Positions 1 through 64,000 of a stretch of 64,000 nucleotides of DNA are shown here, one piece after another; position 1 is the stretch's first letter, and every line of letters starts with the position of its first letter. The position numbers were made by a program, and so were the translations under genes. The DNA lies in contig CAVTJJ010000005.1 of NCBI GenBank assembly GCA_963735035.1, positions 45,193 to 109,192 of the forward strand, read 5' to 3'. The stretch is from an uncultured candidate division Zixibacteria bacterium. GTDB lineage: Bacteria; Zixibacteria; MSB-5A5; GN15; FEB-12. The notes under the pieces were generated by a model. It was not told the origin of the DNA. It searched no databases and saw only the letters and a program-made list of their open reading frames with translations.

Positions 1-2103
1 GTCTTCCGGATTTCGGTCAGAGCGCCGTCCTCATTGCCAAGCACAGACCGGTTGAAATCCTGCGGAGTAAAGTAGTAGACGCCTACTCCTGGAACATTGA
101 GCGGGTGACTTCGAGGATAGCTGGCCGGATCCCAGGTAGTGCTGTTGCAACTGTCAGGCGCGTAGAGACAGCGTAATTGCTGAAGCGTGAATGGTGACGT
201 CTTCAACCTGAAAGCCTTGGCGGATTCATCGTATTCCCAGCGGTTATAGTCTTGAATGTCATAAGATGCGATGGTTGAGTAACTGCCACCCCGGTCGTCG
301 CGCGCTACGTAAACCCGGTACCCTTCAAAATCAATCAGGCGCGAGAATACATCCGGCGTGTTTTCCGAGCGGACTCCGTTCCACCTGACAATCAACTGCG
401 ACACACTGGCTTCGAGCCGAAGGCCTTTGTGGCGAACCCCATTAGCATCGGTGGTGCTATAGCTTGAAGGTGCTGGCGGGGGAGTGGCACCCATGAAATC
501 CGGTACGCCGTCACCTTTACGCCAGACCGTGTCATTGATTTCGTAATCGTAGAAGCATTGGGTGATGGGATTGGGCGGATGAGCTGTGTCCCAACCGATG
601 GTATCGCAGTGATTGAGGGTGGAGTCGCCGCCCTGGCAGAGCGTAAATTCACCAGCGTAACCATCGCTGTCAGTGTCAACACCGGGATTGTCATAAACCC
701 ATTCCGCCCAGGTGGCGTTGGAGCCAAGGGAATCGAAATTCAGGCCCTCATACCAACCGTCGGGATTGAAAGGTAAGTTGCTGAAGTTCTGGCCAGTCTT
801 ATGGAAATTCATCCCGGCAACGTAGGCCAAAGAAATCGGAAGAGTTTGACCGGGCTCGATATCAAACGGGCCAAAAGACAGAAGGTAACGGGTGTCCAGC
901 CCTTTCGCCCACAGAGTGTCCTCGGGAGAGGGCGGCTCAAACCACGTGGAATCGGTGTTAGAAATCAAGGCAGTCCTGGCCTGGTCAAAATCGAATTCGC
1001 CGTTACTGAGGAGAAAGTACTTGTTATTGTCCCCTGTCGGGGTTCCCGTTCCACCATGTCGGTAGACTCGACGGTGGCCAATCGACTGTGGACCATAGTC
1101 CAAGCGGGTGTCTTGATTGCTAACCCACCAGTTGAAAGAGACTTCGAGTGAATCGGACGGTGTCCGTACAATACGCATCGCTGTCACGTTGGGGACAGTC
1201 TGGTATACCGGAGTCAGCTGGTTCAGGTCGCCGTCGTTATCAGCAGTCCAGGCGATATTGACAACGTCTGAATCTGGTTTGCAGGGAGGTTCAAGATAGA
1301 GCGCGGGCTGCTTTTCGCGGAAACCGTTCAAGTCGTCCTGGGCGCCGTTATTTTGATTGGCTTCATCATGGATGTCAGCGTCAACGTAGAAGCCCATAAA
1401 GACGCGCCGGAGGCGGTCCTCGCCAATGTTCTTGACGCCAAAGTCAAAAAGCACGAAGTCCTGAGCGTAAGAGTATGACCAGGCGTAGGTGCTCTGAGAG
1501 ACCTCAAGATATAGCGGGCGGTGTGCGCTGCCGGATACCTCATCGGTGCTAACACCGAAGCAGCCAGTGCCAGCGCCGGAGCACGTGTCGCGGTACTTAC
1601 AGATATAGTCTTCCTCAGAAACAGCTCCGTCGTAGATGTCGCTGGTTGGATCAATAGTTGAACGACGAATCATCTTGCCGCCAAACTCAGCGAAGTCGGG
1701 GTGCCATTCGTTGCCGGCAATTGTAACCAGCCGTCAGCTCCGGTGGAGACCAGGGTATCGTTTCCCAAAATGGCGCCAATCCAGAGCGCTCCACCAAAAC
1801 AATACCTGGTACGGCTTCCTTTGGGGACTTCACAGTACGGCAATGTGACGCTGGTAAAACAGTCAGTTGACGTACCAACGTTCAGTCCGGTGGCAAAAGT
1901 GCCTGAGTTTGATATACCCAGCGACATCCGGCCAATGTGATGATAAGTGTTACAGTACGCCGGAGTACCCACAGTCAGAGTGCTCGGCTCGGGGAGTTGG
2001 GTTCTGGAGAGCATTCGCAGGTTCGTCCTTCAACTACGGAAAAACCGCACATCAGCACCAGGCATCCTATGACGCTGGCCTTGGTAAGAAAGTTTCTTGC
2101 CAT
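1..2103 (-). CDS. Large secreted/surface protein of unknown function, runs off the window start, interrupted by two apparent frameshifts (~1990-2030 and ~1720)
   Basis: ATG at 2103 gives a signal peptide (MARNFLTKASVIGCLVLMCGFSVVEG). The protein-like sequence continues in ORF 1670..2014 (..PKGSRTRYCFGGALWIGAILGNDTLVSTGADGW) and then in a further frame (IAGNEWHPDFAEFGG..GPFDIEPGQTLPISLAYVAG..DFEGYRVYVARDD..) that appears open to base 1. Confidence 0.75.
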
Positions 2104-2407
2104 TACCTAGTCCTTGAAAGTCCTTGATAGCATTGATCTAAGAACGTTTTGCCACCACATTCTGTGCAAAACATCCACACCGTAATTCTGTAATAGAACT
2201 ACCGCTGGGACAGGAAAGCAAGCCTTTTTTGACGACAGATCGCACCACCCGGTTCACTATGTCTCTGAGGGGGTTACCTCATGTCGCCAAACGTCAAAAT
2301 GTCAGGCATTCGGGTGGCGCGGATGGTCCACCAAGAATCTTTACCTGCCAGCCCTAATTATGAGGCGGCACACTGTGCGATGTCTAACCTGACGTTTTCG
2401 GCGGACG

Positions 2408-3842
2408 CTATTTCTGCGCCGGGATAGCCACGTCAATTCTGGTCACGGCTCCAAAACCGAGCGAATCGAGCGGGATATCGAAATCCTTGGCGTTGCCGAC
2501 TACCAATATCTTGAGGGCGTCCGGGTGCAGGTTCTTCTTGGCCGCCGCTTCAACGCTTCCAGCCGTCACGGTCTCGACCCGCTCTTTGACAGTCTGGAGG
2601 AAGTTCTCCGGAATACCGTAGAAGTCATATTCCATTATCCGATTGACTATTTCTGACCGCGAGTCGAACTGGAAGACAAATGAGTTCAAGTAGCTGTCCT
2701 TGCCCTGACTGAGTTCTTCGTCAGTCGGTGGTTCGGTTTGCATGCTCTTGATGACCTTGGTCATCTCCTGAATCGCCTTTCCGGTAGAACGTGATTTGGT
2801 CGCGGCGTAACTTCGGAAAGTGCCCGGGCGTTCGAGCCCGGCGGAATAGGCCGAAACCGTAGAGTAAGCCAGTCCTTCCCGCGATCTGATTGCGTCGACC
2901 ATCCTGCTGCCGAAGCCAACACCCAGTATATTGTTCATTACGATGAGGTCGGCGTAGTCGGGATCGGTCATGAAGCCACCGATGTGACCGATTAGAACCT
3001 GTGATTGGTTAAGGTCGGGCTTATCGACCAGGTACACTCCGGGCTTATATTGGTAATCAACTTTCGGAGGAGCAGGGACTTTTGTCCCACCGGCTTTCCA
3101 ATTGCCAAAGCGCTGCTCCAACAGTTTCAGGATTGAGGCCTTATCGAAATCGCCCCAGATGGCAATTTGGATGTTCTCCGGGTGGAACCAGGCTTTGTGA
3201 AACGCGAGCAAGTCGTCCCGGGTGATGGCGTCGACGGTCGCATACTCCGGGTACCGGGCGTAGGGCGATTCAGTTCCGAACATCAGCTTTGCGAATTCCC
3301 GACCGCCGATCTGCGCCGGCTGGTCGTTTCGACGGGCGATACCCGACCTGAGGGCTACCCGCGACAGTTCCAGCTTGTCGGCATCGAAGATCGGGTTGCG
3401 AAGCACGTCGGAAAGGACCTCAATTCCTATGCGGAAGATTGTCGCTCAGCACCCGGACCGAGGCGCCACAGGCGGTGGTTCCGCCGTAGGTCTCGACACT
3501 TCCGCCGATACTTTCGAGCAGCTCGTCGAGGGCGTCACCGGTTCGAGTGGAAGTTCCGCCGGTGCGGAGAACCTCACCGAGAATCGATACCAGGCCGATT
3601 TTGTCGGCCGGTTCCAGATAGGCGCCGCAGTTGATCCGCACTGACATCCGGAACAGGGGCAGTTCATGGTCTTCCACCATGTAGAGGCGGAGTCCGTTGG
3701 CGAAGGTGTGTCTGGTTACATCCGGAATAACGACGTCATGAAGTTTGGGATACTTGAGCTGGGCAATTTCGGTCGGGGACTGGGCGTTAACAGAGGAAAT
3801 CAATACCAGCGTGACGGCCACAATAAGAAGTAGTTTTTTCAT
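2408..3842 (-). CDS. M16 (pitrilysin/insulinase) family peptidase, non-catalytic subunit, frameshift at ~3431
   Basis: Signal peptide, then 'HTFANGLRLYMVEDHELPL'. ORFs 3420..3851 and 2408..3406 join as ..DNLP/IGIEVLSDVLRNP if one base is removed. C-terminal 'SRMVDAIRSREGLAYS' is typical of M16. No HxxEH motif. Confidence 0.88.
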
Positions 3843-3857
3843 ATCAGCCAACCTCTA

Positions 3858-5360
3858 TTAACTCTGTTTCGTTTCCAGCATGACCACTGTACGGTTCTGC
3901 CGAGTGAGATATTTGTTAGCCACGCGCATTATGTCTTCGGTCGTGACGGCGTTGATGCGATCGAGTTGGCGAAACATCTTCCGCCAGTCACCGAAGTACT
4001 GCTGGTTTGTCGTCAGTTGCCTGGCAATACCGGAGTTTTCGGAGAGCCGACTAATGAATGAGGCGCGGGCCCGGGTCTTGACTTTGTCCAGATCGGCCGC
4101 CGTCATGGGGACTGTCTTAACTTTCTCGATTTCAGCCATAATCGCCGCTTCACATTCCAAATTCGAATGACCGTTGGAAGGCTCAGCCTCGGCGACTATA
4201 AGAGTGGGGTATTTCCAGCCGACACCGCCACTGCTGATATCGACACTGGTCGCTATCTTCTTTTCTTTGACCAGGCTCTTGTACAAGAGAGAAGTGCGCC
4301 CGCCTCCGAGATAGTCACACATCGCATCAATAGCAGCTACGTCCGGATGCGTAATATCCGGCATGTGCCAGGCGGCCATATACTGAGGCTGCGACGGGTC
4401 CTCAATCACCATGCGGCGTTCGCCCAACTGCGCCGGTTCTACCGTGACGATTCGTTCCGGGGCGGGGCGATAGGGAATGCGACCCCAGTATTTGTCGGCC
4501 ATCTGGAAGACTTCGTCGGCCTTGACGTCCCCGACTATCGCGGCAACCAGATTCGAGGGGCCATAATACTTCTGGAAGAACTGGACGGCTGCCGCGCGGG
4601 TAAGATTCTGGATATCGGACATGTGTCCGATTCCCCGGATGCCGTATGGATGCGCTTTGAAGGCGAGGCCAATCAATTCCTCGTACATCTTTCCGGAAGG
4701 GCTGTTTTCCACGCGCATGCGACGTTCTTCGGCTACGACATCGCGCTCTTTGTACATCTCGCGCAGGACCGGGTGCAGGAACCGTTCGGAATCCATTGCC
4801 ATCCAAAGTTCGAGCTTGTTCGATGGCAGGCTATAATAGTAGCTGGTATTGTCCGGGCCGGTGCCGGCGTTAATCCCGGTAGCTCCCTCGCGTCGGAGAA
4901 TCTCCTGGTAGGCGTTTGGCTCGACCTGTTCGAAGGCCGCCTTGCGGGCAGATTCGAAGGCCTTGGACAGCGTCGCCAGACGCATCGAATCAAGCAACGG
5001 CCCTTTAAGGCGCTCGGCGCGCAATTCCATGGCGAGAGAATCCTCGACCGCCATCAGCTTGAGTTCGAGATCGATGTTCTTGCTTCCGAGGGTGGTTGTG
5101 CCCTTGAATGCCATGTGCTCAAACATGTGAGCCAGGCCGGTAAACTCTTTGGGGTCGTCCACCGATCCGACATTGGCCAAAATCACGAACGAGACGACCG
5201 GGGCATCGTGTCGTTCCAGCACAATGAATTTCATCCCGTTTTCCAAAGTGTGCTCTTTGACCGAGTTCTCCAGTTTGCCGAGATCGAAAGACTGGGCAGC
5301 AAGTAACGTGGGGAGGGTCAGAACAGCGGCGAGTAAGAGAATCCAATTCCTGCGAACCAT
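3858..5360 (-). CDS. M16 family zinc peptidase, catalytic subunit
   Basis: Inverted zincin motif GLAHMFEHMAFKG, 'ERDVVAEERRMR', signal peptide, RBS GGAGG. Confidence 0.93.
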   Translation of the reverse strand: MVRRNWILLLAAVLTLPTLLAAQSFDLGKLENSVKEHTLENGMKFIVLERHDAPVVSFVILANVGSVDDPKEFTGLAHMFEHMAFKGTTTLGSKNIDLELKLMAVEDSLAMELRAERLKGPLLDSMRLATLSKAFESARKAAFEQVEPNAYQEILRREGATGINAGTGPDNTSYYYSLPSNKLELWMAMDSERFLHPVLREMYKERDVVAEERRMRVENSPSGKMYEELIGLAFKAHPYGIRGIGHMSDIQNLTRAAAVQFFQKYYGPSNLVAAIVGDVKADEVFQMADKYWGRIPYRPAPERIVTVEPAQLGERRMVIEDPSQPQYMAAWHMPDITHPDVAAIDAMCDYLGGGRTSLLYKSLVKEKKIATSVDISSGGVGWKYPTLIVAEAEPSNGHSNLECEAAIMAEIEKVKTVPMTAADLDKVKTRARASFISRLSENSGIARQLTTNQQYFGDWRKMFRQLDRINAVTTEDIMRVANKYLTRQNRTVVMLETKQS

Positions 5361-5553
5361 CGGCTACCTCCAAAAGAGGGTTGTCTATCATTTCAGGTTC
5401 ATGAAGGAACAGACAGGAGGCATGACCGTCAAGTGTCAAATGACCCAAACGGGGACCGAGAATTCTGTGAGAGACAATATTTTGTGGGAAGAAATTGCCT
5501 GGGTGGCGGTAACCAGGGTGAAGAATCGAATTGATACAGGAAAGGAGCATACC

Positions 5554-7525
5554 ATGAGCCCCCGGTCTATCGTCATCAGTCTGTTGGCGCTGTCATTGTT
5601 CATATTTTCCGCCGTCCAGGCAGGGGAGAAGTCCAAAACCGGCAGCATCAGTGGCTGCATTACCGACCCGGTTACGGGACTTCCGGTGATCAACGCCAAG
5701 GTTACTATTATAGAAACGTATCAGGAAGCGACGACCGACTCATCCGGCTGCTTCGACTTTGTTGGTGTCGCCCCCGGTCAGTACCATCTTTCAATTACTC
5801 ATGCCAATTTTGGCACTATTAAAGGTCTGGTCGAGTTGACGGTCAAAGTGAGTGCTGAAAAGACCTCGAAGCTCTCGCTCTCTTTGGCCTCACAGAGTGT
5901 GAAGCAGGGAGGCATAGTACAGGACTCGCGCGGTGATATGAACAAGACTATAGACGTTTTGGGTGTCGACCGGTTACCGAGCACATCCCCCAAACTTAGC
6001 GCGCCTCAGTTAGAATCATTCGATAGAGTTCCACAGGGTAGTTCTTATGCTCCGAAGTGCGCTCCGGCTCCATATTACGAACCCCCGATGGATTACAACC
6101 AGCCGCCGCAGGACATGTTCTTCCGCGACTATGGCACCAACGGGTTTGTCGACACGCGGCGGGATCGGTTTTCGACCTTCGCGATCGACGTGGACGACGT
6201 CTCATATAATATCGTCCACCGCTATCTCCAGGACGGCCTGATGCCGCCTTCGGACGCAGTCCGGGTCGAAGAATTCATCAACCATTTCAATTACGGCTAC
6301 AACGGACCGGTCGATGAAACCTTCCGCGTCTTCACCGAAATCACCAATTCCCCGTTCGAACGCGATCGTTACATCATGAAGCTGGCTGTGAAAGGTCGGG
6401 AAATCGCAAAATCCGAGCGGAGCCCGTTGAATATCACTTTCGTCATTGACGTTTCAGGCTCGATGAACGAAGGTGACCGTTTCGATCTCGTGCGCGAATC
6501 TATCAAGACCCTGGCCCGGCAGCTCAATAGCCGCGATCAAGTGGGAATCGTGGCCTACGGCAGTCAGGCTTATGTGGCCCTCGACCCTGTTTCGGGCAAT
6601 CGCAGCGGTGAAGTCTGGTCGGTAGTCGACCGTTTGGAACCGGGCGGATCGACCTATGCCGAGGCGGGGATTCGCCTCGGGTACGAGATGGCCAACAATC
6701 AGTATGTGAACGGACATAATAATGTGATCGTGCTGTGCAGTGACGGCGTCGCCAACGTTGGACGCACCAGCCCTGAAGCCATCATGAACGAAGTTCAGCG
6801 TTTCGCCCGTAAAGGTATCACTCTTTCAACGTTCGGCTACGGCATGGGTAACTACAACGATGTCTTGCTCGAACAACTCGCCACCAAAGGCAATGGTCGT
6901 TACGCCTACATCAACAACGATGAGGATATCCGTACTGCCATGGTTGACAATTTCGTGAGCAATCTTCAGGTGCTTGGCACGGGACGTCAAGATTCAGGTC
7001 GAATTCGACCCGAAGAGTGTGGCCGCTTATCGTTTGCTTGGTTACGAGAACCGCGCCGTCGCAGACAGCAAATTTCGCGATAACCGTCAGGACGGCGGGG
7101 AAGTCGGCGCCGGACACGAAGTGACCGCGGTGTACGAACTTGAACTGAACCACGGAGCCAAATCAGGTTCACTGGCTACAGTCAATGTGCGGTGGAAGAA
7201 CGCCGAAGGCACCGAAGTATTTGAACTCGCCCGCGAAGCCCGGATGAACGAACATTATACGTCATTCGACCAGTCCCGTCCGGAACTCCGGCTGGCGGCT
7301 GTAGCGTCAAGGTTTGCCGAGATGCTCAAGGGCACCAAATACGCGGACAATACTTCGTTTGAGACGCTTTCCCGAATGGGTGAATCGCTTCGACAGGACC
7401 TGCCAGGTGAACAGGCCGATGATTTGCTCGATATGATTCACCGCGCAGGTAGTCTATCTGACCGTCACGCCGAACGCGATGACCGGGACGACGATGACTA
7501 CGGCGACATCAACTACAAACGGTAG
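5554..7525 (+). CDS. YfbK-like VWA-domain protein (carboxypeptidase-regulatory-like N-terminus, VWA, DUF3520-like C-terminus), frameshift at ~6975
   Basis: AAGGAG RBS before ATG 5554, signal peptide, 'STFAIDVD', '[10 protein letters not shown]', MIDAS 'DVSGSM', 'SDGVANVG'. Removing one base gives [14 protein letters not shown], joining ORF 6974..7525. Confidence 0.88.
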
Positions 7526-7660
7526 AGTTCTGGCGATTGCTGCTTTCCTGTCGCGGCAGGTTTCTCGTCACCCGAGGTGGTGTGAGACCTGCCGCTTTTC
7601 ATTTGCTCATCATACCGGTTGTTGCGTATTCTTCGATGAACGCACGAAGGAGAATTAGTT

Positions 7661-8008
7661 ATGCCGATATTCAAGTATGAAAAGATCAGGCTCCAGAATA
7701 TCCAGATGGACGGAGTTGACCGGACCTCCAAGGCGAACGTAATCGGCCCACAAGAGGGCTGGAAAGACCACACCTTGCGCGTCTTCCGTATAGCCCCAGG
7801 TGGATGTACCCCACTTCACCAGCACGACTGGGAACATTTCAATTATATCATCAAGGGGAGGGGGACTTTGACAATTGGAGAGGAGACGCACAAAGTTAAG
7901 GAACATGACTTTGCGGTCGTGCCGTCAAATACGATGCACCAGTTCCGGAACCCGTACGAACAGGATTTCGAGTTTATCTGTATCGTGCCCGACCGCGGCG
8001 CGTATTGA
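7661..8008 (+). CDS. Cupin domain protein
   Basis: Cupin motifs 'TPLHQHDWEH' and 'VPSNTMHQFRN', RBS AAGGAG. Confidence 0.9.
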   Translation: MPIFKYEKIRLQNIQMDGVDRTSKANVIGPQEGWKDHTLRVFRIAPGGCTPLHQHDWEHFNYIIKGRGTLTIGEETHKVKEHDFAVVPSNTMHQFRNPYEQDFEFICIVPDRGAY

Positions 8009-8019
8009 GTTGTAGTCGT

Positions 8020-8424
8020 TTACAGCTTCTCGACTCGAAAATTCGCTGTGCCGTCAAAATCGCTGAAGATAATTCGTATCTTCCAAGTCCCGGCCACTCC
8101 GAACGCACTCTGCTCGGTACCACTGGCCTTCAGAGAGCTTGTATAGACCTGCTGATTGTTGGCGTCGAATATGGTAACCACGGCCGTACCGCCCGTAAGA
8201 GCGGTCGCATGATTGATAGTGCCTCGGGTACCCGAATTCACCCAGGAATAATTGAGCGTGGTGCTGACATTCTTGGCGTGGGTGATCTGGAACTGGAAAG
8301 CATCGGCGTGGTTGACGACCTCGGGTTGATACGAGGCAATCGGATTTGTCTTGTCACTGCAGCCGCCGAGGACGAAGATGGCGATCAAGGCCGAGGCTAT
8401 GATTGAGTAGATTTTCACTTTCAT
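8020..8424 (-). CDS. Hypothetical lipoprotein
   Basis: Lipobox 'VLGGC' after a hydrophobic segment, RBS AGGAG. Confidence 0.8.
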   Translation of the reverse strand: MKVKIYSIIASALIAIFVLGGCSDKTNPIASYQPEVVNHADAFQFQITHAKNVSTTLNYSWVNSGTRGTINHATALTGGTAVVTIFDANNQQVYTSSLKASGTEQSAFGVAGTWKIRIIFSDFDGTANFRVEKL

Positions 8425-8542
8425 GATTGGTTCTCCTGTCGTCACAAGTCATAGCTTAAATGATATCATAATTCATCTATTTTAACTACAAAAGCTGTCC
8501 GGCGGTTCCTTTGATTCATGGGGCTCTCTCGGCTATCGAGCA

Positions 8543-8713
8543 GTCATCGCGAGGCTCCGACTTGTTTGGGGCCGCGGCGAACTCGACTTCGTGGGCGGCA
8601 CACGTCCCGTGTGCCCCTGAGGGGCAGACCAGGAGGTCTGCCGCCCACTTCACTTTGAGATTTCCGCGCTACACTGACCCGCCTGACGGCGTGCCATCTC
8701 CACTCGCTATGAC
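8543..8713. repeat. Nested palindromic REPIN/MITE-like element, copy 1
   Basis: Outer inverted repeat GTCATCGCGAG..CTCGCTATGAC enclosing a GTGGGCGGCA..TGCCGCCCAC doublet. Closely similar to 12954-13125. Confidence 0.85.
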
Positions 8714-8756
8714 GTCTTGGTGGATTTCTTCGACAAACCCTATGCGGTTCACGCAC

Positions 8757-8787
8757 AAAAAAAGACCGGGTCGAAACCCGGTCTCTT
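8757..8787 (-). terminator. Rho-independent terminator of RRM gene 1
   Basis: Minus strand AGACCGGG-TTTCGA-CCCGGTCT followed by a T run. Confidence 0.85.
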
Positions 8788-8833
8788 GTCTTGGCAGGTC
8801 GGCTTAAGGGCCGACCGATCTCGTTACTAATTA

Positions 8834-9133
8834 TTAGTAACGACGGCTGCCGCCGCCGCTGCCGCCACGATTACCGCCGCCACCGCCTTCGGTTTTCGGG
8901 CGCGCTTCGTTGACGTTCAACGTGCGACCGTTGAGGTCCTGACCGTTGAGGCCTTTGATGGCCGCAATCGCTTCAGTTTTTCCGGCCATTTCAATAAAGC
9001 CGAAGCCTCTTGATTCGCCGCTGAATTTGTCCTTCACGATGCTGGCGCTGGTGACTTCACCGTACGCACCAAACATCTGACGCAATTGATCTTCGGTCGC
9101 TTCAAACGACAGATTGCCTACGTAGATATTCAT
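8834..9133 (-). CDS. RNA-binding protein, single RRM with Gly-rich tail (RRM-1)
   Basis: RNP2 'IYVGNL', RNP1 'RGFGFIEM', tail 'GGGGGNRGG'. RBS GGAG places the start at ATG 9133. Confidence 0.95.
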   Translation of the reverse strand: MNIYVGNLSFEATEDQLRQMFGAYGEVTSASIVKDKFSGESRGFGFIEMAGKTEAIAAIKGLNGQDLNGRTLNVNEARPKTEGGGGGNRGGSGGGSRRY

Positions 9134-9311
9134 TCTACACTCCATGTTCGTTTATCCGCGGGGAGCATCTCGTCCGTTAGGATTCGCGCTAGTCGCGATA
9201 AACCTGTTGTTGCGCAATATTGCGCTGCGGTTCCGAGATTGGGCTTATGAAGATTTGCGTGAAACAACAAAGTCTAGACAAGAGAACCAGGGAAACCAAT
9301 CGTAACTACTT

Positions 9312-9340
9312 ACTATATCGGCGAAAGTTGAATAAGTCAA
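9312..9340 (-). promoter_or_regulatory. sigma70-type promoter of RRM-1
   Basis: TTGACT-N17-TATAGT on the minus strand. Confidence 0.7.
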
Positions 9341-9534
9341 TACATATTATCGACATTCAGGTACTATGTTTCGATCACACAAAGAGACCGATTCGAACCA
9401 AAAGAGCTTCATAGTGCGGGTTTATGGGCCGAAAGCGGCGTCGCGTGCTGTCGGGTGTCCCTGCCTGATGGCTGTTCGACAACGGTCCGTTCCGTCATTT
9501 CGCTCACTTCTCGTTATCCCCGTTCCCACAAACG

Positions 9535-9860
9535 TCATTCCCGGCTTGACCGGGAATCCAAAGGTTGTCGCGAAGGACTACGTCCGTTGCGTCAGAGCCT
9601 GCCCCCGACCAGATCGGGGGTCTTGCGCCGCCAAAGGCGGCGTGTGACCTGACGCGTGCAGATCGCAGCGAACCAAAATACGTCCCGAGTGACGCGACGT
9701 ATTCTGCGGCCACGAGTGGTCATGGATGCCCGACGGAATCGGGCATGACGGCGAAGGGGCTACCCGGCATGTTGTCTCAGAGAACCGGCAGATGTGGACA
9801 TCTGCCGGGCACTTTGTACGCAGGCGAAATCTAATCCCACCCGAAGGGTGGGGCACCCAG
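9535..9860. repeat. Cluster of REP-like hairpins of several families
   Basis: GTCATTCCCGGCTTGACCGGGAATCC, GTGTGACCTGACGC, ATGCCCGACGGAATCGGGCAT, CGGCAGATGTGGACATCTGCCG and CCCACCCGAAGGGTGGG. Several recur elsewhere in the window. Confidence 0.8.
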
Positions 9861-9875
9861 CGAAGGATCGTCGGT

Positions 9876-11045
9876 TTACTTACCGGCGCGCCAGTCGGAG
9901 AGTTTCTTCTCGAACCAGATAGCGGTCGGGTCAAGTGCGAGAGATTCATTGGCCAGCTTGATTGCTTCGTCGGCTTTACCACGCGTGTAGCAGAGTTCGG
10001 CCAGCACCCGAAGATGCGCCGCGCGAAACTTGTCTTCAGTCGCTTTGTCGGTTGCCATGCGAATATAGCGCTCGGCCTCGTCAATATTGATGCCGCGTCG
10101 GAAACACCATTCGCCGAAACGAAAATAGCGCGCCGGATCAGTCTCCCAGCCGTCGCCAAGTGCCAGCTTCTTGATCCGCAGCGCCTCGGTGGTATCGTTC
10201 AGAGAATGAAGTGCAAAGTCGGCCTGAAGATCGCGATTCACATCGATCTCGGCAGATTTCTTCGCTTGGGCGGTCGCGTCGATTCCAGCCTTCAGATATT
10301 TCGCAAGACGGTTGGTATTGCCGGTCTTGCGGGCAACCTGCGCCATCGTTTGTCCCATCTCGCCAAAGTAGTACCGAGTGCCTTCGGGATTGGCGAGCAT
10401 GTCATCCGCCGCCGCAGTCAGACTATCGAACGGCAGCATGTCGCTCCAGACCGCCTCCGCAGTCAGCGAAAAGACACGGTAGTACAGATTGACGCCTGTC
10501 TGCAAGGTCTGTAGTTGGCGCAAGTACGACAGGGCCTTCACGTACTCACGGGAATCCGCATAGTAGTTGGCGAGAAACTGCACGTCGGCATCGCTCGGGG
10601 CGTTCTGACACTTGATCACCCGCTGATCAATCGTCATCCGATCGGCCAGGGCTTTATCCAACAACGTCATGAAACGGTCCGAGCCGGTGTATCCGGTCCA
10701 GCGCGTGATAACGTTTCCGGTCGAGTCGGTCAGGATGAATACCGGGAAGGACGTTCCGATGCGAAACGTTTCAGCCATCGCCGTACCTTCGCCCTGAAGA
10801 ACACTAATGCGATACAGCACGACCGCCTGCAGCTTGGCGATCAGTTCGGGGATTGAATCAAATTCGCGGGTCGCCTGCTGGCAATGGATGCAATCATCGT
10901 GATTGAATTCCAGCAGGACCGGTTTGCCGGTCTGGACCGACAGAGCTTTGGCCTGCTCGAACGATTCGGCCTTTTCAGCCCGCACTGAGCAAGCAAGCAA
11001 GACGGTGACAGTCGTTATCGCAGTAATGAACAGTCTGAATTTCAT
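9876..11045 (-). CDS. Secreted thioredoxin-family protein with C-terminal TPR-like repeats
   Basis: Signal peptide, 'GKPVLLEFNHDDCIHC' (CxxC), cis-Pro region 'SFPVFIL', helical TPR-like C-terminus. Confidence 0.82.
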   Translation of the reverse strand: MKFRLFITAITTVTVLLACSVRAEKAESFEQAKALSVQTGKPVLLEFNHDDCIHCQQATREFDSIPELIAKLQAVVLYRISVLQGEGTAMAETFRIGTSFPVFILTDSTGNVITRWTGYTGSDRFMTLLDKALADRMTIDQRVIKCQNAPSDADVQFLANYYADSREYVKALSYLRQLQTLQTGVNLYYRVFSLTAEAVWSDMLPFDSLTAAADDMLANPEGTRYYFGEMGQTMAQVARKTGNTNRLAKYLKAGIDATAQAKKSAEIDVNRDLQADFALHSLNDTTEALRIKKLALGDGWETDPARYFRFGEWCFRRGINIDEAERYIRMATDKATEDKFRAAHLRVLAELCYTRGKADEAIKLANESLALDPTAIWFEKKLSDWRAGK

Positions 11046-11065
11046 AGATGATACCCGATTGTAGT

Positions 11066-12802
11066 CTAAGCTTGTTCAGCCTTCTGTATCTTCGCCCAGG
11101 TGTCGCGCAACGTAACGGTGCGGTTGAACACCGGTCGTCCGGGAGTCGAGTATTTCGTATCGACACAGAAATAACCCATTCTCTCAAATTGATACCGCAC
11201 ACCGGGCTGAGCGTTCCGAAGGCTGGACTCCAATTTGCACCCGGTCAATATTTGCAGTGAGTCGGGATTGATATAATCCGTGAACTGCTTGCCTTCTTCG
11301 ACAGCCATCGGATTTTCCTGGGTGAACAGATTGTTGTACAACCGGACTTCTGCTTCGATCGCATGCGGCGCGGATACCCAGTGCAAGGTCGCCTTTACTT
11401 TGCGACCATCGGGGGAGTCGCCGCCCCGCGAGGCGGGATCGTAAGTGCAGCGAACTTCGACAACTTCGCCGGTCTTCGGGTCTTTGACCACCGACTCACA
11501 CTTGATGAAATAGGCGTAGCGCAGGCGAACTTCTTTGCCGGGGGATAGACGATAGAACTTGTTCGCGGGAACCTCCATGAAATCTTCCCGCTCGATAAAC
11601 AGCTCACGCGAGAACTGTACTTTTCTTGTCCCGGCGTTCGGGTCTTCAGGGTTGTTGACCGCGTCCATCGCTTCGACCTGACCTTCGGGATAGTTCGTTA
11701 TGACTACCTTGAGCGGCTGCAAGACTGCCATCACGCGCAGTGAGGTCTTGTTCAGATCTTCGCGTACGGAATGTTCGAGCAGGGCGATGTCCACCATCGA
11801 GGCCCGTTTGGCCAGACCGATCGCCTCGGCGAAACGGCGTATAGCCGCCGGGGTGTACCCGCGCCGACGCATCCCACTGAGTGTGGACATGCGGGGATCG
11901 TCCCAACCGTCGACGATACCGTTTTCCACCATCTGCATCAGCAGCCGCTTGCTCATGACCGTGTAGGTCAAATTGAGCCGGGCAAATTCGATTTGTTGGG
12001 GATGGTGTACGCCGAGCTGGTCGAGGAACCAGTCGTAGAGCGGTCGGTGATCCTCAAAGCCCAGGTCGCAAAACGAATGGGTGATCCCTTCAATCGAATC
12101 GGACACGCAATGCGTGTAATCGTACATCGGGTAGATGCACCACTTGTCGCCGGTTCGATGATGATGCGCGTGCAGGATGCGATACATGACCGAGTCGCGC
12201 ATATTCAGATTGGGGGAAGACATATCGATCTTGGCGCGAAGCGTCCGGGACCCGTCGGGGAACTCGCCTTTGCGCATGCGTTCGAACAGGTCGAGGTTTT
12301 CTTCGACCGAGCGGTCGCGGTCAGGGCTGTTTCGTCCCGGCTCTGTCAGGGTGCCACGATACTCGCGAATCTGATCGGCGCTAAGATCGCAGACGTATGC
12401 TTTGCCCATCTTGATTAGACGGACGGCGTAGTCATACAACTTTTCGTAATAGTCTGAAGCGTAGAAAAGCTTGTCTTTCCAATCGTAACCCAACCAGCGG
12501 ATGTCGCGCTGGATGCCGTCGACGTAACGGGTGTCTTCTTTGACCGGGTTGGTGTCGTCGAACCGAAGGTGATAGACGCCGCCGTACTGTTCGGCGATGC
12601 CGTAATCGATCGTAATCGCCTTGGCGTGGCCTATATGAAGGAACCCGTTCGGTTCGGGAGGGAACCGGGTTACTACTTTACCGCCGTTCTTGCCGGCCTT
12701 GATGTCCGCCTCGACGATCTGGCGTATGAAATCGGTTGGGGTGGATGGACCGCCGGAACCGGTATCGTTCGATTTCTTGTCTTCGGGATCTTCTTTGCCC
12801 AT
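11066..12802 (-). CDS. glnS: Glutamine--tRNA ligase
   Basis: '[17 protein letters not shown]', 'RFDDTNP', 'VMSKR', 'YQFERMGYF', 'FNRTVTLRD'. Start taken at ATG 12802. Confidence 0.97.
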
Positions 12803-12953
12803 ATCTGCGCTTTCCAAAAGGTTATACACTGAGACTACGGGGGCCAATTAGAAGCCGGGACGGCGGATTCGCAACAAGAAAAGGCGGGACAGTGCAATGC
12901 GTCAGGTCACACGACCCGTCCGCCAAGGAGCCTGTTGAGAGACCACTGAGTAT

Positions 12954-13125
12954 GTCATCGCGAGGCCCCGACTCGGTCGGGGCCGTGGCGATCTCAATTC
13001 CGTGGGCGGCACACGTCCTCGTGTGCCCCCGAGGGGCAGACCAGGAGGTCTGCCGCCCACTTCACTTTGAGATTGCCGCGCTACGATGACCCGCCTTACG
13101 TCGGGTCGTCTCCGCTCGCAATGAC
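12954..13125. repeat. Nested palindromic REPIN/MITE-like element, copy 2
   Basis: GTCATCGCGAG..CTCGCAATGAC outer IR, CGTGGCGATCTCAA..TTGAGATTGCCGCG middle IR, inner GTGGGCGGCA doublet. Confidence 0.88.
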
Positions 13126-13278
13126 GGGGAAAGGGTCTTCTTGGCGGCGCTGTTTTACCTTTCTTGCCGGACCGAGCGGCGGCTATATTCGCGGCGAATC
13201 CGGCCGCCAAGGGATATCGATTGGAACCCGATGGCAGTCGACGAAACCGATCGCTGTTTATGGAGGAATCTGGCTTTT

Positions 13279-14361
13279 ATGAATCGACAGACTCATCGCA
13301 TTTCGCAGAAAGCGGGTCTGAGCCCCGGCAGCGCGGTCTATGTCGGTCCGGACCGGACCGGCAAGGTCAACATTGACGTTATCGATTACGATGCCACCAG
13401 CCTGACTGAAAAGCGGGTCGGGGGGCCATCGGATTGCGCTCCTTTTCGCGAAACGACGACAGTAACCTGGATCAATGTCGATGGACTTCACGAACCGGCG
13501 GTGGTCGAGGGGCTGGGCAAGATTTTCGGGATTCATCCGTTGCATGTCGAAGACATCGTCAACAGCGGTGGTCGCCCCAAGGCTGATGACACGCCGGACT
13601 ATGTCTTTGTCGTGCTCAAGATGTTGTACGGGAACCCGGAAACCGGCGAGCTGGTGGTCGAGCATGTCAGCGTGGCGTTTGGTCGTAACTGGGTGCTGAC
13701 TTTTCAGGAGCCAGGACGCGATGTGTTCGATTCCGTGCGGCAGCGTATCCGCAAGACCGATCCGAGAGGACGTCTGCTCTCTACCGACTATCTCGCGTAT
13801 TCATTGATCGACGCCGTGGTGGACAATTATTTTATCGTCTTAGAAGATGTGGGGGAGGCAATTGGGAAGCTGGAGGACGAGATTGCCCTCCAACCCAAGA
13901 CGGAAAGTCTGGCGGCCATCCGGGAATTGAGGAAGAAACTCATACTTCTACGCAAAGCGGTCTGGCCTTTGCGTGAAGTTATCGGCAGCCTTGAGCGGAT
14001 GGAAACGGAGTTGATTCATCCGGCCACGGAACCTTACCTGCGCGATCTGTACGAGCATTCGGTTCAGGTCATCGATTCGGTGGAGACCTATCGCGATATG
14101 ATGGCGACCATGCTCGATCTGTATCATACTGCTGTGAGCAATCGTCTCAACGAGATTATGAAGATGCTCACGATCATCGCTACCATTTTCATTCCCCTCG
14201 GTTTTCTGGCTGGAGTCTACGGGATGAATTTCGACACCGGCGCCGGCCCGCTCAATATGCCCGAGTTGCGCTGGAAGTACGGCTACCTGTTGTTCTGGGG
14301 CATGGCGTCCTGTGTGGGCGGCGGGTTGCTGCTGTTCTTCCGTCGGAAGAAGTGGCTCTGA
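13279..14361 (+). CDS. corA: Magnesium/cobalt transporter CorA
   Basis: 'GVYGMNF' signature, 'MPEL', two C-terminal TM helices, GGAGG RBS before ATG 13279. Confidence 0.96.
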   Translation: MNRQTHRISQKAGLSPGSAVYVGPDRTGKVNIDVIDYDATSLTEKRVGGPSDCAPFRETTTVTWINVDGLHEPAVVEGLGKIFGIHPLHVEDIVNSGGRPKADDTPDYVFVVLKMLYGNPETGELVVEHVSVAFGRNWVLTFQEPGRDVFDSVRQRIRKTDPRGRLLSTDYLAYSLIDAVVDNYFIVLEDVGEAIGKLEDEIALQPKTESLAAIRELRKKLILLRKAVWPLREVIGSLERMETELIHPATEPYLRDLYEHSVQVIDSVETYRDMMATMLDLYHTAVSNRLNEIMKMLTIIATIFIPLGFLAGVYGMNFDTGAGPLNMPELRWKYGYLLFWGMASCVGGGLLLFFRRKKWL

Positions 14362-14367
14362 TGTACT

Positions 14368-15300
14368 ATGAAGAAACGTGTCGCATCTGTAAGTAACGTC
14401 ACGCTCGCGACCACTGAGGAATATCTCCGTAAGTTGGGGCGCTGGGTATGGTACTATATCGGTGGGCTAAGCCATCGTATGGGCGAGCATCACGCCTTCC
14501 TGATGGCCGGCGGACTGGCTTTTTCGCTCTTTGTGTGTGCTGTACCGCTGGTTTTGGTGGTTTTCTCCGTATCGAGCGGGCTCTTTGCGCGACCCGCGGT
14601 AACCGCCGAGATTCAACAGATGGTTGACCGGCTCGTACCGTATCCGGAATATGCGGTTTCGGTAAAAGCGTTCATTGTCGAACGTCTGACGGCCATGGCT
14701 GATGTCAAGCAAGTGGCCGGGATTGTCGGTGTGGTCGGTTTGCTGGTAGCAGCGAGCGGTCTTTTCAGCAGTCTCAGGACAATTCTCAAAGCGATATTCA
14801 GGCCTGAAAAGAGGGAATGGGTGCTTATCGGCAAGCTGTGGGATCTCGGGCTGGTTGTGGTCGCGCTCAGTTTCTTTGTGCTGCTCATTGTGGCGCTGCC
14901 GACCTGGGAGGCAGCATTTCAACTGGCGCGAAACACGGGATGGCTGAATCAGCTGCCTTCCGCCCTGACACGCGGCTTCAGCATGTGGTTGATCTCGTTG
15001 GTCACGCTGTTCGTAGCGTTCTCGGGTATCTATTGGCTGGTGCCGGTGCGAAAGCCGACTCGACGGGCGGTGCTGACCGGGGCGCTCTGGGGGGCGGTCC
15101 TTTGGCTGCTGGCCAAAGAGGCGTTTGGTTATTACATCGCCCACATGGCCACGCTCAAGCAGGTGTACGGAGTGTATACGTTCCTGATCGTCGCGGCGTT
15201 CTGGGTTTATTATTCCGCGCTGGCTTTGATAGTTGGGGCGGAGATAGGGCAGCTTTCATCCGAGCGGCACAAGACGCGAGCCCAGCACAAGAAGGAATAG
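14368..15300 (+). CDS. YihY/virulence factor BrkB family membrane protein
   Basis: 'AGGLAFSLFVCAVP', multiple TM segments, 'VYG..WVYYSALALIVGAEI'. Confidence 0.9.
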   Translation: MKKRVASVSNVTLATTEEYLRKLGRWVWYYIGGLSHRMGEHHAFLMAGGLAFSLFVCAVPLVLVVFSVSSGLFARPAVTAEIQQMVDRLVPYPEYAVSVKAFIVERLTAMADVKQVAGIVGVVGLLVAASGLFSSLRTILKAIFRPEKREWVLIGKLWDLGLVVVALSFFVLLIVALPTWEAAFQLARNTGWLNQLPSALTRGFSMWLISLVTLFVAFSGIYWLVPVRKPTRRAVLTGALWGAVLWLLAKEAFGYYIAHMATLKQVYGVYTFLIVAAFWVYYSALALIVGAEIGQLSSERHKTRAQHKKE

Positions 15301-15474
15301 TTGAATAAGTCTGTCCAATCGTCATTGCGAGCGGAGATGGCTCGCCGTCAGGCGTGACATCGTAGCGCGGCAATCTCAAGCTTGTTGTGGTAGCGTCATT
15401 TGAGATCGCCACGTCTCGCCCGCGAAGCGCGGTCGAGACTCGCGATGACGAGGTAGGAACTTCTTCAACACTCC
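15294..15474. mobile_element. MITE-like element (nested palindrome copy 3 with imperfect terminal inverted repeats)
   Basis: GGAATAGTTGAATAAGT (15294-15310) versus ACTTCTTCAACACTCC (15459-15474), enclosing GTCATTGCGAG..CTCGCGATGAC (15321-15449). Confidence 0.55.
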
Positions 15475-15496
15475 CAAGAAGGCGTAGGCTGGCGGA

Positions 15497-15850
15497 TCAG
15501 GCTTCGGGGTCGTCGGTTTCGAGATAGACGATGTCGAGTTCGTACCCCTGCTCGATCACCGGCTTGCAGGTGTGGCAGGCGGGGCAGATGAAATCAGGCT
15601 GATCGACTGTCCACCGGTGGCCGCACATTTCGCACCGAACGGCGGCGGGCACCCACTCGATTACCAAACGAACTCCGTCCATGGGCGTATCTTTGCAGAC
15701 GCACGTGAAACCGAAGGTCAGGGCGTCGGGGTCGACCGCGCTGAGGGCGCCTATGCGGACTCCGACGGCGCGAAGGTTCTCGAGGTGTTGTCGAGTAATC
15801 TCGGCCTGAACGCGTTCGACGATTTCGGTGGCGATGCCTAGTTCGTGCAT
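15497..15850 (-). CDS. hypA: Hydrogenase maturation nickel metallochaperone HypA
   Basis: N-terminal MHE motif, 'VRIGALSAVDP', CxxC and CPxC zinc finger. Confidence 0.93.
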   Translation of the reverse strand: MHELGIATEIVERVQAEITRQHLENLRAVGVRIGALSAVDPDALTFGFTCVCKDTPMDGVRLVIEWVPAAVRCEMCGHRWTVDQPDFICPACHTCKPVIEQGYELDIVYLETDDPEA

Positions 15851-16154
15851 AAAGTACCCGTATGAGTACCTGATAACACACGGGTGGAGGGATGTCAAGG
15901 GGGGCGGTGGGTAGGGCGGTTCCGCCTTCTCGGGTGGCCCACCATTTATGGTGGGGGATACTTAATAGTTGTCACCCTGAAGGCTTGTTGAAAGAGTCTA
16001 TGTTGGCTCAATTCGTGGCCTTACGCTCGTGACGGCGAATTCCTAACTCGCTGCAACGCGTCAGGTCACACGCCGCCTTTGGCGTCGCAAGACCTGACGC
16101 AACAACATTCGGGAAGTCCTTCAACTTGCCCTAAGTGTCGGGCCACCCATCTTC

Positions 16155-17513
16155 TCACCGCTGCTCCACCGAGTATGTTATCAACCGCGCGCTGCGGTTG
16201 CGGGTGAAATAGTTCCAGGCCCACTGGATGAACACCAGCAGTCGGTTGTCGAACTCCACCAAATACATCAGGTGAACGAACAACCACAAGAGCCAGGCCG
16301 GATAGCCGGTCATGCGCATCCAGCCAAAATCGGCCACCGCCGAGGCGCGCCCGATCACCGCCAGATTCCCTCGATTGCGATAATGATATGTCGGCGTCGT
16401 CTTACTCTGTATACGATTGTCAATCAGGTGAGCCACGTACCGCCCTTCCGACATCGCTACCGGCGCCACACCGGGCAACGGACTGCCGGTCTGATGACTG
16501 AAATTGGCAAGGTCGCCGATCACAAATATCTCTGGGTGGCCCGGCAGGCTGAGGTCCGGCTCGACTAAGATGCGGCCGGATTTGTCGAGGCTGGCGGCGT
16601 TGTTGTCGGCGAGAAGGCGACCCAGAGGCGACGGTCTTACGCCCGCGCTCCAGATGACAGTGGCGGAATCGATACGGGATTGGTCTGAGCCAGTCCGCAC
16701 CGTGGCCCCGGTTGGGTTAATATCTGTCACTAAACATGACGTCCGAATTTCGACACCCAGCCGCGTCAGGTCACGAGCCGCCGACTGCGCGAGCTTTTCA
16801 GGGAAGGCGGGCAGAATTCTCGGACCGCCTTCTAAAATGACAATGCGCGCTTCGGCCGGATCAATCGAGCGGAAATCCCGTTTGAGCGTGATGTGGGCGA
16901 TCTCACCCATAGCGCCGGCCAGCTCGACTCCGGTCGGACCGCCGCCTACGACCAGAAAGGTCAGCAGGCGACGCCGTGCTTCGGGATCGGCGGTAATTTC
17001 GGCCTCTTCAAAGGCCTGGTACAGGCGGGCGCGAATCCTGACCGCATCCTCGATCCCTTTGAGGCCGGGCGCAAACGGCTGCCACGAGTCGTGTCCGAAG
17101 TAGTGATTTTCGGTCCCGGCCGAGACTATTAGACTGTCGTATGGAATGCGGCGTTGCGCTAAGACTACCTCGCGATTCTCGCGGTCGATCCCGATAACCT
17201 CGCCCAGCACGACTGTCGCATTCTTCTGACGGCTTAGCACCCCGCGCAACGGCGACGCTATATCGCCGGGGGAGAGGCCGCCGGTAGCAACCTGGTACAG
17301 AAGCGGCTGGAAGAGGTGGAAATTGCGACGGTCGATCAAAGTCACGTGAACCGGCGCACGACGAAGCGATTTGGCCGCATACAGGCCGCCGAACCCGCCG
17401 CCGATTATGACCACCCGGTGTGGGGCAGTCTCGGATCGAGGGTGGCTGTCTCTACCGGTTGAAACAGTCTCATACGTTCCAGAAGTTGAATTGTCTTCCA
17501 AAGTAGCTCTCAT
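16155..17513 (-). CDS. ndh: Type II NADH:quinone oxidoreductase (NDH-2)
   Basis: Two GxGxxG motifs ('IIGGGFGG', 'VVGGGPTGVELAG'), 'FQPLLYQVAT', 'FVIGD', C-terminal 'AWLLWLFVHL'. Confidence 0.92.
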   Translation of the reverse strand: MRATLEDNSTSGTYETVSTGRDSHPRSETAPHRVVIIGGGFGGLYAAKSLRRAPVHVTLIDRRNFHLFQPLLYQVATGGLSPGDIASPLRGVLSRQKNATVVLGEVIGIDRENREVVLAQRRIPYDSLIVSAGTENHYFGHDSWQPFAPGLKGIEDAVRIRARLYQAFEEAEITADPEARRRLLTFLVVGGGPTGVELAGAMGEIAHITLKRDFRSIDPAEARIVILEGGPRILPAFPEKLAQSAARDLTRLGVEIRTSCLVTDINPTGATVRTGSDQSRIDSATVIWSAGVRPSPLGRLLADNNAASLDKSGRILVEPDLSLPGHPEIFVIGDLANFSHQTGSPLPGVAPVAMSEGRYVAHLIDNRIQSKTTPTYHYRNRGNLAVIGRASAVADFGWMRMTGYPAWLLWLFVHLMYLVEFDNRLLVFIQWAWNYFTRNRSARLITYSVEQR

Positions 17514-17680
17514 TTCAGCAACCTGCCGTCTACGTCTGCGCCATCATGCTGTGTAACAGTGGCGAGATTCATCTGTTCGCGGAATCTGTCCATGATGTGG
17601 ATCGCCCCGTCGCAAAACTATGCTTGATATGATAAGTGGTTCTGAGTAGAATGACCGGTACGCTTTGGAAAGGGGATCAA

Positions 17681-18067
17681 ATGCATTACGTCTTTACATT
17701 TACCACGTCGAAGTTTGATGTTACTAAAGAGGATGAGAACCCGATCAATCCTATTTACGGTCAGTCTCTGCTGCTGTGGCTCAAAGAACGAGTTGGGGAT
17801 GCCGTTGAGATTGGCAAGCCGGAAACCGAGGACTGGGGTTGGTATGTTGACATCAAGTGGAAGGGTCGGAACTACATGCTGGGTGCGAGCACGCAAGATG
17901 AGGACATAGTGAATGGAGAATACTACTGGTTCTTCCAAATACACTATCATCGCTCGCTCAAGAATTGGTTCCTGGGTCGCGGAAAAGGCCCGGAAGACGA
18001 ATGCGTTCAGTTCTTCAAGTCAGTTCTTGAGGGCGAGCCGGAGTTCCATGACGTGAGTCTGGAGTAG
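17681..18067 (+). CDS. Hypothetical protein
   Basis: RBS AAGGGGA before ATG 17681. Protein-like acidic/aromatic composition ('EDWGWY'). Confidence 0.72.
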   Translation: MHYVFTFTTSKFDVTKEDENPINPIYGQSLLLWLKERVGDAVEIGKPETEDWGWYVDIKWKGRNYMLGASTQDEDIVNGEYYWFFQIHYHRSLKNWFLGRGKGPEDECVQFFKSVLEGEPEFHDVSLE

Positions 18068-18209
18068 AACCGGGGCGTCACATCCTGCTTGCTCTAGCCA
18101 ACAATAATGGGTATGTTGATAGACAAAGGCTGGTATCAGCGATTGAAAGCCCAATTCCGCGCGGATGTCTATCATTTGACGTCTACGCCCAAGGGAAAGG
18201 ACCACTGAT

Positions 18210-18953
18210 ATGCTCAAGAAGATCCTGCTGGCTATCGCCACACTAATCGTAGTCGTACTCGTGACCGCCTATTTCGTCCGCAATGTGCTGGTCAAGAAAG
18301 CGGTCGAGAAGGGTTCCACTTACGCCCTCGGTGTCGAAACCGATCTCGGTTCGGCCAATCTAGCCATCACCGGCGGCAGTCTCGAACTCAGCGACCTCAA
18401 GATTACTAATCCAAAGGGTTTTTCCGCCACGGATTTCCTCACGTTACGTCGGGGCATGTTCAGTGTGGACGCCGGGTCAGTACTGGACGACGAAGTCGTG
18501 GTGGATTCGTTCATCATCGAAGGGATCACGCTGAATCTCGAACAGTCCGACCGAAAAGGGAATTTCCAGGAGTTGATGAACAACATCAAACGTCTGGATA
18601 TGACCTCGTCCGGGCAATCTCAGAAATTCCGCATCGGTCTGATCGCAGTGCGGGACGTCAATGTCAACGGCTCGCTTAGCATACTCGGAAAGAAGTCCGA
18701 GAAATCGTTCAAGCTCGACAATTTTGCTCTGCGCGATGTTGGAAGCAGCAGTGGCGCGACGATCAGTCAGGTTACTTCGACTGTCGTGAAGGCGCTTGTC
18801 GCAAAAGCTCTGAGTGCCAAGGGGGGGCTGTTGCCGGACGGTTTAGGGAAGAACCTTTCCGAATTGAAAGAAGAGGGGATCGAAAAGGTTAAGACCGAGG
18901 CGACTGACAAACTCAAGGACTTGGGCAAGTCGCTTACCGGGGGCAAGAAATAG
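18210..18953 (+). CDS. AsmA-like N-terminally anchored protein
   Basis: N-terminal TM anchor, 'LKITNPKGF' motif, beta-rich body. Confidence 0.72.
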   Translation: MLKKILLAIATLIVVVLVTAYFVRNVLVKKAVEKGSTYALGVETDLGSANLAITGGSLELSDLKITNPKGFSATDFLTLRRGMFSVDAGSVLDDEVVVDSFIIEGITLNLEQSDRKGNFQELMNNIKRLDMTSSGQSQKFRIGLIAVRDVNVNGSLSILGKKSEKSFKLDNFALRDVGSSSGATISQVTSTVVKALVAKALSAKGGLLPDGLGKNLSELKEEGIEKVKTEATDKLKDLGKSLTGGKK

Positions 18954-19122
18954 TCGTTTGACCGTTTCAAACGAACTCGTCTCGACGTGCGTATCGCCCG
19001 TCAATCAGGCTATTGTGCAATAACATAGGTCTGGTAAAATTTGGGAACTTCTCTAATTGGCAACGCGGTTAATAGGGGAACGATTTAACGGCAATTCATT
19101 GCCGCAGCCATGAGGAGAAGAT

Positions 19123-19665
19123 ATGTCTGGAAAGAACAAGTCCAACGGAGCATCAGCCGAAAGGGAATTCGTTATCAGCCGCGTGCTCGATGCCACTCGC
19201 GATCGGGTCTACCGGGCCTGGACCGACCCAAGCGTGTTGTCCCAATGGTGGGGGCCCAGGGGTTACACCAATCCGGTTTGTGAAACCGACTTGCGCCCCG
19301 GCGGCGTCTGGCGAATCACAATGCGCTCCCCTGAGGGGGTTGAATACCCGATCAAGGGCGTCTATCGCGAGGTTGTTGAGGGAAGGCGTCTCGTCCTCGT
19401 CGAAGATTGGAAAGATCACCCGGTCGAATTTCTCGAAACGATTCGCAAGGCGGTCGGCGGTAATCCCACGACGGAGGCGCTCAACACCGTGACCTTCGAC
19501 GAGCACGGCAGCAAGACGAAGCTGACTATTCGTACCCATTTCGAAACGCCGGCTGTTCGTGACGCCATGGTGAAGATGGGCATGAACGACGGCTGGAGCC
19601 AGAGCCTGGATCGACTTGAAGAACAATTGGTGCGGATGGCGACCAAGAAAGAGTCCGTCCGCTAG
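19123..19665 (+). CDS. SRPBCC/AHSA1-like (START-fold) protein
   Basis: 'RVYRAWTDP..QWWGP', 'DLRPGG.W', C-terminal 'GWSQSLDRL', RBS GAGGAG. Confidence 0.92.
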   Translation: MSGKNKSNGASAEREFVISRVLDATRDRVYRAWTDPSVLSQWWGPRGYTNPVCETDLRPGGVWRITMRSPEGVEYPIKGVYREVVEGRRLVLVEDWKDHPVEFLETIRKAVGGNPTTEALNTVTFDEHGSKTKLTIRTHFETPAVRDAMVKMGMNDGWSQSLDRLEEQLVRMATKKESVR

Positions 19666-19686
19666 ACTCATAGCCAGGGGGCAACT

Positions 19687-20100
19687 ACGAAATCGACCAG
19701 TATAACCGGGCAATGGTCCACATGGGCGCCTCGCCTCCAGAGTGTGTTGCGCATAATGGCCGCATTCATGTTCATGGAAGTGGGCTCGATGAAGCTCTTT
19801 GCATTCCCTATGGGAATGCCTCCTGACGGCGCTACCGCTCAATTGCTCACCCAAATAGGTGTGGGCGGCGTGCTGGAGTTCTTTGGTGGTGGGTTGCTAT
19901 TGCTGGGTCTGTTCACCCGTCCAGTAGCGTTTATCCTCGCGGGTGAAATGGCGGTGGCATATTTCCAGTTCCACTTCCCGAAGAGTTTCTGGCCGTCCAT
20001 CAACGGTGGTGGCGAAGCCGTGCTGTATTGTTTCGTGTGGCTCTATTTCTCTGCGGCCGGCGCCGGGCCGTGGAGCCTGGACGCTTTGCGGCGGAAGTGA
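19687..20100 (+). CDS. DoxX family membrane protein (likely start ACG 19687, otherwise GTG 19744)
   Basis: 'GLFTRPVAFILAGEMAVAYF', 'NGGGEAVLYCF', 'GAGPWSLD'. Confidence 0.9.
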   Translation, partial: TKSTSITGQWSTWAPRLQSVLRIMAAFMFMEVGSMKLFAFPMGMPPDGATAQLLTQIGVGGVLEFFGGGLLLLGLFTRPVAFILAGEMAVAYFQFHFPKSFWPSINGGGEAVLYCFVWLYFSAAGAGPWSLDALRRK

Positions 20101-20147
20101 CCTGGGCGCGATCACACGGGATAGCGTACGTCGGTGGCGAAAGGTTG

Positions 20148-20329
20148 TGTCAGGTCCTGTCACCGGCCCACCGGAGGTGGGGTGGGGATGTGACCTGACA
20201 CTACCACTACCACTCATTTGCATCGAGAGGTGTCAGTTCACACGCCCCCGATTAGAATCGGGGGCGCAGGAACTGACACAACATTGTCTACCCCTTCTGA
20301 AGGGGCAGACCAGGAGGTCTGCTGCCCAC
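20148..20329. repeat. REP-like hairpins (GTCAGGT.. doublets and a GGGGCAGACCAGGAGGTCTGC half element)
   Basis: TGTCAGGTC..GACCTGACA and TGTCAGTTC..GAACTGACA inverted pairs between convergent genes. Confidence 0.7.
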
Positions 20330-20348
20330 GTAATAGAATACTGTCTAC

Positions 20349-22541
20349 CTACTTCTGGTGGAAGGCTCGGCCGGTCGGTTTTAGATTCAATTCCTGCACC
20401 AAAGCATCCAGATGATAAACACGATCCACTATGAACATGACATACCGGATGTCAACCCCGATGGTGCGCGTAACTGATTCATTGAAGAGATAATCCGACG
20501 CGACCCCTTCCCAGTTACCGTCGAAAGCGACGCCCACCAATTTACCTTCGCCGTTGATCATCGGGCTGCCGGAATTGCCGCCGGTGATGTCATTGGTGGT
20601 GAGGAAATCAACCGGGATATCCTTGGCAACGGCGTCGACCCATGAGCCAAAGTCCTTGTCGCTGTACGCTTGTCCCAGTGAATCCGGCACGATGAACGGA
20701 TCCTTGCCGGTTTCTTTCTCGATCACACCACGCAAGCTGGTGATGTAGAAATAGTCAACCGCATCGCGCGGGGAGTAGCTTTGCACTTGTCCGTAGCTGA
20801 GCCGCATCGTGCCGTTGGCGTCGGGATACATAGCGGCCTGTTTCCATTCCGCCAACGCCTGTACCAGCAGCGGGGTGAGGCGAGTCTCGGCGCCGGAGAA
20901 GGTCTTACCACGCTCGCGGACGACGTCGTTCTCAGGCTTGAGGTCTCGCGCAAGATTGATGAAGGCATCGCCCAATTTGTCCAGTTGCGCGCGAGTCATC
21001 GCGAACATCGCGACACGATCATTGGCATTGCCAATTTTGGTATTGGCATACCAGATCTCGATCATGTCTTTGGTGGTTGTGCCACGCTTGGACGCGTCAC
21101 TCAGCAGTGTTGTAATCGGATCGATTTGCTGATCTGTCGGAAGCTTTCCAGCTTCTCCAAGAAAGTATGCCAGAACGATCTTGTCGACTTCCGGAACAAG
21201 ATTAATCTGGGCATTCTGGAGCCGTTCCCTGGCGGTCAGCGTGTCGCGACTCTGGAAACCGCGGTCGCGTTCGAGATCGGGCTTCTCGCGTTCACACGCC
21301 CAGCGATAGATCGTGTTGGCAAGGCTCAGATAGTCACACGCCCGTATCATGCGACCCAGCATGAAATCATGCGCTTGGACTTTGGCGTTGGCTTTGTACA
21401 AGCTGTCCAATTCGGGCAACACGCGGCCGTATTTGGCCTGCAGCGTCTTGTCTTTCGCGAGGAATTCGGTAAGCTGGCGTTCGGATTCGCGCTTCTGGGC
21501 GAGCGTGCTGCTCTTCTGGAATCCTTCCATCGTGCCGTAGCTCTTCTTGAGACCATTATTGAGGCCCGCGAGGTCAGAGGATAGACGGAGCCCGATAGCC
21601 GAGTCGTTCTTGCCGGCGGCATCCATGATGGCAATGATGTCTTCGTTCGCCTTGATCGACGCCGGGTAGGAGTAATTGATCTTGCTGGCGAGTTCATAGG
21701 AGCTGATGTGACGCGAGGTGGTTCCGGGGAAGCCGATAGTCATCACGAAGTCGCCTTCTTTGTAGCCGTTCGTCTCTATTGGAAGAAACACTTTCGGTTT
21801 GTAAGGGATGTTGTTGGGTGAGAAGTCGGCCGGAGTGCCGTCAGGGGCGACATAGGCCCGCAGGAACGAGAAGTCACCCGTGTGACGGGGCCACATCCAG
21901 TTGTCGATATCGCCGCCGTAGTTGCCGATAGCGTCCGGCGGGATGTAGACCATGCGGATGTCGCGAATCTCGAGCGTGGTATAGAGCATGTACTGCTTGC
22001 CGCCGAACATCGCAGCCACTCGCGCCTTGATGGCGCGCCCTTTTTCGGTCTCGCGCACCAATTGCTTGGTATTCTTGTCGATCGTCTTGTATCGCAGGAG
22101 TGGCGGCATGGCGTCCTTGACGCCTTTGAGAATCTTGGTGGTGACATCCTGAATAGAAAGCGTCACGTAGACTTTGTACCCGATAGCGGAAAGTTCCTTG
22201 TCGCGCGTCGGGGCGTAGAAACCGTTCTGGAGATAATTGTGCTCGACCGAACTCTGCTCCTGGACGGCGTCGAAGGCGACATGGTGATTGGTGATGACTA
22301 ATCCGTCCGCGGATACAAACGAGCCGGTGGCTCCGCCGACCTGCACCACGGCGTCGGATAAACCGGAGCCGGAGGTGTTGTAGATCTGCTGGGGCTGGAG
22401 TTTGAGGCCGCGCGTCCGAAGGTAGTCCATCGGAAGTTGATCGACACTGTAGAGGGGCCACATGCCTTCGTCGGCCAGAAGCATGGCGGGAAGGATGAGG
22501 GTGGTGCACAGAACGAGAAGGGTGCTACGCAGAGCGTTCAT
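20349..22541 (-). CDS. S46 family dipeptidyl peptidase (DPP7/DPP11-like)
   Basis: 'ADEGMW', 'TNHH', 'DNWMWPRHTGDFSFLR', 'YPDANGTMRLSYG', catalytic 'DITGGNSGSP', 'FDGNWE'. Confidence 0.96.
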   Translation of the reverse strand: MNALRSTLLVLCTTLILPAMLLADEGMWPLYSVDQLPMDYLRTRGLKLQPQQIYNTSGSGLSDAVVQVGGATGSFVSADGLVITNHHVAFDAVQEQSSVEHNYLQNGFYAPTRDKELSAIGYKVYVTLSIQDVTTKILKGVKDAMPPLLRYKTIDKNTKQLVRETEKGRAIKARVAAMFGGKQYMLYTTLEIRDIRMVYIPPDAIGNYGGDIDNWMWPRHTGDFSFLRAYVAPDGTPADFSPNNIPYKPKVFLPIETNGYKEGDFVMTIGFPGTTSRHISSYELASKINYSYPASIKANEDIIAIMDAAGKNDSAIGLRLSSDLAGLNNGLKKSYGTMEGFQKSSTLAQKRESERQLTEFLAKDKTLQAKYGRVLPELDSLYKANAKVQAHDFMLGRMIRACDYLSLANTIYRWACEREKPDLERDRGFQSRDTLTARERLQNAQINLVPEVDKIVLAYFLGEAGKLPTDQQIDPITTLLSDASKRGTTTKDMIEIWYANTKIGNANDRVAMFAMTRAQLDKLGDAFINLARDLKPENDVVRERGKTFSGAETRLTPLLVQALAEWKQAAMYPDANGTMRLSYGQVQSYSPRDAVDYFYITSLRGVIEKETGKDPFIVPDSLGQAYSDKDFGSWVDAVAKDIPVDFLTTNDITGGNSGSPMINGEGKLVGVAFDGNWEGVASDYLFNESVTRTIGVDIRYVMFIVDRVYHLDALVQELNLKPTGRAFHQK

Positions 22542-22745
22542 CGAGTGATCTCCTTAGCTGCAAGACACGGTGTGAACGCTGGCGTGTGGTGGATCGGTGG
22601 TGTCGATCACCCGTTTGTCCGCTGGTTAGAGCCTACTATTCCGGCGGGAACATAGGCCAAACCCGGCCAGATTACAAGGGCAAAGTGCGGGGGGACTTCT
22701 AAACTTATCGCGGGATAAGGCAACAGGCCGCCGAACTCATGCTCG

Positions 22746-23663
22746 TCAATTGGTCTGTCCTCCGGGATTGATAACGAGCGTATCCTCAATTGCGAAGCCT
22801 CGCACTGACGGCGTATCGGGGGGGATGACGATCTTGAGAATCCTTCCAGGGATAACATCAATCGTTCTTGTGTAAGTGGATTCATAACGAACCTGCGGAT
22901 TTGCGGGGGTGTAGCCATAGTGTAGGGTATCAATGGCATAGGTGCGAACAAATGTCAGAGTGCTGGTAGTTGGCTTGTTGATATCTGCAATGCCATCAGA
23001 AAATCGTATGTCCGCGGTATATTCCACTGCCTGACTGGCTGCGTCATCTACCGGGATGCTGAAGGATGTGCTGATTGGCTTTCGAATACCTGCAAGTTCC
23101 CTTCCTGCGCCATGTGTGCCGAGTACTTTGCCGTTGTGATAGCTGACACTTGTCAGTTTCATCTGCTGTGGTTCGCAGGCAGATTCTCTGACCGGCCTGG
23201 TGTCACGAATTGTAGTGCGAAGCACGATCTCCCGGCCGTCACGAATTCGGCCAAGGTCCAAGTCTATTGGTTCGTTCAAGACAATCGGTCGATCAAGGAT
23301 CAATCGTCTGCCGGTTTCGATGCTGTCCTGGTTGGATATACGCAGGTTGAGCATTGTGCCGGTCAGTCTCAACTGTGAAGCGGAGCCGCCAAGCAAAAGG
23401 TGAAAGCAGCACTCGGTACCCGCTCTTGGAAGCGTAGAGGTCGAAATTATAGCCCCAGTTGATCCGTGTTCACCGCCGTCGGTCCAATAGAACGCGCCGC
23501 TAGCGATGGTGGAAAAAGATATTGACTGACTTCGCCAGGAGCCGGCGTCTACTAGTTGACCTTCGACCTTACTCATAGCCTGCAACTCTACATAATATTG
23601 CTGGGCCGCAGTAGAAGTACTGAGCCAGAGTAAGGCACTTACGAAGAGAATGAATTGTTTCAT
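22746..23663 (-). CDS. Hypothetical secreted protein, last gene of the ECF operon
   Basis: Clear signal peptide. Lies 16 bp downstream of the anti-sigma gene, RBS AGGGGG. Confidence 0.75.
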   Translation of the reverse strand: MKQFILFVSALLWLSTSTAAQQYYVELQAMSKVEGQLVDAGSWRSQSISFSTIASGAFYWTDGGEHGSTGAIISTSTLPRAGTECCFHLLLGGSASQLRLTGTMLNLRISNQDSIETGRRLILDRPIVLNEPIDLDLGRIRDGREIVLRTTIRDTRPVRESACEPQQMKLTSVSYHNGKVLGTHGAGRELAGIRKPISTSFSIPVDDAASQAVEYTADIRFSDGIADINKPTTSTLTFVRTYAIDTLHYGYTPANPQVRYESTYTRTIDVIPGRILKIVIPPDTPSVRGFAIEDTLVINPGGQTN

Positions 23664-23679
23664 AACACGCCCCCTATTG

Positions 23680-24102
23680 CTAAGGTTGAGTTCTTGTCGG
23701 AGATGTTAGTGTTGCGCTGTTAGGCGTCAACTTTATGATGTCAATCTGTTCAGTGGCGACATATTGGTCAATGGTCGAGTTGGTGCTGGACGAATTCTGA
23801 GAGCGAAGCTGTGCCAGCCAGGTTGCGAGAAGGAGCAGAATCCCCGCCGCTATGGTGGGAACGGGGACCGCGATCTTGCGCCGCCACCACGGCGTTGAAG
23901 GTCGATGGGACTGCAACGGTTGCGAAGATGATTGCATAGGCAGCGAGCTGACCTCTTCTCGCAATCGGGTTGCTGCGTCCAGAAACGCGCGACACGCCGC
24001 ACACTCGGAAAGATGTTGATCCAGCTTGACCAGTACGTCTGGCGACAGCGGCTCGTCAAGATTGTCCGATATCAGACGTTGATACTCATCACATCTATAC
24101 AT
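23680..24102 (-). CDS. Anti-sigma factor, zf-HC2 (ZAS) domain plus TM helix
   Basis: 'C..Y..LISDNLD', HxxxCxxC ('HLSECAAC'), single TM. The start overlaps the sigma stop. Confidence 0.9.
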   Translation of the reverse strand: MYRCDEYQRLISDNLDEPLSPDVLVKLDQHLSECAACRAFLDAATRLREEVSSLPMQSSSQPLQSHRPSTPWWRRKIAVPVPTIAAGILLLLATWLAQLRSQNSSSTNSTIDQYVATEQIDIIKLTPNSATLTSPTRTQP

Positions 24103-24625
24103 TTGTGTGCCTCTCGTTCTCATGGATGCTCTTGCGGATGCGATATAGACGTACCCGGATGTTTTCCGGAGACTGATCCAGCATGGTAGCAAGTTCGCTG
24201 ATGCTAAACCCCTGATGTTCTCGTAGCAGCAACAGCTCCCGATCTTCTGCCGCGAGCCGAGATAGAATTCCGCTTATTCGGAGACTTAGATCAGGCTTAC
24301 TCTTTTCAACGAGATAGACCTCTGGGATTTCTTCGATAGACCGATGCGGATTCTCTCGCGATAGGTTCAGGAGCAAATTGCGCGCGGTGATAAAGAGCCA
24401 GCTTCGAACCGAGCGCGTGATTGTTCCGTTCTTTCGCTGAGCGAGAAGTCTCAAGAATGATTCCTGAACTACTTCTTCGCTGGTCGCACGATTGCCGCTC
24501 TGATACAGGCAAAATGAGAAGAGCCGAGGGTTGAGCCGGGTGAAGATACGCTCCATAGCGGCGTTGTCTCCGTCGCAGAATGCTTGCCAGTCCTGAAGGT
24601 CAGTTGATTCCATTTCCTGTCTCAC
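24095..24625 (-). CDS. ECF RNA polymerase sigma factor (alternative start ATG 24613)
   Basis: Region 2 'EEVVQESFLR..RSWLFITARN', region 4 'GFSISELATML..NIRVRLYRIR'. Confidence 0.92.
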   Translation of the reverse strand: MRQEMESTDLQDWQAFCDGDNAAMERIFTRLNPRLFSFCLYQSGNRATSEEVVQESFLRLLAQRKNGTITRSVRSWLFITARNLLLNLSRENPHRSIEEIPEVYLVEKSKPDLSLRISGILSRLAAEDRELLLLREHQGFSISELATMLDQSPENIRVRLYRIRKSIHENERHTNV

Positions 24626-24634
24626 GAAAGTGAA

Positions 24635-24660
24635 GACACATGAGATCAGAGAATGTTACA
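24635..24660 (-). promoter_or_regulatory. Candidate autoregulated ECF promoter
   Basis: TGTAAC-N16-TGTC immediately upstream of the sigma gene, matching the general ECF -35 'AAC' / -10 'GTC' pattern. Confidence 0.5.
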
Positions 24661-25001
24661 CAGGAAAGGTTGTTGATGCAACTACTGGCGCGGCTGGCCC
24701 CGCCCTGCGGGTGGGTCAGCTACATCAAGTAGTCACATAACGTACTGCCGCATAGCCCGTTGCTACATCCGATAGACGTCCGATTCCGCTACATCTCCGG
24801 GCAATGTATCAATTCGCACTTACCACCGCTGGGGGAAACTTGTAACTCATTTGGAACGAGCCTATCCCTAAACGGGTTCAATCAAAGGTCGTATTTCTGA
24901 TGAGTAAATCTGGCCGCTGAAAGTGATACAATCCTTTCGAAACTATTTCTCTGCCACAATCGTCAAACTCCCGAGGCACTCATGTTTGGAAACAAACCGC
25001 T

Positions 25002-25787
25002 ATGAATAAGGTCGCACAGGTAACTGTCGCCTTCTGGATCATGAAGATCTGCGCGACCACGCTCGGTGAAACGGCGGGGGACCTCATGTCGATGACCCTG
25101 GACATAGGGTACACCATCAGTTCGATCATTCTCCTCGCCGTATTCTTGATCTGTTTGGTGACTCAGCTTCGCACGAGCAAGTTTCACCCGCTTCTATTCT
25201 GGACCGTAATCCTCACAACCAGCACCGCCGGCACTACGATGTCTGACTTCATGGATCGAACCCTCGGGCTGGGGTATGCGAAAGGTTCGCTGATCCTTGT
25301 AATGATTTTAGTCGCGGTTCTCATAGTGTGGCGGTTCAGCGAAAAATCGCTCTCGGTCAATAACATCACGACCACCAAAGCCGAGTTGTTCTACTGGGCG
25401 GCCATATTGGCGTCGAATACGCTGGGGACGGCTCTCGGCGACTATCTGGCCGACAGCTCCGGTCTGGGGTTCCTCGGTGGAGCCACGGTGATCGCGAGCG
25501 CGCTCGGATTGGTCCTTTTTGCCACATATTTTACCCGACTCAATCGGGTCATGTTGTTCTGGGTGGCGTTTGTGCTGACACGTCCGTTCGGGGCCACTTT
25601 TGGCGACTTGCTGACCAAGTCGGTCGATCGGGGCGGTCTCGGTTTCGGGACAATCGGGTCATCGGCAGTCCTGGCCTTACTGCTGGTAGCGGTAGTCATT
25701 TATACGACCATGACCGTGAAGAGTGTGGTTCCGGTCGCTGAGGTCGAAGTATTACTGCCCGAGGATTACGATCAACCTTCGGTGTAG
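25002..25787 (+). CDS. COG4705/DUF347-repeat membrane protein
   Basis: 'KVAQVTVAFWIMKICATTLGET.GD', repeated 'GT..(S/G)D' units, 'FWVAFVLTRPFGATFGDLL'. Confidence 0.85.
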   Translation: MNKVAQVTVAFWIMKICATTLGETAGDLMSMTLDIGYTISSIILLAVFLICLVTQLRTSKFHPLLFWTVILTTSTAGTTMSDFMDRTLGLGYAKGSLILVMILVAVLIVWRFSEKSLSVNNITTTKAELFYWAAILASNTLGTALGDYLADSSGLGFLGGATVIASALGLVLFATYFTRLNRVMLFWVAFVLTRPFGATFGDLLTKSVDRGGLGFGTIGSSAVLALLLVAVVIYTTMTVKSVVPVAEVEVLLPEDYDQPSV

Positions 25788-25823
25788 GTATTAGGCTGAG
25801 TGGTGTTGAAAGGCCCTTCGTCC

Positions 25824-25992
25824 GTCATCACGAGGCCCCGACTTGATCGGGGCCGTGGCGATCTCAAGGCAGGGTGAGTCCCCGGTCCGCCTCGGCGGAT
25901 CCACTTCTGCCGGCTCGTAGCGGTGCAGTCAAATTGAGATTGCCGCGCTACGATGCCCCGCCTGGCGGCGGGCCATCTCCGCTCGCAATGAC
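25824..25992. repeat. Nested palindromic element, copy 4
   Basis: GTCATCACGAG..CTCGCAATGAC with the same arms as copy 2 but a different internal payload. Confidence 0.82.
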
Positions 25993-26045
25993 GGGGAGCG
26001 CATGGTGGCCTCGGGTGGGTTTCTTTTTTTGGAGTATCGCTCGCT

Positions 26046-27323
26046 TCACTCCGGCGCCGTCGTCAGCAAATCGTCCCAGCCGGTCGTGTAACGATTCGAA
26101 TTGTAGTCCTGCTTCATCTTCCAGCTTCTTGTGCGGCCACTCGCTGACGGGCGAAGTGTGTCTGAGCCGTACTTGCCGTTGATCGCATCCACCGCTCGAT
26201 ACAGCCGCTCCTCCTTGTCGATATCCCTTCGGGCGAACAGGTCAATCTGCCGCGCCCGCGCCGGTGTAATCTGCCCCAGCTCAACCCCCGCCTTGATGTA
26301 GCGGTACCCCGGCTTGTACGCTTTCTCAACCGCGATCATGGCCAGCTTCACCAGGTCGCCGGTGGCGTTGGTCGACGGGTTCACCGAGACCGACACCGAG
26401 GCGCTGTACTGGGGGTTTTGAGCAAAGACGTTGGTAGTAATGTACGCGGACAATTGCCCGGCCACCGACCGATCCTGGCGGAGTTTGGTCGCGGCAATGG
26501 TGACATGCATGGAGATCGATTCCTTGAGGTCGGCCAGGTCGGTGACATACCGTCCGAACGAACGGGACGAAATGACATTCTTACGGGGCGCGAACATGGA
26601 GCGCAGTTCGATACATGATACCCCCCGAAGCTCCAGCACCGTCCGCAGTCCGGTGACACCGGCACGCTTGCGTATCACCGCATCGGGTAAACGCAGCAAA
26701 TCAAGCGCGGTGTTGATGTTACGCTCGTACAGCCATCGGGCGATTTTCGGCCCGATCCCCCAAACGTCCTGAACCAGGGTAGCTTTGAGGATCGCATCCG
26801 GGTCGGGACAGTCGGTCAGGTCGAAAACGTGGCCGGTGTCTTCGTGCGATTTCCCATATTCGGCAGCGATCTTGGCCAGGGTCTTGGTCGAGCCGATTCC
26901 GACCGTGACCGGAATGCCCACGCGTTGCAGGACTTCCTTGCGGATCAGGCGACCGGTCTCGGCGCCGTCGCCTTCGTAGAATCCGACAAAAGCTTCATCG
27001 ATAGAGTAGAGATCGACTTTCGGCAGGTATTCGCGCAACACCTCCATGACGCGACCGGACATGTCGGCGTACAGGGTATAATTCGAGGAGAACACCTTGA
27101 CGTCATTTTTGATGATCAGGTCCTTGACCTTGAAGTACGGTATGCCCATCCCGATCCCGAGAGCTTTGACTTCCTTGGAGCGTGCGACTATACAGCCGTC
27201 GTTGTTGGAGAGCACCACGGCGGGACGATTTTTCAACTGGGGTTGAAAAACCCGTTCGCAGGAGACATAGAAGGTGTCGCAATCGATGAGGCCGACGCGA
27301 CTATCGGGTTTTCTTGATGACAT
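26046..27323 (-). CDS. umuC: Y-family DNA polymerase V catalytic subunit
   Basis: 'DCDTFYVSCE', 'VLSNNDGC', 'SSNYTLY', 'YSIDEAF', 'SRSFG', C-terminal 'W.MKQ...S.RYTT.W'. Confidence 0.95.
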   Translation of the reverse strand: MSSRKPDSRVGLIDCDTFYVSCERVFQPQLKNRPAVVLSNNDGCIVARSKEVKALGIGMGIPYFKVKDLIIKNDVKVFSSNYTLYADMSGRVMEVLREYLPKVDLYSIDEAFVGFYEGDGAETGRLIRKEVLQRVGIPVTVGIGSTKTLAKIAAEYGKSHEDTGHVFDLTDCPDPDAILKATLVQDVWGIGPKIARWLYERNINTALDLLRLPDAVIRKRAGVTGLRTVLELRGVSCIELRSMFAPRKNVISSRSFGRYVTDLADLKESISMHVTIAATKLRQDRSVAGQLSAYITTNVFAQNPQYSASVSVSVNPSTNATGDLVKLAMIAVEKAYKPGYRYIKAGVELGQITPARARQIDLFARRDIDKEERLYRAVDAINGKYGSDTLRPSASGRTRSWKMKQDYNSNRYTTGWDDLLTTAPE

Positions 27324-27702
27324 AGGTGACAACGCCCCAAATTACCGCGTCGGTAAGGTCGGCCAGAGGGATCGGCGCGTAGTCGGGGTTGTCGGCGTGC
27401 AGGGCCGCGACGTTCTTGATGATGCGGAGACGTTTGACGGTGAAATCGCCGTTGACGCAGGCGATGACAATGTCCCCGGTCTTGGGCTTGAAGGCACGAT
27501 CAACAACCAAAAGATCACCGTCGAAAATCCCGGCGCCAATCATGGAGTCACCTTTCGCGCGGATGAAAAATGTCGCAGACGGGTGCGAGATGAGATGCGT
27601 GTTCAGGTCGAGCGGTCTTTCGGCGTAGTCCGACGCGGGTGAGGGAAAACCGGCCGGCACCGACGATTCGATAAGGACCGAATGTTTCTTTGTGGTCGCC
27701 AT
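27301..27702 (-). CDS. umuD: UmuD, S24 autopeptidase subunit of Pol V
   Basis: Cleavage site 'VPAGFPSPA', Ser 'GDSM', Lys 'TVKRL', 'WGVVT'. Overlaps the umuC start. Confidence 0.95.
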   Translation of the reverse strand: MATTKKHSVLIESSVPAGFPSPASDYAERPLDLNTHLISHPSATFFIRAKGDSMIGAGIFDGDLLVVDRAFKPKTGDIVIACVNGDFTVKRLRIIKNVAALHADNPDYAPIPLADLTDAVIWGVVTYVIKKTR

Positions 27703-27786
27703 ACCGGCAAGGTACGGCGGGCCGCCGCCGGGGGAATCACTTGTGTGTCACATTAACGAGGGTATGTTGACGACGTTCACCCAGAC

Positions 27787-27999
27787 GTCATTGCGAGCGG
27801 AGCCGACCCGCCGTAAGGCGGGTCAGCGTAGCGTGGCAATCTCAAAGTAAAGTGGGCGGCACACTGCCTGCCCCCGACTTGATCGGGGGTCCTCGTGTGC
27901 CCCAAATCAGGGGCAGACCAGGAGGTCTGCCGCCCACGAAATAGGCACGAGCCGGCAGATGTGGACATCTGCCGGGCACACTGCAACATTCGCGATGAC
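27787..27999. repeat. Nested palindromic element, copy 5
   Basis: GTCATTGCGAG..TTCGCGATGAC containing the GTGGGCGGCA doublet plus a CGGCAGATGTGGACATCTGCCG hairpin. Confidence 0.8.
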
Positions 28000-28014
28000 A
28001 GGTTCAGGAGTTTT

Positions 28015-28704
28015 TCAAAGGACCTGGGGGAGGGGCTCGATACAGGTCGGCGAGTCGTTGCGGGGCGAATTCACCAATTTCGACACGGGAAACGCCTCAA
28101 GCAGATCCGACGGGCACGACACGAGAAAATCACGCAACGCCTTCATGTCGGCGGTATCGCTGAGCCACACCTTTTCGGATTCGCTCGACAAAATGACCGG
28201 CATCCGGTTGTGGTAGGCCTTCATGAGATCGTTGGGCTCGGTCGTGAGGATCGTATAGGTCAGAATTTCTTCGTTCTTAGCGGGGTCTTTCCACGCCGAC
28301 CACAAACCGGCAAACGAGAAGATACCTTGATTACGGGTCCTGACAAAAATTGGCTGTTTGCCCTGCCCGCCTCTGGCCGGCGTCCACTCGAAAAACCCGG
28401 TGGCGGGAATGAGACAACGCTTGGACTTGAAAGCATCCCGGAAACTGGGCTTATCGGGCGCAGTCTCTGAGCGGGCATTGATCAACGACGCGCCTATCGA
28501 TGGGTCCTTCGCCCAGTGGGGGATGAGCCCCCAGCGCATGCCACGCAGCTTTATTCCGGTGTCTCTAGTTATGACAGGCGCCATCTGGGAGGGGGCGATG
28601 TTGTAGCGGGGTGTCGGGTGAAACGACGACGAGGGGTCGTCGATGAACCCAAAGCGAACTTTGAGCGCCTCGTGTTCCTGGGCCAGGGCATACCGTCCAC
28701 ACAT
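28015..28704 (-). CDS. SOS response-associated peptidase (SRAP/YedK/HMCES family)
   Basis: N-terminal 'MCGRY' (catalytic Cys2), 'RYNIAPSQ', 'WGLIPHWAK', 'INARSET', 'GFFEW', 'HNRMPVIL'. Confidence 0.95.
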   Translation of the reverse strand: MCGRYALAQEHEALKVRFGFIDDPSSSFHPTPRYNIAPSQMAPVITRDTGIKLRGMRWGLIPHWAKDPSIGASLINARSETAPDKPSFRDAFKSKRCLIPATGFFEWTPARGGQGKQPIFVRTRNQGIFSFAGLWSAWKDPAKNEEILTYTILTTEPNDLMKAYHNRMPVILSSESEKVWLSDTADMKALRDFLVSCPSDLLEAFPVSKLVNSPRNDSPTCIEPLPQVL

Positions 28705-28883
28705 ACGAATATAATACGGCCGACCAGGTTGCCGTGGCAATCTCATTTTGGGGGTGTTAGTGCGGTTACAATTTGGTAAAGGAGTAGGGACAGAAAAGGT
28801 TTGTCGGGCGTCTACCAAGTTCGTACCGTAGATACGCAACATTGTACGTAGCGAGTCACTCAAAATCAGGGTAGGAGATCGTC

Positions 28884-29645
28884 GTGAAACCGAATGATTC
28901 TGACAAGATCTACAGTGATGGCAGATTTTTCGACCTCGAAAGCGGGGCATTGGCAAATGACATCCCGTTCTACTTGAAACAGGCAGCCATATCTGGCGGT
29001 CCGGTACTGGAACTCGGTTGTGGGACCGGCCGCGTTACCATACCAATGGCCGAGGCCGGCTTTGAAATGACAGGACTTGACATATCAGCTCCAGTGCTCA
29101 AACAAGCGCGTATCAAAGCTGCGGCGAAAAACCTGGACATTCGATGGATCGAAAGCGATTGCAGGGATTTCAATCTGGGCACCAGGTTCGGAACGATCAT
29201 CTTTCCTTTCAATGGGATTGCTCATATACACGACCGCGAAAGCCACGAGGCGCTGTTTGAGCGGGTGCGGGCGCATCTGAAAGACACCGGTCACTTCATC
29301 ATAGACTGGTTCAATCCGTCGTTGGAGATCCTTCTGAGAGGAAATGAGCAGAGGCATTCTTGCTTTGAATACGATGATCCTGACGGACATGGTAAAGTCA
29401 TTGTCACTGAGGACAATTTCTACGATCGATCGACGCAGATTAACCATATCAAGTGGTACTACAAGATCGGCAACTTGCCGGAGGAAATCCGCGAACTCAA
29501 CATGCGCATTGTCTATCCTCAGGAGCTCGATGCCCTGTTTCATTACAATGGTTTTGAGATTGTTAGTAAGTACGGCGATCATCAGGAGAGCCCTTTCGAA
29601 TCGAGTTCGCGGCATCAGTTGATTGTGAGCCGCCTAAGGCAATAG
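28884..29645 (+). CDS. Class I SAM-dependent methyltransferase
   Basis: Motif I 'VLELGCGTGR', 'TGLDIS', RBS AGGAG. Confidence 0.92.
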   Translation: MKPNDSDKIYSDGRFFDLESGALANDIPFYLKQAAISGGPVLELGCGTGRVTIPMAEAGFEMTGLDISAPVLKQARIKAAAKNLDIRWIESDCRDFNLGTRFGTIIFPFNGIAHIHDRESHEALFERVRAHLKDTGHFIIDWFNPSLEILLRGNEQRHSCFEYDDPDGHGKVIVTEDNFYDRSTQINHIKWYYKIGNLPEEIRELNMRIVYPQELDALFHYNGFEIVSKYGDHQESPFESSSRHQLIVSRLRQ

Positions 29646-29679
29646 ATTTCGGTGAAGGTCATGCGGGGCAAAAACTCCC

Positions 29680-29708
29680 TTGCGCTCGAACGAACAATCC
29701 TCTAACAT
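29680..29708 (+). promoter_or_regulatory. sigma70-type promoter of tRNA-Leu
   Basis: TTGCGC-N17-TAACAT, 18 bp before the tRNA. Confidence 0.55.
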
Positions 29709-29726
29709 ATTGCCACATCGCTCGTT

Positions 29727-29814
29727 GCCGGAGTGGTGGAATGGCAGACACCAGGGACTTAAAATCCCTTGGGCCGTACGGCCCGTGCCGGTTCGAGTCC
29801 GGCCTCCGGCACCA
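29727..29814 (+). tRNA. tRNA-Leu(TAA)
   Basis: Acceptor GCCGGAG/CTCCGGC, D-loop TGGAATGGCAGACA, anticodon loop CTTAAAA, long variable arm GGGCCGTACGGCCC, GGTTCGAGTCC, encoded ACCA. Confidence 0.97.
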
Positions 29815-29829
29815 TCAAACAATCATTAG

Positions 29830-30080
29830 GTTGCCCGGCTAAACCGGGCAATGACAGAGGGGGCGGGCAATGATTGGGAGGGGGACTCGGGAAATGACGT
29901 GGGGGTGGGGAATGACGAATAGGAGCAGTCATCCGTTGCGGTGTCCGGCTAAACCGGGCAATGACGGAGAGGGGTGCCACCTGTCCTCACGGAAAATGAC
30001 TGGGGCACCAATGTCGAAACCTCGCCACGGCGAGCAGGCGCAGGGGTTTCGACCTGCTTTGCTGAACCGGGGAATGACGA
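29830..30080. repeat. Degenerate REP-like repeats ending in AATGAC
   Basis: CCGGCTAAACCGGGCAATGAC occurs twice (~29836 and ~29945), plus several G-rich ..AATGAC units. Confidence 0.65.
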
Positions 30081-30236
30081 ATCTTGCCGCCTGCTCAATT
30101 TGTATACAGCCAGATTCTTGCAGATCGAAGACGTTTGCGGGCGTCGTTATCATCCCGAAATCTAAAGCCGGATAATGTCAGAGCCGATAATGATGCTATC
30201 GGTTACCGGCTAATGAACTTCTGGAGAAACCTGGTC

Positions 30237-30728
30237 ATGGGCACTGCAAAGTCACAAAGAGAGAATGGCTTCACACTGATCGAACTGGTTGTGATAATCG
30301 TCGTCCTCGGCATTCTCGCCGCGGTCGCAATTCCGAAGCTGTTCTCAGTGAGCAAAGAGGCTGAGATAGCCTCGGTCAATAACATGGTGTCGAGTCTCGA
30401 AGGGGCAATGTCGGTCTACGTATCAAAGCAGTTCGTCAACGGTCAGCCGATTGTGGTCCACAACCCGTTTGACGATCTCTCCAATGTTCCTTCCAACTAT
30501 GCCGGGACCAACGATCCGGTGGGTCCGACCAACACGCCCAACGGCAAGTGGAGCTATCGCGCAACCGGCAACTGGATCATGTACAACCCGAACTCAGCCG
30601 TTACCGGCGGATGGAGTTCCGGAGGGGAAAACTTCATCATCTACCAGATTCAGGCGGTAGTCGACGGCACCGATACGGTGGGACTTCGTCTGAACACGAC
30701 CCCGGTATATACTTACGTCTGGAACTAG
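30237..30728 (+). CDS. Type IV pilin / pseudopilin-like protein
   Basis: Class III signal 'GFTLIELVVIIVVLGILAAVAIPK', RBS GGAGA before ATG 30237. Confidence 0.93.
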   Translation: MGTAKSQRENGFTLIELVVIIVVLGILAAVAIPKLFSVSKEAEIASVNNMVSSLEGAMSVYVSKQFVNGQPIVVHNPFDDLSNVPSNYAGTNDPVGPTNTPNGKWSYRATGNWIMYNPNSAVTGGWSSGGENFIIYQIQAVVDGTDTVGLRLNTTPVYTYVWN

Positions 30729-30752
30729 CCGTCAAATCCAGCACAAGCTTTG

Positions 30753-30782
30753 AAGCCGGCGCCCAAGTGGCCCGGCTTTTTT
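30753..30782 (+). terminator. Rho-independent terminator after the pilin gene
   Basis: AAGCCGG..CCGGCTT stem followed by a T run. Confidence 0.7.
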
Positions 30783-30805
30783 AATGGGTGGAATCGACGT
30801 CCCGA

Positions 30806-32167
30806 TCAGAGGTCGAAAATCTTCCCCGGATTCAGAAGGCTGTAAGGATCGAACTGCCTTTTGATCCGTCGCATGAGTTCCACTCCGGCTCCATGCTCAG
30901 AGAGGAAGAGGTCTCTGTGGCCGAGACCGATGCCGTGCTCGCCGGAAATCGTCCCCCCAATTTCAATCGTCCGGGTAATTATCTGATTGTTCACATCATG
31001 GGCGAGCGCCCAGCGAACCGGATCGTTCGCGTCGGCCAGCATCAAAGCGTGCAAGAGGCCCATTCCGACATGACCAAACGTGAACATCGGTAGTCCGTGT
31101 TTGTCCCCCAGGGTATGGCAGTACTCAACCATCTCGGGTAGCTTCGAAATCGGAAACGCGACATCGTTGCGGATGATGCTCAACCCGGGCTGGAAGTGCT
31201 TAACGGCATCGGTGGCCCAATGGCGAATCTCCCACGGGCGCTGGCCTTCGCTCAACGTTATCGGTTCGGCGCCGAGCTCGGAGCAAATCAGGTCGGCTTG
31301 TTCTTCGTTTGAATCGAGCACGGCCAACGGACCGTGGAATTCAAGAAAGAGCAACGGCGCTTCCTGGAGTCCATAACCTTTGAGTTTATTGAGCGCCATC
31401 GTAACGTGCCGGTCGAGAAATTCGATCGCAGCGATATCAAGACCATAGCGCCGCATCTCGGACACGGCACGGGCGGCATCTTGATCGGATTTGAATACAT
31501 ACGCCGATTGTTTGCGTCCCTCTGGGAGACCGGCGAGGCGAAGTGTTATCTTCGAAATAATCCCGAGTGTGCCTTCGGAGCCCGCTACCAGATCGACCAG
31601 GTTGTAACCACTGGAACGTTTGATGGCGCGATTGCCGAGGCGGACGATTTCGCCCTCGCCGGTGACTATCTCCAGCGCCAGGACGTATTCGCGCGTGCCG
31701 CCATACTTGACCGAGTAGATGCCCGAAGCATTGGTAGAAACCATGCCGCCAATAGTGGCAACATCGCCCGATCCGCCCGGCGACGGAGGGAAGAAGAGGC
31801 CGTCCCTCTTCAAGCGGTCGTTCAGATGATCGTAAATGATGCCCGGCTCGACTTCGATCTGAAGGTCCTCAGGCCAATAATTGACTTCGGCGGTCATTCG
31901 AGTCAGATCGAGTACGATTCCGTTAGCGAGTGGCACGGCGGAACCCTCAAGAGCCGATCCGGCGCCACGCGTAGTGATGGGGGTTTTGTACTCGATGCAG
32001 CACCGAACGATGTCACGAATTTGGGACGTGGTCAATGCCCATACCACCGCGAGTGGCGTAACGGGAGGTAGAGTGGATTCATCGTGTGATGCCACCTGAA
32101 GTTGGTCGGCCTGAATTGAAACCTGGTCGGCCGGTAACAGCTCTTGAAGTCTTGAGACAATTCCCAT
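30806..32167 (-). CDS. FAD-linked oxidase, GlcD/D-lactate dehydrogenase family
   Basis: 'TRGAGSALEG', 'ATIGGMVSTNASG..KYG', 'GSEGTLG', 'GTISGEHGIG', 'LNPGKIF'. Confidence 0.93.
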   Translation of the reverse strand: MGIVSRLQELLPADQVSIQADQLQVASHDESTLPPVTPLAVVWALTTSQIRDIVRCCIEYKTPITTRGAGSALEGSAVPLANGIVLDLTRMTAEVNYWPEDLQIEVEPGIIYDHLNDRLKRDGLFFPPSPGGSGDVATIGGMVSTNASGIYSVKYGGTREYVLALEIVTGEGEIVRLGNRAIKRSSGYNLVDLVAGSEGTLGIISKITLRLAGLPEGRKQSAYVFKSDQDAARAVSEMRRYGLDIAAIEFLDRHVTMALNKLKGYGLQEAPLLFLEFHGPLAVLDSNEEQADLICSELGAEPITLSEGQRPWEIRHWATDAVKHFQPGLSIIRNDVAFPISKLPEMVEYCHTLGDKHGLPMFTFGHVGMGLLHALMLADANDPVRWALAHDVNNQIITRTIEIGGTISGEHGIGLGHRDLFLSEHGAGVELMRRIKRQFDPYSLLNPGKIFDL

Positions 32168-32189
32168 GAAGATCTTGATGCCGTATCGG

Positions 32190-33896
32190 CTATTTGAAGT
32201 TAACAATCACGGAGAGTGTGTCCGCACCGCGCACTACTTCAACTCTGCAACTATCGCCCTTGCGATATCGCTGAAGGACGTTCATATAATCCTGGATATC
32301 ACCTACCGTTCGATCACCGATCTTGATGATGACATCCCCTTTAAGAATACCCGCCCGCTCTGCAGGCCGATCGGGTGAGACGCCATCGACGCCCAACCCT
32401 TTCACCTGCGACACAAAATCGGGAGTGATGCCCAGGCTGACTGAGAGTTGCGGGGGGCGTCCGGTGCCATCGCTCCTGGTGCGGTGAAAAGTCAGCGGAC
32501 CCTGGTAGGTGTCGAAATAGGTCAATACGCTGGCCACCAGATTGGCAACGGTGGCGATCCCCGGCGCGTCGATCTTGGAAACGACATCATCTGGTGTGTG
32601 ATAATCCTGATGGGCACCCGTGAAAAAGAAAAGACTTGGAATAGAATCATTGCAGAAGGCTGCCTGGTCGGACGGACCTGAGCCAGATTCATTGAAGGTT
32701 ACTTTGAGAGAACCAAGGTCGGTCTTGTCAAAATATTCCTTGAACTGTGGGCAGGTGCCCGTTCCCATAATCGCCAGTCCTTTTTCCTGCTGCGACAAAC
32801 GCCCGATCATGTCCAAGTTGATCATCAGTCGGGCTTTTGTGCGATCGACTGTCCAATGGCGGACATAATGCCCCGATCCGAGCGTGCCGGCTTCTTCGCC
32901 GGAGAACGCGATGAACAAGATCGAATTGTGAAGGGAGTCGCGTCGTGAAGAAAAATAGCGCGCCAATTCGAGCAGAGCCGCGACACCCGAGGCGTTGTCG
33001 TCAGCGCCGGGATGGATGCGACGCTCGGGACCACGATACCTCGAAGTCGCGCCGCCATAGCCTATATGATCATAGTGCGCCCCGACAATCTCCACCGTAT
33101 CGGTGCGACCCGGCAAATACCCGACGATATTGTAGCCGGTACCGGGGACTCTGACCAGATCAGTCGTACCAACGACGTTGGCAAAACGAGGGGATACCAA
33201 ATCAAGACCGAGTCGCTCCAACGCTGCCCGTCGGATCAGAACGACCGGAATGTCTTTGGGATTAACGTGGGTTCCAGATGATCCTACCAGGGTATCGTCA
33301 TATGTCGTCGGCGTGACAAAGATTATCCCCGTCGCACCACGAGACAGCGCCGTCATAATCTTGGCGTTGAAGCTGCTGAAACGGTCATAGATGCTGTCAG
33401 CGCCCGTGGTATCGCCCTCGATCCTCGGTGCGTAACGGCGCACCAGAACGGCTTTGCCTCGGACGTCTTTGCTGCGATAATCGTTGTAGCTGGAATCGTC
33501 GGTGATGATGCCATAGCCGACATCGATTATGCTGTCAAAATTGAAAGTGACATTCCCCGACTGCTCAAGTGGTTGAAAGTCCGCCCCAATTTGTAGCGAC
33601 TTGCCATTTACAGTCAGCTTATTGCCGGGCCCAAAGTCGACTCTCTTGATAAACGAGAAGGGTTGCAGATACGAGCCGCTGTCACCTTTTGGCTCAAGCC
33701 CGGCAGCCTTGAATTCTGAAATGATGTAAGCCGCAGCTTTCTGTTCGCCGGGTTCGCCGACCTGGCGCCCTTCCATCGAATCCGCAGCCAATACGGCCAC
33801 GTGGCGCAAGGCAGAATCGGCGTTTATGTCATAAGCCGCCGCCGACGCTGAAGCGACCAGGAGGGCGGCCAAGATCGAAGCTGAGAATAGTCTCAT
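32190..33896 (-). CDS. M28 family peptidase with PA and C-terminal PDZ domains
   Basis: 'VGAHYDHIG', 'GADDNASG', 'FSGEEAG', 'NLDMIGR', 'SDQ', 'DYHTPDD', PDZ 'PAERAGILKGDVI'. Confidence 0.93.
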   Translation of the reverse strand: MRLFSASILAALLVASASAAAYDINADSALRHVAVLAADSMEGRQVGEPGEQKAAAYIISEFKAAGLEPKGDSGSYLQPFSFIKRVDFGPGNKLTVNGKSLQIGADFQPLEQSGNVTFNFDSIIDVGYGIITDDSSYNDYRSKDVRGKAVLVRRYAPRIEGDTTGADSIYDRFSSFNAKIMTALSRGATGIIFVTPTTYDDTLVGSSGTHVNPKDIPVVLIRRAALERLGLDLVSPRFANVVGTTDLVRVPGTGYNIVGYLPGRTDTVEIVGAHYDHIGYGGATSRYRGPERRIHPGADDNASGVAALLELARYFSSRRDSLHNSILFIAFSGEEAGTLGSGHYVRHWTVDRTKARLMINLDMIGRLSQQEKGLAIMGTGTCPQFKEYFDKTDLGSLKVTFNESGSGPSDQAAFCNDSIPSLFFFTGAHQDYHTPDDVVSKIDAPGIATVANLVASVLTYFDTYQGPLTFHRTRSDGTGRPPQLSVSLGITPDFVSQVKGLGVDGVSPDRPAERAGILKGDVIIKIGDRTVGDIQDYMNVLQRYRKGDSCRVEVVRGADTLSVIVNFK

Positions 33897-34054
33897 CGAA
33901 AATGTCTCCAGCAAGAGTGCAGGTTCAACGGCGGGAAATATATACGCCCGAGAGGGAGACGTCAGGTCTTAAGTTTACGAAGAACCTTGTTGATGCGGAA
34001 CAAATTGAAACTATATTGCCGGGGTCTTTGTAAATGTGATAACACAGGAGCGAT

Positions 34055-34708
34055 ATGGAACGGATAGTTTGTAAGAGTTGCGGTAAAGACCTCGAAGCTG
34101 GGACCCGTTATTGTCCTGACTGCGGTACTCCCACGGCCGGACCGGCCAAGGCAGGCGGTTGGCGGCGTGATGGGATTATTCTGGTGGGTGTGGCGGTTTT
34201 GGTAATAGGTGGGTACTTCATTCTGCGTGAGAAACCGGCGGCCCCTCAGCAACAACCGACCGAGAAAGCCGCCATTCCCGGCCACGAACAGATGACAGGC
34301 GCCGTTATAGATAGTTTCCCAACCGGATACGGTCCCCTGGTCGAGCAAGGCAACGCGTTCATGGATCATCAGAACTACGCCATGGCCGCCGAAGCTTATC
34401 GTCGGGCCCTGGTGATCGATAGTTCTTCGGTTGATGTGCGAAGCGACTTCGCGTCCTGTCTCCACGCCATGGGATTGCCGAAACGGGCCTTGGAAGAATT
34501 CCGTAAAGTGCTGGCCCGTGATCCCAGGCATGTGGTGGCCTATTTCAATCTGGGCGTTGTTTTCCACGGTGAAGGTGTGGTTGATTCGGCGCGCTACTAT
34601 TGGAAAAAGTACCTGGAGATTGATCCGAATGGCGAACCGGCCGAGGCGGCTCGGGAATTTCTCAAGGAGTTGGACTCGGTAGCCGCTGCAGGCGGAGCCG
34701 GAAAGTAG
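34055..34708 (+). CDS. Zinc-ribbon + TM + TPR protein
   Basis: CxxC..CPxCG, a TM helix, three to four TPR motifs, RBS AGGAG. Confidence 0.85.
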   Translation: MERIVCKSCGKDLEAGTRYCPDCGTPTAGPAKAGGWRRDGIILVGVAVLVIGGYFILREKPAAPQQQPTEKAAIPGHEQMTGAVIDSFPTGYGPLVEQGNAFMDHQNYAMAAEAYRRALVIDSSSVDVRSDFASCLHAMGLPKRALEEFRKVLARDPRHVVAYFNLGVVFHGEGVVDSARYYWKKYLEIDPNGEPAEAAREFLKELDSVAAAGGAGK

Positions 34709-34761
34709 CGGTCGGCCTTTTTTAGTCTTGCCGGGGGATATGGCGGAATCCATCTTGGATT

Positions 34762-35481
34762 ATGTTAACCGGGCTAACAGAGCGGTTTCCACTCCTCAAG
34801 GGGCTGGTCGATTTTGTCTATCCTCCTCTATGTGCCGGGTGCGGCCGTTATGCCGAAAGTCCGCACTGTGTCTGTGATCGGTGCCTGGAACGGATCGATT
34901 GGTGGGACCAGCCAATTCCCCTTACGGATATCGATTTCGCCCCCGAAGGTCGGTTTGACGACAGCAAGCCTCGTTCGTTTACCGCCTATATTGCAGCATC
35001 CTACGTCGACCCGCTTCGACAGATAATTATCCAGTACAAATTCCGTGGCGCGGTTGCTATTGCTCCGGTGATTGCGGAAAGGTTGTGTGGCCAGTTCGGC
35101 GCCAAGATCAAGAAACTTGAGCCGGCCGTGCTAGTACCGATTCCCCTTCATCCGAGCCGCGAGTACGAACGGGGATACAATCAAGCCAGGATTTTCGCCG
35201 ACGAGTTATCGAGCCGGCTGGAAATTCCGGTCGACGATAACCTGATAGTTCGAGTTAGAAAACGTCGCCCGCAGTCTCGTCTAGGAAAGTCCAAACGGGT
35301 AGCCAATATCAAGTCGGTATTTGCTCTATCGCCGGGTGTCAACTTAGCGGAGCGGTGTAACCGAGTTATCCTGGTGGACGATGTTATCACGTCGGGGCAG
35401 ACCGTTTTCGAAGCCCGCCGGACCTTGCAGGAAGCCGGGTTCGAGGTAGTCGGGGCTGTGGCCATGGCTCATCGGATGTAG
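34762..35481 (+). CDS. comF: ComF family (amidophosphoribosyltransferase-like) protein
   Basis: N-terminal double CxxC, 'VPIPLH..R..ERGYNQA', PRPP motif 'ILVDDVITSGQT'. Confidence 0.92.
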   Translation: MLTGLTERFPLLKGLVDFVYPPLCAGCGRYAESPHCVCDRCLERIDWWDQPIPLTDIDFAPEGRFDDSKPRSFTAYIAASYVDPLRQIIIQYKFRGAVAIAPVIAERLCGQFGAKIKKLEPAVLVPIPLHPSREYERGYNQARIFADELSSRLEIPVDDNLIVRVRKRRPQSRLGKSKRVANIKSVFALSPGVNLAERCNRVILVDDVITSGQTVFEARRTLQEAGFEVVGAVAMAHRM

Positions 35482-35489
35482 GTGCGACT

Positions 35490-36395
35490 ATGGAACCGAA
35501 GGTAGCTATCGAGGATTTTCTCCAGCACCTGACATTGGAGTTGGGGCTGTCAGCAAACTCCGTGGCGGCCTATCGCACCGATCTCGTCGCTCTATTCAAT
35601 CACACGGCAACGCGCGACGTATCAGCAAGTAAGCCACAAGACATAAACCGCTACTTTAGCGCCCTTTCGACTCAGGGACGTAAGCCAGCGACTCTGGCGC
35701 GCAAGCTCTCGGCGGCCAAACGATTCTACGACTATATGGTCGGGCGGGGGGTCGTGAAGCATAATCCGACCACCGGCTACCGGGCGCCACGAATTGCGCG
35801 GTACCATCCCGATTACCTGTCGGTCGAAGAAATCGAGCGAATTATTGCCGTCTGCAATCTGGACAAGAGTCTCGCTACCCGCGACCGGGCGGTGATCGAA
35901 CTGCTCTACGGTTGCGGTCTGCGAATCTCCGAACTTCTCGACCTGAAGATTGGCAGTCTGGAGACTGAGGCGGGGTTTATCAGAGTCATTGGCAAGGGAA
36001 ACAAGCAACGGCTGGTGCCTATAGGAAAATTCGCTATCGAAGCGGTTCGGAAGTACCTCGACAGCCCGGAGCGGGCGCGAGTGCCGGCGGATAGTTCGCG
36101 TAACTTGCTAGTCAATCGGACCGGTCGGAGGATGTCCCGGGTCGGTTTATGGAAAGCGGTGCGAAAACTGGTAATTCGGGCCGGAATCACCAAAACGGTC
36201 ACGCCGCATACATTTCGCCACTCGTTTGCAACACATATGCTTGCCGGGGGGGCCGATCTTCGGACAGTGCAAGAAATGCTCGGGCATGCCGATATATCCA
36301 CTACTGAGATATACACTCAGATAGACCAGGGATATATCGTTGCCGAACACCGAAGACATCACCCTCGCGAACTGGCCGGTTTTCGCAGCAAGTGA
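35490..36395 (+). CDS. xerD: Site-specific tyrosine recombinase XerD
   Basis: 'LLYGCGLRISEL', 'GKGNKQRLVP', 'TPHTFRHSFATHML.GGADLR.VQEMLGHADISTTEIYT'. Confidence 0.9.
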   Translation: MEPKVAIEDFLQHLTLELGLSANSVAAYRTDLVALFNHTATRDVSASKPQDINRYFSALSTQGRKPATLARKLSAAKRFYDYMVGRGVVKHNPTTGYRAPRIARYHPDYLSVEEIERIIAVCNLDKSLATRDRAVIELLYGCGLRISELLDLKIGSLETEAGFIRVIGKGNKQRLVPIGKFAIEAVRKYLDSPERARVPADSSRNLLVNRTGRRMSRVGLWKAVRKLVIRAGITKTVTPHTFRHSFATHMLAGGADLRTVQEMLGHADISTTEIYTQIDQGYIVAEHRRHHPRELAGFRSK

Positions 36396-37341
36396 CCGTC
36401 CGCAGCCGCAGACGACCACGCACTTTGCTATCCGCCAAACCAGGGTTAACCTGGACTTCTATCTCGAGACATTTTTCCGCGAGCGGCGCCTCAAGTTTCA
36501 TTTCTTCAATACCTTCGAAGAACTCATCGTCATCTGTCATCGGCACAATGTCAGCGCGATACTGATGGCCGGCGACGACAACTTCCTGCACGAACTCGAG
36601 CTGGTCCGGGCGATCAAGCAGAATATCCTGCTGTCGATTGTCCCGGTGATTCTGTACCATCCCGATCCGGACATCAACACGGTCATTGCGGCTTACGAAG
36701 ACGGGGTGGAAGAATTCATCTACGGCGAATGGATCAAGAAGCTGGTGCAGGTGCGTATCCGGCGCGTGATCGACCGGAGTGCGCGCGATGTCTCCGTAAA
36801 CCCGTCGACCCTGCTGCCCGGACCGGCGATGATCGAGGACGAGATCAATCGACAGATGAAGGCGGGGGAGCAGTTCGCCGTATGTTACGCCGATCTCGAC
36901 AATTTCAAAGCCTTCAATGATTACAGTGGCTATGTCTATGGCGACAAGATCATCCGCATGACCGGCTGGATTCTCAAGGATGTGGTGTTCGATCTATGCC
37001 GCGAGGGATTTGTCGGACATATCGCCGGGGATGATTTTATATTCGTGGTGCCGTCGGAGACGGCCGAAGAAGCCTGCCGCTGGGTGATCAAGAGTTTCGA
37101 TGCTTTCATCCCGTTCAGATACTCTGAAGAAGACAGACAGAACGGTTTCTACGAATCCAAGAACCGTCGCGGCGAGGTAGAGCGGTTCCCGCTGTTGTCG
37201 ATCTCGATCGCGGTGGTCATCAACCACAACGGCGAGTTCGCGCACGTAGGTGAGATTTCGAAGATGCTGGCCGATTTGAAACGGGCCTGCAAAGCGCTGG
37301 ACGGTTCCAACTACATGATCGAGCGCCGGAAGAAGTACTAG
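36340..37341 (+). CDS. Degenerate receiver domain + GGDEF-domain protein
   Basis: 'NPSTLLPG', 'YADLDNFKAFND..G...GD', 'GHIAGDDF', 'SISIAVV'. The first in-frame start is TTG 36340, overlapping xerD. Confidence 0.85.
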   Translation: MPNTEDITLANWPVFAASDRPQPQTTTHFAIRQTRVNLDFYLETFFRERRLKFHFFNTFEELIVICHRHNVSAILMAGDDNFLHELELVRAIKQNILLSIVPVILYHPDPDINTVIAAYEDGVEEFIYGEWIKKLVQVRIRRVIDRSARDVSVNPSTLLPGPAMIEDEINRQMKAGEQFAVCYADLDNFKAFNDYSGYVYGDKIIRMTGWILKDVVFDLCREGFVGHIAGDDFIFVVPSETAEEACRWVIKSFDAFIPFRYSEEDRQNGFYESKNRRGEVERFPLLSISIAVVINHNGEFAHVGEISKMLADLKRACKALDGSNYMIERRKKY

Positions 37342-37352
37342 GTCACACAATA

Positions 37353-37555
37353 CCGTGCCCGGCAGATGTCCACATCTGCCGACGAGAACACGATACCCAG
37401 TCCATCATTTCCCGCACCCCTTTCTGTCTTGCCCCGCTTCAGGCGGGGCATTCAAGGAGCCGTGCCCGGCAGATGCCCACATCTGCCGACGAGAAAACGA
37501 CACCCATTCCGTCATTCCCCGCACCCCTTTCTGTCTTGCCCCGCTTCAGGCGGGG
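37353..37555. repeat. Two 107-bp tandem REP composite units, the second interrupted by IS30 (remainder at 38589-38645)
   Basis: CCGTGCCCGGCAGATG(T/C)CCACATCTGCCGACGAG..TCTGTCTTGCCCCGCTTCAGGCGGGG at 37353 and 37460. Confidence 0.9.
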
Positions 37556-38544
37556 CTGGATTCACATTTGAAGTGCAACAGTTCGAGCCAAAAGAACTCT
37601 GCTGGAGTGAGGAAGTCCAGGCATTTTCGAGGCGTGTTATTGTAGATTTGAAAGAAGTCTGCGAACCGTCTCGGCGAGAGTTTGGTCAAGTCGGTTGACC
37701 GAGGGAGTCGGCGTCGGAGGCGACCGATTCCATTTTCGACGCCGCCTTTCTGCCAGGGTGAGTAGGTGTTACAGAAGTAGGTCTCGATGTCGTGGTCATG
37801 GAGTCGGTAGTGCTGGCCGAACTCGGGACCGTTATCGAAGGTGATGGTCTGTCGCCAGGCGGGCGGCAAGGGTGCCAGGAGAGTGCACATGGCCTTAGCA
37901 ACCGAGGCGGCATCTTTGGCGGGTAGCTTAACCCCCATCATCAGGCGTGAGTGTCGCTCATGAAGGACGAGGACGCTCTGATCGGGTTTTCGGAAGTTCA
38001 TGAGATCACCTTCCCAGTGTCCTGGTGTTTTCCGGCTCTTGGCGCTCTTCGGCCGCGCGGAGATAGGGCACCGCAGGGCTATAGACGACGTCGACCGACC
38101 TCTCTTGCACCCTCGCCAGCTACGTCTGGCTCGGCCACGGATCAGTAAGTACCGCCAAGTGTAATCCTTAGTACGGGCGATCTGCGCGTAGATAAACCGG
38201 TAGATCGTTTCGTAGGAAATCACCTTCCGGCCCATCTCCACGGCCAGCCTTCCCGCGACCAACTCCGGAGACAAACCATTAGCTAGTCCCATCACTACCA
38301 TGTCGCGCAGTTCTGGACGGCGATCCAATTTGGAGCCGGTCCAACGCCGGGCACGGCTCTGGTCGTTGGCATAGGCGGGCAGGTAACCGCTTTGTCGGCT
38401 GCGATTTCGCCTTATCTCCCGAGCAATGGTCGATGGCGCGCGATCCAGAGCTGCCGCGATTTGCCGGAGCGACCGCCCGTTGGTGTGTAAGCGGGCAATC
38501 TCACACCGCTCTTCAAGATTGATCTGTGCATATCTTCGTTCCAT
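37546..38544 (-). CDS. IS30-family transposase
   Basis: HTH 'SLRQIAAALDRAPSTIAREIRRN', 'SYETIYRFIY', DDE motifs 'HWEGDL', 'TFDNGPEF', 'QKGGVEN', then 'NNTPRKCLDFLTPAE'. Confidence 0.96.
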   Translation of the reverse strand: MERRYAQINLEERCEIARLHTNGRSLRQIAAALDRAPSTIAREIRRNRSRQSGYLPAYANDQSRARRWTGSKLDRRPELRDMVVMGLANGLSPELVAGRLAVEMGRKVISYETIYRFIYAQIARTKDYTWRYLLIRGRARRSWRGCKRGRSTSSIALRCPISARPKSAKSRKTPGHWEGDLMNFRKPDQSVLVLHERHSRLMMGVKLPAKDAASVAKAMCTLLAPLPPAWRQTITFDNGPEFGQHYRLHDHDIETYFCNTYSPWQKGGVENGIGRLRRRLPRSTDLTKLSPRRFADFFQIYNNTPRKCLDFLTPAEFFWLELLHFKCESSPA

Positions 38545-38588
38545 GACAACACCTTTAACAGGTGTTGCACTTCGTTTGTGAACTTAGG
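37555..38588 (-). mobile_element. IS30-family insertion sequence
   Basis: Imperfect IRs CTGGATTCACATTTGAAGTGCAACA / TGTTGCACTTCGTTTGTGAACTTAG (19 of 25 positions match), ending in the IS30-type GCAACA. It sits in a G run, so the exact ends and target duplication are uncertain by 1-2 bp. Confidence 0.92.
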
Positions 38589-38698
38589 GGGGCATCCAAG
38601 AAGCCGTGCCCGGTCCGCCGCGGCGGACCCACATCTGCCGACGAGTACATGATCCGCAACCAACTTGATCGGCAACTGACTTAAGCGGCAGCTAACTT

Positions 38699-38925
38699 GA
38701 TCGGCAAGGTTCCACCCCTGCCGTTTTATGTTCCGGCAGGCGCGGAGGCCTGCCGATTACGAGGCGTTCTGTTCCAGCAGGCGCGGAGGCCTGCCGATCA
38801 CGAGGGGATCTGTTCCGGCCGGCGCAGAGGCCTGCCGATTAAAGGGGGATTCGTCCCGGCAGGCGCGGAGGCCTGCCGATTAAACGAGGTTTTCTTTTCG
38901 GCAGGCGCAGAGGCCTGCCGATCAC
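38699..38925. repeat. Tandem array of five ~41-bp palindromic units
   Basis: CGGCAGGCGC(G/A)GAGGCCTGCCGAT core in units starting at 38731, 38772, 38813, 38854 and 38896. Confidence 0.92.
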
Positions 38926-38953
38926 TAGCGGCGAGCGCATTCAGAAATCTATC

Positions 38954-39895
38954 TCAGTTATCCTTCTCCAACCATTCCAACATAGCCTTGATGCTTCCAG
39001 TGGCTAGGGCGATGCTCGTGTCGGCGGCCCCGTAATAGACATGAATAGTATCCCCATCGGGAAGAATCGTTTGACCGCAGGGAAAAACCACATTCCCGAC
39101 GTCGCCTTGTAACTCGTAGGAATCCTCAGGACCAAAAATCCACTGACTGCCTCGTTTGAGACACACCTCAGGGGACTTCAGGTCGAACAGCGCAAGACCA
39201 AGTCGATATATCGCTCCCGCGGCGGTATGTCGCACGCCATGGTAGAGCATCAGCCAGCCCTTCGGAGTCTCGATCGGGGGAGACGAGAGACCGATCTTGT
39301 TAGCATCCCACCACCCACCACGGCGGGCTTCGAGCATGATCTTGTGACTACCCCAGTGAGTAAGGTCAGGCGAGTACGAAATCCAAATGTGCGCTCGGGG
39401 CGAACTGACCGGTCGATGAATCAGCGCCCAGCGACCGTCGATGCGATGCGGCAGCAAAGTAGCGTCTTTATCTTCCGGGGGCATGATTACGCCGTAGCGT
39501 TTGAACTGGCGGAAATCTTCGGTAGTCGCCAGCGCCACGCCTGGTCCGTCGCGAGTGAAAGCGGTATAGACAATGACATACTTACTCAGCTCAGGGACAT
39601 AAGTAATGCGTGGATCTTCAATGCCCCAAATCTCCTCGGGAAAATGCTCCGGATCCGGCATCAAAGTTGGTTCCGGATCAATCTGCCAGCCATCCAGGCC
39701 ATTGGCTGAGCGGGCCGCACAGAGATGAGACTGGCCGCGTCGATCTTCAACGCGACACAAGAGCAGGGTGGTGCCATCCGGCAACAACGTCGCGCCGGGA
39801 TTGAACACGCTATTAACAGGATAGGGCCAGTTCGTGGACGTTAACATCGGGTTGCGACTGTGACGCCGAAGAAGTTCGGGGTGCGAATTGCTCAT
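38954..39895 (-). CDS. GH130 family glycoside phosphorylase/hydrolase
   Basis: 'VFNPGA', 'GIEDPRI', 'EDKDA', 'IHRP', 'PPIETPKGWLMLYHGV', 'GDVGNVVFPCG', 'YYGAADT'. Confidence 0.93.
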   Translation of the reverse strand: MSNSHPELLRRHSRNPMLTSTNWPYPVNSVFNPGATLLPDGTTLLLCRVEDRRGQSHLCAARSANGLDGWQIDPEPTLMPDPEHFPEEIWGIEDPRITYVPELSKYVIVYTAFTRDGPGVALATTEDFRQFKRYGVIMPPEDKDATLLPHRIDGRWALIHRPVSSPRAHIWISYSPDLTHWGSHKIMLEARRGGWWDANKIGLSSPPIETPKGWLMLYHGVRHTAAGAIYRLGLALFDLKSPEVCLKRGSQWIFGPEDSYELQGDVGNVVFPCGQTILPDGDTIHVYYGAADTSIALATGSIKAMLEWLEKDN

Positions 39896-39916
39896 CAGGT
39901 ATGATTCTCCCACAGG

Positions 39917-42178
39917 CTAAAAAGTGTTCTCGGCCAGGCGCAGTTCCAGTAACGACTGGAGGAAGGCGAGCGTAGATTCGGCGCCGAGATTGGCGTTGGC
40001 GCGGTCGGGGTGAAGGCCGTCGCGACATCCCCCCGTAGTAGGGTCGTAGATAGATAGATTCAGATCGTTGCGTCCAAGGAACCATTCAAAGGCGCGTTGG
40101 GCTTCCTTGCGCCAGAGATCGTCATGAGTGATGCGATAGGCCTCGAGACAGGCCGACACCATGGCCTGGCCTTCGACTGGCTGCTGATCGAAGCGGGCGC
40201 GGTCGTGACCTCGTTGATAGAAGCCGTTGGATCCGATCGGGACAAAATGCCCGCCTTTGCCGGCTCGTTGAACGTTAGTCAACCAGGTGAGCGATTCCAG
40301 TCCGGCGTCGATCATGGCCGCACTCTGAACCGATTGTCCGCAAATAAGCGAAGCGTGGGGTAGGACGGCGTTGCAGTAGGTAAGTCCCTCTTCGTACCAG
40401 CGCCAGTCGTCCGAGCGACACTTCTTATACAACGACAGGAGACGCTGGGATAATACTTCCTGAACCTGGCTGGCGCGTCGATCTCCGGCAAACCGGTGGA
40501 GGTATTCATGGATGCCGATGAGCGCGAAGGCCCAGGCGCGAGGACTGGTCGTGTTGACAATGGCCGGCAATGCCCGCTCGAACAGCCACCCGGCCATACT
40601 CTGAAGCGCCGGGGTATGAGAGCGACCCAGAACCGTCCCGAGAGCCCACAACGCGCGGCCATGGCTGTCGTCGGAGCCGGTTGCTTCGAGCCAGGTACGC
40701 TGGTAGGTCATGAAATTGCGAAATCGTCCCGTCTCGGCATTGTACGCATACCAGATGAAAGCGAGATAGCGCGAGGCCAATTCGAAAGCCTCCTGATTGC
40801 CGACATCTTCGAGCAGCGCGCTCACCGTAAGGGCACGGGCATTGTCATCCGTGGTGTACCCTTCGTGATAATTCGGGATGGTGAAGATGGCATGCTGCAG
40901 GATACCGGTCTCGTCGGTCATGTTCAGCAGGTGATCGAGTTTCAGAGGCGGCAGTTCGCCCGGATGTTTATCGAGAGCCTTGACTGCAAAGCCCGGGTGG
41001 CTGAAATGGCGTCGACCGGCTCGCGCGCGCTCGAAAGTCTCGCGATAGCGACGAGCAACCTGCGGCCAGATCATTTCCCGTCCGAACAGGTAGGCGCGTT
41101 TGCGCATGGCATGACGTGCGGCTTCGTCACTCAACAGATCGTTGACCTTTCGGGCAAGAGCAGGCGGATCTCGAAACGGAACCAGAACGCCGCGCTCATC
41201 AGCCAGCATTTCTTCGGCGTACCAGTACGGTGTCGAGATTACTGCCTTCCCGGCGCCCAGTGTGTACGCGAGCGTGCCGGAAGTGATCTGCGCCTTGTTG
41301 AGATAGGGCGTGATGTATATATCCGCGGCTCCAATAAACTCAATCAGTTCTTCCAGACTAACAAAGCGGTTGTAGAAAATGACATTGCTCTCGACGCCCC
41401 GCTCACGCGCCAGCCACTGCAGCGAAAGACGATAGGCCTCGCCGTCGGTTTCTATGACGTGAGGATGCGTCTCGCCCAGAATTATGTAGACTACATTGGG
41501 ATGTACAGCCAGAATCTCGGGGAGGGCTTCGATGACATTCTCGATCCCCTTGCTGGCCGAAAGCAAACCGAAACTGAGCAGGACCATTTTCCCTTCGACA
41601 CCGAACAAATCCTTGTGAAAACTCGGGTCAACAAAGGGCACGTCGGGGATGCCGTGGGGGATGACGTCGATCTTGTCGGCAGACACATGGTAGATATCTG
41701 TCAGGAAATCTTTGCCGCGCTGGCTCATTACTACTAGTCGGTCAGAGAGAGTGACAATTTCTTCCAACACCGACCGCTGGTCCGCATCCGGTTCGAGCAA
41801 CACGGTGTGCAGGGTCGTGACAATCGGCATACGCAGTTCGCGAAGGAGCGCCAGGACGTGGCTGCCGGCCCTACCTCCGAAGATACCATATTCGTGCTGC
41901 AGACAGACCAGATCGACATTGTTGATATTCAAGAAGTCAGCCGCGCGGCGATATGATTCAATGTCTTTTTCGGTGAGCTCGAAACGAACGCGGGCGGGAT
42001 ATTCGTATCCTTCGTCGGTGTCATTCACCGGCAGGGCGATACAGGTCGTTCCTTCGCGTTCGGCGGCGACTGCTTCACACAAATCGGTGGTGAATGTAGC
42101 GATACCACAGCGTCGCGGCAGGTAATTGCCGACAAACGCAATGCGCTTGATAATCGGGCTGTCGTCGCCTTGTGGCAT
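39917..42178 (-). CDS. GT4 glycosyltransferase fused to a C-terminal glycosidase-like (six-hairpin-type) domain
   Basis: 'PRRCGIATFT', 'QHEYGIFGG', 'SFGLLS..KGIE', 'SGTL..GKAVISTPY', then 'GY.TDDNARAL', 'FDQQPVE', 'GGCRDGL', 'GAESTLA'. Confidence 0.9.
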   Translation of the reverse strand: MPQGDDSPIIKRIAFVGNYLPRRCGIATFTTDLCEAVAAEREGTTCIALPVNDTDEGYEYPARVRFELTEKDIESYRRAADFLNINNVDLVCLQHEYGIFGGRAGSHVLALLRELRMPIVTTLHTVLLEPDADQRSVLEEIVTLSDRLVVMSQRGKDFLTDIYHVSADKIDVIPHGIPDVPFVDPSFHKDLFGVEGKMVLLSFGLLSASKGIENVIEALPEILAVHPNVVYIILGETHPHVIETDGEAYRLSLQWLARERGVESNVIFYNRFVSLEELIEFIGAADIYITPYLNKAQITSGTLAYTLGAGKAVISTPYWYAEEMLADERGVLVPFRDPPALARKVNDLLSDEAARHAMRKRAYLFGREMIWPQVARRYRETFERARAGRRHFSHPGFAVKALDKHPGELPPLKLDHLLNMTDETGILQHAIFTIPNYHEGYTTDDNARALTVSALLEDVGNQEAFELASRYLAFIWYAYNAETGRFRNFMTYQRTWLEATGSDDSHGRALWALGTVLGRSHTPALQSMAGWLFERALPAIVNTTSPRAWAFALIGIHEYLHRFAGDRRASQVQEVLSQRLLSLYKKCRSDDWRWYEEGLTYCNAVLPHASLICGQSVQSAAMIDAGLESLTWLTNVQRAGKGGHFVPIGSNGFYQRGHDRARFDQQPVEGQAMVSACLEAYRITHDDLWRKEAQRAFEWFLGRNDLNLSIYDPTTGGCRDGLHPDRANANLGAESTLAFLQSLLELRLAENTF

Positions 42179-42417
42179 GGTCGGCAGGTTCCTTATTGAC
42201 AACGTTAGGTGATGGCAGGCTCACGAGCCTGTAGTGATGATCCAATTATCACTAGGTAGTCCCCACAGCACAAGAAATATCTGCATTAATGCGAGACAGG
42301 CTATTCCAGGTCAAATCACTGCCAGGCAGTAGCTACAGGTGCCGTATCCGATGGCATTTGGTCACAGGACACATGCTTGCAGAGGTCGCGCTCGTCGGCT
42401 GCTTCCGGTTATACTTA

Positions 42418-42573
42418 TCATGATCTTCTTTGATGGTCACGCTCTGCCGGCGTCATGAAATACGGCCGGGTGTTATCAGACCTCGCGCGGGCTGTTTGAC
42501 GGTTATGTGCCGCCAGGGCTCCGGCGAGAAACCCCGGTATCATGCCGACTATGATCCAAGCTACTACTGACAT
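42418..42573 (-). pseudogene. 51-codon ORF with a GlsB/YeaQ/YmgE-like N-terminus (probable remnant)
   Basis: RBS AAGGGA, then MSVVAWIIVGMIPGFLAGALAA followed by a hydrophilic tail. Later TM helices of the family are absent. Confidence 0.5.
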
Positions 42574-42646
42574 TAGTTGTCCCTTCAGAGTGTGAGCAAG
42601 AATGCGTGGGCGGCAGACGTCCTCGTCTGCCCCAAGTAAGCGAAAT

Positions 42647-42880
42647 CTATTCCTCTTGCACCTTCAGAACGTTGCCACCCAGTTCCTTCCCCTGCATGCC
42701 GATGATCGCCGCGCTGGCGTGGTCATTGGAGGGCATGTCCACCTGGCCGAAGCCTTTAGCTTCGCCGTGCACTTTGTACGCGCTGATGCTGCATTCGGCG
42801 ACCGGGCCGAACGGCTCGAAGCATCCGCGAAGTTCCGCCACCGAAGTGGCAGGTGATAGGTTTCCGACGTAGATATTCAT
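42647..42880 (-). CDS. RNA-binding protein, single RRM, divergent (RRM-2)
   Basis: RNP2 'IYVGNL', RNP1 variant 'KGFGQVDM', RBS AAGGAG. Confidence 0.88.
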   Translation of the reverse strand: MNIYVGNLSPATSVAELRGCFEPFGPVAECSISAYKVHGEAKGFGQVDMPSNDHASAAIIGMQGKELGGNVLKVQEE

Positions 42881-43110
42881 ACTACATCTCCTTTGGTTCC
42901 CATGTCACGGTTCGGGTATCGCCTGGTCACGATGCCGGAATACGCCGTGGTGACGCCTTATTGCGTCATTGTTACCTGATCAAGGGTTAGACAAGGATTG
43001 TTTTGCCGGGACAAAACTTGAGAAACGATCAATGGGTAGACACTAGGTCTATGTATAGTATACGTTTGAAACGCTCTAACGCCTACGTTTATTTCTGTCG
43101 GCGCCTTGTC

Positions 43111-43212
43111 TCGGCAGGCGCAGAGGCCTGCCGATTACAGGTGCAAAAACTGATCGGCAGGGTTCCATCCCTGCCGTTCTTCATTCGGTAGGCGCAGAGG
43201 CCTGCCGATCAC
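43111..43212. repeat. GATCGGCAGG-family REP hairpins
   Basis: TCGGCAGGCGCAGAGGCCTGCCGA and GATCGGCAGGGTTCCATCCCTGCCG. Confidence 0.85.
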
Positions 43213-43296
43213 GACCGCATGACGTCTTGTAGGTCGTGACCATTGTGCCTGCTCGCTGAGGCGAGGTCCCGACATTCCGCTTCAAACGCTGCTGCC

Positions 43297-43330
43297 AAAA
43301 AAAGGAGACCGGTCACAGACCGATCTCCTT
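43297..43330 (-). terminator. Rho-independent terminator of RRM-3
   Basis: Minus strand AAGGAGATCGGTC-TGT-GACCGGTCTCCTT followed by a T run. Confidence 0.85.
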
Positions 43331-43378
43331 CAAGATCAATGCCACAGCATTGCGGCCGTGGATTCGGTCAGGTCGAGA

Positions 43379-43669
43379 CTAGTAAACCTTGCGGTAGTTG
43401 TTATTACCACCACGGTTGCCACTGTCTTCGCGCGGCTTCGCCTGATTGACATTCCAGGCGCGGCCGTTCTGGTCGTGACCGTTGAGTCCGCTGATGGCCG
43501 CATTGGCCTCGGCCGCTGTCGGCATTTCGACAAAGGCAAAACCTTTGGGCTGGCCGCTGTCACGGTCGGTGATGACCTTGACGGTTGAAACTTCGCCGTA
43601 GCCTGAGAAGGCCACGCGCAATTGATCTTCTGTCGTATCATACGACATGTTGCCGATGTAGATATTCAT
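43379..43669 (-). CDS. RNA-binding protein, single RRM (RRM-3)
   Basis: RNP2 'IYIGNM', RNP1 'KGFAFVEM', 'VNQAKPRE'. Same GGAGTGTAGA-ATG start context as RRM-1. Confidence 0.95.
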   Translation of the reverse strand: MNIYIGNMSYDTTEDQLRVAFSGYGEVSTVKVITDRDSGQPKGFAFVEMPTAAEANAAISGLNGHDQNGRAWNVNQAKPREDSGNRGGNNNYRKVY

Positions 43670-43843
43670 TCTACACTCCATTCATATTACTCTTGACGAG
43701 GCCTGGCTGCATAGAGAAGCCGGTCATCTCAAGAGCGTTGATAAAGCGCATGATTGCGCGATCAATTCGAGATAGAACAATTTGGCGGAGAGTTGTAGAT
43801 TAGGACAAGACTTCGAGAAAAGGTCAGACTCAAATCAATGTTT

Positions 43844-43872
43844 ACTATACAGTATAACGGCATTTATGTCGA
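43844..43872 (-). promoter_or_regulatory. sigma70-type promoter of RRM-3
   Basis: TCGACA-N17-TATAGT on the minus strand. Confidence 0.65.
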
Positions 43873-44005
43873 AAAGCTACAGTTTAATTTGACTTTATTT
43901 GTCCATTTTTCGCACAAATCTTTCTGTGCGATACTGATTGAGAGGGTCAAAACGTGGAGGAAATAGCCTGTAAGCTCATGCCCGGTATGGAGTGTGCCCC
44001 TTCCG

Positions 44006-44535
44006 TGATCGGCAGGGTTCCATCCCTGCCGTTCTTCTTCCGGCAGGCGCAGAGGCCTGCCGATCACAGGGGGTAATCACCGTGCCCGGCAGATGCCCAC
44101 ATCTGCCGACGAAATACTGATCGGCAGGGTTCCATCCCTGCCGTTCTTCTTCCGGCAGGCACAGAGGCCTGCCGATCACAGGGGGTAATCACCGTGCCCG
44201 GCAGATGTCCACGTCTGCCGACGAGAACGCGACACCTTGTTCGTAGTTCCCAGCACCCCACTCCGTCATTCCCGGCTTGGCCGGGAATCCATGGGCCGTA
44301 GCGATCGATATTGCACCCGCTTCTACGTGAGCACCGAATTAACGCTGGGACAAGCGAGTTCTGCGCTCTCCCGTGTGACTGATCGCCTTATGCGGACGCG
44401 AGTGGTCATGGGTGCCCGACGTCTCGGGCATGACGGGACTAGTGTCCCGTTTCGCGGTTGGTGGCCCCAATCTATGATCGGCAGGGTTCCATCCCTGCCG
44501 TTCTTCTTCCGGGAGGCACAGAGGCCTGCCGATCA
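44006..44535. repeat. REP mosaic including a 112-bp tandem duplication
   Basis: Units starting at 44006 and 44118 each hold three hairpins. Further hairpins at ~44264, ~44412 and 44475-44535. Confidence 0.92.
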
Positions 44536-44616
44536 CGGGCGCACGAAGTGATTGACACGCTCCCATCACTGCATTATCAAACCGGCGTCCGAACAACAAA
44601 TACATGAGGCAACAAC

Positions 44617-45021
44617 ATGACTAACCACTTCGACGACCCGGTAAAACAGGAAATCTGGCAAACCCTGCGCGCGCTCAACGACGCCTGGACCAAGGGTCAT
44701 CCCGACGATCTGAACAATTACTTCCACAAAGACATGGTCGCGATTACGCCGATGGATCGCGGTCGTCTCGACGGTCGCGACGCTTGTGTGACGTCGTGGA
44801 CCAACTTCGCGAAGGCGGCCACGATTCACTATTGGAAGGAGCTCGAACCGAAGATTCAGGTGTATGGCCAGACGGCAGTTGTTACGTACTATTATGATAT
44901 GTCGTTCGACATGGGCGGGAAGACGATCACACTTCAGGGCCGCGACATGTTTACGTTCGTGAAGGAAGACGGCCGCTGGCGGGCGGTCGCCGACCAGTTC
45001 TCGCGCCAACCCACCGAATAA
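44617..45021 (+). CDS. NTF2-like (DUF4440/SnoaL-like) protein
   Basis: 'LNDAWTKG..DDL..YF', 'IQVYGQTAVVTY', 'VKEDGRWRAV'. Confidence 0.88.
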   Translation: MTNHFDDPVKQEIWQTLRALNDAWTKGHPDDLNNYFHKDMVAITPMDRGRLDGRDACVTSWTNFAKAATIHYWKELEPKIQVYGQTAVVTYYYDMSFDMGGKTITLQGRDMFTFVKEDGRWRAVADQFSRQPTE

Positions 45022-45032
45022 CGAGCGTTTCT

Positions 45033-45413
45033 GGTGCCCCACCGCTTGCGGTGGGTTTATACGTGGGCGGCAGAAACCGCCCCCGACTTGATCGGGGGTC
45101 CTCGTCTGCCCCAAATATCTTCAAGGGTTGTGATATTACGGAGCGCACGCTCCGTCACCCCGGTGAAAACCGGGGCCCAGTTGTGTTGGAAAGAGCGCAG
45201 ACGCCAATGTACAAGCATTCGTAGCGATGGGAGGAGTCAGGCATTACGCCGCTGCCTTAGCGATCACAACTGGGTCCCGACTTTCGTCGGGATGACGGGA
45301 CTAGTGTCCCGTTTCTTAGCTGATGGCCCCATTCTGTGATCGGCAGGGTTCCATCCCTGCCGATTACAGGGGGTAATCACCGTGCCTGGCAGATGCCCAC
45401 ATCTGCCGACGAG
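45033..45413. repeat. REP mosaic
   Basis: CCCACCGCTTGCGGTGGG, CCCCGACTTGATCGGGG, CCCCGGTGAAAACCGGGG, TCCCGACTTTCGTCGGGA, GATCGGCAGGGTTCCATCCCTGCCGAT and GGCAGATGCCCACATCTGCC. Confidence 0.88.
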
Positions 45414-45447
45414 ACCAACCGCCGCCTCACTTTTCGCTCGCCGCATC

Positions 45448-45476
45448 TTGACACAATCTCATCACAGAGCTATAAT
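45448..45476 (+). promoter_or_regulatory. Perfect-consensus sigma70 promoter
   Basis: TTGACA (45448-45453), 17-bp spacer, TATAAT (45471-45476). Confidence 0.88.
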
Positions 45477-45482
45477 ACCACC

Positions 45483-45596
45483 ATGCGAGGAAGCAGCGCG
45501 GGGCAGTACAGAGTATCGTGTGAACCCGCCCAAGAGCGAGTGGGACACCGGTCCAAATGTGCAGTAGGAGTTCTCAAGAAGGGAGCATCTCAATGA
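45483..45596 (+). CDS. Putative leaderless 37-aa uORF coupled to the DUF262 gene
   Basis: ATG lies 6 nt after the -10 box. MRGSSAGQYRVSCEPAQERVGHRSKCAVGVLKKGASQ*. The stop overlaps the next start as ATGA. Confidence 0.35.
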   Translation: MRGSSAGQYRVSCEPAQERVGHRSKCAVGVLKKGASQ

Positions 45597-47077
45597 AGAT
45601 GACTGCTAAGACTCGTGCGATTGACAAAATTTATAAACGGCGCGATAGGTACGAAATACCAGAGTGGCAAAGACAGGAAGTGTGGAGCAATTCCAAGAAG
45701 CAGCATTTGCTTGACACGATACTGAGAGGCTGGAGACTTCCGAAGTTCTACTTCCTAAAGACGTCGGATGAGCCAGAAAACTACGAGGTTGTGGACGGAC
45801 AACAACGACTGGCGACCATTTTTCAGTTCTTTGAGGATGACCTTTCTTTGTCCAAGGAGAGCGCCAAACTCTTCGGTGGTTTCAAGTACAGTGACCTGCC
45901 TGACGCCATTGCTGATCCTTTCGACGATTATGAAATTGAGTTTGACGAGATCGAGGATGCTTCGGACGAAGAGGTCAAGGACTTCTTTCAGCGGCTTCAA
46001 TTGGGTGTTCAGCTTACAGCCAGTGAGAAATTGAATTCGATTCCGAGTAAACTCCGAGATTTCGTAAAGAAGGGGACCAAGCACAAGTTTTTCGCCAAGA
46101 TTTCCGCGAGCGACAGAAGATACGGGCATTTTGACATATTAGCGAAAGTCGCAACGATGGAATTAGAGGGGATTGACGCAGGTCTGCGATACGACGATAT
46201 GAAAGCTGTGTTTTTGAGCCATGCGATGTTCTCGCCAGCATCGAATATAGGCAAGAGACTGACAGCGGCATTGGACTTTGCCTATTCTGGCTTCGCCGAC
46301 GGATCCGGTGGGTTGAAAAACAGGACACTTGTACAATCTCTCCTGACGATGATCTGTCGACTTATTCAATCCCCTGAAGCGATGAAACAACATAGGCGTG
46401 TTGCAGCCTTCTTCGTGGAGTTTCAGAAGGAACTCAAACGACAGGTGGAACTGGGTCAGCAGGCCACCGATGAGGACTATCTGAGGTTTCAGAAGACGAT
46501 AAATGCCAATGTCAAGTCGGGCGCTCGTATCCGACAGGAGATACTGCTCCGCAAGCTGTTTTCATTTGATCCGGCATTCGCAGAACTGCTCGACACGGCA
46601 ACTGTGGCCGAAAGTGGGCTACGCTCAGCCGTTAGCAGGGATGCTCAAGAAATTGTCTACCGAATCGCATCATTGAATGAGCAATATGCTGCCAAGCACG
46701 GGGAAAATCTGATAACAACTACTAATAGAACACTGCAAGCCCAAACCAGGCTAGGAAACGCGGTCAAGAACTTCGACGAGTACAAGAGGCTTGTTGACGA
46801 TCTGTACTTTCTATTTCGTGAGGGGGTTGGGGCGCGGCTTGACGGTCAGACTTTGAAGTCTTTTAATGACGTCAATGTCTTGCGGACCGATCTGCGCCAC
46901 GACGTTGAACACGGCAAAAAGAATAGGATCCGCTCGAAGAAGCTGAAGTCGGGGGAAGTCTTCAAGTCCTACTCAGGCAGCACTTCTCCGGTCGGGCTAG
47001 GTGATGATAAGTTCGTAATGGTTCAGGCAAATCTGCTGTCAGCTATAAAGAGAGATATCGTCGCCATCAAGATCTGA
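45593..47077 (+). CDS. DUF262 (GmrS/ParB-Srx-like) protein with a C-terminal HEPN-like RxxxxH region, candidate defence protein
   Basis: 'IPEWQRQEVW', 'VVDGQQRL', 'FFQRLQ.G..LT..EK.N', C-terminal 'LRTDLRHD'. RBS GGGAG before ATG 45593. Confidence 0.85.
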   Translation: MKMTAKTRAIDKIYKRRDRYEIPEWQRQEVWSNSKKQHLLDTILRGWRLPKFYFLKTSDEPENYEVVDGQQRLATIFQFFEDDLSLSKESAKLFGGFKYSDLPDAIADPFDDYEIEFDEIEDASDEEVKDFFQRLQLGVQLTASEKLNSIPSKLRDFVKKGTKHKFFAKISASDRRYGHFDILAKVATMELEGIDAGLRYDDMKAVFLSHAMFSPASNIGKRLTAALDFAYSGFADGSGGLKNRTLVQSLLTMICRLIQSPEAMKQHRRVAAFFVEFQKELKRQVELGQQATDEDYLRFQKTINANVKSGARIRQEILLRKLFSFDPAFAELLDTATVAESGLRSAVSRDAQEIVYRIASLNEQYAAKHGENLITTTNRTLQAQTRLGNAVKNFDEYKRLVDDLYFLFREGVGARLDGQTLKSFNDVNVLRTDLRHDVEHGKKNRIRSKKLKSGEVFKSYSGSTSPVGLGDDKFVMVQANLLSAIKRDIVAIKI

Positions 47078-47095
47078 TCCTATGCCGCTTTTCCG

Positions 47096-47123
47096 TTGAC
47101 AAGTCCCTCAAAACCAGTACATT
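47096..47123 (+). promoter_or_regulatory. sigma70-type promoter of tRNA-Thr
   Basis: TTGACA-N16-TACATT, followed by the near-perfect palindrome TTGACGATAATCGTCAA (47135-47151). Confidence 0.65.
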
Positions 47124-47155
47124 GGCCGGTCTGATTGACGATAATCGTCAAGTAA

Positions 47156-47228
47156 GCCACCGTAGCTCAGATGGTAGAGCAACTGATTCGTAATCAGTCG
47201 GTCGACGGTTCGATTCCGCCCGGTGGCT
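47156..47228 (+). tRNA. tRNA-Thr(CGT)
   Basis: Acceptor GCCACCG/CGGTGGC, D arm GCTC-AGATGGTA-GAGC, anticodon arm ACTGA-TTCGTAA-TCAGT, T loop TTCGATT. CCA is not encoded. Confidence 0.94.
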
Positions 47229-47265
47229 CTTTTTTATGCCTCTTATTTTGGCGGGTTTGTCTTAC

Positions 47266-47806
47266 GAGTCGGCAGATGTGGACATCTGCCGGGCACGGTT
47301 CAAGAGTGTCCGGACCCACCGCAAGCGGTGGGGCACCCGGACACGTATAGTTCAAGAAGACGGACGCAAGTCCGTCACCCCTGCGGCGGCAGGGGCCCAG
47401 TCAAGGTGGCTAATAACCCAATCCAAATGTCAGCATAGACCTTCCAAAGAGAGGTCTTCAAAATAGTTGACTTAGGTGCTCTGCGGTCTTGTCTGGGTTC
47501 CTGCCTTCGCAGGAATGACGAAGAGGGGGGCAGGAATGACAAAGTAAACGCGTCAGGTCACACGATCCGCCCGCCTTCGGCGGCCAGATCGCAGGACCTG
47601 ACGCAACAGCTATAGGGGGCTTCGTACGAGTCGGCAGATGTGGGCATCTGCCGGGCACGGTTATTTCACCCACAATCTCACAACCCTTGGGTGCCCCGCC
47701 TGAAGCGGGGCAAGACAGAATTGAGTTAGCGGGGCAAGATAGGTTTGGGGGACTATTCGCGTCAGGTCACACGTCCCGCAAGGCGGGCCGCAGTACCTGA
47801 CGCAAC
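47266..47806. repeat. REP mosaic between tRNA-Thr and pfk
   Basis: Two CGGCAGATGTGG(A/G)CATCTGCCG hairpins, two GTCAGGTCACACG..CCTGACGCAAC units, TTCCTGCCTTCGCAGGAA and an intact GCCCCGCCTGAAGCGGGGC hairpin. Confidence 0.88.
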
Positions 47807-47816
47807 CCTATAGGCC

Positions 47817-49022
47817 CTAATATATCCGCTGGGGGTAGCGGGTTTCCTTTTTGCATGCCGGCTCGTACTCCTGGCGCACCCGACCAAACGTGAACCCCAA
47901 CTGCTCAAACACCGCCACCTCGGTCAAGTCCACCAGTCGCGACTTGATCGCGTCCTTGATGTCCATGTACCAGGCGGTATTGTTCGAGAACCCGGTCACC
48001 GTAATCCCCGAAAAGTCGCGCAGGAGCAGCACTACCGCGTTGGCCCCGGCGACCATCCCAAAATTAGCGTCGTAGGCCGAGGTCGTGCCCGAGCGGACCA
48101 GGTGCGACGGGACAATTGTCCGCACTTCGGGCACCTCGAACAGGCCGTCGACATACATCCCCTGGCGCAGCATGAACTGTTTGATATCGGGGTCGGCCTT
48201 GAGGCGTTTCTTCATCTCCTGCTCGACAAACCGCCCCGCCCCGGCCAGCTTTTTGTGCCCGAACGTGTCCAATCCGGCCGATTCGTCGTACATCTCCTTG
48301 CCGGAAGCGTCTTTCAGCCCCTCGGCGACCACGACCGTGTAGGTGCCGGCTTTGACGTCGGACTCGATAATGCGTTTGGTGAACACCTTCTTGCAGTGGC
48401 GGTAGAGTTCGTCGAAATCGACCGGGATTTCCGGAATCAGGATAGCGTCCGCCTCGCCCGCGACCCCGCCCCGAAACGCAGTGTGTCCGGCGTACCTGCC
48501 GAAAACTTCGACCACCATGATCCGGTTGTGGGTCCGTCCGGTTGTTTTCAGTTCGCGAACAAAAAATCCGATCCGGTTGATGGTCGAATCGCCGCCGACC
48601 GAGTAGCAGACGAGGTCGAGGTCCATCGTCTTAGGCGCGTGAACGCAGTGGATGCCGCGCTCGGAGAGATCGGCCACGACCGCGCCGGTGTCGTCGCCGC
48701 CGCTGATGACAAGGCCGTCGATCTGGAACTTGGCGAGCCCGGCTTTGATCCGCTCGTATTTCTGATCGTCTTTGATTTTGGCGATTTTGACCCGCGAATG
48801 GCCGGCTTCGGATCCCGCCTGGCCGATACTGAACGTGTCGAGCCGCGACGGGGTTAGTTCGACCAGGTAGTCCATATCGACCATGTTGTAAAGTCCGGCG
48901 TAGCCGTTGGGGATGGCGTAAGCCGAGAGGCCCTTGCGTGTTGCCATTTGGGCCGCCCCTTTGACGACCGCGTTGAGGCCGCCGCAGTCGCCGCCGCTGG
49001 TGATGATGCCTATGTGCCGCAT
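47817..49022 (-). CDS. pfk: 6-phosphofructokinase, probably PPi-dependent
   Basis: 'TSGGDCGGLNA', 'SGGDDT', 'PKTMDLD', 'VEVFGRYAG', 'ILIPE', 'VVAEG'. Confidence 0.92.
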   Translation of the reverse strand: MRHIGIITSGGDCGGLNAVVKGAAQMATRKGLSAYAIPNGYAGLYNMVDMDYLVELTPSRLDTFSIGQAGSEAGHSRVKIAKIKDDQKYERIKAGLAKFQIDGLVISGGDDTGAVVADLSERGIHCVHAPKTMDLDLVCYSVGGDSTINRIGFFVRELKTTGRTHNRIMVVEVFGRYAGHTAFRGGVAGEADAILIPEIPVDFDELYRHCKKVFTKRIIESDVKAGTYTVVVAEGLKDASGKEMYDESAGLDTFGHKKLAGAGRFVEQEMKKRLKADPDIKQFMLRQGMYVDGLFEVPEVRTIVPSHLVRSGTTSAYDANFGMVAGANAVVLLLRDFSGITVTGFSNNTAWYMDIKDAIKSRLVDLTEVAVFEQLGFTFGRVRQEYEPACKKETRYPQRIY

Positions 49023-49126
49023 AGAATATTATCCTTTAGAGTGAGTCTCATTTTGTCGCGTTCGTGGTTCGATGAATTGATTCACGGGGGATAGTATAGG
49101 AGCGGCGTGAGGTGACGTCAATGTTT

Positions 49127-49505
49127 TGATCGGCGGCCACTTTTCAATCGCCAGCCAATTTTTTTGATCGGCAGGCAACTCTTTGATCGGCAGGCCACAT
49201 TTTGATCGGCAGGCCTCCGGGCCTGCCGCCAAGAAGACGGCGGGGGTGGGACCCTGCCGATTAAGGAGGAACGTGGTGTCGGGCGTCTCTGGCCGACACC
49301 GGATCGATCGGAACTTCCGTCAGGCAGAGACGCCTGACGGCACGAAATCCCAGCGCAAGCGCTGGGGCACCAGGAAGACGGAGATTCGTTCGAGCCGGCA
49401 GATGTGGACATCTGCCGGGCACGTGAACCGGTGGCCACTTTTTGATCGGCAGGCCTCCGGGCCTGCCGGAACGTAAGGCGGCAGGGGTGGGACCCTGCCG
49501 ATCAC
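49127..49505. repeat. REP mosaic (GATCGGCAGG and CGGCAGATG families)
   Basis: TTGATCGGC occurs five times and CGGCAGGCCTCCGGGCCTGCCG twice, plus CGGCAGATGTGGACATCTGCCG. Confidence 0.85.
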
Positions 49506-49599
49506 GCGTGGTCCGGAACAGGGGCGGGGGGAAAGTTGTTGCTTTTGCCGACGTCCGGGATATCTTGGCGCATCGACCCACGGTGGTTGTAACATAGTT

Positions 49600-50256
49600 A
49601 TGTGGTGGAAACTTCTCATATTCTTAGGCATGGCGGCGATGATTGTCGCCAGCTTTGCCACGCCCGCCCCGCAAGCTCAGATCGGCGAGGCCAGCCGGAT
49701 ATTCTACTATCATATCCCGCAGGCCTGGCTGTGCGTGATAGCCTTTGCGGTCTCGATGATCTTCTCGATCCAGTTTCTCCGCACTCGCCGCATTGCCGAC
49801 GATGACCGAGCGGTTACGGCCGCTTCGTTGGGGTTCATCTTCTGTTTTCTGGCGACTGTAACCGGGGCGACTTTCGCCAAGATCACCTGGGGGTCATTCT
49901 GGAACTGGGACCCGCGAGAAACCTCGATCTTTGTCCTGTTGTTGATTTATGCGGCTTATTTCGCGCTGAGAAACGCCATAGAAGAAGAACAAAAGCGGGC
50001 CGCGTTATCGGCCGTTTATTCGATATTTGCCTTTGTGACGGTGCCGTTTCTGATCTTTGTCGTGCCCCGGATTGTCCCGTCGCTTCATCCGGCCGATTCG
50101 GTAGTGGACCAGAACATGCGCTTTACGATGGGGCCGCTGGTTGGGACAATTTTTGGCAGTTCGCTGGCGTTGTTTACGGCCCTTTTCATCTGGATTTTGA
50201 ACCTGGCGGTCCGGATCAAGCGAATCGAGCGGGCCCGTTTGGAGAAGGAGTTCTAA
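49600..50256 (+). CDS. ccmC: Cytochrome c biogenesis heme-delivery protein CcmC
   Basis: WWD motif 'WGSFWNWDPRET', flanking His in 'YYHIP' and 'SLHP', about six TM segments. Confidence 0.9.
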   Translation: MWWKLLIFLGMAAMIVASFATPAPQAQIGEASRIFYYHIPQAWLCVIAFAVSMIFSIQFLRTRRIADDDRAVTAASLGFIFCFLATVTGATFAKITWGSFWNWDPRETSIFVLLLIYAAYFALRNAIEEEQKRAALSAVYSIFAFVTVPFLIFVVPRIVPSLHPADSVVDQNMRFTMGPLVGTIFGSSLALFTALFIWILNLAVRIKRIERARLEKEF

Positions 50257-50367
50257 ATGGACGGCAATTATGTCGCTTTGGCGGTCACTCTGCTGATCTG
50301 GGTCGGTTTGTTCTTCTTTCTGATGCGGCTGGACAAGCGGGTCAAAGAGCTCGAAAAGCGTTCGTAG
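50257..50367 (+). CDS. ccmD: CcmD-family small membrane protein (36 aa, absent from the ORF track)
   Basis: MDGNYVALAVTLLIWVGLFFFLMRLDKRVKELEKRS*, directly after the ccmC stop with RBS AAGGAG. Confidence 0.82.
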   Translation: MDGNYVALAVTLLIWVGLFFFLMRLDKRVKELEKRS

Positions 50368-50392
50368 TTTTTCAGGCTTCAACCAAGCGAAT

Positions 50393-50680
50393 CGGCGGGT
50401 TTGAAGCAGACCCGCCCTACAAGAGTTTCCCACTCGGTTTCATACCCAAGATCTAGGCGCGGAGTACCTCTAAGTCACCCTGAGTCTGTCGAAGGGTGAC
50501 TAGGCGGGTGAAAGTCATGCTTCGACAAGCTCAGCATGACTTGTAGGGCAGGTCCGTCTTCGAACCTGCCATCTTCTGCGCACAAGCGAAAACAACGGCG
50601 GGTTTGAAGCAGACCCGCCCTACAAGAGCTGGTCGCATGACCCGCCAAAGCAAGTCACCCTGAGCCTGTCGAAGGGTGAT
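50393..50680. repeat. GTAG-type REPs and GTCACCCTGAG hairpins
   Basis: CGGCGGGTTTGAAGCAGACCCGCCCTACAAGAG twice, GTCACCCTGAG(T/C)CTGTCGAAGGGTGA twice, GTAGGGCAGGT..ACCTGCC once. Confidence 0.88.
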
Positions 50681-50822
50681 TCAGTTTTTGGAACTTACCC
50701 TTCAGCCAAGCTTATAATCCTACAATAGTTAAATCTGCCGATGGCCGTCCCCCGGAATCAGCGTTGGTTCGCGTTTGGGGCCGGCCCCGGCAGGCCAGAA
50801 CGAGAACAGATTTATGGTTCGC

Positions 50823-50851
50823 TTGACAGGTTCGGCTGTGGGACCTATTTT
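50823..50851 (+). promoter_or_regulatory. sigma70-type promoter of the ABC operon
   Basis: TTGACA-N17-TATTTT. Confidence 0.6.
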
Positions 50852-50908
50852 GGCGGGCTTGATTGTCCAGATTAAGGGTACGACAAAGTTTAGCGTAGAG
50901 GATTGCCG

Positions 50909-51677
50909 ATGACGGAAAGCTCCCCACCCATTATGATCCAAGCCACGGGACTGAGTAAGTACTACGGCTCCTTTGTGGCCATCAAAGACATCTCTTTTTC
51001 AATTCCCAAGGGCCAGATTGTGGCGTTTCTGGGGCCGAACGGCGCCGGTAAATCGACCACGATGAAGATCCTGAGCGGCTTCTTGTCGGCCAGCGAAGGC
51101 ACCGCCGCGATCGCCGGGCTCGATGTCCGCGCGGAGCGGCTCGAAGCGGCCCGACATCTGGGCTACCTGCCTGAAAATGGTCCTCTTTACGACGATATGA
51201 CACCGTTCGATCACATGCGATTTTTCGGTGAAGCGCGCGGGTTGACCGGCGCCGTTCTGAAAGAATCGTATGGAAGCGGTCGCGACACAGTGTGGGCTGA
51301 AAGACGTCTGGGAAAAGCCGGCCGGAAAACTGTCACGCGGTTATCGGCAGCGGGTCGGACTGGCGCAGGCGCTTCTGCACGATCCGGATGTACTCATCAT
51401 GGACGAACCGACCGCCGGACTCGATCCGAACCAGATTCGCGATTTCCGCGGCTATATCCGCAAGCTGGGCGAGACCAAGACAATTCTTTTGTCCACCCAC
51501 ATTCTCGGTGAGGTGACCGCGGTGTCCGATCGGGTGCTTCTGATTCACGACGGTCGGTTGGTGTTCGACGGCACCCCCGCGCAGTTGCAGGTAAACAAGA
51601 CGCTCGAACAGACTTTCTATGAGTTGACCAACTATGGTCGGGTGGCTTCGGCGGCCGGGAAGGGAGGCGCCGTATGA
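50909..51677 (+). CDS. ABC transporter ATP-binding protein (GldA-like), frameshift at ~51265
   Basis: Walker A 'GPNGAGKST' is in ORF 50903..51511. Signature 'LSRGYRQR', Walker B 'LIMDEPT' and 'STH' are in ORF 51270..51677. One extra base lies near AAAGAATCGTATG. Confidence 0.9.
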
Positions 51678-54394
51678 AGTTCAGTGTCAAGTTGAACTGG
51701 CAGGTGATCAGGGCCATCTGCAAACGCGACCTGCGCAGTTATTTCTCCAGCCCGACCGGTTATGTTTTCATAACGCTGTTCATATTTCTGAGTGCGACCG
51801 CCGCGTTCTGGCAAGAGCGATTCTTTGCCGACAACCTGGCCAACCTTGGGCAGCTCAATACATTCTTTCCGTTGATCCTGCTGTTCTTCATCCCGGCGCT
51901 GACAATGAACATCTGGGCCGATGAACGCAAGCGGGGAACGGAAGAGTTGCTGCTTACATTGCCAGCGACCGATGTGGAAATAGTGCTGGGTAAATATTTC
52001 GCCGGACTGGGCATCTACACGACGTCGCTCCTTTTCTCACTCAGCCACGTGATCGTGCTCTTCTGGCTCGGTCGTCCCGATATGGGTTTGATGTTTGGCA
52101 ACTACTTCGGTTACTGGTTGATCGGCGCGGCGCTGCTGTCAGTGGGCATGCTGGCATCGCTTCTGACGGCTAATGCCACGGTCGGTTTCATTCTCGGATC
52201 AGTATTCTGCTCGTTCTTTGTCTTCGTGAATTCGGGTGATTTCACGATAAATGAATCATTGCAGCAGTGGCTGAATCCGGTGGGTATCACAACCCAGTTT
52301 GCGGACTTCGCTCGAGGTGTGGTCAGTCTATCGGGCCTGGCTTATTTTGTTCTTGTCGTATCGGTGATGCTCTACTTGAACGTGATACTGCTCGGGCGTC
52401 GTCACTGGCCGGTGGCGGCGGACGGTTATCGCTACTGGGTGCATCAATTGGTGCGCGGCATTGCGGTCGTCGTGGTGGCGGTCAGCCTGGTGGCGATAGT
52501 GGGGCGCTTCGGGTTCCGTCTTGATGTTACCGCCGAGCGTTTGCATTCGATTTCTGACCGAACGCGATACCTCCTCGATGAACTCAGCAGTGACCGCCCG
52601 GTCTTGATTCAGGCGTTTATCAGTCCGGAAGTTCCTCGGCAGTATGTCGAGACAAGGGAGAATCTGCTGTCGACTCTCGAAGAGATCGCGGCCGTGGCGC
52701 ACGGTAAGGTCGAAGTGCTCATTCACGACACCGAACCTTTCAGCCAGGAAGCCAAGGACGCGCGCGAGAAGTTCGGCATTACGCCGCGTGACGTCATGAG
52801 CCTGGAAAGCGCCCGCACGAGTACCACGCCGGTGTTTCTCGGATTGGCGTTTACGAGCGGTGCGGCTGAGGAAGTTATTCCGTTCTTTGACGTCGGTCTG
52901 CCGGTGGAGTACGAGTTGATTCGTTCGATTCGTGTTGCCGCCGCCACGCAGCGGCGCAAGATCGGCGTGCTTACAACGGGCGCCAAGCTCTCGGGCGGTT
53001 TCGATTTTCAGTCGATGAGTTCCCAGCCGCCGTGGGATATTGTCAGCGAGTTAAAGAAGCAGTACGAGGTGGTTGATGTCTCGCCTGAGTCCGAGATCAC
53101 GGAACATATTGACGGCCTGCTCGCTGTACTGCCGTCGACATTGCCCCAGCCCCAGATGAACAATCTCAAGAAGTACATGTTGAGTGGCGGCCCGACACTT
53201 ATTCTCGAAGATCCGCTGCCGGTGCTCAATATCAATTTGTCGCCGCTGGTGCCGTCGGATGCGCAGGCTAATCCGTTCCAGCAGCAGCAGGGGCCGGCTC
53301 CGGAGCCGAAAGGAAATATCACCGACCTGATGGCTTCGATCGGGGTGCGCTTTGATCCGTCGATTCTTGTCTGGGATACATACAATCCCCATCCGGATCT
53401 GGCAGGTGCGCCCCCGGACATAGTGTTCATAGGTCAGGGCAACGGTGCGAGCGAAGCGTTTGCGTCGGACGATCCGGCCAGCGCCGGACTACAGGAAGTA
53501 GTTGCGATGTATCCCGGTCAGGTCATGAGTGCCCGAACCGAGTTTACATTCAAGCCACTACTATATACTGGACGAATCGGTGGGACATCATCATGGTACC
53601 AGATGGTGCAGCGGAGTTTCTTCGGTATGCGCATGAATCCGACCCCGCCGCGTCAGCAGTCGCCGGAGGCGCACATTCTGGCGGCCAGAATCGGGGGCGA
53701 GAGGAAAGTCTTCTCAGATACGAGCGAAACCGCCAAGATGTTCAGGCGAAACAACCCCCAGGCTGACTCCATGGTCACACAGAAAGTCAATGCTATCGTC
53801 ATAGCCGACGTTGACATTATTTCGCAAACTTTCTTTATGCTGCGCCAGCAAGGGTTCGGCAATTTGCAGTTCGACAACATTTCGTTTGTCTTAAACTGTA
53901 TGGATGAACTGGTTGACGATCCGTCGTTTATCGAGCTTCGCAAGAAGCGTATCCGGCATCGCACTCTCGAGAAAGTGGAAAACCAGACACGCCAGTTCGT
54001 GGAACGTCGTCTGAGCGATGAAACTCAGGCCGAAGAACAGGCCAAGAATGCGCTGGCCGAGGCGCAGGGAAGACTCGACGCCAAAGTGGCCGCGCTTCGA
54101 GGGCGAACTGACCTGGACGATCAGACCAAGCAGATCATGGCGAGAAATCTACAGGAAGTCGAAAGCCGGCGTTTCGAAGTAGTGAAAGCAAATATCGAGT
54201 CGCAGAAGCAGGCCACGGTTGAGGCCAGTAAAGAGAATATGGAATCGGCCATTCGAAGTATCCAGACTCGCATCAAGACTCTGGCAGTCGCCTTGCCGCC
54301 GATACCGGTTCTGCTTATTGGTATCTACACAGCAGTGAAGCGACGTCGGCGTGAACATGAAGGGGCGGTGGCCGCTCGGAGATTGAGGAGTTAA
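51674..54394 (+). CDS. ABC-2 permease fused to a GldG-like auxiliary domain (GldF-GldG-like)
   Basis: '[21 protein letters not shown]', '[13 protein letters not shown]', 'VEYELIRSI', C-terminal coiled coil and TM. Confidence 0.88.
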
Positions 54395-54397
54395 ACC

Positions 54398-55753
54398 ATG
54401 AGTGAACTGAAATTAACCGGCATATTTGCAGGCGTCGCTCTGGTGTTGGCTGCGCTCGCCTTTTTCATTTCTCCGGGGCGCATAACCCCGGAAGCGTTCC
54501 AGGATCAGGGGCAGGCATTCTTCCCCAATTTCACTGATCCGAACCAGGCGACTACATTAGAAGTAATTGAATTCGACGAGCAATCCGGAACCGCGCGCCC
54601 GTTCAAAGTGACCTTCAACAACGGTCGCTGGACGATTCCATCGCACAATGACTATCCGGCCGACGGCAAAGATCGTCTCGCCAAGACCGCTGCCGGAGTG
54701 ATCGACATCAAGAAGGATGACTATCGCACCGGCATGGTTTCCGATCATGCGGCTTGTGGTGTGGTCGATCCGCTCGATCAATCGGCGCCCGGACTGAAAG
54801 GTCGCGGCAGCCGAATCACGATGAAAGACAAGGACGGCACGGTGCTGGCCGATTTCATCATAGGCAATCAGGTGCCGGACCGTCAGGGATTCCGTTTCGT
54901 CCGGGTACCGGGTGAGAACCGGGTATATGCGTCGCGAGTGAATCTGGATATCTCCACCAAGTTCGCCGACTGGATCGAGTCCAGCCTGCTCGAAGTGGAT
55001 GCGTCCAAGATCGAACGAGTAGTCCTTGACAACTACTCCATCAACGAGCGTACCTATTCTATGCAGCCGGGGGAGCGAATCGAGCTGGCCAACAAGGACG
55101 AAGTTTGGACTTCGAAATCCATTGGCGCGCTCGATACCACCAAGGTCCGCACCCTGGCCAAGACTCTTGGGGCGCTGTCTATAGTAGATGTGCGTCCAAA
55201 ACCGGCGGGCCTGTCTTCGAGTCTCAAGGAACAGAATCGCGCGATGCAGCTAACTCAGGAGGACCAGTATTCGCTCCAGAGCAAGGGTTTTTACTTAGCG
55301 CGACAAGACGGTCGTTTGCTCTCGAATGAAGGCGATGTCACGGTCTACAGCAAGGATGGCATTGTCTACACGCTGCGTTTCGGCGAAGTGACCATTGGCA
55401 GCGGTGCGAGCTCCGACTTGTCGGCTGATCCGTCGCAGGCAGGACGCGGAGCCGAGGGAGCCGCGAATCGGTACGTGTTCATTAGCTGCGAATTTGAACC
55501 GGGCTACTTTGTCGAACCGCCGAAGCCGTCGTCGATGGATTTCCAGAACAAAAAGGAAACGGACTATACCGATCTCGACAGGACCTGCAAGGATCAGTAC
55601 AACCGTCACCAGCAGTGGGAGCGGAAGGTGCAGACGGGGCGTGATTTTGCGGCCAGGCTGAATGCGCGCTTTGCCGACTGGTACTATGTGATTTCGGATG
55701 ACAACTTCAAGAAGATTCATCTGAGCAAGGCGGATCTGACCAAGCGTTCGTAG
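54398..55753 (+). CDS. DUF4340-like protein
   Basis: N-terminal TM anchor, 'YPAD', 'FVRVPGENRVY'. Typical third gene of Gld-like ABC operons. Confidence 0.78.
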   Translation: MSELKLTGIFAGVALVLAALAFFISPGRITPEAFQDQGQAFFPNFTDPNQATTLEVIEFDEQSGTARPFKVTFNNGRWTIPSHNDYPADGKDRLAKTAAGVIDIKKDDYRTGMVSDHAACGVVDPLDQSAPGLKGRGSRITMKDKDGTVLADFIIGNQVPDRQGFRFVRVPGENRVYASRVNLDISTKFADWIESSLLEVDASKIERVVLDNYSINERTYSMQPGERIELANKDEVWTSKSIGALDTTKVRTLAKTLGALSIVDVRPKPAGLSSSLKEQNRAMQLTQEDQYSLQSKGFYLARQDGRLLSNEGDVTVYSKDGIVYTLRFGEVTIGSGASSDLSADPSQAGRGAEGAANRYVFISCEFEPGYFVEPPKPSSMDFQNKKETDYTDLDRTCKDQYNRHQQWERKVQTGRDFAARLNARFADWYYVISDDNFKKIHLSKADLTKRS

Positions 55754-55777
55754 TATCTTGTAGTATGTATTGACGAT

Positions 55778-55816
55778 TCAAGAACGGGTCGGGCTTTGTG
55801 CCCGGCCCGTTCTTGA
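55778..55816. terminator. Strong hairpin between convergent genes (bidirectional terminator)
   Basis: TCAAGAACGGGTCGGGC-TTTGT-GCCCGGCCCGTTCTTGA. Confidence 0.75.
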
Positions 55817-55818
55817 TT

Positions 55819-56808
55819 TCAGGCGAAGACTTCAGCGGGGGTGAGAATCTCGTCGAGAAGTGATAGCTGTCGTACCAGCGAGTAATTGTTCTCGATGAAC
55901 GCCCGGTAGGCGCGAGAATCGTATTCTCTGGATCGTGCCATGGTGACGAATTCATCGATCGTGTTCCATAGATGGGAAGAGTCGAATATCTTTCGCGCCC
56001 CGACAAAATTGTGTATGAGCGGTTTCACCCCGCACGCCATCGCTTCCATGATACCCACCGGGTGGGCTTCAAGTACACTGGTGCTGACGATGTAATGTTT
56101 GTCGGCCAGCCAGGCGGGAACGTTTTCAATCCAGCCGTCGAATGTGACGCAGTCGCCCAGTTCCAACTCGCGAATCATCTGCTGAAAGTAGAGTTGATAG
56201 CGGTCATCCTGAAACGCGCCGCCCATGAAGAGCCGATAGGATGGATCCTGCTTGTGGAGTTCCGCGAAAGCATGCAGCAGAAGCATCGGCCCTTTCTTGT
56301 AATTGATGTACCCCAGGAAGGCGAGGTTCTTGCCGGGTTTGCGCTCGATCGGGGCAAAGCGTTGGAGGTCGATGCCGTTGGGAATGAGGTGCGTACGCTT
56401 CACTTTCTGTAGCAACCCCGGTAGTTGTTGTGTGACATAATCACGAATATGAGGCGCGACAAAGATCAAATCATCGATTCGCTCCCATTTGATTTGCTGA
56501 AGAAACGGCGCGAAAGCTTCGTAACTGTGCAGGCGGCAGATCACCCGCTTGTCAGCGGTCGTGGGCAAGCCGTGGGTCAGAGCCACCGCGAGTTCGTTGG
56601 CCCACTCGACCCAGATGATATCGGCCCAGGCCACGACCTCGTTCAAGGTCTTGTTGCTGCCGTCAAAGCAGGTGCGGACCTGGTAGTCGGCTTCGAAGTG
56701 ACGCACAATGTCGCCGATAAAGTTCTGCATGCCGGGGGCACACAGGAAAGCCAGTTTGGGCCGCTCGAAAGCGAGCAGCCGATTAGTTATGTGGTATTCG
56801 TGTCGCAT
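55819..56808 (-). CDS. GT4-type glycosyltransferase
   Basis: 'LIPNGIDL..F', 'GYINYKKGP', 'STSVLEAHPVGIMEAMACG'. Start position uncertain. Confidence 0.88.
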   Translation of the reverse strand: MRHEYHITNRLLAFERPKLAFLCAPGMQNFIGDIVRHFEADYQVRTCFDGSNKTLNEVVAWADIIWVEWANELAVALTHGLPTTADKRVICRLHSYEAFAPFLQQIKWERIDDLIFVAPHIRDYVTQQLPGLLQKVKRTHLIPNGIDLQRFAPIERKPGKNLAFLGYINYKKGPMLLLHAFAELHKQDPSYRLFMGGAFQDDRYQLYFQQMIRELELGDCVTFDGWIENVPAWLADKHYIVSTSVLEAHPVGIMEAMACGVKPLIHNFVGARKIFDSSHLWNTIDEFVTMARSREYDSRAYRAFIENNYSLVRQLSLLDEILTPAEVFA

Positions 56809-56930
56809 AGTCTGAAGATCGGCAGGTGAGTATGAAATTATTAGTGGATGGGGGGGGACAATTGCTGTGTCAGGCCACACTCCGCCCAGGGTGCGGAGCA
56901 GGACAGGAGAAAGAAAGTCGGTTTGACAAA

Positions 56931-57105
56931 GTGCCCGGCCCGACGCGGCAGGCCCACATCTGCCGACCTGCCCCGGGTGACGAATAGTTGAAACTGGTTG
57001 TGGCAGGTCCTGCGACCCGCTTTAGCGGGGCGTGTGACCTGCCACGTAGTGGTTGGTGGATTTCCCCGTCTACTTCAAGCGCCCGGCAGATGCCCACATC
57101 TGCCG
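56931..57105. repeat. REP cluster
   Basis: Variant CCCACATCTGCCG unit, GTGGCAGGTC..GACCTGCCAC pair, CCGGCAGATGCCCACATCTGCCGG. Confidence 0.78.
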
Positions 57106-57125
57106 GCTCAGAGCAGCGTTAGGAC

Positions 57126-57596
57126 CTAGTTCGCTATCGCTATCTCAGTCTTGAAGAGGAACGCGCCCCAGATAATAGTCAGCATGCCGCGAACATCGGT
57201 CGGCCAACTGGCGCCAATCAGGTAGAGCAGACAGAGGAGGGTCAGGCCGAAGAAGAGCTTTACAAGCGCTTCGCGCATGGCGGCGGTGACAAGACTTATG
57301 AACGAGCGGAAGAAGAACAGGGCAATCAAAGCCGGGGCGGCCAGGACTACCAGCCATTCCCAGACGTTGAGATGGGCAAGGATCGGTATCCGGGGATCAC
57401 AACCGAGAGCGTTTTCCAGCACCACGGCATGAGCAATGCCCAAGAAGGTGGCAATAACCAGGTAGAGATACCCTTCAGGGCGGTCGTCACTAAGCTCCCT
57501 GAGCCCGACTACGAGAAAGAACAGGACCAGGCCAATCAAGCTGGAAAGTTGCCAGTAGGTGGAATCGGCGAAAATTTGTTGTATTGACGGCGTCAT
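57126..57596 (-). CDS. Hypothetical integral membrane protein
   Basis: About five hydrophobic helices, GAGG RBS. Confidence 0.78.
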   Translation of the reverse strand: MTPSIQQIFADSTYWQLSSLIGLVLFFLVVGLRELSDDRPEGYLYLVIATFLGIAHAVVLENALGCDPRIPILAHLNVWEWLVVLAAPALIALFFFRSFISLVTAAMREALVKLFFGLTLLCLLYLIGASWPTDVRGMLTIIWGAFLFKTEIAIAN

Positions 57597-57806
57597 TCTG
57601 TGACCTCGGGGAGGTCATAGAGTAAGCCGCGTGCCGGTCCGGTTATTCCATGGTTGACGGTCGCCTAACCATCGGCGCGACAATACGATACTGGCATTGT
57701 GATAATGTCACGCTTTAAGCGCTTGAAGGTAATTCGCGTACGCAAAATCGCAATAGGATGCGCAAGGGAAGAGGAGGGGCGCAAAATTCCCATCCGGCAT
57801 GAAGCG

Positions 57807-57835
57807 TTGACCAGGTCGGGGAAATAGGATATAAT
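57807..57835 (+). promoter_or_regulatory. sigma70-type promoter
   Basis: TTGACC-N17-TATAAT. Confidence 0.7.
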
Positions 57836-57856
57836 CGACGAAAGGATGCTACATTC

Positions 57857-58159
57857 GTGACAAGATCAATGGAGAGAGTGATCGGTTATTTGGGAACTTC
57901 CAGAGGGACGTTTCTTGTCTACTGGATCGGAGTTGTCCCGTGGCTAGTACCGCTACTTGCGAGTCTGTACAGTCTCGGATTCCTTCTGATTGGACTTGTG
58001 ATAGTGCAGTTCACAGGTTACGCAAAATCCGTCGATGGTCCTCTGCGTATCGTAGTGCTATCTGTCTGTTTCGGACTTGCCATTGTTACTGTTATAGCGA
58101 TGTGGCAACCCTTCCGAAACAAAGTACAGAAACCAGAAAAGACCCACGAATCTCATTAG
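57857..58159 (+). CDS. Hypothetical small membrane protein
   Basis: Two to three TM segments, AAGGA RBS and an upstream promoter. Confidence 0.62.
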   Translation: MTRSMERVIGYLGTSRGTFLVYWIGVVPWLVPLLASLYSLGFLLIGLVIVQFTGYAKSVDGPLRIVVLSVCFGLAIVTVIAMWQPFRNKVQKPEKTHESH

Positions 58160-58186
58160 GTCCAGCTCCCCTTTTTCTCAACGTTT

Positions 58187-60487
58187 CTAGTTAATCACCA
58201 GCAGCTTGCCCTGGGCGTTTTCGCCCGCCAGATACCAAAGATAAGTACCCGATGATACCCGATTGCCCGATTCGTTGGTGCCGTCCCAGACCACGTCCAG
58301 ACCGCTCAGGTTGTTCCAGCGACGGACCACCGAGCCGGACACCGACAACAGAAGTAACTCACCACCAACCGGAAGATCCGTGAAAGTCGCGGCATCAACC
58401 TGGGCGAAGCGGACCGGATTCGGATAGGCGTGGGCGAAAGGCTCAACGGAAAAGGTAGAGACTTCGCTGTAACCGTCGGTGTTGGTCGCTACCCGCCAGA
58501 AGTACTCCTGATCGGCTTCGAGGGGGGCATCTACTTTCCACGATGTATAACTACCCACCTCTTGGTTGACCACACCGCCGGCAACCAACCCGAAGAAATT
58601 CGAGTCGGTTGCCAGTTCGAACCGGTACACATTCTCAGGTGACGGATCGGCATTCTCTACTACGAGTACCGGCTGGGCGGTGGGAAGGACAGCCAGAGGG
58701 GCAGGGGACGAAGGGTGAGCCAGATTCCCGTTGGCGAGAACGAAGATGAATTTGGCTTCGCACGACGGCACGTTGGACAATGACGACGGATTAGCGCCGT
58801 CGTCATACGCTTTGATACCCACATAATAGGTCTGACCCGGCACCAGCGAAGTGAGCCTCGTGCTCTGGGCGGTGCCGGAAGGCATAGGGTTTGGGGGTGT
58901 ACTCCATACGATGCCCGAACTCCAGTTAGCGGCGTTGATTTGCGACGCTGAGTAACGAATCTCGTAGGCCAGCGCCTGACCGGCGGCGCCATCGTCACCG
59001 GTAGCGGTCCAGGTCAGATTGATTTCGCCGTTGGCTGAGCCGGGAGCGGCGGCCAGGTCATTGATCGCCGAAGGCGGCGTGTTGTCCTGCGAAGTAATGT
59101 TGTTCGCGATGTTCGATATGGCCGACCAGTTGGTGCGTTCATCCGCGGTCTTCATCGCAAAGTAATAGCGGGTGTTGGTGGCCAAACCGGCTACCAGCAG
59201 AGACTCAGGTGAACCCGATGCTTTAGGCAGCGGCTCGTTGGTAATCTGAGTCGCCGACGCAAAGTTCGCCGCGGTAATGTTCGAAGTCGAGTAACGGATA
59301 TCGTACTGCGTGGCCGTACCGGTAGCGCCATCGTCACCCGGAGCCGTCCACAGCAAGGTCAACGAAGTTACAGTCGGCAGCACGACGTTCAGGGTGGCTA
59401 CGGCAGCCGGAGCCGTGGCGTCGTTGGACGTGGCCGTTGTGGCACTGTTTGAGATGGCCGACCAGTTGGGGACTTCGTCGGCGGTCTTCACCGCGAAGAA
59501 ATAGGTCGTGCCGGAATTCAAGCCGGTCACTACGTAGCTCTGCAGACTGCCGGGAGCCAGCGGAGCCGGCGGCGTGGCCACTGCAGTAGCAGCGCTGAAA
59601 TTGGCTTCAGTAATGAAAGCGGTCGAATAACGAATCGAATACTGCGAAGCTGTACCAATGTTGCCGTCGTCACCCGGAGCGGTCCAGCTAAGCTCAATCG
59701 AATGCTCGGTCGGCGTTCCGGCGCCCAGGTTGGCGATAGCCGACGGCGGCGTGGTCTCGGCGGACGTCGCTCTGCTGGCGACGTTGGACAACGCCGACCA
59801 GTTCGGGACTTCGTCAGCAGTCATTACGGCAAAATAATAAGTGGTGCCGGAATTCAGACCGTTGACCACAAAGCTTTCGGCACCACCAGCCGCTTTCGGG
59901 GCCGGTTCGCCGGTAGCCTGAGTCGCCGAGGCCCAGTTGCCCGTAGTAATGGTCGCGGTTGAATAGCGGATGTCATACTGGGCGGCCGTACCGGTAGAAC
60001 CGTCGTCGCCAGGAGCGGTCCAGTTGAGGGTCACTGAGGCCGCGGTCGAACTCGGAGCGCTCAGGTTGGCGATGGCCGCCGGAGGCGTAGTCTCGGCCAG
60101 AGTGGTTTTCAGAACCACGTTGGAAAGCCCCGACCAGTTGGGCACTTCGTCAGCCGCCTTGATTGCAAAATAATATGAAGTGCTTGGCTGAAGACCGGTT
60201 ACTTCCATTGTTTGCGCTGTCCCTGCCGCCCCCGGAGTAGGTTCTCCCGTGACTTGAGCAGCCGAAGCCCAGTTGGCCTCGGTGATCGTGGCGGATGAGT
60301 ACCTTATATCATATTGCGACGCAGTACCGACACCGGCATCGTCGCCGGGAGCGCTCCAGTTCAAGGTAACGGATGTGGGAGTGGCCTCAGCCGCTTCCAA
60401 TGACGCCATGCTCAAGGTCGGCATGAGCAGGAGGCCAAGTACTGCCGTTATCAGATTTCCTATTTTTCGAGCCCCACCAGAAAGCAT
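58187..60487 (-). CDS. Secreted fibronectin type III repeat protein with FlgD-Ig/T9SS-like C-terminal domain
   Basis: Five ~110-aa repeats 'W(T/S)APGDDG..GTA.QYDIRYS...IT.AN(W/F)..YYFA.KTADE.PNWS.(L/I)SN'. C-terminus 'AYPNP..WDGTNESGNRVSSGTY..KLLVIN'. RBS AAGGAG. Confidence 0.92.
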   Translation of the reverse strand: MLSGGARKIGNLITAVLGLLLMPTLSMASLEAAEATPTSVTLNWSAPGDDAGVGTASQYDIRYSSATITEANWASAAQVTGEPTPGAAGTAQTMEVTGLQPSTSYYFAIKAADEVPNWSGLSNVVLKTTLAETTPPAAIANLSAPSSTAASVTLNWTAPGDDGSTGTAAQYDIRYSTATITTGNWASATQATGEPAPKAAGGAESFVVNGLNSGTTYYFAVMTADEVPNWSALSNVASRATSAETTPPSAIANLGAGTPTEHSIELSWTAPGDDGNIGTASQYSIRYSTAFITEANFSAATAVATPPAPLAPGSLQSYVVTGLNSGTTYFFAVKTADEVPNWSAISNSATTATSNDATAPAAVATLNVVLPTVTSLTLLWTAPGDDGATGTATQYDIRYSTSNITAANFASATQITNEPLPKASGSPESLLVAGLATNTRYYFAMKTADERTNWSAISNIANNITSQDNTPPSAINDLAAAPGSANGEINLTWTATGDDGAAGQALAYEIRYSASQINAANWSSGIVWSTPPNPMPSGTAQSTRLTSLVPGQTYYVGIKAYDDGANPSSLSNVPSCEAKFIFVLANGNLAHPSSPAPLAVLPTAQPVLVVENADPSPENVYRFELATDSNFFGLVAGGVVNQEVGSYTSWKVDAPLEADQEYFWRVATNTDGYSEVSTFSVEPFAHAYPNPVRFAQVDAATFTDLPVGGELLLLSVSGSVVRRWNNLSGLDVVWDGTNESGNRVSSGTYLWYLAGENAQGKLLVIN

Positions 60488-60739
60488 ATATCGAATTCTC
60501 CTTCCAATGCGTGTAACTAGCGTGTCACCGGGCGGAGTAAGTCAAATGGCGAGCCAAAATGAAACAGTACTTCGGGTCGTGTAATACCAAGCACTTACGG
60601 GCGGGGAGAGAAGATGATATTAGGACTAACCCCCCCAGCTGTGTTCCTCCCTGAAACAGACTGATTGGAATTTGAACAGGCTTTGCAGTTCAGAGCGAGG
60701 CGAAAAGTTCGGGAGTGGAAAGACGAACGTTGTTGATAC

Positions 60740-60895
60740 GAGCCGGCAGATGTGGGCATCTGCCGGGCATGTTACCCGCCAGGTGGCCCACCCGCTCGTC
60801 AGGTGGGTTTCTTTCGATCTCAAGGTTGCGTTTCGGCGGCTTGATGCACAACCGCCCTACAACCCTTGGGTGCCCGGTCAAGCCGGGGCAAGACG
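60740..60895. repeat. REP cluster
   Basis: CCGGCAGATGTGGGCATCTGCCGG, CCGCCCTACAA and a GCCCGGTCAAGCCGGGGCAAGAC variant. Confidence 0.72.
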
Positions 60896-60966
60896 GGTGG
60901 GGGAAATTTCAAATCCGGTCACTGTGCGGGCCGAGGCGGACCAGGCACGTGAACGAGAGGCAAGAA

Positions 60967-61536
60967 TTACTTCAGAGTCTTGCCGAGGCGATACCCCCGA
61001 CCCAATGCCGGGCCGATCCCGAAATATTGCTGAACTGTCGGAGCGTACACTATCGGGCGGATCTTTTCGATGTCTGGATTGCCGTCGTCGTTCAGCTTGT
61101 CGTCATCGACTTTGACGTCAACGATCTCGCCTACAAACTGAGTGTGGACGCCCAGATCGAAATGATGGATCAAACGACATTCGACAATCATGGGGAATTC
61201 TTCGATATACGGGGCGTCAACCAGGTCGCTGCGTGCAGGGGTGAGACCGCTCTCACGGAACTTGTCCGTATCTCTGCCTGAGGCGATACCAAAATAGTCG
61301 GTTTCACTGGCATACTTCTCGGACGGCACACAAACGGTGAACGCTTTGCGATCGAGCAGGCATTGATAAGAATATCGCGACTTGCGCACCGATACGCCCA
61401 GAGCCGGTGGTTCCGAACAGACTACTCCCGCCCAGGCCGCGGTCATGCCGGTAGCCTTGCCTTGAGAATCGTAAGTACAAACCACCCAGGCCGGGGTGGG
61501 GAAGATGATCGTTTTGGCGCCCAAAGATTTCTTCAT
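60967..61536 (-). CDS. Flavin reductase-like (flavoredoxin-type) protein
   Basis: 'MKKSLGAK', 'MTAAWAG', 'GIASGRDTDKF', 'APYIEEFP', 'HTQFVGEI'. ATGA overlap with the upstream gene. Confidence 0.9.
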   Translation of the reverse strand: MKKSLGAKTIIFPTPAWVVCTYDSQGKATGMTAAWAGVVCSEPPALGVSVRKSRYSYQCLLDRKAFTVCVPSEKYASETDYFGIASGRDTDKFRESGLTPARSDLVDAPYIEEFPMIVECRLIHHFDLGVHTQFVGEIVDVKVDDDKLNDDGNPDIEKIRPIVYAPTVQQYFGIGPALGRGYRLGKTLK

Positions 61537-61904
61537 TTCAAGGGGTCCTTTTCGCGGGTTTCCTCGATTACTGATTCGCCGACCAGCTCGGTGTCTGGTC
61601 CGAGCGTTGTTTGCCACTTCTCATGCAGACGGTAACGACCATCAGGGAGAACTTCCGGAGTCGATAGACAGGTTCCCGCCACAAGCTGGCCATCGATGTT
61701 GAGATACTGCCAGACCAGGTCGAAACGCTTGTCAGGAAGAACGTGTCCGAGAATCTGCCCGTGACGGATTCGACCGCCTTCATATCGCCCCAAAACGAGG
61801 TCGCCGATCTGATCGTAATGGAAGACCGTGTTCTGGTTGGCATCGCCGGAGTCATAATTGACAACTCCAACGAAACGTTTATTGTGCAGATCGAGTTTCT
61901 TCAT
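61533..61904 (-). CDS. Small beta-barrel hypothetical protein (family often auto-annotated as N-acetylglutamate synthase)
   Basis: 'TVFHY.Q', 'YEGG.I..G', 'STPEVLPDGR.RL.E.W', 'GESVIEE'. Confidence 0.72.
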   Translation of the reverse strand: MKKLDLHNKRFVGVVNYDSGDANQNTVFHYDQIGDLVLGRYEGGRIRHGQILGHVLPDKRFDLVWQYLNIDGQLVAGTCLSTPEVLPDGRYRLHEKWQTTLGPDTELVGESVIEETREKDPLK

Positions 61905-61941
61905 AGTCGCTCAATGAGATAGATTGACAATTGTCAGTCCG

Positions 61942-62280
61942 CTAGACCGATACGACGGTATCCGAAGTCATCAAGGTTGAAGCGATTTCGGTCATATCGC
62001 TGACTCGTCCTACCACGATCTTGTTAGCCAGATCATAATAGGCCACACAGGTCCCGCAGGCAATCAGATCGACACCGGCGTCATGAAGACCGGACAGAGC
62101 ATCCAACACCGGGGAGCCTTCAGCCATCAGACGAACGCCTGAATTGTAGAAGATCATGCGGGTCGGTTTGTTGTCCAGCGCCCAGATTTTTCGCAGGAAG
62201 TTGCCCATAAGCTGGCCGCCCAGATTGTCATCGCCGCGACCCAGAAATTGGCCGTTAATAATCAGTGTTCTGCCGGTCAT
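61942..62280 (-). CDS. DsrE/YedF-like sulfurtransferase-family protein
   Basis: 'LGRGDDNLG..LM..FL', 'IFYNSGV', 'ACGTC..YY', 'VGRVSDM'. Confidence 0.85.
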   Translation of the reverse strand: MTGRTLIINGQFLGRGDDNLGGQLMGNFLRKIWALDNKPTRMIFYNSGVRLMAEGSPVLDALSGLHDAGVDLIACGTCVAYYDLANKIVVGRVSDMTEIASTLMTSDTVVSV

Positions 62281-62513
62281 TCCATCCTCAACGGTGCAAA
62301 GTCGTCAATCTTTTGACCGCCAATCTAAGAGAATTCCGGCCATGAGACCAGCTTTCAATGAAGACAATTTCACCCACCGGCCGTCGCTTCCGGAACCACG
62401 GGGTGACATCAAGTGTTATGCGGTACATGCCGAAAGGATAGTCTATCAGCCGAGTCGGCCGCGCTAATACATGAAAGTTGCCGCTTAGAACGCAGACAAG
62501 CCCGGAGATTCTT

Positions 62514-63428
62514 ATGAGATTCAATAGTATTGTGGAAGCGATTGGTAGGACGCCACTTGTGCGTCTGAATCGTATGCCGGAAAAAGGTTCCGCGACGATC
62601 TACGCCAAACTCGAGAGTTTCAATCCCGGTAGTTCAGTCAAAGATCGTATTGCCGCATCCATGATACAGGCCGCTGAGGCGGACGGTCGCTTGAAACACG
62701 GCATTACGATAGTTGAGCCGACCTCGGGCAACACCGGGATCGGACTGGCAATGGTGGCCGCTGCTAAGGGTTACCGCTGTGTTTTCACCATGCCTGAAAC
62801 GATGAGTGTTGAAAGACGGGCGATCCTCAAAGCCTTCGGCGCTGAACTCGTGCTGACCCCCGGCTCGGAAGGGATGAAAGGGGCTATCAAGCGGGCCGAA
62901 GATCTGTCACATACACCGGGCTACTTCATGCCTTCTCAATTCGACAATCCGGCCAATCCTGAAATTCATCGGAAGGCAACCGGTGTGGAAATTGCCAATG
63001 ACTTGGGGGAGATCCACCTCGATGCTTTCGTGGTTGGGGTCGGAACTGGTGGAACGGTAACCGGTGCCGGACAGACGCTGAAAGAGAAATACCGCTGTCT
63101 GGTGGTTGCAGTTGAGCCGGACGCATCACCAGTGCTTTCCGGCGGTCAGCCGGGACCTCATCCGATTCAAGGCCTCGGAGCCGGTTTCGTGCCCAAGAAT
63201 TACGACCCAAAAGTAGTGGATAAGATCATTCGAGTACAAAATGCCGACGCTCTGGCGACCGGACGCCGGCTGGCCCGTGAAGAAGGGATTCTCTCAGGAA
63301 TCTCCTGCGGCGCCAACACCTGGGCGGCTTTGCAGGTGGCCAAGCAATTGGGAGCAGGCAAGACAGTGGTTGTAGTCCTGCCCGACTCAGGCGAGCGGTA
63401 CCTTTCCACGGCTTTGTTTGCGGAGTAG
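62514..63428 (+). CDS. cysK: Cysteine synthase A
   Basis: PLP Lys in 'NPGSSVKDR', 'EPTSGNTG', 'QFDNPAN', 'GVGTGGT', 'HPIQGLGAG', 'ERYLST'. Confidence 0.96.
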
Positions 63429-63460
63429 CAATAGGGCGAACTTGCCGATATGCATTTAGT

Positions 63461-64000
63461 ATGATAGCTATCGTTGAAGACATCAAAGCGATCTACCGCA
63501 ATGATCCCGCCAGCCGGAACATCGAGTTCCTACTCTATGCCGGTTTTCAGGCGATTACTTTGCACCGCATCATTCATCTTCTTTGGAATTTGAAGATTCC
63601 TTTCATACCGCGTATGCTATCGCAGTTCAGTCGCTTTCTCACCGGGCTCGAAATTCACCCCGGGGCGAAAATCGGCAAAGGTTATTTCTGCGACCACGGC
63701 ATGGGCGTGGTGATAGGTGAGACCACGCAGATAGGTGCCAACTGCGTCATGTTTCATAACGTCACTCTTGGCGGAACCGGTAAACATATCGGTAAACGTC
63801 ACCCGACCATTGGCAACAATGTTCTGATAGGCACCGGAGCTACTCTGCTTGGGCCAATTACAGTCGGCGACAACGTAAGAATCGGCGCCAACAGTTTCGT
63901 AGTTATGAGAGACATCCCCTCCAATTGCACGGTCGCCGGTTCGCCCGCGACTATCACTCGCCGCAACGGCGACTACTGTCACGAAGAACTCCCCATGACC
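63461..64000 (+). CDS. cysE: Serine O-acetyltransferase (runs off the window end)
   Basis: Translation from ATG 63461 gives 'NDPA', 'TGLEIHPGAKIG', 'DHGMGVVIGET', 'VTLGGTG', 'KRHPTIG'. Open to base 64000. Confidence 0.95.
   Translation, partial: MIAIVEDIKAIYRNDPASRNIEFLLYAGFQAITLHRIIHLLWNLKIPFIPRMLSQFSRFLTGLEIHPGAKIGKGYFCDHGMGVVIGETTQIGANCVMFHNVTLGGTGKHIGKRHPTIGNNVLIGTGATLLGPITVGDNVRIGANSFVVMRDIPSNCTVAGSPATITRRNGDYCHEELPMT

Follow-up and report, generated by a model that had tools for sequence, protein, structure and literature searches.

A 64,000-nt stretch of DNA from an uncultured sediment bacterium of the Zixibacteria (hereafter the window) contains three genes whose products carry one RNA recognition motif (RRM) each, and the question raised by this locus is what the long regions between their promoters and their start codons are for. 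Single-RRM proteins are widespread in bacteria and, to our knowledge, little has been established about which RNAs they bind and how they are regulated. The genome to which the window belongs (3.6 Mb, 6 contigs) has five RRM genes, three within the window and two elsewhere, and all five have in common a leader of about 175 nt that separates a promoter of the sigma-70 type from the start codon. The three genes of the window lie on the minus strand, as do the features described below: RRM1 (8834-9133; 99 aa, a single RRM followed by a glycine-rich tail; Pfam RRM_1, E 4e-23), RRM2 (42647-42880; 77 aa, without the glycine tail; Pfam RRM_1, E 1.3e-15) and RRM3 (43379-43669; 96 aa; Pfam RRM_1, E 6.4e-21).

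Transcription is predicted to begin a few bases 5' of P1, the first helix of the leader, which for RRM1 means at about 9300-9305. Upstream of RRM1, the promoter (9312-9340) is of the sigma-70 type, with a -35 box TTGACT (9335-9340), a 17-nt spacer and a -10 box TATAGT (9312-9317), and it matches the consensus at 10 of 12 positions. Upstream of RRM3, a TCGACA-17-TATAGT promoter was located at 43844-43872, so that the TATAGT promoters expected for these two genes by the original prediction were both found by the consensus scan, with 17-nt spacers. In the family alignment, a -10 box TATAnT (family-wide CCGATATAnT) stands 11 nt ahead of P1, and the RRM1 box aligns with it. An upstream in-frame AUG, giving an MECR extension in RRM1 and RRM3, was considered as start codon and rejected because this extension is not conserved across the family. 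At the 3' side of RRM1, a terminator-like hairpin followed by a T-run (8763-8784) was scored on the plus strand because its stem is palindromic, the T-run being on the minus-strand side; the unit is monocistronic, since it is ended by this hairpin and T-run. A hairpin and a T-run follow every one of the three RRM genes of the window. Together with the promoter-like sites and the leaders, they therefore delimit units consisting of a promoter, a leader, an RRM gene and a terminator.

The leader is present in RNA libraries joined to its gene. Metatranscriptome contigs from four runs of four studies, coming from relatives 80-95% alike, making up small shares of the stretch in any run and possibly including DNA carry-over, cover positions 8823-9305 alone, with zero depth from 9306 upwards and below 8823. 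One RNA-library contig spans 8874-9289, i.e., the gene together with the leader. Because these are contigs of relatives, they provide no expression level, strand or exact 5' end. Two of them, from different studies, terminate at their own ends within 2 nt of 9289, which hints only weakly at where the transcript begins. A transcription start downstream of the conserved motif is unlikely on this weak evidence, because the RNA contigs cover the leader and the gene, reaching about 9289 with none beyond 9305, and because the -10 box precedes P1.

From 5' to 3', the architecture of the leader comprises P1 with its inner stems, P2, P3 and P4. P1 is a long stem whose closing strand is the RNA's 5' end, and a CTTGTC box is part of one of its inner stems. 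P2 is a near-invariant hairpin, GCGCAAUNNUGCGC, P3 is a long stem of variable sequence, and P4 is a hairpin in which GUAGA, the spacer between the Shine-Dalgarno sequence (SD) and the AUG, is paired with codons 3-4 (AUC UAC). In the RRM1 leader, the P1 domain extends over 9228-9298 (UGGUUUC 9292-9298 / GGAACCG 9228-9234), and the single-sequence fold places within it the inner stems CUUGU 9278-9282 / AUAAG 9244-9248 and UUUG 9268-9271 / CAAA 9254-9257. It is followed by P2 at 9212-9225 (GCGCAATATTGCGC; as RNA GCGCA-AUAU-UGCGC, which hardly varies within the family), by P3 at 9150-9203 (GUUUAUC 9197-9203 / GAUAAAC 9150-9156, with inner pairs) and by an initiation region at 9122-9143, in which the SD is GGAG 9140-9143, P4 is formed by GUAGA 9134-9138 and UCUAC 9122-9126, and the AUG (9131-9133) lies in a 7-nt loop. 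The RRM3 leader (43670-43856) starts from a -10 box TATACT at 43851-43856, or from TATAGT at 43844-43849, and contains P1 (UUGAUUUGAG 43829-43838 / CUCGAAUUGA 43762-43771), an inner stem UUGU/ACAA with the box CTTGTC at 43804-43809, P2 (GCGCAATCATGCGC, 43746-43759), P3 (CTCTTGAG 43728-43735 / (G)TCAAGAG 43690-43697), an SD at 43676-43679 and P4 (GUAGA 43670-43674 / UCUAC 43658-43662, codons 3-4). The most diverged copy is the RRM2 leader (42881-43062; -10 box TATACT 43057-43062). A possible P1 was recognized there by eye, bulged and weak (GUCUACC 43035-43041 / GGUAAC 42971-42976), together with an inner stem (UUUUGUC 43010-43016 / GGCAAAA 43001-43007), P2 (TGACGCAATAAGGCGTCA, 42951-42968), P3 (CACGG 42945-42949 / CCGUG 42906-42910), an SD at 42888-42891 and P4 (GUAGU 42881-42885 / UCUAC 42869-42873).

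Most of the elements proposed by the original prediction are thus recovered in the three leaders: the small hairpins of the CGCAAT type at 9212-9225, 42951-42968 and 43746-43759 are all present, long paired stems of unlike sequence precede the ribosome-binding site in each case, and the start region GGAG-N-GTAG-N-ATG occurs in the three genes. The CTTGTC box, which it had placed at 9277-9282, 42990-42995 and 43804-43809, does occur at these positions, and in RRM1 and RRM3 it supplies the 5' side of an inner stem of P1. The box of RRM2 is instead probably not homologous, because its structural equivalent is more likely TTTTGTC at 43010-43016. P1 (9292-9298 / 9228-9234), P4 (9134-9138 / 9122-9126) and the two further copies in the genome were not part of that prediction.

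Folding single sequences gave results of unequal quality. The minimum free energy (MFE) fold of the RRM3 leader is the entire consensus fold, and the consensus fold of RRM1 is 6.7 kcal/mol above its MFE, with a fold z-score of -1.2. As the single-sequence fold of RRM1 is weak, the structural case rests on comparison and not on one sequence. RNAalifold applied to a plain MAFFT alignment of 119 leaders found no helix except P2, and the remaining helices required subgroup alignment and a covariance model. The leaders form three subgroups whose stem sequences differ, and the P1-P3 fold was derived with RNAalifold in subgroup A (47 leaders). In this subgroup, P1 consists of 11 pairs joining the 5' end of the RNA to the bases just ahead of P2 and encloses the inner stems CUUU/AAAG, CG/CG and UUGU/ACAA, the CTTGTC box being their 5' strand. 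P2 is GCGCA/UGCGC, and P3 is a 12-pair stem with two more inner stems, ending 6-10 nt before GGAG. The covariance model built from subgroup A, called R1 (177 positions, 46 pairs), gave 97 full-length sense-strand matches on 100 sources, spread over all three subgroups, and no match in L009, L023, L026 and L032-L034. Within the window, it scored RRM3 at 132.2 bits (43667-43845), RRM1 at 51.9 bits and RRM2 weakly, at 20.1 bits (E 0.006, 42878-43039).

The claim that the leader is conserved and covaries in relatives could then be assessed on a 95-row alignment to R1, whose counts overstate the number of independent events since the sequences are related. Paired cells amounted to 85.3%, vs. 69.4% in shuffles. 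Compensatory changes on both sides were found in 42 of the 46 pairs (713 cells vs. 259 cells in shuffles, none of 500 shuffles being as high), including 10 of the 11 pairs of P1 (helix 1) and all 12 pairs of P3 (helix 7), and the covariation score of 0.418 fell to 0.06-0.09 when partners were slid by 1-3 columns. P2 behaved differently: 99.2% of its cells were paired and its sequence was kept while every other stem drifts. Because this alignment had been fitted to the model, an alignment-free test was run, in which the duplex energy of each leader's own arms was compared with that of arms exchanged between leaders (n = 119). Native arms paired better for P1 (-9.7 vs. -7.0 kcal/mol swapped; native better in 114/119) and for P3 (-13.9 vs. 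-9.8 kcal/mol; 106/119), and control pairs of unrelated windows showed no difference. The claim is thus borne out by the compensatory changes and, for P1 and P3, by the partner swaps. Among the top 20 pairs of APC-corrected mutual information, 11 are annotated and 3 more adjoin an annotated pair. An extra closing pair of P2 suggested by mutual information (columns 172-212) was discarded, the columns being dominated by CA, AA and UU and forming no base pair. A long-range anti-SD pairing was also considered, since the inner P1 stems have a CU-rich 3' strand (e.g., CUACAACUCUCC in RRM3) that is complementary to GGAGUGUAG, and was rejected: the partner swap gave -9.31 kcal/mol native vs. -8.94 kcal/mol swapped (native better in 66/118, p 0.07) and supported no specific pairing.

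Several observations speak for an element of RNA and not of DNA. Among the 95 leaders, the sense strand has many G-U pairs (e.g., UG:44 at pair 17-161), a variant of the P2 stem with a U-G pair exists (L178), and conservation of the AAU in the P2 loop is confined to one strand, its mirror not being kept. On the antisense strand of the 100 sources, R1 gave 11 partial matches, none above 25.4 bits, vs. 20-188 bits on the sense strand. On these comparative grounds, the RRM genes have a conserved and covarying sense-strand structure running from the predicted +1 to codon 4.

The last helix, P4, joins the leader to the coding sequence. The conserved GUAGA that separates GGAG from AUG has its complement in UCUAC of codons 3-4, which encode the Ile-Tyr of the RNP2 motif, so that positions -1 to -5 pair with +8 to +12 and the AUG is held in a 7-nt loop. 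The five-pair core of P4 is present in 108-115 of 118 leaders, and both GUAG and the CUAC of the coding sequence occur in 107 of 119 leaders, a tally that includes one mis-registered row. In 8 of the 119, GUAG has no partner in the coding sequence, where Tyr is replaced by Phe or His or is encoded as UAU. Seven of these eight leaders have a relocated partner, a CUAC just 5' of the SD (six of them as UCUACA-GGAG-UGUAGA, with the SD as loop), and the eighth retains a G-U pair. An upstream CUAC is present in merely 9 of the 107 leaders that have the coding partner, and the 3 of 119 leaders without GUAG are also without CUAC. These counts are to be read knowing that the scan pattern demanded GTAG, that the subgroup with a relocated partner is a single clade, and that the 3' arm is also under protein constraint through the Ile-Tyr of RNP2. 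Besides, little true covariation is seen in P4 because it hardly varies. In distant families, alternatives were observed, in which GAG pairs with a Leu codon CUC or the SD itself pairs with codons 2-4. A structured element overlapping the translation initiation region is a trait of autoregulatory operators, and such an overlap is provided here by P4.

How far the leader extends, and to which genes it is tied, was addressed at three scales. In the 3.6-Mb genome, the pattern GCGCAATNNTGCGC occurs in four RRM leaders and nowhere else (0 occurrences for the reversed-pattern control), and R1 gave four matches at E<=0.001, all of them RRM leaders. A protein search of 31 genomes, this one plus 30 relatives from the same order, detected RRM genes in 30 of them, and the regions upstream of the relatives' RRM genes have the same hairpin and start region. 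Directly after 36 of 37 R1 matches, among the matches listed in these protein-searched genomes, an RRM open reading frame (ORF) starts. The exception is an orphan leader in a relative, followed by ATG AAC ATC TGA and, about 80 nt later, by a terminator-like hairpin. A scan for the pattern GCGCAATNNTGCGC-N45-75-GGAGNGTAGNATG in one genome per species returned at least 121 loci, every one of which is followed by an ORF starting with M-[N/K]-I-[Y/F/H], and an RNP1 motif lies inside the fetched flank in 119 of the 121 listed. Among the matches listed, the loci are mostly labelled Zixibacteria or GN15. Because these loci were selected on P2 and GGAGNGTAGNATG, the invariance of both is partly built in, and the same conservation of P2 and of the start region is seen in the smaller protein-derived and model-derived sets.

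In a sample of the phylum, R1 matched 98 of 151 genomes (own genome included), with 1-5 matches per matched genome. By family, and own genome aside, matches were obtained in 52/54 genomes of f1, 9/10 of f3, 14/15 of f4, 12/13 of f5 and 4/5 of f8, and in none of f2 (0/3), f7 (0/11), f9 (0/5) and f16 (0/8). These counts are lower bounds, because R1 favors subgroup A and stricter filters were applied in the larger search; diverged copies such as that of RRM2 are probably under-counted by a model built on this subgroup. In distant families, each of the 18 R1 matches fetched stands ahead of an RRM ORF, and four of these ORFs start with GTG. A spread beyond the phylum, suggested by records labelled Ignavibacteriales or Deferrimicrobium, was rejected: the matches of two such records share contig numbers and coordinates with genomes of the window's family or order, and these labels are therefore no sign of a wider distribution.

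The leader does not correspond to any catalogued RNA. Searching Rfam 15 against the whole window at gathering score returned two tRNAs and no match to the leader. No match was found on 9100-9400 at E<=10 nor on 20 leader loci of relatives at E<=1, and the eight weak matches on 42850-43920 (E 0.034-6.2) all fall off the leaders or on the opposite strand. The suspicion that it belongs to no named family thus holds for Rfam 15 at these thresholds. The sole catalogued motif found before RRM genes is Chlorobi-RRM (RF01697), which is included in the Rfam library searched and is listed as a cis-regulatory candidate in the accessible text of Weinberg et al. 2010 (PMC2864571). Both are conserved structured elements found by comparative genomics ahead of single-RRM genes and proposed as cis-regulatory. 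However, no match of the Rfam model to the leaders was found, the architectures being compared via this model alone, and Chlorobi-RRM belongs to another phylum, Chlorobi, whereas the present leader occurs among Zixibacteria and is longer, with about 175 nt and 46 modelled pairs in addition to P4. The leader is thus unrelated to Chlorobi-RRM in sequence and model. The main text of a paper describing 224 motifs (PMC5737381), whose supplements could list gene associations, contains none of the terms RRM, RNA recognition motif, RNA-binding protein, Zixibacteria and Ignavibacteri-, and no description of such a leader was found by full-text searches on bacterial RRM genes, Chlorobi-RRM and rbp leaders. 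From its sequence conservation and modelled fold, the leader is a new family of structured RNA, located in the 5' UTR of RRM mRNAs.

What this RNA does can be approached from the distribution of its conserved bases and of its genes. Transcription attenuation is unlikely because no T-run or terminator follows P3. P2 is probably read by a macromolecule, since its sequence is fixed while the other stems drift, and feedback from the RRM proteins is the simplest model, because the element is tied to no genes other than those of RNA-binding proteins. We therefore favor, at roughly even chances, a cis-regulatory leader acting on translation initiation or mRNA stability by feedback from the RRM proteins. 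It would be an operator setting the translation initiation, and thereby the mRNA lifetime, of all the RRM paralogs together, its likeliest input being the RRM proteins themselves. Surplus RRM protein would bind the sequence-invariant parts of the leader, i.e., the loop and stem of P2, the AAUCU linker and the P4 loop with its AUG, and would stabilize the closed initiation region so that the 30S subunit could not load. The outcome would be a negative feedback combined with cross-regulation among the five paralogs.

Related systems and precedents exist for such a scheme. The coat-protein operator hairpin of phage MS2/R17 holds the start codon of the replicase, and the leaders of ribosomal-protein and threonyl-tRNA synthetase (ThrRS) genes are translational operators. 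The present leader resembles them by a small hairpin containing or abutting the start codon and by structured domains upstream, and the expected logic, putative here, would be the same, a product or partner binding the RNA and blocking 30S loading. It differs from operators of the MS2/R17 type in that the candidate operator would serve five paralogous genes and in that the hairpin is partly made of codons for the protein's own RNP2 motif. Concerning the proteins, the plant glycine-rich RRM proteins AtGRP7 and AtGRP8, which also have one RRM and a glycine-rich tail, are described in the accessible text of PMC2602770 as subject to auto- and cross-regulation exerted at the RNA level. This control proceeds there through alternative splicing and nonsense-mediated decay, whereas here it would be exerted by a 5' UTR, on translation or on stability. 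In Synechocystis, rbp1 mRNA goes up upon deletion of rbp2 and rbp3, according to the part of PMC12232666 available. A more specific version of the preferred reading is possible, although we regard it as rather doubtful: GCGCAAUNNUGCGC would be a high-affinity site, the leader a dedicated operator of bacterial single-RRM proteins, the five paralogs one cross-regulated circuit, and the orphan leaders decoys titrating the proteins. With a start hairpin built from the RNP2 codons (AUC UAC), the RNA-binding surface of the protein and its own operator would share their nucleotides.

Another known leader with a similar outline is the cspA 5' UTR of E. coli, a structured thermosensor of about 160 nt that starts from +1 and controls mRNA stability and translation. 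Both are long structured 5' UTRs starting at +1 ahead of a gene for an RNA chaperone. A temperature-sensing leader of this type would refold with temperature, render the mRNA stable and translatable mainly in the cold and co-induce the RRM chaperones with no protein input. We consider it unlikely, but it is the main rival and finds some support in the long structured 5' UTR from +1, whose start site carries a small hairpin, and in a leader common to all paralogs, as expected of one physical signal. Besides, the products, with a single RRM and a glycine-rich tail, are of the type reported as cold-induced in cyanobacteria in the available part of PMC12232666. However, the predicted unpaired probability of the SD is ordinary and nearly constant (0.47 at 37 C and 0.44 at 10 C over 59 leaders, a crude test by thermodynamic prediction alone), no temperature-dependent refolding is predicted, and cold would tighten the start-site hairpin rather than open it. 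The ordinary accessibility also counts against the preferred feedback reading, and these values do not discriminate between the alternatives. The strict conservation of the P2 sequence is also unlike pure thermometers. Of the three ordinary CSD cold-shock genes in the genome, none is among its R1 matches; the leader precedes RRM genes and not CSD genes, and it has no match to the cspA family of Rfam. The possibility that the RRM proteins substitute for cold-shock proteins was rejected because of these same three CSD genes.

The position of the SD mostly outside P4, and of the AUG inside its loop, could also be that of a leader without any regulation, P1 shielding the mRNA from 5'-end-dependent RNases and P4 presenting the AUG in its loop for a high and steady expression. 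Such a constitutive leader would account for a P1 that starts within a few nt of the predicted +1, and for monocistronic units with strong promoter-like sites and terminators. Nevertheless, a 175-nt design of four helices with an invariant hairpin far exceeds the needs of 5'-end protection, and in one subgroup the SD is placed in a closed tetraloop, which is an inhibitory design. This makes a purely constitutive role improbable. A riboswitch or another ligand-sensing RNA, coupling RRM synthesis to a small molecule or an ion, is suggested by a long, conserved and covarying RNA located in a 5' UTR and absent from Rfam, but is very improbable. Indeed, the traits tested for it gave no junction pocket, no terminator after P3 and solely RRM genes as associated genes: the three hairpins are in series, with no multi-stem junction or conserved internal pocket, the conserved bases are gathered in the small hairpin and at the start site, and an association with genes for RNA-binding proteins only fits protein feedback better than metabolite sensing. 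Finally, a DNA-level operator, in which a transcription factor would bind the GCGCAATNNTGCGC inverted repeat and all else would be incidental, draws on the perfectly palindromic P2 of RRM1 but is barely credible given the AAU conserved on one strand only, the U-G stem variant of L178, a site that follows the -10 box by about 90 nt, surrounding helices that covary with sense-strand G-U pairs and RNA-library contigs covering the site.

With protein feedback as the preferred reading, the leader is a candidate for the RNA that bacterial RRM proteins bind, and the feedback circuit it would form can be put to the test. With it, the structured RNAs known from uncultured bacteria gain a new and well-supported family, in a phylum known from metagenomes only, and the seed alignment and covariance model of this family could be deposited in Rfam. 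Beside Chlorobi-RRM, the leader would represent a second, unrelated leader solution for RRM genes, with the unusual trait of a start-codon hairpin built on the codons of RNP2.

The start codon of the RRM genes lies in the loop of P4, the hairpin in which the spacer between the Shine-Dalgarno sequence (SD, GGAG in the RRM leaders) and the start is paired with codons 3-4. In four distant-family leaders (L165, L166, L167 and L169), AUG is replaced by GUG in this loop, the sequence being GGAGUGUAGA-GUG-AAU-AUC-UAC and the P4 hairpin remaining unaltered. An in-frame upstream AUG, which originates from the AU preceding GGAG, was observed at window positions 9134-9145 for RRM1 and 43670-43681 for RRM3 (MECR-MNIY…, with MNIY as the normal protein start), and leads ORF finders to lengthen both genes by four codons. 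It was rejected as the start of these two genes, being unconserved across the leader family and placed where it would be without SD.

Tandem RRM genes were common, each gene having its own promoter, leader and terminator. In the window, RRM3 is followed by RRM2 (42647-43856); a pair of two genes was found at locus L030, and paired leader matches located on the same contig, about 650-850 nt apart, were detected in two relatives (G110 and G129). The spacers surrounding RRM2 and RRM3 are filled by a palindromic REP- or MITE-like repeat, which includes the 27-mer AACGGCAGGGATGGAACCCTGCCGATC, present in 6 copies with at most 2 mismatches (minus strand, window 38699-45364) vs. 0 expected, and which gives rise to spurious repeated ORF peptides (…GRPLRLPEEERQGWNPAD…). 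The three ordinary cold-shock-domain genes of the window's own genome, located outside the window on contigs C2, C4 and C6, all lack the RRM leader.

Among the loci of relatives L035-L155, organism labels in the record titles conflict with genome taxonomy: matches in records titled Ignavibacteriales, Ignavibacterium or Deferrimicrobium share contig numbers and coordinates with genomes classed in the family or order of the window.

A single leader with its RRM gene was found in a complete 4.7-Mb record labelled Deltaproteobacteria (L112/L161). This leader is of the subgroup A type and reached a very high score of 181.9 bits with R1, the covariance model built from subgroup A leaders. No leader match occurs in the other 21 genomes of the family to which this record belongs, which suggests either that promoter, leader and gene were transferred together as one cassette or that the assembly is chimeric; the GC content of the flanks (0.43-0.64) favours neither.

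A leader copy devoid of RRM gene, scoring 108 bits with R1, was found at about 374-650 on the contig of a relative (L160). Its SD is altered to GGAACGTAG, and only ATG AAC ATC TGA is found downstream, followed by a terminator-like hairpin. This orphan copy is either what is left after the deletion of an RRM gene or a leader RNA that stands alone and could serve as a decoy.
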